Shown here piece by piece: positions 1 to 32,000 of a DNA stretch of 32,000 bases (its first letter is position 1; the number at the start of each line of letters is the position of its first letter). This DNA is from Acaryochloris thomasi RCC1774 (lineage in GTDB: Bacteria > Cyanobacteriota > Cyanobacteriia > Thermosynechococcales > Thermosynechococcaceae): assembly GCF_003231495.1 (NCBI RefSeq), contig NZ_PQWO01000007.1:234424-266423 (forward strand), written 5' to 3'. The position numbers and the translations under genes were made by a program. Below the pieces are notes generated by a model. It searched no databases. It was not told the DNA's origin and saw only the letters and a program-made list of their open reading frames with translations.

Positions 1-1
1 G

Positions 2-694
2 CGTCTGAGTGATGCCATCAAGGAAGTCGAGACGGCTTTTGCCGGTCTAGATCTCCCCGCTGGTGTGGCGCGGTTGCCAAGCACCATTGCCCAGAGCAAT
101 CAAGAACTACAGCAATCGCTCCAGCTTTTGGGAGGGCTGGCGGTGTTTTTGGTGTTCGTCGTCATGGCCGTGCAGTACAACTCGCTGATTGATCCTCTGG
201 TAATTCTGTTCACAATTCCGCTGGCGCTCACGGGAGGAATCTTTGGCCTTTACGTTAGCCAAACCTCGATGGGAGCCACGGTGATTGTGGGCGTGGTCCT
301 ACTGGTGGGGATTGTGGTGAATAACGCCATCATTATGGTGGAGCTGGCGAATCAAATCTATGTCCAATCGAATCAAGATCGCCAAGCGGCTATTCTGCAG
401 GCGGCTCCCCAGCGACTTAAGCCTATTTTGATGACCACAATGACCACGGTGTTGGGGATGTTTCCGCTGGCGCTGGGCATTGGTCAAGGGTCGGAATTCC
501 TGCAGCCGTTGGGCATTGTGGTGTTTGCTGGTCTTTCGCTGGCGACGTTGCTGACGCTGTTTATTATTCCCTGTGTGTATCTAATGCTGCATGATGATCT
601 GCCGCGGCGGTCTCGTCCTCAAGCAAGGCAGCCCTCCTTTCCTCTTGCTGCATCTCGCGTGATCTTGAAAGGCAAGGGTCGTCGGATAAAGTAG
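2..694 (+). CDS. RND (AcrB/HAE1-type) efflux permease, C-terminal fragment; the 5' end lies outside the window
   Basis: The frame is open from nt 2 with no stop before the track ORF at 65. VVNNAIIMVE...MTTMTTVLGMFPLALG...FIIPCVY matches the last transmembrane segments of AcrB-family pumps. Confidence 0.85.
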   Translation, partial: RLSDAIKEVETAFAGLDLPAGVARLPSTIAQSNQELQQSLQLLGGLAVFLVFVVMAVQYNSLIDPLVILFTIPLALTGGIFGLYVSQTSMGATVIVGVVLLVGIVVNNAIIMVELANQIYVQSNQDRQAAILQAAPQRLKPILMTTMTTVLGMFPLALGIGQGSEFLQPLGIVVFAGLSLATLLTLFIIPCVYLMLHDDLPRRSRPQARQPSFPLAASRVILKGKGRRIK

Positions 695-700
695 CTTGTC

Positions 701-1228
701 CTATAGCCGAGTTTCTTTGTCGATCAGATGGGCCTCCAGGAACCACAAACGCATGTCCGCAGTGCGCGAGATTTCGGTGTACAGATCTGCTGTGTCTGAA
801 TCGCCTGCCTCTTCTGTAGATGAGATCGCATCTCTCACATGACGGGCATAGGTAGCATAGGCATCTGCCAGCGCTTGCACATGCTCAGACCCTGCCACCG
901 CATTCATTGGATATTCTGACAGCAGTGATTCCGCTGCCGCCACTCGGGCCGTCCCTCGTGCGACGGATCCTAGTGCTGTGATTCGCTCAGCAACCATATC
1001 GACATAGCCTTCGATTTCGCCCGCAAGTTCATCGAATAGGTTGTGAAGCTGGTAGAAATCCATCCCCTTTACGTTCCAGTGGGCCTGCTTGATCTGAGTT
1101 TTGAGATCCAAGCTGGTGGCAAGGGTCAAACTCAGCGTATCCACAACCTGCTCACGGGTACCCATCGGTAAATCAATACGGCTGGGATAAAAGCGATGCT
1201 TCGTCGTTTTGTGAGTGCTTGCAACCAT
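701..1228 (-). CDS. dps: Dps family DNA-protection/ferritin-like protein
   Basis: Track ORF 701-1393 trimmed to the ATG at 1226-1228, which has GAGGA 6 nt upstream. The QAHWNVKGMDFYQLHNLFDE...VDMVAERI block is typical of Dps. Confidence 0.85.
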   Translation of the reverse strand: MVASTHKTTKHRFYPSRIDLPMGTREQVVDTLSLTLATSLDLKTQIKQAHWNVKGMDFYQLHNLFDELAGEIEGYVDMVAERITALGSVARGTARVAAAESLLSEYPMNAVAGSEHVQALADAYATYARHVRDAISSTEEAGDSDTADLYTEISRTADMRLWFLEAHLIDKETRL

Positions 1229-1526
1229 GATGATTCCTCGTAGGGCAATGATATTGAGCTTAAACCGAAAATACGACCTGTGCCGTACCCTAGACAACGA
1301 CTCAGTGGGGCCAGACGTAATGTCACTATGGCCCAAATTATGAGGAGAAAAGCACAAGAGTCCAACAACGGCGAGCCTGCCGTCACTAGGCAAAAACTAA
1401 AAAGCTGTTGAACTCTTATCGTTTGAAACAATCGTTAGGCTGGGTAAACGCCGCAGCAGAAACAGATCAGGACGTCAATGACTGAGCTCACTTTGAAGTT
1501 TCAAAACCTCAGTACCGTCTTCTTGC

Positions 1527-1733
1527 TCAATTAACGAGAGCCGGATTATTCTCGGAACCGTTGCGAGTCACTTCATTACCTTTGATCTTACGTGTGATCG
1601 AAGAGTGATGGATCTCTTGAACCTTACCCTCCGCTTGTCTGTTTCCCCAGGCCCAAGTGACGTTCTGACCTTTAGCTGCTTTGATAAAAATGAGTGATAA
1701 GCAGACGCGAGCAGCTAGGGGTAAGTATGTCAT
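1527..1733 (-). CDS. small DUF2945-like (hypervirulence-associated TUDOR-type) protein
   Basis: VTWAWGNRQAEGKVQEI...ITRKIKGNEVTRNGSENNPAL resembles the DUF2945 core (W-WG-G-AEGKV...TR.IKG.EV.R). Its ATG (1731-1733) overlaps the TGA (1730-1732) of the upstream gene as ATGA. The hydrophobic 20-aa N-terminal extension is atypical, so the start is uncertain. Confidence 0.5.
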   Translation of the reverse strand: MTYLPLAARVCLSLIFIKAAKGQNVTWAWGNRQAEGKVQEIHHSSITRKIKGNEVTRNGSENNPALVN

Positions 1734-3877
1734 GAGTCTTCTCCTAAGTGGGATTGAAGGATTTTTGTGCGTGGATTGGCGCGGAAGATCTGTCGATGGT
1801 TGCGATCTCGCAAAATATAGTCCCGCAGCCAGCTACTCAGCAGGGCGAAGCGATTGCCGATGCCGGGTAAGTAGTAGAGGTGAATGACGAGCCAAGTTAA
1901 CCATCCCAGCGGTCCGGTCACCTTGATTTTGCTGAGCAAATAAGCCACACCCGCATGACGGGCAATAATCGCGGCGCGTCCTTTATCGAAGTATGAAAAG
2001 GGCTGAGGGTCGCATCCCTGCATCTGCCGCTGGATATTTTTAGCCACTGCGCCCCCCTGCTGGAGTGCTTCGGGGGCCACGCCGATCAGAACTTCATCCC
2101 CCTGTTCAACGTGGGCAACATCTCCAGCCATATACACCGTTGGATAGTGAGCAAGCTGCAGGGTTGGCTCCACGACAACTTTTTGCTGACGAGCGGTGCC
2201 AATTACGCCATCCCAGTCTTCAGGGTGCGACAGGCTGGGTTTATCTGCCAAAACCCCTGCAGTCCAAATGACTGTGGCAGCCGCAATGTGTCTGTTATCG
2301 GAGAGAGCTGTACCTTGGGGCGAGACCGCCGTTACTTTTGTGGATAAACGAACCTCTATCCCACGTCGCTGAAGCTGTCGGAGGGTGTAGCGCCCCAGTG
2401 ATCTGGGCAATCCGGGTAATAGAGTCTCGCCAGACTGAATTAAGAGAATTCGTGCTTTTGACAAATCAAGGTTGGGATAGTCTCGACGAAAGGGCCCCGC
2501 CAATAGCTCTTTAAGTGCGCCTGCTAACTCGATTCCAGTGGGACCACCTCCGACGATCACAAACGTTAGGTACTGAGATTCATTTGTTTGGTCAGCCTGT
2601 TCCAAACTCCAGAGAATTTGGTGACGAAGTGCGATCGCATCCTCCAGGGTCCGCAAGGCAAACGTATGCTCCGGTGCTCCGGGCACTCCCAGAAAACGTG
2701 TTTGGCTCCCCGTTGCCAAAATTAGATAGTCATACTCCAGATCGCCAGTATCGGTGATCACCTGCTGCCTGTCTAAATCGAGCTGCTTTACCGCCCCGAG
2801 CCAAAAGCGACTATGAGGAATGCGCCGGATCCAGTTGCGAATCGGATAGGCAATCACGCTGGGCGCAATGAAGCCGGTGGCAACCTGATAGAGCAGCGGA
2901 ATGAAGGTGTGGTAGTTGTTGCGATCTATGATTACAATCTCAGCTCCGGTTTGAGAGAGCTTTTGGGCCGCTCGGATGCCTGCAAACCCTGCACCGATAA
3001 TCACGATTCGCTGATGATTCTTGGGTGTTGAATGAGTCTGTGAGCCGATCAAGATACTGCCCAGCACAACCCCAGCCCCGATCAGTTGAATTGCGGTGAA
3101 CGTCTCTTGTAAAAAGAAATATCCAATCAGAGAGGCCACTAAGGGGCTGAGCAGTCCCAGATAGGAGGCCGCAGTGGGATTCAACTTTGCGATTCCTCGG
3201 AACCAAAGTGCGTAGGCTAACCCTGTGCCCACTAGACCCAAATAGGCAAATCCCCATAGATTAGCGCGGGTGATCTGCTCAAACGGTCCCTCTGTGACCA
3301 AGGCCACCGGCAATAGCATCAGTCCCCCCACCGTTAGCTGCCATGCCGTGAACACAATCAGAGAAACAGGAGGCTTCCAGCGCTTCACCAGTACGGTCCC
3401 TAGCCCCATAGCGCCCGCACTGGCCAGGGCTGCAATGATGCCTATGCTATCTAGACGTGCGCTGGGGCCAAGCACTAACAGACCCACACCGATAAAGCCC
3501 GCTACTGCTGCAAGAATAGAACGCCTAGAGGGCTGCTCACTCAGAATCATCCAGGCAAATAGCCCGACCAATAAAGGCTGAATCGCTCCGGCTGTGGCGG
3601 CAACGCCCCCTGGAAGGCGATAGGCTGCAATGAACAACAATGCCTGAAAAACGCCAATATTGAGACCCCCTAAAACCAGCATCCGCCACCACCAGATGCC
3701 TTGGGGAAGCTTCCGCAGCCCTATGATTAGCAGCAGTCCTATGGGAAGCGATCGCATCGCGGCCACCAACAACGGATGACCTAATGGCAAAAACTCAGTC
3801 GCCACCACATAGGTTGTCCCCCATGAGATAGGAGCCAGTGCCGTGAGCAGAATGTTGAAGAGGCGAGTTGCTTTCAC
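1730..3877 (-). CDS. in-frame fusion of an EamA/DMT (PecM-like) 10-TM transporter (aa 1-~280) with a type II NADH dehydrogenase, NDH-2 (aa ~290-715)
   Basis: One uninterrupted 715-aa ORF. The N-terminal half shows two EamA-like hydrophobic repeats. After the linker QTHSTPKNHQ come RIVIIGAGFAG (first Rossmann motif), FVIVGGGPTGIELAG (second) and an NDH-2-type C-terminal tail. Confidence 0.75.
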   Translation of the reverse strand: MKATRLFNILLTALAPISWGTTYVVATEFLPLGHPLLVAAMRSLPIGLLLIIGLRKLPQGIWWWRMLVLGGLNIGVFQALLFIAAYRLPGGVAATAGAIQPLLVGLFAWMILSEQPSRRSILAAVAGFIGVGLLVLGPSARLDSIGIIAALASAGAMGLGTVLVKRWKPPVSLIVFTAWQLTVGGLMLLPVALVTEGPFEQITRANLWGFAYLGLVGTGLAYALWFRGIAKLNPTAASYLGLLSPLVASLIGYFFLQETFTAIQLIGAGVVLGSILIGSQTHSTPKNHQRIVIIGAGFAGIRAAQKLSQTGAEIVIIDRNNYHTFIPLLYQVATGFIAPSVIAYPIRNWIRRIPHSRFWLGAVKQLDLDRQQVITDTGDLEYDYLILATGSQTRFLGVPGAPEHTFALRTLEDAIALRHQILWSLEQADQTNESQYLTFVIVGGGPTGIELAGALKELLAGPFRRDYPNLDLSKARILLIQSGETLLPGLPRSLGRYTLRQLQRRGIEVRLSTKVTAVSPQGTALSDNRHIAAATVIWTAGVLADKPSLSHPEDWDGVIGTARQQKVVVEPTLQLAHYPTVYMAGDVAHVEQGDEVLIGVAPEALQQGGAVAKNIQRQMQGCDPQPFSYFDKGRAAIIARHAGVAYLLSKIKVTGPLGWLTWLVIHLYYLPGIGNRFALLSSWLRDYILRDRNHRQIFRANPRTKILQSHLGEDS
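2631..2638. repeat. HIP1 palindrome GCGATCGC (first of 17 exact copies in the window)
   Basis: Exact copies start at 2631, 3748, 3938, 6473, 9113, 14202, 15222, 17486, 17588, 19728, 21244, 22449, 22826, 25015, 27086, 29743 and 29988. Confidence 0.9.
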
Positions 3878-4623
3878 AGATTGACTTCAACCTTAAATTG
3901 ATTTGCCTGGATTGCGGTGGGTGCCCTATTCACGTTAGCGATCGCGTGCTTTATCTGCACACCCTACAGACTTCAGATAGTTGGGTCTTGCACAAAATTG
4001 CGGTCTTTTGTCGATTCGTTGTCACGCTTTCGCATGGCCTGTTTACATATTGGTTGGATCAGAGAAGTCCGCTGATGCCCCTATCGGCTGCTATTGATGA
4101 AAGGGGCGACGCAAAAGTGACGGCTGGCCCTTGAGGGATAATTCTGCTGGGGTTCAGTTCGGGTAGACCCGCATAGTAAATCCGCTTCACATGATCGGTA
4201 CTACAAACCTCATTGACCCACGGATGTTAATAAGGCGACCGACAGTAATTCCACTGTCCTCAGGGACAGCCAAGGAATGACTTAGCCATTGGAGAACCAG
4301 GCATTCGCACCGAATCTCATCGCGACAACCATCGCCAAACCATCGGCACTATCAAGTTTTATTGCGCTCAGCACAATTAAAGGCATATGATATGAGTTCT
4401 AACTTAGAGCCTGTAAAAGCAGGCTGCGTAGGGGTCGTTAATCTTAACAATTACTCTCAAACAAAGCATGGAACATTAATGTGAAGTAGTCATTCACTAT
4501 TTATAGAAACTAAATAAACCCAACATCTTCACAGCACGGTAGGCAAAGGAGTTTAGCTCAGCAGGTAACGTAAAAGATATCACCAGCTAGACAACAACAA
4601 GGCTTTCATCCGCGAAAGAACAT

Positions 4624-4650
4624 CCTCACTTGCTGAGGGACTCTTTTTTT
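4624..4650 (+). terminator. weak hairpin plus T7 run in the long leader upstream of the Roadblock gene (possible terminator or attenuator)
   Basis: cctca(4624-4628)/tgagg(4634-4638) forms a 5-bp stem. It is followed by gactc and ttttttt (4644-4650), and preceded by a second 5-bp hairpin, ctttc...gaaag. The stem is short. Confidence 0.3.
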
Positions 4651-4773
4651 ATTCTCTAGGTATTACTTGTTTATTAAAAGACTTCACGAAGTCTACTGAG
4701 TTCTTGTACTCTGCTTTATCACAATCAGGACTTGGAACATAGCTCAAGATTTACTTGATTAAGGAAATGTCGA

Positions 4774-5889
4774 ATGCTCACAGACCTAGGACAGCTAATC
4801 TATACTAGTTTTCCTGGCGCGGGCTTAAAAAGAGTCTGTAGCAACCAGATACCGCTAGACATTCAAGACGCCTTTCTACATCAAGTTGTTTATAAAAACT
4901 GGAACTCCTATAATCCTCCAAGTTCTGGAGAGCAGGCAGTTTATCTTTATCAGCCAAACTTAGAGAGCTGCATCTTTGGCTGGCTTTATAGTGACAGTAT
5001 TGATGAGCACAATCGCCACATTCCATATTTCCTAGGATATTATCTAGAAAATACCTTGAATACCAGCTATTTACAGCAAGTCCTAACCTGTATACAAAAA
5101 GGACCCATTGGTTTTTGGAACTACAGCAGCGCCCCCGACCAATATCCAAATCTAGTCAGCATTGAAGACGTTAACACTTACGATGCAGCTCGAGAAGGGT
5201 TACATCTTTCATCTGATTTTTGCGATACCCTGCATGTAGATCTGGGCATGGAGAAAGAACTCAATTTCTTTAATTTCTCTAAGCGAGAATCTTCGCAAGC
5301 CATCATCTTAATAGATGAGCATTTAGATAGGGAGGTGGACGATGGAGATAGAGATCTCCTAAGAGAGGAAGAATCAAAAGCAGATGAAAAACCTGCGATA
5401 AATACATCAGAACTAATCGAGCTTATTTTACAGAATCTAATTCAGAAACCGCTCGAAATTCAATCAGCTTTTTTGGTTTCTGCAGAAGGCCAGCTACTTA
5501 CTCCTGCAATGAATATAGATAAAGATAGTGCTCTAATCATCGCGGGAACTATGATTTATTTAGCGCAGAGTACGAGTACAGAGTTACAGTGGGAAAAAAT
5601 CGAAAAAATTTGCATCCAAGGAACAGAAGGATATATGATTTTGGCTTCCTGTACGCCTGATTGTTTTTTACTCATTCAAGCTAATAAGGTACTGATGGGG
5701 CTACTGGATGGGGAAGTCAACCGTGTCATACAAAAGATTAGGGCTATTTTACTGACTCATCAATCTGACACACATTCTTCAGAAGATGAGACAAACATAA
5801 AGAATCTATCTCAAGTGAGCAGCAACTCCAAATCAACAAAAAGCAAGCCTGTCATGTATCGTGGAAATCCCATCCAACGAGAACCTTAA
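4774..5889 (+). CDS. Roadblock/LC7 (MglB-like) domain protein with an unassigned ~175-aa N-terminal domain, an acidic linker and a disordered Ser/Lys tail
   Basis: AAGGAA lies 8 nt upstream of the ATG. Residues ~211-327 (LIELILQNL..IQSAFLVSAEGQLL...ALIIAGTMIYLAQ...IEKICIQGTEGYMILASCTPDCFLLIQANK..MGLLDGEVNRVIQKIRAIL) follow the Roadblock/LC7 pattern. I do not recognise the N-terminal part. Confidence 0.65.
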   Translation: MLTDLGQLIYTSFPGAGLKRVCSNQIPLDIQDAFLHQVVYKNWNSYNPPSSGEQAVYLYQPNLESCIFGWLYSDSIDEHNRHIPYFLGYYLENTLNTSYLQQVLTCIQKGPIGFWNYSSAPDQYPNLVSIEDVNTYDAAREGLHLSSDFCDTLHVDLGMEKELNFFNFSKRESSQAIILIDEHLDREVDDGDRDLLREEESKADEKPAINTSELIELILQNLIQKPLEIQSAFLVSAEGQLLTPAMNIDKDSALIIAGTMIYLAQSTSTELQWEKIEKICIQGTEGYMILASCTPDCFLLIQANKVLMGLLDGEVNRVIQKIRAILLTHQSDTHSSEDETNIKNLSQVSSNSKSTKSKPVMYRGNPIQREP

Positions 5890-6016
5890 CTTCGCTTACT
5901 TTTAAAGTTCTAGGATCACTTCAATATATTTAAAGATAGAAGAAAAAATTTTCCTGTAGCTTTATCTTTCCTATAAAACAAACCTATGGCATAACAAATT
6001 TAGAGGTAGGTTATAG

Positions 6017-7363
6017 ATGTCTAAAACTGCGATTCAATCTCTTAATTTTCTTAGCATTGGCGATCGGGGTGTTGGCAAAACAATTTTCTTGCTGGCCAAC
6101 TACGCTGCACTGCGTCCGAAGTCAGCAGATGCACAGAAACAGGATATATATTTTGATTGCCAAAATGGTAAAGATCGAAAGAATCTTGAATCGCTGTTAG
6201 CGCTAGTCGCTAAAACAGGTCAATATCCACCTCCAACACTTCAAATCACCGACTTTAGATTTGATGTCAAACGCCACAGTTGGCAGGGAGCCAAAGTGCT
6301 GTGCCAGTTTCACTGGTCAGATGTACCTGGAGAGTCTTGTCAATCCTTTGATGCAGAGTTTCAAGCGGTCTTGCAAAAATCCCATGGCTGCTGCTTATTT
6401 CTGGATGCCTACGAGTTGATTCATAATCCGCAGTACCTCGCTCATTTAGAGATGTTAACCAAGCGAGCTGAAGCGATCGCATCTCTAGCCCACCGATATC
6501 AACTCCACTACTCTATTGCCCTGGTTTTGACAAAGTGTGATCTTATTGGTGCGGGTCCCTCAGGCCTGCTGAAGCTAGAAGAAAAGCTGCATCCCTTAAT
6601 TCGTTCCTTGAAAGCCGTCAACGCCAACTATCGCTGCTTCTACTCAGCCATTCCGATCTCTGCCTTTAAAACGCCTACCGTCCTTGAAGCCCACGGGATT
6701 GAAGCGCCGCTGTTATGGTTAGTTACAGAAGCCAGAGCCTCTAGTCGACCCCTTCAAACCCTAGATAAAAGTCTAGATAGTGTTTTGTCAAATTCGGTAG
6801 CCCCCTCCTCCAAGACAACCTCGACGAAGAGCGGCAGTCCTGTTTGGCTTCGTCTCCTAGCGGGGGTTGGTATTTTGGGAGTGTTAACTGGGCTATTTGT
6901 AGGTCTTCGCGCTCTATTGCCTTCCACAGACCCATCACTTTCCTCCAACCCATCGATTCGTAGGCATCAAATTACACTGAAGCGTGATCCCGACAATGTG
7001 GAGGCCACCAGACAGCTCGCGGCAGAATATACAAAACTAGAACAGTACGGTCAAGCCATCCCCCTGCTCGAGAATCTCGCTCAAGAACAGCCTGAAAATC
7101 TCAACTTGCTAACTGAATTAGGTCGACTTTATTTAGTAACAGGACAGTTACAGAAAGAAGAGAATATCTATGACCAGATTTTGCTCCAGGATGAAAGCAA
7201 TATCTTAGCCCTGACAGGTAAGGCTGAGATTTATCTAAAAAAAGGGGAAATTGAAACGGCAAAGTCGCTGTTCGCAGAAGCTGAAGAGCGTGCCCCTTCA
7301 GAAAAGCTGAAGCAGACAATTCGCAAAATAGCCACAGAAAATCTCCAGGCAGCCGAGAAGTAA
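6017..7363 (+). CDS. Ras/MglA-like small GTPase domain fused to one predicted TM helix and C-terminal TPR repeats
   Basis: G1 is GDRGVGKT (aa 15-22), G3 is DVPGE (aa 102-106), G4 is TKCD (aa 172-175) and G5 is SAI (aa 210-212). The hydrophobic stretch LLAGVGILGVLTGLFVGL (aa 280-297) is flanked by Arg. About three TPR-like repeats occupy aa ~325-425. GAGGT lies ~10 nt upstream of the ATG. Confidence 0.7.
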   Translation: MSKTAIQSLNFLSIGDRGVGKTIFLLANYAALRPKSADAQKQDIYFDCQNGKDRKNLESLLALVAKTGQYPPPTLQITDFRFDVKRHSWQGAKVLCQFHWSDVPGESCQSFDAEFQAVLQKSHGCCLFLDAYELIHNPQYLAHLEMLTKRAEAIASLAHRYQLHYSIALVLTKCDLIGAGPSGLLKLEEKLHPLIRSLKAVNANYRCFYSAIPISAFKTPTVLEAHGIEAPLLWLVTEARASSRPLQTLDKSLDSVLSNSVAPSSKTTSTKSGSPVWLRLLAGVGILGVLTGLFVGLRALLPSTDPSLSSNPSIRRHQITLKRDPDNVEATRQLAAEYTKLEQYGQAIPLLENLAQEQPENLNLLTELGRLYLVTGQLQKEENIYDQILLQDESNILALTGKAEIYLKKGEIETAKSLFAEAEERAPSEKLKQTIRKIATENLQAAEK

Positions 7364-7497
7364 ATGCATCGATAACGACTCAGCTTTTACTGAACCGTCT
7401 GTCGTCACTTCACTGAGAAGCAGAGATAATAGACCACTAGCGATGGCTGCCTAACTTCGCAGAGAAGCAGCCAACTCAGCACTTCTTCAGACGGCGG

Positions 7498-10359
7498 CTA
7501 GCCATCTGTAAAGCTAGCCTCAATAACATCAGAATCATCGTCGCTAGAGGCTGCTGCTGCGTTCGCTACCGCCTGCTGTGCCTGTGCCTCCAGTTGCGGC
7601 TGAAACTGGAACAGCGAATAGACAACATTACGACGAATCGCAATCATCATTTCTAAGAACAGCTCATAACCTTCGCTCTTATACTCCACAAGCGGATCTT
7701 GCTGGCCGTAGCCCCGCAGCCCTACCGCCTCACGCAGAGCATCCATTTGCTGGAGGTGCTCGCGCCAGAGAGTATCAATTTGCTGCAGAATAAAGAATCG
7801 TTCTGCCTGACGCATGAGTTCTGGCTGAAGCTGATCCACCTCGGCCTCTTTCTTGTCGTAGGCAATCCGGACCTGCTCACGAAGGAACATCTGCATCTCC
7901 GGCATCGATAGATTCTCAAAATGGCTGGGTTCAAGATCCTGCAGGAGGTAGACGAACTCCTTAATCTTCTCCACCATGCTGCCAAGATTCCACTCTTCTG
8001 GCGGTAGTTCTGGGTTGACATAGGCCCCAACAATGTCATCCATTGTTCGCTCAGCGTACTCAATAACCTTCTCTTTGAGATCCTCGCCCTTCAGAACCCT
8101 CAGACGTTCAGCATAGATAGCGCGGCGCTGATTGTTCATCACCTCGTCATACTCAAATACCTGCTTACGAATGTCGTAATAGTAAGTCTCAACCTTCTTT
8201 TGCGCATTCTCTAAGCTGCCGGTGAGAATTCGGGATTCAATGGGCATATCCTCCTCAACACGGAAAGCATCCATGAGGCCGGCAACACGGTCGCCACCAA
8301 AAATCCTTAGCAAATTGTCTTCGAGACTCAGGAAAAACCGCGTTGAACCTGGATCACCTTGACGTCCTGCCCGTCCCCGCAGTTGATTATCAATGCGGCG
8401 AGATTCGTGACGCTCGGTGCCGATAACGTGCAGACCACCTCGCTCTACGACTCGGTCATGCTCCGCGCTGGTCAGGATTTCATACTCACCTTTAACCTGG
8501 TTGTAGACCTCCCGAAGCTTTTGAGTCACAGGGTCATCTGTCGGCGCTTTCTCAGAGGCTACAGCTAGCATCTCCTCAGCCTGCAGCTCTGAAATACTTC
8601 GTTCCCCAAGCTGCTTCACAGCAAAGGCCACCGTACTTTTCAACAGCTCTTCTGTCTTTCCAGATAGCTCTGTCGGATAAATTTCTGGCGCAACCTTCCA
8701 TGTCTTTCGGGCTGTTCCCGTCTGCTGTGCTTCACCGTCTCCAAAGCCTTGCCCCGTTTGCGCATCAGGAACACCTGCCTGCATCATCGACATCGGGTTA
8801 CTATCTTCAGGCTGCACAATACGCGGCATGAAATACTCGCGCACTTTCAAGCGGGCCATATAGTCGACATTTCCGCCCAGAATAATATCAGTTCCACGAC
8901 CTGCCATATTTGTGGCAATAGTCACCGCCCCACCACGGCCTGCTTGCGCAACGATTTCTGACTCTCTTTCTACATTTTCAGGTTTTGCGTTGAGTAGATT
9001 GTGCGGAATATTTTTTTCTAGCAGAAGCTTCGAAAGTACCTCAGATTTCTCAACACTAGTGGTACCGACAAGCACAGGACGACCATCTTCGTGCATCTGA
9101 GCGCACTCAGATGCGATCGCCTGCCACTTGGCTGGCTCAGTTTTATAGACCACATCGGCAATATCCTGTCGCTGATTCTTGCGATTGGTCGGAATAATCG
9201 TGACTTCTAGCTTGTAGATTTTCTCTAATTCAGCTTCCTCTGTCTTTGCCGTTCCCGTCATCCCAGCCAGCTTGGGGTAGAGCAAGAACATATTCTGATA
9301 AGTAATCGTGGCTAAGGTCTGTGTTTCATTCTGAATTTCCACTTTTTCCTTGGCTTCAATCGCTTGATGCAGGCCATCACTCCAGCGTCGCCCGGGCATC
9401 ACCCGCCCCGTAAATTCATCAACGATGACAATTTCGTCATTGCGGATGATGTAGTTAACATCTTTAACAAATAGCTCTTTTGCCTTGATTGCATTGAAGA
9501 CGTAATGAGCCCAGGGATCATTAGGGTCAAACAGATCGTCTACCTTAAGCAGCTTTTCAGCTTCAATGAATCCCTCATCTGCAAGAACAACATTTCTAGC
9601 CTTTTCATCCACTTCGTAATGATCTTCGCTCTGTAGCGCAAACGCGACTCTCGCCGCATCCATATATTTCTCTGTGGGGCGTTCCACTTGGCCTGAGATA
9701 ATTAGCGGAGTGCGAGCCTCATCGATCAGAACAGAGTCCACCTCGTCAATCACGCAGTAGTTAAAGGGACGCTGTACCACCTCCGCCATTGAGGTGGCCA
9801 TATTGTCGCGCAGATAGTCAAATCCCAGCTCACTATTGGTGGCATAGGTAATGTCACAGGCATAGTTCTTTTGCCGCTCATGGGGCTGCATTGATTGCTG
9901 AATCAGGCCCACGCTGAGATTCAAGAAGCGATGAATTTGCCCCATCCATTCTGCATCACGGCGAGCAAGGTAGTCGTTGACGGTAACCGCGTGAACCCCT
10001 TTGCCAGCAAGCGCATTCAAATAAGAAGGCAGAGTTGAAACAAGCGTTTTACCCTCACCCGTTTTCATCTCAGCAATTTGGCCATCGTGCAAAATCATGC
10101 CGCCCAGCAGCTGCACGTCAAAATGTCGGAGCCCCAAGACCCTCACAGATGCTTCTCTAACAACAGCGAATGTCTCCGGCAGTAGTGAGTCTAGAGATTC
10201 TCCCTTCTCAATTCGTTGCTTAAACTCGGCTGTTTTGCCCTGTAAGTCCTGATCTGAAAGGGGCTGAATCTCCTCCTCCAACAAATTGATTTCAACGATA
10301 TCAGGTTGGTATTTCTTGAGCTTACGTTTGTTGGGATCGCCCAGAATGGTTTTCAGCAT
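7498..10359 (-). CDS. secA: preprotein translocase ATPase SecA
   Basis: Full-length 953-aa match to SecA: [10 protein letters not shown] Walker [20 protein letters not shown], and the [10 protein letters not shown] motor motifs. Confidence 0.97.
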
Positions 10360-10550
10360 GGTTTAGTTAACAAGAATTTTAGTCAGGAGGGCCGCCAATA
10401 CAGGGCTAAGCAAATGACGTTCATCGCCATAGCAAAAGCTTTAATGTCAGCCCAGACAACGCAGCAATACTTTTACAATCTTAACATTACTGCTTCAGGG
10501 CCAAGTGAAAACCTTTAATTCAACGCAGCCAGCTCCTAATTTTCTAGCCT

Positions 10551-10736
10551 TCATTGACCAAATTCTAAGCGCGCTTGCTCAACCAGCTCACTGGTAACAA
10601 CCTCAAGTTCTGCTTCACGAGCGAGTGCCTCAATGCGGTATCTCGCCTGCGTTCGCGCGAAGTAAGGAATATTTCTCAGCTTAGCCTCAGCAGTTGCGGT
10701 CCAGCGGAGCATATCTGTGAAGTCAGACTCTCGCAT
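10551..10736 (-). CDS. small PCP-reductase-family (PCP_red domain) protein
   Basis: The 61-aa product [46 protein letters not shown] fits the L-W-EA-L--IP-F-R pattern of the protochlorophyllide-reductase C-terminal-like domain. Confidence 0.65.
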
Positions 10737-10784
10737 TTCGGTACGGGCCTCGTAAGGATCTCAGCCTTTATTGTAAAGCGAATA

Positions 10785-10817
10785 TAAAAGCTCCTGCCTC
10801 AAACAGAAGCAGGAGCT
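10785..10817 (-). terminator. rho-independent terminator downstream of psbC
   Basis: A 9-bp stem, agctcctgc (10789-10797) with gcaggagct (10809-10817), is followed on the minus strand by TTTT-A-T-A-TT. It lies 44 nt after the psbC stop. Confidence 0.7.
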
Positions 10818-10860
10818 AAAAGCAAAACCAAGCTGAAATCAGCCTACATTTTTGCCAACT

Positions 10861-12234
10861 TTATTCGTACTCAGCCATAGACAAAGCAGGCTCTGTCCTA
10901 CGCTCAATACCTTTTTCAAATCCAGCTGCGGCGGCCCGAGCACGACCTGCATGCCAGAGGTGACCGATGAAGAAGAAGAAGGCTAAAGCAAAGTGAGATG
11001 TCGCTAGCCAAGCTCGAGGAGAGACGTAGTTCACTGAGTTAATTTCAGTTGCTACACCACCGACAGAGTTCAAAGAACCCAAAGGAGCGTGGGTCATGTA
11101 TTCAGCCGCACGGCGAGCTTGCCAAGGCTGAATATCACTTCTGAGCTTATTGAGATCTAGACCGTTAGGACCACGAAGTGGCTCTAGCCAAGGACCGCGG
11201 AATTCCCAGAAACGCATGGTCTCACCACCAAAGATGATCTCACCGGTGGGGGAGCGCATGAGATATTTACCCAAACCAGTGGGGCCTTGAGCAGACGCTA
11301 CGTTAGCACCCAATCTTTGGTCACGGATCAAGAAAGTCAAGGCCTGAGCCTGAGATGCTTCTGGACCAGTAGGACCATAGAATTCACTAGGATAAACAGT
11401 GTTGTTGAACCAGACCATGAAGGCGGCGATAAAACCGAAGACACACAGGGCGCCCAAGCTATAGGACAAGTATGCTTCGCCAGACCAGACAAAGGCTTTC
11501 TTAACCCAAGCCCAAGGCTTGGTCAAAATGTGCCAGACGCCACCAAAGATGCAGTGAACGCCTACCCAGATATGGCCACCAACAATATCTTCTAAGTTGT
11601 TGACGCTAACAATCCAGCCTGACTCACCAAAGGGAGAGCGCGTGATGTAGTCCAAGAAAACACCAAAGCTCCAGGTTGGACTGGTCACAACACGGACCTG
11701 GCCACCACCTGGAGCCCAAGTATCGTAGAGACCGCCAAAGAACATGGCTTTCGCCACGAGCAAAAGTGCACCAATTCCGAGAATCACAAGGTGATACCCG
11801 AGAATGGTTGTCATCTTGTCCTTGTCTTCCCAGTCGTAACCAAAGAAGTTGGAATAATCAAGCTGTTCAGGACCACGAATAGCGTGGAATGTTCCACCCA
11901 AACCTAAAACGAAGGAAGCAATCAGGTGAATTGCGCCAACGGCAAAGAATGGAAATGTATTGATAATTTCTCCGCCTGCACCCACGCCCAAGCCAAGAGA
12001 GGCGAGGTGAGGAAGAAGGATACAGCCCTGTTCATACATGGGCTTCTCAGGGATCAGATGAGCTGTCTCAAACAGCGTCATACCACCTGCCCAAAAAACG
12101 ATTAGGCCAGCGTGGGCAACATGAGCGCCAAGTAGACGACCCGATACTGCGATCAGGCGAGCGTTACCCGCCCACCAGGCAAAACCTGTCGATGGCCGGT
12201 CATAGCCAGCGGTTTGATTAGAGAGCGTTACCAC
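10861..12234 (-). CDS. psbC: photosystem II CP43 chlorophyll apoprotein
   Basis: Start placed at the GTG at 12232-12234 (VTLSNQ...[14 protein letters not shown]). This gives the classical overlap with psbD, 17 nt here. The upstream ATGs in the track ORF (12345, 12270) add non-conserved residues. Confidence 0.95.
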
Positions 12235-13273
12235 GCGGTAGTACCTCCTCTGGGAAGATGAAGTTTTCATGGGGCTGGTCTTGCGGTGCCATCCAGGCAC
12301 GCAGACCTTCGTTGAGCAGAATGTTCTTGGTGTAGAACGTCTCAAACTCAGGGTCTTCTGCCGCTCTGACTTCCTGAGAGATGAAGTCGTAGCTACGCAG
12401 GTTCAAAGCAATACCTACAATTCCAATCGATGCCATCCACAGGCCTGTAACAGGCACAAACAGCATGAAGAAGTGCAGCCAGCGCTTGTTGGAGAAAGCA
12501 ATACCGAAAATCTGTGACCAGAATCGGTTCGCTGTGACCATTGAATAGGTCTCTTCTGCTTGAGTCGGGTTGAAGGCACCAAAGGTGCTCGACTCTGAAC
12601 CGTCTTCAAACAAGGTGTTCTCAACCGTGGCACCGTGAATCGCACACAGAAGTGCGCCACCCAAGACACCGGCAACGCCCATCATGTGAAAGGGGTTGAG
12701 GGTGAAGTTGTGGAAACCTTGAACAAACAGAATGAATCTGAAAATACCCGCCACACCAAAGCTCGGTGCAAAGAACCAGCTCGACTGGCCCAAGGGGTAC
12801 ATCAAAAAGACTGAGACAAAAACTGCAATGGGTGCACTGAAGGCGATGGCGTTGTAAGGACGCACGCCAACAAGACGCGCAATCTCAAACTGACGCAGCA
12901 TGAAGCCCACCAGTGAAATGGCACCGTGCAGTGCCACAAAAGTCCACAGGCCGCCCAGCTGGAACCAGCGGGTCAGGTTACCCTGTGCTTCGGGTCCCCA
13001 AGGTAGCAAGAGGGAGTGCCCCAAGCTATCTGGAGGTGTGGAAATGGCAACGGTCAAAAAGTTGCAGCCCTCTAGGTAAGAACTGGCAAGACCGTGGGAA
13101 TACCAAGATGTAACGAAGGTTGTGCCGGTAAACCATCCACCCAGTGCCAAAAAGGCGGTGGGGAATAGTAAAACGCCGGACCAACCAATAAAGACGAACC
13201 GATCACGCTTGAGCCAGTCGTCGAGGACGTCAAACCATCCTCTCTCCTGGGCGCGTCCGACTGCTATGGTCAT
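12218..13273 (-). CDS. psbD: photosystem II D2 protein
   Basis: Start at the ATG 13271-13273 ([26 protein letters not shown]...), ending ...[12 protein letters not shown]. The track ORF start at 13318 adds 15 non-conserved residues. Confidence 0.97.
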
Positions 13274-13805
13274 GGGAATAAGCCCTCTTGCTCTAACTCT
13301 AAGGTTGCAAGGATACAAACACCTTGCGGGTTATCTTGCGAAACCAGCGAAGACATCGGAATACTGTCTTAGTTTGACATGGAAGTCACCCCAAAACGCT
13401 AACCTGCCTCTCTTCATACATTCTGATGTTATATAGAACGGTCCTGTTGCACCCGATCAAGGAATGCAGATGGAAAGTTGTAATCAATAAAAACAGGGCG
13501 GCACGAAAGAATCATTTGCCCTGATCAAGATGCTTCCCTAGGAAAATACTAGGTAAAAACACTTAGGAGATGAAAATGTAGGATTAGCGGGGCGGTCAAG
13601 CAAGTATTCGTATCCTGCAACACAATTAATATCGCTTAATCTTTTTGATAACGGAATTCTTGCGAAATATCAAGTTCTCTAACGGTTGTCTCAGGTAGGG
13701 AAATCCATAGCTGTATAACGACTCAAGTTGAATCAACTACTGTTCATGACGAGACTGCTACACAGGAATTGGGTCTGCTACGGGCGGGATGAAGGCCGTC
13801 GAATT

Positions 13806-13823
13806 GTTACATTCTTTTACAAA
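13806..13823 (+). promoter_or_regulatory. HLR1-type (RpaB-binding) direct repeat upstream of ycf4
   Basis: GTTACATT-ct-TTTACAAA matches both halves of the HLR1 consensus (G/T)TTACA(T/A)(T/A)-N2-(G/T)TTACA(T/A)(T/A). It lies 124 nt upstream of the ycf4 ATG. Confidence 0.5.
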
Positions 13824-13946
13824 AAAGCTCTGCCAGAGTACTGAGATCAGGAGCATGATTCACGATCTAGACTCTGTGCTTTAATGAGCGACAGGGACGC
13901 GGTGGCCGTCTTAATATTTTGCTCGCAGCACATTTATTCTGAAAAT

Positions 13947-14510
13947 ATGACGACTCAAAGCTCCGGTGGCAATTCAGTTTTGCGCTACGACGTTCTAGGC
14001 TCGCGACGCTTCAGCAATTATTGGTGGGCGACGGTTACAACTATTGCGGGTTCAGGCTTTTTGCTCGCGGGCCTCTCTAGCTTTCTGCAGACAAATCTGT
14101 TGCCAATGGGTAATCCTGTGGAGCTGATTTTTATTCCTCAGGGGATTGCTATTGGCTTTTATGGGGCAGCAGCTCTGTTGATTAGCGCTTACCTGTGGGT
14201 TGCGATCGCACTTAACATTGGTTCTGGCTACAACGAATTCAACAAAGAGACCGGCATGGTGCGCGTCTTTCGCTGGGGATACCCTGGCAAAAACCGACGC
14301 GTAGAAGCCACGTCCCGTCTGAGCGATGTTCAGGCTATTCGTATTAATATTCGAGGCGGCCTTAGCCCCAAGCGAACGCTCTATGTGAAGGTGAAGGGCC
14401 GGGGAGATATTCCGCTAACGCGTATTGGACAGCCCCTACCGATCTCAGTCATTGAAGGGCAAGCCGCTGAGATTGCTCGCTTTTTAGAAGTCCCGATGGA
14501 AGGTCTCTAG
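13947..14510 (+). CDS. ycf4: photosystem I assembly protein Ycf4
   Basis: Track ORF trimmed to the ATG at 13947. [27 protein letters not shown]...[11 protein letters not shown]...[13 protein letters not shown] is Ycf4. Confidence 0.9.
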
Positions 14511-14515
14511 TTTTA

Positions 14516-15277
14516 ATGAATTTAGCAACATCAATTGGAATCGTAGGGCGGCAGCTCCTGGCCGTTTCTTTAGCAATGACGCTCATGGCCTGCAGCACCC
14601 AGCCCACGAGTCCCTCAGGCGGCGCTGAGGGCGTGAAGCAGGCACAGGCAGAGACGCCGCTGCTGAGCGAATCAGAGCCAGCGGCGACCGCACAACAGCC
14701 CAAATTAAAAGGCGAAGCAACGGTCCAGATAACGGTAAACGGCAAGCCCATCACCGTCACCATTAATGGTGATGCTGCCCCCATCACGGCAGGGAATTTT
14801 GTTGATCTCGTCGATCAGGGTGTTTATGACGGCACCAGCTTCCATCGCGTTGTGCGTCAGCCTCAGCCCTTTGTTGTGCAGGGTGGAGACCCTCAGAGTA
14901 AAGATGCCAGCGTTCCCGCACAGCAGCTAGGCACGGGTGGCTTTATCGATCCAGCCACTCAGCAGGAACGCACCATTCCGCTAGAGATTGTGCCAGAGGG
15001 TGAAGATCAGCCTGTTTATAGCGAGACCATTAAGGCAGCAGGCAAGACACCCAAGCTGAAGCACACAAAAGGAGCCGTGGCGATGGCTCGTTCACAGTCG
15101 CCGGACTCAGCCTCCTCGCAATTTTATTTTACGCTCAGCGACCTACCGTTTTTAGATGGCGACTATGCTGTGTTTGGCTACGTGACAGAGGGAATGGATA
15201 TCGTTAATCAAATTCAGCAGGGCGATCGCATCGAATCGGCCAAGGTTACTCAGGGAATTGAGAATTTAACACGATAA
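14516..15277 (+). CDS. cyclophilin-type peptidyl-prolyl cis-trans isomerase with a lipoprotein-like signal peptide
   Basis: The N-terminus ends in a lipobox-like LMAC. The core [20 protein letters not shown]...[34 protein letters not shown] is cyclophilin. The gene starts 5 nt after the ycf4 stop. Confidence 0.88.
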
Positions 15278-15307
15278 CGCTTGAGTTCTTCCCAAACACT
15301 TTTCAAT

Positions 15308-15348
15308 AAAAAACGCCGCCAGTCAAGCGCTTGACTGGCGGCGTTTTT
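15308..15348. terminator. bidirectional rho-independent terminator
   Basis: A perfect palindrome, cgccgccagtcaagc/gcttgactggcggcg (15314-15343), is flanked by A6 on the left and T5 on the right. It can serve the PPIase gene (+) and the DUF4278 gene (-). Confidence 0.85.
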
Positions 15349-15384
15349 ACTTGGCTCTAGTAAAGATAATTCAGAGAATCAATT

Positions 15385-15477
15385 TATAGCAGTACGCGGC
15401 TGAGTTAGGACAGCCCTTCTTTAGCAGGCATGGTATTCAACCATTTTGATGTCCTAATCAATACGCGTACCGCTATA
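15385..15477 (-). other. 93-nt two-tier inverted repeat immediately 3' of the DUF4278 stop codon (structured 3' UTR element or small palindromic repeat)
   Basis: The outer arms tatagcagtacgcg (15385-15398) and cgcgtaccgctata (15464-15477) pair at 13 of 14 positions. The inner arms ttaggac (15405-15411) and gtcctaa (15451-15457) pair at 7 of 7. A symmetric 6x6 internal loop sits between the two tiers. Confidence 0.45.
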
Positions 15478-15480
15478 CCT

Positions 15481-15885
15481 CTAGGAAGCAAGCTGCTTTT
15501 GCTCGTTCTCCAAAACATGAATCAGGTTTTGGTTACCTTGAGTCCGAGCAACGCTCAAGCGGCGCTCTAGATTTTTCTGAATGGACAGATTGTGGACTTT
15601 CTCTAGCTCTGACTGGACTCGATGACGATCGGTGAGCACGGCAACAGGGACCATACTGGCATCACGCGCTACGGATTCAACCGAACGACTGGCGATCTGT
15701 CCGCCGAGACCAGGCATGTATGCAACACCCCGATACTTGAGCGTCACTCTAGGATGAGAAGCAGCAATATCAAAGTGAGAACGACGGCAGGTCCGTCCCC
15801 GGTAGCGACCAATGACCTCAGAGGTTGTAGCCACTGCCGTAAAAGGGGTAAAGCGATATTTAACGCCTCGATAAGAAAGATTCAT
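15481..15885 (-). CDS. DUF4278 domain protein (cyanobacterial YRG-repeat family)
   Basis: Track ORF trimmed to the ATG at 15883-15885, with GGAGG ~10 nt upstream. The product starts MNLSYRGVKYRF and has further YRG motifs (IGRYRGRT, LKYRGVAY). Its LERRLSVARTQGNQNLIHVLENE tail is typical of the family. Confidence 0.7.
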   Translation of the reverse strand: MNLSYRGVKYRFTPFTAVATTSEVIGRYRGRTCRRSHFDIAASHPRVTLKYRGVAYMPGLGGQIASRSVESVARDASMVPVAVLTDRHRVQSELEKVHNLSIQKNLERRLSVARTQGNQNLIHVLENEQKQLAS

Positions 15886-16169
15886 GGAAATGCGGCCTCC
15901 GACCAATAATGTAAATGAGGCGCGTTCCTTCGGGAAAATCCCTACTTCCGTCTTATTCAACGACGAGCTTTTGAGCAAATGAAAAAGAATCTCAAGTCTA
16001 CGCTAAACAAGATGAACGACTTTTCTGTATCTAATGATACCCTTTATTTCTAAAATCGTGCTTAAGGTCTATTCATCTTCAAGTTAAAGTTGCCCTAAGC
16101 TTTGATATGTCAGCAATTTAGGGCTGTGAAGATTTCAGACGTTCAGAGATTCCTGTCGCTGGGCAAGGA

Positions 16170-17294
16170 CTAGTAAAGCTCATATTTCATAAGCTGACAG
16201 GGAAGAGAGCCGTTGTGGACTGAAAAACGCTGAGAAGATTTGAGCCCAATGGTGCGAGAAAGCTCTTTGTTGCCGCTCAGTACAAATGCCGTCCAGCCCT
16301 TGAATTGCTGTTTGAGGACGTTGCCGAGCAGCTTATAAAACGCTCCTAAGTCAATGTCTTTGCCAAGACGTTCACCATAGGGGGGGTTGCACAGCAGGAC
16401 GCCGTGATCACTAGGAGCCTCAACAAGGGATAGCTCCTGTTGGTAGAGTTCGATCTGGGTTTCAATGCCGCAGTTCGCTGCGTTTTGACGGGCCTGCTGG
16501 ATGACGGTGGGGTTGCGATCACATCCCACTACCACTGCATCTAGAGTTTCACGGCAGCTATCCACTGCATTTTGACGCAACGAATGCCACAGCTCAGACT
16601 CGAAATTAGGCCAAGTCTCAAAGCCAAAGGACTCCCGATACAATCCTGGTGCCTGGTTGATGGAGATCAAGCCTGCCTCCAGCGGCAGCGTACCTGAACC
16701 ACAAAGCGGGTCCATGAAGGGCTGATCCGGTTGCCACTGGCTCATGTGAATCAGCGCCGCCGCTAGCGATTCCTTGAGGGGGGCTGCGCCCACAGCAGGC
16801 CGATATCCCCGTCGATGGAGACTAGAGCCGGAACTATCGAGACTCACCGTACAGAGATCACGATGAATATGAACGTTGATCAGTACGTCGGGCGTTTGTG
16901 GATCTACCGATGAGCGTTCATCAAAGCGTTGCTGCTGCTGATCGACAATGGCGTTCTTCACCTGCAGGGCCGTGAAGTGGGTATGGTTGAGCTGGCGATT
17001 TTTACCCGTCGCCTTCACCGCTAGGGTCTGCTCCGGCGTCAGATAGGTCTGCCAGTCTAGGGTCTGGATCCCTCGATACAGATCCTGGGCATCTTGACAG
17101 GGAAATTCCTTCAGACTCTGGAGGATCCGAAAGGGCAGTCTGGCCCACAAATTAACCTTGTATAAAAGCGCGCTGTCGCCGATAAAGGAAACGCCACAGA
17201 ATCCAGGCTCAACTGAGCTGGCCCCCAACGTCTCTAGCTCTTCGGCGGCTAGTGATTCTAAGCCCCGAGCAACGGTGGCAAAATAGGTATTCAC
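16170..17294 (-). CDS. THUMP-domain class I SAM-dependent RNA methyltransferase (RlmL N-terminal-domain-like)
   Basis: An N-terminal THUMP-like region is followed by DPLCGSGTLPLEA (SAM motif I) and NPPYGERL (motif IV). The GTG start at 17292-17294 directly abuts the prfA TAA. Confidence 0.8.
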   Translation of the reverse strand: MNTYFATVARGLESLAAEELETLGASSVEPGFCGVSFIGDSALLYKVNLWARLPFRILQSLKEFPCQDAQDLYRGIQTLDWQTYLTPEQTLAVKATGKNRQLNHTHFTALQVKNAIVDQQQQRFDERSSVDPQTPDVLINVHIHRDLCTVSLDSSGSSLHRRGYRPAVGAAPLKESLAAALIHMSQWQPDQPFMDPLCGSGTLPLEAGLISINQAPGLYRESFGFETWPNFESELWHSLRQNAVDSCRETLDAVVVGCDRNPTVIQQARQNAANCGIETQIELYQQELSLVEAPSDHGVLLCNPPYGERLGKDIDLGAFYKLLGNVLKQQFKGWTAFVLSGNKELSRTIGLKSSQRFSVHNGSLPCQLMKYELY

Positions 17295-18386
17295 TTAGGC
17301 GTTGGCCGCCAGCTCTGCCAGTTGAGCCTGCTGATCTTTAGCCACACAGGCTTCTAAAATCAGGTCAATGCCTCCCTCTAGTACCTTTTCTAGGGGGAAG
17401 TTATTACCCAGGCGGTGATCGGTGGCCCGATTATCTTTGTAATTATAGGTGCGGATTTTCTCGGACCGAGACCCGGTGCCGACTTGCGATCGCCTCAGGT
17501 CAGTAATCGAGTCCTGCTGCTCCTGCATCTGCATTTCGTACAGCTTGGCTCGCAAGATCTGCATGGCCCGCTCTTTGTTCTTGAGTTGCGATCGCTCCTC
17601 TGTACAGAACACCCGGATTCCCGTCGGCTTGTGAAACAAATCAGCCGCCGTCTCAACCTTATTGACGTTTTGGCCCCCTGCCCCGCCAGACCGGGCCGTT
17701 GACATCTCAATATCCTTCGGGTCAATCTTGACCTCAACCTCATCCACCTCCGGCATCACCGCCACCGTAGCCGTCGAAGTGTGGACCCGCCCCTGCGTCT
17801 CTGTGAGCGGCACGCGCTGCACGCGATGGACCCCCGCTTCATACTTCAGTTTGCTATAAACCCGGTCACCCTGGATCTCGAGCACAGCTTCCTTGAAGCC
17901 CCCCATCTCACCTAGGGATTCGCTCAGCAACTTGACTCGCCAGCGCTGTGTTTCAGCGTACTTAGAATAAATACGGACCAGATCTCCGGCCCAGATACTG
18001 GCTTCGTCACCGCCGGTCCCAGCCCGAATCTCCAGCATGATGTTTTTATCATCGTTAGGGTCGCGGGGCAACAGCAAAATCTTAAGCTTCTCTTCTAGCT
18101 GATTGACCGTCTCTGTCAGTTCAGCTACCTCCAGCGCGGCCATTGCCTTCAGCTCTGGATCTTCGCTGCTGTCCTTGGCAATCTGCTGTGCCTCTGATAA
18201 CTCCTGCTGGTTTTGCTGCCAGCTTTCAAAGGTCGTCACTGTTTCTTCCAAAGAAGCCCGCGTTGTCGCCACCCGCTGAAACTCACTAGGGTCTGTCGCC
18301 ACTTCAGGGTCTGCAAGACGACGGGTTAGCTCATGGAAGGTTTGCTCAACAGACTTGAGCTTGTCAATTAAATACGTTTCAGCCAT
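17295..18386 (-). CDS. prfA: peptide chain release factor 1
   Basis: [15 protein letters not shown] (GGQ motif), [14 protein letters not shown], and a 363-aa length all fit RF1. Confidence 0.95.
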
Positions 18387-18867
18387 AAATCATGCAAAGG
18401 CCGCAGTTGAGGCAGGCCAATCTTTTAAAGGAAAACAGAAATAGCTCAGGAAAAATATTGCTGAGGCTGCAGGAGGGCCGTGATATCGCTAGGCAATATA
18501 GACTCCCGCCTAGTTTAACGGATTCTCAGGCCAGAGACTCACAATGTTGATGGAGGCAATATCTCCAGGTACAGCGGCCAGTAAGAGAAGTGTCAGAACC
18601 GCTCTATCTAGAAGTTGAAACGGCCTGATTTCTACCCAGATTACGAAGGTTTGCGAAAGGCAAAATCCTGCTGCGGAGGCCGTATTTATAGAGATATGCC
18701 AAGAAGTTGACCGAAAATCTGCTGCCGTTAGACAGATTAGCGGTCAGAAATCGGAAAGACCTGATAAGCTTTGGGTGATATTAGCTGGCTCTAGGGTGGG
18801 TCTAGGTCTTACATCAGCTCAAATCTAGAGCGACAATGCAGACGAGCTAAGCGTTGGGAGTCAATAG

Positions 18868-19233
18868 ATGCGACAAGTTAACTTCACTCTAATTTTTGTC
18901 ATTTGCTTAGCGTTGGTTTTATTTGGGATTGAGAACACTCAGCTCGTTCCCATCAAAATCATTGAAGGGGTAGAAATCAGAGCGCCGCTTTCAGTAGAAC
19001 TAATCGTTACCCTGGGGATTGGTGCTGTCTTGGCCTGGATCTTTAGCGTTTGGGTCCAAGTGCAGTCGAGCCTATCAGCGAAGGAGATCGTTGAAGAGCG
19101 AGAAGTCCAGATTCATAACCTTCAAGAAGACATTGAGCGGTACAAGGCCGAACTAGAAGAGCAGCAGCGATTACTGCCCAGCGTCAGTTCATCTAGAGAG
19201 CCACGGACCAGAACGGCTGGAAGTGATCAATAA
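18868..19233 (+). CDS. LapA-domain (DUF1049) membrane protein with a C-terminal coiled coil
   Basis: Two TM segments flank an IENTQLVPIKII loop, as in LapA/DUF1049. The tail is a charged helix (EIVEEREVQIHNLQEDIERYKAELEEQQ). Confidence 0.6.
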   Translation: MRQVNFTLIFVICLALVLFGIENTQLVPIKIIEGVEIRAPLSVELIVTLGIGAVLAWIFSVWVQVQSSLSAKEIVEEREVQIHNLQEDIERYKAELEEQQRLLPSVSSSREPRTRTAGSDQ

Positions 19234-19256
19234 ATTCCATTAACTAGAGTTCGGCC

Positions 19257-20015
19257 ATGAGCACATCCTTTGCCCAAAATGCAATCTCCATGCTGATTGA
19301 CATGGCTCAACGCGGCGAAATCGATCCCTGGGATGTGCAGGTGATTGATGTGTTTGACAAGTTCCTAAACGAGCTGTCCTATCAAGACTCTCAAGAGCTT
19401 GCGACCTCAGGGCAAGCATTTTTATACGCATCAATGCTGGTGTTTTTGAAGGCAGAGACGCTAGACCCCCATGCGGGGACAGAGGAGCCAGAAGAGGATT
19501 TTGAGCAGCTCTTTCTAGAAGATGCAGACCCTAATGCTGCCCCTTTGCCTTCGCATCTAGAAGACTATCTACAGCGCCGTCCCGTAGCCTGCCCGCCCCA
19601 AAAGCGGCGCGTCACTCTAACAGAGCTGATTCATCAACTTGAGCTGATGGCGGTGGCGGTGGATCGTCAGTCTCGACGACCGAAGTTGCGCCGCGTCAAG
19701 CGACCGTCGCGTGCTCAGTCAATGAAGGCGATCGCCCAGCTTGCCCACCAAGAAAATCTTTCTGAAGTTGCGGAAGAGCTTGAGGTTCTGCTGGCAGAGC
19801 TTTGTTTAGACGAAGAAAGCTGGCTAGACCTCAAGGATCTGCTGACGGTCAAGAATGATCCGGTCGGCGTATTTTGGGCCTTACTAATTCTCTGCGCCCA
19901 GTCTAAGGTCGAATTGGATCAGTCTAATTTTTACCAGGACTTGCGGTTACGCCCCCTAACCCCCGAACCACCCGCTAAAATTGAGCTGCCAAACTTTAAT
20001 TCGGCAGCTTCGTAA
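19257..20015 (+). CDS. scpA: segregation and condensation protein A (kleisin)
   Basis: AISMLIDMAQRGEIDPWDVQVIDVFDKFL...SGQAFLYASMLVFLKAETL is the conserved ScpA N-terminus. Confidence 0.8.
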   Translation: MSTSFAQNAISMLIDMAQRGEIDPWDVQVIDVFDKFLNELSYQDSQELATSGQAFLYASMLVFLKAETLDPHAGTEEPEEDFEQLFLEDADPNAAPLPSHLEDYLQRRPVACPPQKRRVTLTELIHQLELMAVAVDRQSRRPKLRRVKRPSRAQSMKAIAQLAHQENLSEVAEELEVLLAELCLDEESWLDLKDLLTVKNDPVGVFWALLILCAQSKVELDQSNFYQDLRLRPLTPEPPAKIELPNFNSAAS

Positions 20016-20035
20016 TCGACAAGTTGTACTGAACT

Positions 20036-20938
20036 TTATACGTTGGACTCTGCCTGCATATCTGTGACGAGCTGCTCAAGTTGATTGCTGGTTGCTTTGT
20101 AGGTCTCACCACAGAAATCACAGGTGGCTTCTGCACCATCGTCTTCGACAATCATGTCTTTGAGCTCTGCTTGACCCAGCAATTTTAGCGCTCCTAAAAC
20201 ACGTTCCATTGAGCACTTGCATTGGAATCGCACAAGCTGTCGCTGGGGCATAATGTCGAGTCCCATATCGCCCAAAAGATCTTCTAGGATCTCTGGCAGG
20301 GTCTTGCCAGCCTGTAGAAGCGGTGTAAACCCTTGAAGCTGAGCAATGCGAGATTCTAGGGTAGCAACCAGTGCCTCGTCACGGGCTGCTTTGGGCAATA
20401 CCTGAATCAGCAATCCTCCGGCAGCGCTCACGCCTTGAGAGTCTACAAAGACGCCCAGCACTAAAGCAGAGGGGGTTTGCTCGGAGGTTACAAGATAGTG
20501 GGCAATATCTTCACCAATTTCTCCTGAGACAATTTCTACGGTGCTGGAATAGGGGTAGCCATGACCAATATCGCGAACCACGTATAGGAACCCTTCATGC
20601 CCAACAGCTCCCCCCACGTCTAACTTGCCTTTAGCGTTCGGAGGCAGCTCAACTGTGGGATTAGTCACGTATCCTCTGACGGTGCCGTCGAGACCGGCAT
20701 CGACGAAAATGCTTGATAGAGGACCGTTGCCCTTCACGCGGATGTTGATCCGCGACTGGGAGGGCTTCATGCTCGAAACCAACAGTAAACCCGCTGACAT
20801 TGTCCGGCCTAGGGCTGCAGTGGCAACGTAGGATAGCTGGTGGCGCTGTCTGGCTTCTTCGGTCAGGCGAGTGGTAATAACTCCCACAGCTCGAATGCCG
20901 TTCTCTGCGGCAGTGGCACGAATGAGTTGGTCAGCCAT
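20036..20938 (-). CDS. hslO: redox-regulated chaperone Hsp33
   Basis: A full-length Hsp33 pattern with the C-terminal zinc centre CKCS...CDFCGETY. Confidence 0.92.
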   Translation of the reverse strand: MADQLIRATAAENGIRAVGVITTRLTEEARQRHQLSYVATAALGRTMSAGLLLVSSMKPSQSRINIRVKGNGPLSSIFVDAGLDGTVRGYVTNPTVELPPNAKGKLDVGGAVGHEGFLYVVRDIGHGYPYSSTVEIVSGEIGEDIAHYLVTSEQTPSALVLGVFVDSQGVSAAGGLLIQVLPKAARDEALVATLESRIAQLQGFTPLLQAGKTLPEILEDLLGDMGLDIMPQRQLVRFQCKCSMERVLGALKLLGQAELKDMIVEDDGAEATCDFCGETYKATSNQLEQLVTDMQAESNV

Positions 20939-21142
20939 GTGAAGTTTTACGTTTTTTGACAGAATGAGTCTAACGTATTTTTGGTCGGGCCTCCGTCACT
21001 GACCAACGAGGACAGTGAATTGAGGCTTGGAAGACTGAATATACCCATATTTTTGAAGTACAGCAGCCTGACAGCGAGTAATGTAGATATAGTTGTTAGG
21101 GTTGTTTGATCAACTTCTTCCTTCCTAAAGCGTTGTGCCATC

Positions 21143-22909
21143 GTGAAGGCAGCGCGTATCGATGATGAGCTGATGCGTAATACAGAAGACGCAATGACCA
21201 CTAATGAGACCAGCGGCAGGCAGTCCCGAAGGCTGAAAGGGGTGCGATCGCAACCCCTAACGCTACGCTTGCTGTCTCACTGGCAAGCCTGCGCGGCTTT
21301 GTTCATTGTCTGTGCGGGGCTATTGGGAACCGGCTCCTATTACATGCTGGTGTACCAGCGAACCAAGCTAACCTGTAACAATGTCTTTTGGCCTTTTGCT
21401 TCAGCCTCTCTGCGGCTTTACTGTGCTCAGCAACAAGCAGAGAAAAACACGCTAGAAGATCTGTTCGCGGCCATTGGCCTTGTGGATGTTTTAGGTAAAA
21501 ACCATCCCCTTAGAGCTGCGATCAATCCTCAGATCGAAGAATGGTCGGACCGGGCACTTGATCTGGCAGAGAAAGCATTCCACGAAGGCAAGCTGAAGCG
21601 AGCGATTTCCTTTGCCAATCGCATTCCAGATCGGACAGCGGCACACAAGGTTGTGCAGTCCCGCATCAAGCGCTGGAAAGAGATTTGGGCAGAGGGCGAG
21701 GGTATCTATAAGAAGGCAGAAGATACGCTGCAGCAAGAGAATTGGCGGCAGGCTTTTTCGATCATGGTGGGATTGCTCAAGGTTGACAATCGCTACTGGT
21801 CTCAGACGCAGTATGAGGCGATGAACAAGCGGATTCTGCAGGCCCAAAAAGACGAAAAGGTGCTGGCAAAGGCGAAGGATTTGATTCGGTCTGGGGGGTT
21901 AGACAATCTTTCTGAGGCTTTAGGTTTAGCAAGAGACCTGGGGCCAGAGAGCGTTTTTCACAAGTCTGCGAAGGGCACTATCGAAAGAATTGCTCAGCGT
22001 CTAATGCAGGTGGCTGAGACGGCTCTACAGCGGCGGGACTTAACCACGGCGCTAGATGCCTCACAGTTAATCCCACGAGAAACCAAGCTCGGGCAGCGCT
22101 CTAAAGATTTTGTAGATTTAGCCTATGCATCCGCCTCTTCTTGGTCAGGGACGGCTTCTGGGCTACAGGATGCCATCACTGAGGTTCGGAAGATTGAGGC
22201 TAGCAGTCCTTTATACAATCAGGCCCAGTCTTTAGCTCTTAAGTGGGAGGGACAGCTAGCCAGCTTAAGACAGCAGCAAGAGCTGGCTCAGGCAAGGGTG
22301 AATGACAGTTACCCTAACTCAGTTGCGGACAGCATCCCGGACAGCATTCTCAGCTGGGAGGAACCGATCGTCCGAGACAACAGGGTATCAAGACAGGCAT
22401 CTGCCGATCAGTCTTTGTTAGATCGTGCAGATTCTCTATCGCTCAATGGCGATCGCAAGTCCCTAGGCGAGGCGATTCAGCTTGCTCAGCGAATTGTGCC
22501 GGGTCGTCCTTTTTACGAAGATGCTCAGGCCCGCGTGGCCGATTGGGAATTTCAGCTCCAGCAGCTCGATAATCCTCGTTTTGAAGAGTTTCCTGAGACG
22601 TTAGCGCCTGAACCCGATAACTCTGGTAAAGAGCTATGGCAAGAAGCGCAAGGATATGCCAGTCAGAACAGTCCAGGGGGGCTATCTGCAGCCGTTGAGG
22701 TGGCTAACCGAATTGGCCCGAATTCGCCCTTCCGAGCGCAGGCAGAGCAGTCAATGGCTTCCTGGAGTGAGAGGATTTTGACCATCGCTCAGACACAGGC
22801 GAATTCTGACCTGCCTAAGGCAATTGCGATCGCGCAGCAAATTCCGGCTTTGAGTCCTGTATACGATGTTGCCCAAAAGCAGATCAGACAGTGGCAAAAC
22901 CGCAGCTAG
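21143..22909 (+). CDS. membrane-anchored repeat protein of unknown function (about 9 helical-hairpin repeats)
   Basis: One TM helix (ACAALFIVCAGLLGTGSYYMLVY) is followed by repeats of the form A[IV]..A..I....P.Y..AQ..I..W. The start is uncertain: GTG at 21143, or ATG at 21173 or 21194. Confidence 0.6.
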   Translation: MKAARIDDELMRNTEDAMTTNETSGRQSRRLKGVRSQPLTLRLLSHWQACAALFIVCAGLLGTGSYYMLVYQRTKLTCNNVFWPFASASLRLYCAQQQAEKNTLEDLFAAIGLVDVLGKNHPLRAAINPQIEEWSDRALDLAEKAFHEGKLKRAISFANRIPDRTAAHKVVQSRIKRWKEIWAEGEGIYKKAEDTLQQENWRQAFSIMVGLLKVDNRYWSQTQYEAMNKRILQAQKDEKVLAKAKDLIRSGGLDNLSEALGLARDLGPESVFHKSAKGTIERIAQRLMQVAETALQRRDLTTALDASQLIPRETKLGQRSKDFVDLAYASASSWSGTASGLQDAITEVRKIEASSPLYNQAQSLALKWEGQLASLRQQQELAQARVNDSYPNSVADSIPDSILSWEEPIVRDNRVSRQASADQSLLDRADSLSLNGDRKSLGEAIQLAQRIVPGRPFYEDAQARVADWEFQLQQLDNPRFEEFPETLAPEPDNSGKELWQEAQGYASQNSPGGLSAAVEVANRIGPNSPFRAQAEQSMASWSERILTIAQTQANSDLPKAIAIAQQIPALSPVYDVAQKQIRQWQNRS

Positions 22910-23039
22910 TCTAGTTTTAAGCAGAGATGAAGATCTTCTTGACTCTGTACTTATACACTGACATGATTTTTATACAACGATGCTTTATCAGCAACATAGC
23001 TGGACCACTACAGTGATATCGTATTGCCAGCAAACAAGC

Positions 23040-23285
23040 AGAGTAGCGATCTCTTTCCCCACGTTGTCGCCCTGCCAATAATCCTTCAATGCCAATGTGT
23101 TCGTCTAAGTCCATCTACTCAATGGCCTAGCTATCACCAAGAAGCTGCTAGTTTTGCCGTTCTTTCGCAGAAGCATTCAGCAGGCGAGGATGCCAAGCAA
23201 GAGGAATCAATAAGCTGCGCCCGTCTCTCAAGTCCACCACAATTTTTCACTCGTGAGCTGCACCTACGCGGCTAGAAATACTGTT
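23040..23285 (-). pseudogene. DUF2442-like pseudogene
   Basis: One frame reads KIVVDLRDGRSLLIPLAWHPRLLNASAKERQN*QLLGDS*AIE*MDLDEHIGIEGLLAGRQ. In-frame stops fall at 23247-23249 (TGA) and at 23148-23150, 23127-23129 and 23115-23117 (all TAG). No intact start codon remains. Confidence 0.6.
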
Positions 23286-23381
23286 TCAAAGGTCAAGGTA
23301 GTCATACCAAACCTCCAGCAATATTTGCTTGTGTTCCTCTACCCGTCGGGTGATGTCATTGAGTTCATGATCCTTGAACCC
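23286..23381 (-). pseudogene. 3' remnant (~31 codons) of a DUF4160-like gene, overlapped by the dipeptidase 3' end
   Basis: GFKDHELNDITRRVEEHKQILLEVWYDYLDL* resembles the C-terminus of DUF4160 proteins (GF...E...I...VEE....LL..W.EYF). Upstream codons in this frame lie inside the dipeptidase CDS and show no DUF4160 similarity. Confidence 0.45.
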
Positions 23382-24585
23382 GCGACCTTTTTTTCGGAAG
23401 CGTTTGCTGCAGGAGGCCGATGATGTTGAGGCCCATGATCTTTTTAATCTCGATATCGGTAAACTCATCTTTGCGGAGTGCATCAGTCACCTGAACAATA
23501 TCAGCCACATAAAAGGGCATCCGCACGGCTCCATCGAAGTCTGAGCCAAGGGCGACGTGATCAACCCCTACTAAATCAGCGGTATATCGAATCGCTCGGA
23601 CAATGGCGTCGGCATTCTCGCCACAGATGGCTGTTTTCCAAAAGCCAATTCCAATGATGCCGCCCGTGGCTGCGATTTTTTGGAGGTTGCGATCACTTAA
23701 ATTCCGAGCATTATCACAGGTCCCTTGGACGCCTGTGTGAGAAACCAATACTGGACGCTGGGCAAGCTGAAGCACATCATCAATAGTCTGAGGAGAGGCA
23801 TGGGCAAGATCGACAATCATATTGAGATCTTCGATACGTCTCAAGACTTCCTTACCCAAGGGCGTCAGGCCACTTTGATTGATGCCATGCGCAGATCCAC
23901 TCACCTCGTTATCAAAAAAGTGAGCTAACCCAACGATGCGGAATCCTGCTTCATAGAGGCTATCAATGTTTTCCAGCTTTCCTTCAATGGCCTGTGCTCC
24001 CTCCAAACCTAGCAAACCGGCTGTTATTTGTGGGTTGTCCTGTCGCTGAGCAAGATAGGTGTTTATATCTGTAGCTGTTCTGATAATGCTGAATTGACCG
24101 GATGCTCTTTGTTCTAATGCCTGTAGCTGTCGGGCCTGGTGGAGCGCTCGCTGTTTGAGGCTAAACCATGTTGATATTGGCCAACGCTGTAAAAGTGCAA
24201 GCCGGATAATACTATCGCTTTGACTAGTGTTACCTTCTAGCTTCAGTGGGGCAGGAACTTTGGTGACGACGGTAAACGTTTGTAGTGCGACATTGCCCTC
24301 AACCAAGCGAGGAATATCGACGTGACCGTGGCTTGAGCGTTTTAGTAAATCCCGCCCCCATAGCAAAGAGTCTGCATGTAGATCTGCGATTGTTAGCGAC
24401 TGGTGCAGAGCTTTAGATTCAGGTGTGATCTGCTGGATGGTTGACGAGTGAGTCGAATTGAAACGTTTAGCGACGAAAGCTGGCCCTGTAGAGAAAATAA
24501 CGATTGCTAACGTGAGGCTGAGGAGCAGAACAAATAGTAGCCCTGATCGGAGAAATAATCTACGAGGACGCTTTTTCCGCTTCAT
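23365..24585 (-). CDS. membrane-anchored M19 (renal-type) dipeptidase
   Basis: An N-terminal basic stretch plus TM anchor is followed by ADLHADSLLW, VDLAHASPQTIDDVL...PVLVSHTG and LGSDFDG. Confidence 0.85.
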   Translation of the reverse strand: MKRKKRPRRLFLRSGLLFVLLLSLTLAIVIFSTGPAFVAKRFNSTHSSTIQQITPESKALHQSLTIADLHADSLLWGRDLLKRSSHGHVDIPRLVEGNVALQTFTVVTKVPAPLKLEGNTSQSDSIIRLALLQRWPISTWFSLKQRALHQARQLQALEQRASGQFSIIRTATDINTYLAQRQDNPQITAGLLGLEGAQAIEGKLENIDSLYEAGFRIVGLAHFFDNEVSGSAHGINQSGLTPLGKEVLRRIEDLNMIVDLAHASPQTIDDVLQLAQRPVLVSHTGVQGTCDNARNLSDRNLQKIAATGGIIGIGFWKTAICGENADAIVRAIRYTADLVGVDHVALGSDFDGAVRMPFYVADIVQVTDALRKDEFTDIEIKKIMGLNIIGLLQQTLPKKRSRVQGS

Positions 24586-24608
24586 AATCAGTTAAAGATG
24601 AAACAGAA

Positions 24609-25868
24609 TCAACCAAAGATGCCGCCGAAAAACTCGATCGCATCTTTCAAAGACACCACAAAAGCATCAATCTCTGCTTGAGTGTTGTAGAAATACAGAC
24701 TCGCCCGCGCTGTTGACTGCGCTTTTATACAACGATGAAGCGGCTGTGTACAATGATGCCCCGCCCGAATCGCAACACCCGCCTGATCCAAAATTGTAGA
24801 GAGATCGTGGGGATGCACTTCACCCGCTGTAAACGATGCCAAAGCCGCTCTGCCCTCGCCTTTCGCATCCGGCTGAGGTCCGTAAATCTTCAGCTCAGGA
24901 ATCTTGTTGAGCTGTTGGAAGAGATAAGCTGTTAACTCTGCTTCGTAGGCATGAATTTTATCCATACCAATGTTGGTTAGGTAATCAACTGCCGCGCCTA
25001 AGCCGATAGCTTCTGCGATCGCAGGTGTCCCCGCTTCAAACTTATGGGGTACATCTGCGTATGTGGAGTGATCCAAGAACACATCCGCAATCATCTCACC
25101 ACCGCCCAAAAACGGAGGCATTGACCGCAGCAGATCCCGCTTGCCGTAGAGAAAACCAATCCCCGTTGGACCACACATCTTATGACCAGAAGCCACTAAC
25201 CAATCACAGTCCATTGCCTGCACATCAATTGCCATGTGAGGCACACTCTGACAGGCATCCACCAGCACCTTGGCACCGTACTGGTGAGCAATGGTGATGA
25301 CTTCTTCAACTGGGTTGATGCAGCCCAATGTATTGGAAGCATGAACAACGCCCACCAGCTTTGTCTTGTCAGAAACAAGAGAACGGAACTGTTCTAAATC
25401 AAACTCCTGAGTCTCTGTTAACTCGACGAACTTGAGAACGGCCCCCGTCTTCTGCGACAGAATCTGCCAAGGAATCAGATTGCTGTGATGCTCCATCACC
25501 GTAAGAACAATTTCATCCCCAGCCTGGAGCGTTTGGCCCCAGGCGTGAGCCACCAAGTTAATCGCTTCAGTGGCGTTGCGGGTGTAGATGATCTCTTCCC
25601 GACGGGCTGCGTTGATAAACGCCTGAATCTTATCTCTAGCGCCTTCGTAAGCATCCGTTGCCCGCGCACTCAGGGTATGAACCCCGCGATGAACGTTGGC
25701 GTTATCTTGCTGATAGTAATCTTGCAGCGCTTGCAGAACTGCCGTCGGCTTCTGCGAAGTCGCCGCATTGTCTAGATAAACTAGCGGACTTCCGTTGACT
25801 TCCTGATTCAGGATGGGGAAATCAGAGCGGACTTGATCTGCGATCGTTGTTTTTTCTAGAGCAAGCAT
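24609..25868 (-). CDS. sufS: cysteine desulfurase SufS
   Basis: A group II desulfurase: [11 protein letters not shown], the [15 protein letters not shown]-lysine region and RAGHHCTQP active-site Cys loop. It is the last gene of sufBCDS. Confidence 0.95.
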
Positions 25869-25909
25869 AGGGGGTTCAGATTCCGGGGGTAGGACTTCAG
25901 ATTTAAGAA

Positions 25910-27232
25910 CTAGCGGAGACGGGACAAAACATCTTCAAGTAGACCTTGCCGAATAGAAGGCACTGGAATTTTCTCCAGAATTTCTGCGGCAAAGGCTTTA
26001 ACCAAAAGATCGCAGGCGTTGTCATGATCCAGCCCTCGGCTTTGGAGGTAGAAAACCTCATCATCTTCGAGCTGACTAACGGTTGCACCGTGGGCGCACT
26101 TTACGTCGTCTGCAACGATCTCAAGCTGAGGCTTAGTGTCTACTCTGGCTTTAGGCGACAGGAGCAGATTCCGGCTGAGCTGTGCTGCATTGGTTTGCTG
26201 CGCGGCCTTGGGTACAAAAATTCTGCCGTTAAATACAGCACGAGCATGATCATCGACGATGCACTTGTGGAGCTGCTGAGCTTGGCAGTGGGCCTGCGAG
26301 AAGGTCAGTGCTGAGTGGGTATCCGCCACCTGTGAATCGGTGGCCAGCGTCAGACCATCTAAGATCGTTTCCGTTTGCTCTTCGGTAACAATCTCAGGGT
26401 TATGGCGTGATAGCTGACCGCCCAAACTGATGGCAATAGAGCAATAGCGGCTATCTCGCTTCTGAGACACAGCCGTTTTCCCAATATGAAAGGCGGTGGT
26501 TTCTTCGCGCTGCAGTCGAATGTGGTTGACCTGGGCATTAGCGGCCAAGAAGATTTCCGCGACTGCGTTGGTGAAGGTCTGGGCACCAACGCTAACGAAG
26601 TCTTCAACCAAGGTGACGGTACTGCCGGTTTCAGCAACCACTAACACCCGAGGATAAGCCACGGTTGGTGCTTCACCCTGGGCTGCAGAGACAAATAGCA
26701 GATGAATCGGTGCTTCAATACTCTGGTTACGGTCCACCTTCAGAACAGCCGCATCAGTGAAGTTACAGCTATTGAGGGCCGTGAACACCTCTTCTGCACC
26801 ATGGGTTTTTCCGAGGTACTCCTGGAAAGAGGCATCTAGATTCTTCAGCGTTGTAATCTGGAGTCCAGAGACTTCTGCTTGGCTAGAAAGGTCCGGCGCA
26901 AATACTCCGTTAACAAACACAAGACGGATGGCCGCGTCTGACCAACTGTGGGCCTGAATCTGCTCCGCTGTCACCGTTGCCGCTGCAGGCTGAAATGGGA
27001 TTTTATACAGCGATGACGGATCGGTAAATCGCCACTCTTCGGTTTTGTTACTGGGGAGAGCTTGGTCTTGGATTAGAGTTAAGTTGCGATCGCGAACCCC
27101 CATAACCCAATCCGGCACCTCAGCCCCGAACTCAGCCCGCTGACTAATCAACGTATTTAAATAAGCCTGGCGCTCAGCATCACCGCGTCCCTTGAGATCA
27201 GAAGGTGTCACTTCAATCGTAGAAATCGTCAT
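25910..27232 (-). CDS. sufD: Fe-S cluster assembly protein SufD
   Basis: A 440-aa SufD pattern ([33 protein letters not shown]). Its ATG overlaps the sufC TAA by 1 nt. Confidence 0.93.
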
Positions 27233-28008
27233 TAGGCCACCCCCGCAGGCTGAAGCCAGTCATAGCCCTTCTCTTCTAGCTCTAACGCTAGATCCTTATC
27301 ACCCGTGGTCAAGATGCGACCACCCTGCATTACGTGCACATAGTCCGGCACGATGTAGTCCAGCAAGCGCTGATAGTGGGTAATCAGCAGTACAGCATTC
27401 TCGGGATTAGTGAGCTGATTGACGCCATTCGAGACAATCTTAAGGGCATCAATATCTAGCCCTGAGTCAGTTTCGTCTAGAATCGCTAGCGTTGGTTCCA
27501 GCAATGCCATCTGGAGAATTTCGTTTCGCTTCTTCTCGCCACCCGAAAACCCTTCGTTGACGCTGCGGTTGAGAAAGGCTGGATCCATCTTGACTACATC
27601 CAGTCGCTCACGGACCAGATCATCAAAATCGAAAGCATCCAGCTCCTCTTCACCCAAGTGCTGACGCTTGGCGTTGTAGGCCACTCGCAAAAAATCTAGA
27701 TTAGAAACCCCAGGGATTTCTAAGGGGTACTGGAAGGCGAGGAAAATGCCAGAACGAGATCGCTCTTCAGGTTCCAAGTCAAAAAGATTCTTACCCTTGT
27801 ATAGAACCTCTCCCCCCTTCACTTTATAAGCCGGATGACCTGCAAGCAGCTTAGAGAGCGTACTTTTACCAGACCCGTTTGGACCCATGATGGCGTGAAT
27901 TTCGCCCGCCTTAATTTCGAGATTAACGCCCTTGAGTATGGAATTTCCATCCACCTCAGCCGTTAAATCCTTAATGGATAGAATTACTTCACTGTTTTCA
28001 ACAATCAC
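27232..28008 (-). CDS. sufC: Fe-S cluster assembly ATPase SufC
   Basis: GPNGSGKST Walker A, the [13 protein letters not shown] signature and [12 protein letters not shown] Walker B. The start is a GTG at 28006-28008. Confidence 0.95.
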
Positions 28009-28112
28009 CCTTGAACCTCTAAATTCCTGCGTCTACAACAAAACTCGTTCACTCAAACCGAACGCCCAATCCAGGACTGGGCTAGGTTTCTAAAACGATT
28101 CACTCTGACGAT

Positions 28113-29549
28113 CTAGCCGACGCTCCCTTCGAGCTTCAGACTTAACAGACGGTCTGCTTCGACCGCAAACTCCATGGGGAGCTGGTTGAAGACATCTTTG
28201 CAGAAGCCGCTAATCATCATGGAGACAGCATCTTCCATCGAAATGCCGCGCTGGGCAAAGTAGAAGAGCTGGTCTTCGCCAATCTTGGAGGTCGAAGCCT
28301 CATGCTCCACCTTGGCAGTGTGATTCTGCACCTGAATATACGGGAAAGTATTGGCCTCTGCATCACTCCCAATCAGCATCGAATCACACTGAGAGTAGTT
28401 ACGAGCACCCTTGGCCTTCGGTCCCATCTTCACCAGACCGCGATAGCTGTTCTGAGAACGTCCCGCAGAAATCCCCTTTGAGATGATCGTGCTGCGAGTG
28501 TTTTTACCGATGTGAAACATCTTGGTCCCGGTATCGGCCTGCTGCATATTGTTGGTGAGCGCCACTGAGTAGAACTCGCCCACAGAGTTATCGCCCACCA
28601 AAACACAGCTCGGATACTTCCAGGTAATAGCAGATCCCGTCTCCACCTGAGTCCAGGAGATCTTGGAGTTTTTACCCGCACACAACCCACGCTTCGTGAC
28701 GAAGTTATAAATACCACCCTTACCGTTCTCGTCCCCGGCATACCAGTTCTGAACGGTGGAGTACTTAATATCGGCATCATCTAAGGCAACCAGTTCAACG
28801 ACTGCAGCATGAAGCTGATTAGTGTCGAACATCGGCGCAGTACAGCCCTCTAGATAACTCACAGAGCTACCTTCTTCAGCAATGATTAGGGTGCGCTCAA
28901 ACTGACCCGCCCCTTCTGTATTGATGCGGAAGTAGGTTGAAAGCTCCATCGGGCATTTGGTGCCTTTGGGAATATAGACGAAGGAGCCATCACTAAAGAC
29001 GGCTGAGTTCAGAGCTGCGAAGAAGTTATCTCCAGTAGGAACAACGCTACCGAGATACTTCTTGACCAGCTCAGGATAATCATGAACAGCCTCAGAGATT
29101 GAGCAGAAAATGACACCATCTTTAGCGAGCTGCTCCCGGAAAGTAGTGGCAACGGAGACGCTATCAAAGACGGCATCTACCGCGACGTTAGAGAGGCGTT
29201 TTTGCTCAGAAAGCGGAATACCCAGCTTTTCAAAGGTTTCCAGAAGCGTTGGATCGACTTCGTCTAAGCTCTTCTTTTTCTCCTGCTCTTTGGGCGCGGT
29301 GTAATAAGAGATGTCTTGATAGTCAATGGCCGGGTAGTGGACATGGGGCCAATCTGGCTCTGTCATTTTCAGCCACTGCCGATAGCCCTTGAGCCGAAAC
29401 TCAAGCATGAATTCGGGTTCATTCTTTTTCGCTGAAATCATCCGAACGACATCTTCACTCAGACCCCGAGGGATGGTATCGACTTCAATGTCGGTGACAA
29501 AGCCGTACTTATAAGGTTCGTTAACAAGGGTTTTAACGCTTGCAGTCAT
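28113..29549 (-). CDS. sufB: Fe-S cluster assembly scaffold SufB
   Basis: Track ORF trimmed to the ATG at 29547-29549 ([17 protein letters not shown]...), with AGGAA upstream. The SufB core is conserved throughout. Confidence 0.95.
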
Positions 29550-29628
29550 GGGGTTCCTACTCTCTAGGGATGCTTTCGGTGACCTTATAGCCAGCGGACC
29601 GACGAAGGACACGTGTATAATCTTAAAA

Positions 29629-29642
29629 CAACAAGGTTGTTG
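29629..29642. promoter_or_regulatory. SufR operator candidate 1 (CAAC-N6-GTTG)
   Basis: caac-aaggtt-gttg lies in the sufB/sufR divergent intergenic region, 80 nt upstream of the sufB ATG. Confidence 0.6.
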
Positions 29643-29669
29643 CTTAACTTTTATTTTAGGATACTTTAG

Positions 29670-29683
29670 CAACAATTATGTTG
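29670..29683. promoter_or_regulatory. SufR operator candidate 2 (CAAC-N6-GTTG)
   Basis: caac-aattat-gttg lies 88 nt upstream of the sufR GTG. TATAAT at 29616-29621 (+) is a possible sufR -10 element. Confidence 0.6.
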
Positions 29684-29770
29684 TGAAAGTCAAAAAAATC
29701 CTGTTAGCCTAAATTTGGGGCTAAGTACTTTTCCCGTTAAAGGCGATCGCAACTCTTTCCTTGGAATGCC

Positions 29771-30418
29771 GTGACCACTGCACATTCGACCAAAGAAGAT
29801 ATCCTCAACGCACTCTTGCGGCAGGGTGAAATAACTGCGCAAAAGCTAGCAACTCAGCTATCAGTGAGTCCGCAGGCGATTCGGCGACATCTGAAAGACC
29901 TAGAAGCAGAAGGATTGATCAAATTTGAGGTGACCCATGAAGGGATGGGGCGTCCGCAACATGTATATAAATTGAGTCGAGCAGGACGCGATCGCTTCCC
30001 TGATCGCCATGACGAGTTTGTAGTGGATTTATTAGATACGCTGTCAGAAACCCTCAGCCCTGATCAAATGCGGAGTGTGCTGAGAAAGCAGTGGGAACGC
30101 AAGGCTTTAGAGTATCAGGCTCAGCTCGGCAATGGTCCCTTGCTAGAACGCGTAGAGAGCCTAGTTGAATTGCGGCGGGCAGAAGGGTATATGGCGGAGT
30201 ACTATCCGGTCCCTGAAGATTCTGACCCTAGTTCTGCCACTCAGTTTGTATTGACGGAGTATAACTGCGCGATTTCACAGGTGGCAGAGTTGTTCCCCAG
30301 CGTTTGCGATCACGAGTTAGAGATGTTTGCGGTAGCGCTTAATGATTGTCAGGTAGAGCGCACCCATTGGATCGTTGATGGTGAGCATCGCTGCGGATAC
30401 CGGATTCAGGCACAGTAG
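29771..30418 (+). CDS. sufR: iron-sulfur cluster biosynthesis transcriptional regulator SufR
   Basis: An N-terminal winged-helix region (ITAQKLATQLSVSPQAIRRHLKDLEAEGLI) and four C-terminal Cys residues (C-X12-C-X13-C-X14-C). It is divergent from sufBCDS. Confidence 0.9.
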   Translation: MTTAHSTKEDILNALLRQGEITAQKLATQLSVSPQAIRRHLKDLEAEGLIKFEVTHEGMGRPQHVYKLSRAGRDRFPDRHDEFVVDLLDTLSETLSPDQMRSVLRKQWERKALEYQAQLGNGPLLERVESLVELRRAEGYMAEYYPVPEDSDPSSATQFVLTEYNCAISQVAELFPSVCDHELEMFAVALNDCQVERTHWIVDGEHRCGYRIQAQ

Positions 30419-30439
30419 GTCGTTGGCGCAAATCAGCCG

Positions 30440-30769
30440 TTATCCCGAAATGATCCTGGTATAGGCCGGGGAGTTAGGCTTAGAATTGGGAGTGACTCGA
30501 ATTTCGATATCGCTACCTAATGTATTGAGAAAGCGAAATAATCGTTCTATAGAAAAGCCCGTTAGCTTTCCTCGGGTTAGCGCAGAGATTTTGGGCTGAT
30601 CAACTCCCAGCAACTCAGCCGCTTGAATCTGAGTGAGTTGGCGCTCTGTAATGCGCTCAGAGATATGATGAGCTAGCTCAGCCTTAAGCAATAATTCATC
30701 AGAATCAGGTAGGCAAAGATCGGCAAAAACATTGCCGCTACTCATTTGTACCGTGATCTCTTCAGTCAT
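30440..30769 (-). CDS. XRE-family HTH antitoxin (HigA-like)
   Basis: Trimmed to the ATG at 30767-30769. SSGNVFADLCLPDSDELLLKAELA...LTQIQAAELLGVDQPKISALTRGKLTGFSIERLFRFL is the common antitoxin partner of Gp49/HigB-like toxins. Confidence 0.8.
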   Translation of the reverse strand: MTEEITVQMSSGNVFADLCLPDSDELLLKAELAHHISERITERQLTQIQAAELLGVDQPKISALTRGKLTGFSIERLFRFLNTLGSDIEIRVTPNSKPNSPAYTRIISG

Positions 30770-30770
30770 C

Positions 30771-31151
30771 TTATTTCTCCTCATTGCGCTGCTGAAAAAC
30801 AGTTTGATAGTGCTCTCTAGCTCTCTGTAGGCGGGCTTTAATCAGATCGATATCTTGTTTGGGCGTAGCGATTCCGCGCTTAGACTTTTTCTGGAAGGCA
30901 TGTAAGACGTAGACAAGCCCTGCAAACTTCACTGTATAGATTGCTCGATAGGTGTCTCCATCGAAGTTCTCAACAACTTCAAGGACACCGGAACCTTTAA
31001 ATCCTTTCAACGGCTTGGTGTCGGGATGTTTGCTTCCAAGCTGAGCGCGATAGAGTGCAAAGCCCATTATCTGCTGCACTTCTTTTGGGAATTGCTTCAG
31101 GTCATTGAGAGAGCTGCCAATCCATTCGAGTGACTTGGGTAAAGTATCCAT
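30771..31151 (-). CDS. RelE/HigB-superfamily toxin (phage Gp49-like, DUF891-type)
   Basis: Trimmed to the ATG at 31149-31151. WIGSSLNDLKQFPKEVQQIMGFALYRAQLGSKHPDTKPLKGFKGSGVLEVVENFDGDTYRAIYTVKFAGLVYVLHAFQKKSK. The toxin gene is upstream of the antitoxin with a 1-nt gap. Confidence 0.8.
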   Translation of the reverse strand: MDTLPKSLEWIGSSLNDLKQFPKEVQQIMGFALYRAQLGSKHPDTKPLKGFKGSGVLEVVENFDGDTYRAIYTVKFAGLVYVLHAFQKKSKRGIATPKQDIDLIKARLQRAREHYQTVFQQRNEEK

Positions 31152-31158
31152 TAAATTG

Positions 31159-31188
31159 ACTATGTCAGATATAGCATAAAGTGTCAAA
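31159..31188 (-). promoter_or_regulatory. candidate promoter of the toxin-antitoxin cassette
   Basis: On the minus strand: TTGACA (31183-31188), an 18-nt spacer, then CATAGT (31159-31164). This predicts a start site within a few nt of the toxin ATG, and no Shine-Dalgarno is visible. The palindrome tgac-tat-gtca overlaps the -10 element. Confidence 0.35.
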
Positions 31189-31206
31189 TGTAGTGGCTGG
31201 CTGATT

Positions 31207-31351
31207 TTGACAGAATATGGAAGTGCGGTTTTGGAGGTGGCAGGGTTGTTTCTGGGTGTTTGCGTTGGCGCTCAATGGCTATCAGGTAAAGCGCACCCAC
31301 TGGATTATTGATGGTGAGTATCGCTGCGGCTATCAGATTCAGGCACAGTAC
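31207..31351 (+). pseudogene. decayed duplicate of the sufR 3' end (last ~55 codons)
   Basis: Hand alignment to 30251-30418. The last 87 nt (31265-31351 versus 30332-30418) show 72 of 87 identities. A 23-nt deletion lies between two gtttgcg repeats (a frameshift), a Cys codon tgt has become tat, and the stop tag has become tac. Confidence 0.75.
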
Positions 31352-32000
31352 AACGATCCATAATCTAATCTCTCTTTGTTTGGGAAGAGAATCCCTGTTC
31401 TTGTTGCCATAGTTACCGGAGATAGAGAGGGTTGAGGATGATGCTTTGTCAGAGCTTCAACAAAGCATCAAACACGATCTCGTGGAACAGGGAACGAGAT
31501 TGACCGACAGACGAAGGCGCTGATAGAGGTAATTGAAAAATGACAGTTTGAAGTGATCTTCAAAGATGACAGGGGGGTAGGATAGAGGTGAGAGTATTCG
31601 ACCTAAAACGCTCAACAATATGTAACGGCTTCGCAGCGGTGCAAACACCCACACCTTTATTGTTTGTAGGGACAATAACATGATCAGTTTTACCCTATCC
31701 AATTGGCTCAACCATATTGAGTCAGCCGTTATCAAGATTGCCTTAGGGCTTATGATCCTTGCCTCTATTTTAGCTCTGACTACCTGGATTAATGCGCTGG
31801 GGACTCTGGGGTAGTGGAAAAGCTACGCAAGATTAAAGCCCTAGCGGACAACGGCGCGACGGCTGGAGAACGTCAGGCAGCGGCAAGGCTGCTCAAAAAA
31901 GGGTAGTCCTAAACGGGTAAGGATATTCTATCGATAAGGGGATGTATGTTCTCCTATGCTTATGCGAGTGTTGACTCGTCGTCATCCATCGTTTTCCGTG

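Follow-up and report, generated by a model that had tools for sequence, protein, structure and literature searches.

A cyanobacterial gene pair linking a new N-terminal domain to a predicted membrane-held DO-GTPase2-type GTPase as a candidate signalling module

Accounts of bacterial signalling usually revolve around histidine and Ser/Thr kinases, cyclic nucleotides and pairs of sigma and anti-sigma factors. Switches in which a GTPase is coupled to a membrane sensor are uncommon in bacteria and little understood. MglA is a single-domain, soluble GTPase of the Ras superfamily whose catalytic Gln (xxxGQ) is repositioned by MglB, and the Streptomyces conservon comprises a sensor kinase-like membrane protein (CvnA), the Roadblock protein CvnB, the DUF742 protein CvnC and the GTPase CvnD. 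The closest described system to the gene pair analyzed here is formed by the DO-GTPase/GAP1 "GTPase-centric" conflict systems (Kaur, Burroughs, Iyer & Aravind, eLife 2020; PMC7159879). Their DO-GTPases carry a conserved Glu in Walker B, and the GAP1 protein, which consists of GAP1-N1 or GAP1-N2, GAP1-M and GAP1-C, is encoded next to the GTPase and bears variable C-terminal modules; the systems were reported to be nearly absent from cyanobacteria (PMC7159879).

We analyzed two genes, A and B, on the forward strand of a 32,000-nucleotide stretch of DNA, here referred to as the window, whose products are identical to C1752_02890 (A) and C1752_02891 (B) of Acaryochloris thomasi RCC1774. According to the list of open reading frames (ORFs), gene A (positions 4774..5889) encodes 371 amino acids (aa) and gene B (6017..7363) encodes 448 aa, and the two are separated by an AT-rich spacer of 127 nucleotides (nt; 5890..6016), exactly as given in a preliminary description of this DNA. 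The spacer holds a GAGG ribosome-binding site 12 nt 5′ of the ATG of gene B, and no terminator-like site was found in it. The pair is flanked in the window by an EamA/NDH-2-like ORF and secA. The preliminary description had proposed an N-terminal extension plus Roadblock domain for A and a GTPase plus transmembrane (TM) helix plus TPR repeats for B, and could name no system with this architecture; both folds proved to be real, and our literature search found no description of such a module either.

The Roadblock/LC7 domain of A (5401..5766; aa 210 to 331) was recognized by phmmer, AF2 and Foldseek. Robl_LC7 (PF03259) was the only Pfam family that matched full-length A, with a score of 21.2 bits, slightly below the cut-off of 23 (E value of 2.5 × 10−4), and several orthologues exceeded this cut-off (e.g., P0007 with 24.3 bits and L024 with 25.9 bits). 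A phmmer search against the PDB retrieved the Roadblock chains 9jue (E value of 6 × 10−6) and 7f8m (9 × 10−6) as well as CvnB5 (3leq; 8.5 × 10−4). The AF2 model of aa 211 to 331 (pLDDT of ~90) contains the elements H-E-(E)-H-E-E-E-H, and Foldseek matched the model of A to 9jue, 7f8m and 3kye with an E value of 2.5 × 10−8, target TM scores of 0.80 to 0.84 and an rmsd of ~2.1 Å, and to MglB and LAMTOR2 with target TM scores of 0.70 to 0.81. We are confident that the modelled segment of aa 210 to 331 has the Roadblock fold. The acidic linker and disordered tail noted before were also seen in the AF2 model: the linker (5284..5400; aa 171 to 209) has a pLDDT of <50 and varies in length and sequence among homologues, and the tail, disordered over aa 331 to 359, ends in a YRGN motif (5857..5868; aa 362 to 365). 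In a survey of the last 30 aa, the pattern [YF]RG[NRK] was present in 36 of the 53 Roadblock-type family members and in none of the 127 others.

The N-terminal domain of A, here referred to as A_N, spans positions 4774..5283 (aa 1 to 170) and was modelled with a pLDDT of ~90. None of 13 family members tested matched a Pfam family at an E value of ≤10, and a sequence search of the PDB gave no match to A_N. A search among 1.84 × 10^9 protein representatives yielded 182 clusters at an E value of ≤1 × 10−3 and 180 at ≤1 × 10−10. Their proteins, at present annotated as "hypothetical", "WD40 repeat" or "TPR", carry the domain at or near the N terminus and share the invariant motifs QLxYTS, FGWLY, D77..R81..PYF and GP. 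By sequence criteria, A_N is a discrete, sharply bounded and cyanobacteria-restricted new domain family. What follows A_N varies: among 150 representatives, we found Roadblock (23), WD40 (24), caspase (20), periplasmic binding-protein (~14) and GAF (2) modules, and Roadblock is in some proteins combined with V4R. A single TM helix follows A_N in 86 of the 150 and precedes the WD40 and periplasmic solute-binding domains. Roadblock can thus be exchanged for any of several other modules behind A_N and, because it sits in this variable slot, its role in A is not readable from the family.

The longin fold is a three-layer sandwich of the order β2-α-β3-α(2). In the AF2 model, A_N consists of E2-13, E17-22, H28-42, E54-62, E65-76, E82-91 and H97-109, that is, β-β-α-β-β-β-α, which we take to be the order of longin domains. 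This order of modelled secondary-structure elements suggests that A_N is possibly longin-like. The Foldseek list obtained with the whole model of A was filled by Roadblock matches, and hhalign gave a probability of 2.5% for the alignment of A_N with the Roadblock domain of A itself. Eukaryotic and Asgard longin-Roadblock platforms (Ragulator-Rag, Mon1-Ccz1, DENN, GATOR1) offer a comparison, since the Roadblock domain of A is closest to the Asgard chains 9jue and 7f8m and to LAMTOR2; if A_N were longin-like, A would resemble these platforms further as a tandem of a longin-like and a Roadblock domain encoded beside a membrane GTPase. They differ in that B is not a Rag, Rab or Arf protein and that A_N has no sequence similarity to longin domains. 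A bacterial longin-plus-Roadblock tandem next to a GTPase would bear on the origin of eukaryotic GTPase-regulator platforms.

The GTPase domain of B (6035..6739; aa 7 to 241; Pfam, Foldseek) contains G1 (GDRGVGKT, 6059-6082), switch-I (YPPPT), G3 (DVPGE, 6320-6334) and G4 (TKCD, 6530-6541). The family preserves G1, G3, G4 and the switch-I Thr intact and without variation, so that B looks like a working GTPase as judged from its motifs. The isolated G domain (aa 1 to 243) matched the Pfam family DO-GTPase2 (PF19993) with 28.0 bits (cut-off of 27). All 14 diverse relatives of B matched DO-GTPase2 (best E value of 2.5 × 10−8), and within this set of 14 none matched the Ras, Arf or Roc profiles, only DO-GTPase2/1. 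In addition, the family has an invariant Glu (Glu106 of DVPGE) at the position of Ras Q61 and an invariant Arg (position 17) at the equivalent of Ras G12. Foldseek aligned the domain with the EF-Tu G domain, Cdc42, Rab and Arl6 at E values of ~1 × 10−5, and the small-GTPase matches, at 12 to 15% identity, were no better than that to EF-Tu. Hence, of the "Ras-like GTPase" proposed previously the GTPase fold was borne out and the Ras-like character was not, DO-GTPase2 being the only consistent GTPase family in Pfam. Assignment of B to the Ras/MglA type was ruled out by these Pfam matches, by the Glu that replaces the catalytic Gln and by the Arg at the G12 position.

Downstream of the GTPase domain, hydropathy and the positive-inside rule predict a TM helix with N-in/C-out orientation (6848..6916; aa 278 to 300), followed by a TPR domain of eight helices (6950..7357; aa 312 to 447). 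The TPR assignment is supported by TPR_19 (41.6 bits, cut-off of 25) and TPR_17 (35.6 bits, cut-off of 24.4), by a pLDDT of >90 for the helices in the AF2 model and by Foldseek matches to consensus TPR and MamA. Across the GTPase family, Lys and Arg residues flanking the TM helix average 2.9 on the N-terminal and 1.3 on the C-terminal side, with more charges on the N-terminal side in 104 members and fewer in 8. From these charge statistics the TPR domain of B is predicted to be extracytoplasmic, and the N-terminal domains of both the A_N and B families are predicted to be cytoplasmic; for A_N this location is independently indicated because the solute-binding domains that follow the TM helix are of the periplasmic type. 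According to the predicted topology, TPR repeats lie across the membrane from the GTPase domain in about one quarter of the GTPase family members, including B of the window.

Synteny of the A and B genes extends to many other genomes. Among 72 nonredundant A_N genes, 49 have a B-type GTPase gene within 600 bp on the same strand, with a median gap of 80 nt, and the GTPase gene lies upstream of the A_N gene in 34 of these pairs and downstream in 15. The remaining 23 A_N genes have no adjacent GTPase gene, which is partly owing to short contigs, and solitary B-type GTPases also exist (e.g., L001). Adjacency was found for 30 of 42 non-Roadblock A_N genes versus 19 of 30 Roadblock-type ones, and for this reason the pairing of Roadblock with a GTPase is not the conserved unit; on this sequence survey, the conserved partner of the B-type GTPase is A_N. 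The distance matrices of A_N and the adjacent GTPases were correlated (Mantel r = 0.80; 0 of 2,000 permutations), a value inflated by shared species history, and the nearest-neighbor partner was concordant in 41 of 48 pairs. The module spans Gloeobacterales to Nostocales and all its named relatives are cyanobacterial; single genomes can contain several paralogous pairs (two loci in A. marina and three in Thermosynechococcaceae al_S4C752_1). No A_N-GTPase fusion protein occurred in the data examined and no third gene family was universally conserved across 77 loci. About one-fifth of the loci adjoin a C39-peptidase ABC exporter and peptide-gene arrays.

What we observed for the pair thus concerns its folds, motifs, family limits, adjacency, co-variation, modularity and topology statistics. 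Since an unannotated pair of A_N and a membrane GTPase recurs, it looks like an undescribed module rather than a copy of MglA/MglB, and we lean, with some reserve, toward regarding A-B as one copy of a cyanobacterial two-gene signalling module consisting of a sensor and a membrane GTPase. The retention of the pair and its downstream synteny in a sister genome, the terminator-free spacer and the want of a conserved third gene speak for such a module; the A_N genes with no neighbouring GTPase gene, the solitary GTPases and the absence of A_N-GTPase fusions from the data speak against it. We infer that A and B make contact, that one regulates the other (as GAP, GEF or effector) and that the pair conveys a signal and serves a cellular role. 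B would be a DO-GTPase2-type TRAFAC GTPase held in the membrane by its C-terminal TM helix, with the G domain in the cytoplasm, and would cycle there between GTP and GDP states. A_N would be its cognate, co-evolving partner, through which A may bind the G domain and set or read its nucleotide state, and the C-terminal part of A would be a sensor or output module. At this locus, the TPR domain of B might act as the outward input domain and A as a soluble adaptor, its Roadblock domain serving either, like that of MglB, as a further surface for GTPase regulation or as a dimerization platform.

A broader proposal, which we put forward only tentatively, is that A_N/GTPase pairs constitute an unrecognized, cyanobacteria-specific form of transmembrane signalling of the "receptor plus membrane G protein" kind, in which extracytoplasmic (periplasmic solute-binding, WD40, TPR) or cytoplasmic (GAF, V4R, Roadblock) sensors would control a DO-GTPase2 switch via the possibly longin-like A_N as GEF or GAP. 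The exporters and peptide arrays that adjoin about one-fifth of the loci suggest that the TPR-bearing members might receive a secreted double-glycine peptide as their outside input. The locus leads to a family of ~180 clusters in which one new domain links varied sensor modules to one type of membrane GTPase. If the signalling model is right, a new domain family is defined, DO-GTPase systems extend into a phylum thought to be devoid of them, and a testable route opens to the sensing of periplasmic or lumenal ligands by cyanobacteria.

Rather unlikely, in our judgement, though the strongest of the competing explanations, is a conflict system of the DO-GTPase/GAP1 kind, directed against invaders or executing programmed cell death, with the GTPase as a threshold-setting switch, the A_N protein in the role of GAP1, the caspase- and repeat-containing members as effector bearers and the present locus without an obvious effector. 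B belongs to the same Pfam family and shares its hallmark, a Glu that is conserved behind the Gly of Walker B; some of the described GTPases are likewise TM anchored with extracytoplasmic domains. A constant partner is encoded beside the GTPase, in most loci downstream of it, with highly variable C-terminal domains that include TM helices, as in GAP1, and in both systems the two components appear to co-evolve. The caspase, WD40 and TPR modules, the multiple paralogous pairs per genome and the slightly higher AT content of family genes relative to their neighbors also agree with such a function. However, no resemblance of A_N to GAP1-N1, GAP1-N2, GAP1-M, GAP1-C or any other Pfam model was detected at the sequence level. 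The ORF list and Pfam revealed no second GTPase, FNIII, GASH or zinc ribbons at the A-B locus, and the A_N module in general lacks the FNIII/GASH third component and the N-terminal zinc ribbons and usually has a single GTPase. Whereas the modules of GAP1 are tubulin, HSP70, kinase and nucleotide-targeting effectors, those of A_N are, apart from caspase, mostly sensors (periplasmic binding, GAF, V4R, WD40, TPR, Roadblock), many of them for environmental ligands (periplasmic solute-binding, ANF-receptor type, GAF, V4R) and not toxins or sensors of invaders. Moreover, the A-B locus carries no effector domain, PADLOC detected nothing except a weak TPR match, and the family resides on chromosomes, A_N having no copies on plasmids, and is confined to the very phylum reported to be nearly devoid of the described systems. 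As a point against our own reading, the caspase and WD40/TPR members and the membership of B in DO-GTPase2 are as compatible with a conflict or cell-death system as with environmental signalling.

We consider it improbable that A-B is a polarity or motility switch of the MglA/MglB type (Myxococcus, Thermus), in which the Roadblock protein would act as a GAP for a small Ras-like B in polarity or phototactic motility. This logic, invoked in the preliminary description, held insofar as the same strand encodes, side by side, a P-loop GTPase and a Roadblock/LC7 protein whose Roadblock domain superposes on MglB; Acaryochloris and Thermosynechococcaceae show this pairing repeatedly, and Roadblock-GTPase operons are an established theme. 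It failed with respect to the MglA type and to Roadblock as the conserved unit. Unlike MglA, B is a 448-aa membrane-anchored protein of another family, with TPR repeats, an Arg in the P loop and an invariant Glu instead of the catalytic Gln. In A, the 170 aa at the N terminus form the domain that is the true conserved partner, the GTPase pairs as often with A_N proteins devoid of Roadblock, most members of the A_N family do without that domain, and the ORF list of the window shows no motility, pilus or Frz-like genes near the pair. The Streptomyces conservon resembles the pair in combining a membrane sensor, a Roadblock protein and a GTPase in a presumed signalling unit, and the Roadblock domain of A matches both CvnB5 and that of S. 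avermitilis (3kye). In contrast to the conservon, A-B comprises only two genes with unrelated flanking genes, has neither a histidine kinase-like CvnA nor a DUF742 protein and employs another GTPase family, and the sensors of the A_N module form part of the GTPase polypeptide or of the A_N protein.

The base composition of the locus had been taken as foreign. A GC dip exists, as gene A (GC of 0.401, GC3 of 0.366) is the lowest of the 25 genes of the window (others, 0.444 to 0.546; gene B, 0.466), and HIP1 is indeed missing from gene A; neither demonstrates a foreign origin. Against a recent insertion, a sister genome holds the same low-GC pair with its downstream synteny (A-B-secA...), and the absence of HIP1 is not significant with 0.59 copies expected (17 in the window; P(0) = 0.55), gene B having one at 6473. 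It is very improbable that A-B is a recently acquired island whose adjacency is functionally meaningless: the low GC content and the upstream flank, in which the two sister genomes diverge from a breakpoint near 4298, would agree with this, but the adjacency recurs in Gloeobacterales, Nostocales, Chroococcidiopsidales, Leptolyngbyaceae and Acaryochloridaceae, and no tRNA gene, integrase, flanking repeats or plasmid copy were found for the locus.

Upstream of gene A, the 896 bp (3878-4773) described previously as free of a credible ORF contained only short and unconvincing ones, and a search of Rfam gave no match to positions 4298..4773. The 896-bp region is not featureless: these same positions form a conserved noncoding leader on the forward strand that is homologous to the sister-genome contig L082 (89% overall in the nucleotide comparison), possibly a promoter/5′-untranslated region or a small RNA. 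The leader includes a terminator-like hairpin with a T-run at 4623-4650, and its segment 4350-4480 is almost identical in the sister genome, exceeding coding DNA in conservation.

The two open reading frames (ORFs) of the locus were recovered exactly as the preliminary description had given them. Gene A occupies positions 4774 to 5889 of the plus strand and encodes 371 amino acids (aa), gene B occupies positions 6017 to 7363 of the same strand and encodes 448 aa, and the gap between them is 127 nt; their products are identical to C1752_02890 and C1752_02891, respectively, of Acaryochloris thomasi RCC1774. The 896 bp upstream of gene A, previously noted to lack a credible ORF, indeed contained only short and unconvincing ones. 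The neighbors, both on the minus strand, are a membrane/NDH-2-like ORF of 715 aa (1730 to 3877) upstream and secA (7498 to 10359) downstream. By translation only, the 715-aa ORF is an apparent fusion of an EamA-like multi-pass membrane N-terminal half and an NDH-2-type flavoprotein C-terminal half. Our analysis revealed that the pair belongs, as a genuine and hitherto unannotated member, to a module spread across the cyanobacteria, which is composed of a GTPase and a protein with a distinctive N-terminal domain of about 170 aa, here referred to as A_N.

Protein A had been described as a Roadblock protein, and the combined profile, phmmer, AF2 and Foldseek evidence showed this call to be correct. 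The Pfam profile Robl_LC7 scored 21.2 bits, slightly under its cut-off of 23, and phmmer matched A to Roadblock structures in the PDB (9jue, E value of 6e-6; 7f8m, 9e-6; CvnB5 3leq, 8.5e-4). An AF2 model built from 26 homologues was confident (pLDDT about 90) at residues 1 to 170 and 210 to 331, with disorder in the acidic linker (171 to 209) and the tail (331 to 359). In Foldseek searches, residues ~210 to 331 superposed on Asgard, Streptomyces, MglB and LAMTOR2 Roadblock structures (E value of 2.5e-8, target TM score of about 0.8), and the top 50 matches of full-length A were almost all Roadblock proteins. TagF of Acinetobacter baylyi (9t0n), a two-domain regulator of type VI secretion, also matched over 345 columns (E value of 3.7e-5); the TM score was 0.2 and the rmsd 20.7 Å, and the match may reflect a common two-domain alpha+beta arrangement or noise. 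Because the TagF paper describes neither a Roadblock nor a longin fold, this match was set aside. Searches of NCBIfam and PADLOC returned nothing for A. After the disordered tail, A carries a C-terminal motif, [YF]RG[NRK] (aa 362 to 365; 5857 to 5868, plus strand), that is specific to the Roadblock type, being present in 36 of 53 Roadblock-type A_N proteins and in none of 127 others. Thermosynechococcaceae loci have a stand-alone Roadblock paralogue, divergent beside gene A and 45 to 47% identical to its Roadblock domain (L006, 5336 to 5698, and L007, 26 to 391, both minus strand); A and this paralogue might form heterodimers. In Brasilonema and Scytonema, homologues of the Roadblock and tail part have neither A_N nor a nearby GTPase.

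Among homologues of A, the best-conserved part was A_N, with the motifs QLxYTS, FGWLY, D77..R81..PYF and GP. A profile of A_N searched exhaustively against 1.84 billion representative proteins matched 182 clusters at E values of ≤1e-3, of which 180 were at ≤1e-10, leaving no twilight tail. In all 150 listed matches the domain lay at or near the N terminus; its first residue fell among residues 1 to 40 in every match but one, in which it was residue 98. Pfam searches with 13 A_N domains at E values of ≤10 gave scattered single matches only, GAP1-N, longin, TRADD-N and BLUF being absent, and an hmmsearch of the PDB with the profile gave only chance-level matches to the ryanodine receptor and CFT1. 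Family members were named 'hypothetical', 'WD40 repeat', 'TPR' or 'GTPase SAR1 family' throughout. Judged by these searches, A_N is a new and sharply bounded domain family. An hhalign comparison of A_N with A's own Roadblock domain returned a probability of 2.5%, so that no internal duplication was detectable in A. The AF2 model predicts the element order b-b-a-b-b-b-a, which is that of longin domains. Longin and Roadblock domains have been reported as related through circular permutation, and a longin-like A_N is a lead only.

What follows A_N varies. Among the best 150 representatives of the 182 clusters, 23 carried a C-terminal Roadblock domain (one together with V4R), 24 a WD40 propeller, nearly always after a transmembrane (TM) helix and in 11 cases with a caspase domain, 20 a caspase domain, about 14 periplasmic solute-binding domains after a TM helix (PBP_like_2, Phosphonate-bd or Peripla_BP_6/ANF_receptor) and two GAF; exactly one TM helix followed A_N in 86, whatever the module. 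Thus, Roadblock is one alternative among several in a variable slot, whose modules are mostly ligand-binding or sensor domains.

In protein B, the GTPase motifs are intact (G1 GDRGVGKT, switch-I YPPPT, G3 DVPGE and G4 TKCD), and the previously described fusion to a membrane helix and TPR repeats held up: a single hydrophobic helix (aa 278 to 300) precedes eight TPR helices (312 to 447). Foldseek related the G domain to TRAFAC GTPases in general, with EF-Tu, Cdc42, Rab and Arl6 all at E values of about 1e-5 and 12 to 17% identity. When isolated, this domain exceeded the Pfam cut-off for DO-GTPase2 (28.0 versus 27 bits); DO-GTPase2 was also matched by 14 of 14 diverse relatives, and Ras, Arf and Roc by none of them. 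Across the family, Glu is invariant after the G3 glycine, the position of Gln61 in Ras, and Arg is invariant at the second variable P-loop position, that of Gly12 in Ras. The conserved Glu is a hallmark of DO-GTPases (Kaur et al. 2020). Therefore, the earlier labels 'Ras-like' and 'MglA-like' are inaccurate for B. NCBIfam and PADLOC gave only TPR-type matches.

The membrane topology was predicted from charge distribution. In the GTPase family (131 members), Lys and Arg together averaged 2.9 in the 15-residue stretch preceding the TM helix and 1.3 after it, with an N-side excess in 104 and a C-side excess in 8. The A_N proteins with a TM helix had the same bias (53 versus 8), and the periplasmic-type binding domains behind their helices independently support an N-in/C-out orientation. 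The prediction for B is therefore a cytoplasmic GTPase domain and a TPR domain in the periplasm or lumen. Of 133 GTPases, 90 end shortly after the TM helix and 35, including B, run on into TPR.

We scanned one genome per species with the alignment of A homologues and obtained 77 loci, from Gloeobacterales to Nostocales, many matching only A_N. Carriers of a pair include Nostoc sp. PCC 7524 (around Nos7524_1040) and Leptolyngbya sp. NIES-3755. All were cyanobacterial except three metagenome-assembled contigs, two assigned to other phyla (L023 and L029) and one labelled only 'uncultured bacterium' (L019). The labels on L023, L029 and a further family protein, P0335, are Candidatus Gracilibacteria, Crocinitomicaceae and Gemmatimonadaceae; mis-binning seems likely, given their close relationship to Hydrococcus-type pairs and their origin in datasets from cyanobacterial mats. 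By tblastn and ORF calling, the loci yielded 72 non-redundant A_N genes, 49 of which were accompanied, on the same strand and no more than 600 bp away, by a gene for a B-type GTPase (median gap, 80 nt), which lay upstream in 34 cases and downstream in 15. The preliminary description took Roadblock plus GTPase as the unit, whereas it is A_N that tracks the GTPase, without a Roadblock domain (30/42) as well as with one (19/30). Pairwise distances between A_N domains correlated with those between the adjacent GTPase domains (r = 0.80; none of 2,000 permutations as high), and in 41 of 48 pairs the partner of the nearest A_N relative ranked within the three closest GTPases. The history that the species have in common contributes to this correlation, yet several genomes carry more than one paralogous pair. 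In the 77 loci, no further gene family was universally linked to the pair, and a Rosetta-stone search for proteins that fuse A_N to the GTPase found none. In about 16 of the 77 loci, from several cyanobacterial orders, a Peptidase_C39 ABC exporter is encoded no more than 8 kb from the pair, in most cases with an HlyD-like protein (L002, L004, L009-L015, L013, L017, L034, L041, L045, L057 and L065; only the HlyD-like gene in L017), and tandem genes for ~77-aa 'CTB' peptides (PF28158) are often present there. In the A. marina group, gene A is immediately preceded by a peptide-like ORF of ~105 aa. No C39-ABC/HlyD/peptide cluster is present in the window.

The best-supported reading of the pair, which we hold to be somewhat better than an even bet, is a sensor-coupled membrane G-protein switch. 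It would be a two-component, nucleotide-dependent switch at the membrane, in which the GTPase would be the constant element, A_N would be the cognate partner on the cytoplasmic side, and the variable modules would serve as inputs or outputs. At the A/B locus, the predicted outward-facing domain is the TPR part of the GTPase, and the A_N protein is soluble and carries Roadblock; A_N of A would contact the G domain of B, with Roadblock as an extra regulatory or dimerization surface. MglB acts by repositioning MglA's own Arg and Gln. The catalytic make-up of B, with a P-loop Arg17 and Glu106 and no Gln, argues against such a mechanism and recalls GTPases that are activated by dimerization or by a residue supplied by a partner. 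The invariant Arg81 of A_N, in a loop (D77-x3-R81), is a candidate arginine finger.

The closest described system is that of the DO-GTPase/GAP1 conflict systems (Kaur et al. 2020). Common to both are the GTPase Pfam family, frequent membrane association and a partner encoded beside the GTPase, usually downstream, whose C-terminal modules vary; A_N was not GAP1 in any sequence test, and the FNIII/GASH components, zinc ribbons and second GTPase are missing here. A conflict or cell-death role of the pair appears unlikely. A true MglAB-type polarity switch is highly improbable, since of the MglB/MglA logic first proposed the Roadblock fold and the GTPase beside it stood but the GTPase family and the conserved unit differ, leaving only the Roadblock-GTPase theme in common with MglA/MglB and the Streptomyces conservons. 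Consistent with the initial impression that no named system has this architecture, the A_N/GTPase pair did not turn up in searches of the literature. We rate the A/B module as a variant of GTPase-centric systems containing a new domain.

The locus had also been considered compositionally foreign. A drop in GC content is indeed present, to 0.401 (GC3, 0.366) in gene A; the other 24 ORFs of the window span 0.444 to 0.546, and the value for gene B is 0.466. Family-wide, A genes were only 1.7% and B genes only 3.1% lower than their neighbors, so the pronounced dip at this locus is a local one. In a sister genome with 89% nucleotide identity, the same low-GC pair stands ahead of secA, a PCP_red gene and photosystem genes; homology sets in at window position 4298, and the difference is thus confined to the upstream flank. 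We found no tRNA genes, no meaningful flanking repeats and no plasmid copies of A_N, cyanobacterial plasmids giving only two distant GTPase matches, and gene B contains a HIP1 site. The absence of HIP1 from gene A, taken earlier as a sign of foreignness, is expected by chance in 1.1 kb (Poisson, P = 0.55). Collectively, these data do not support a recent foreign island, and an old transfer of the pair within cyanobacteria is conceivable.

The region upstream of gene A (4298 to 4773) is conserved in the sister-genome contig, and positions 4350 to 4480 are nearly identical, exceeding coding DNA in conservation. A terminator-like hairpin with a T-run lies at 4623 to 4650 (plus strand) and is retained, shifted, in the sister genome. 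Rfam gave no credible match within 3850 to 4800. A 30-aa ORF (4392 to 4484) differs from the sister genome by six nonsynonymous changes and one synonymous change, which makes a coding role improbable. A long leader, an attenuator and an sRNA are candidate identities for the region. Elsewhere in the window, Rfam identified the IsrR antisense RNA (134 bits) at 11646 to 11832 (plus strand), opposite a CP43-like ORF at 10861 to 12345 (minus strand) that is probably isiA. A glutamine riboswitch of the glnA-leader type (Rfam, 49 bits) was found at 15919 to 16020 (minus strand), overlapping the 5′ part of a 165-aa ORF as listed with a TTG start (15481 to 15978).
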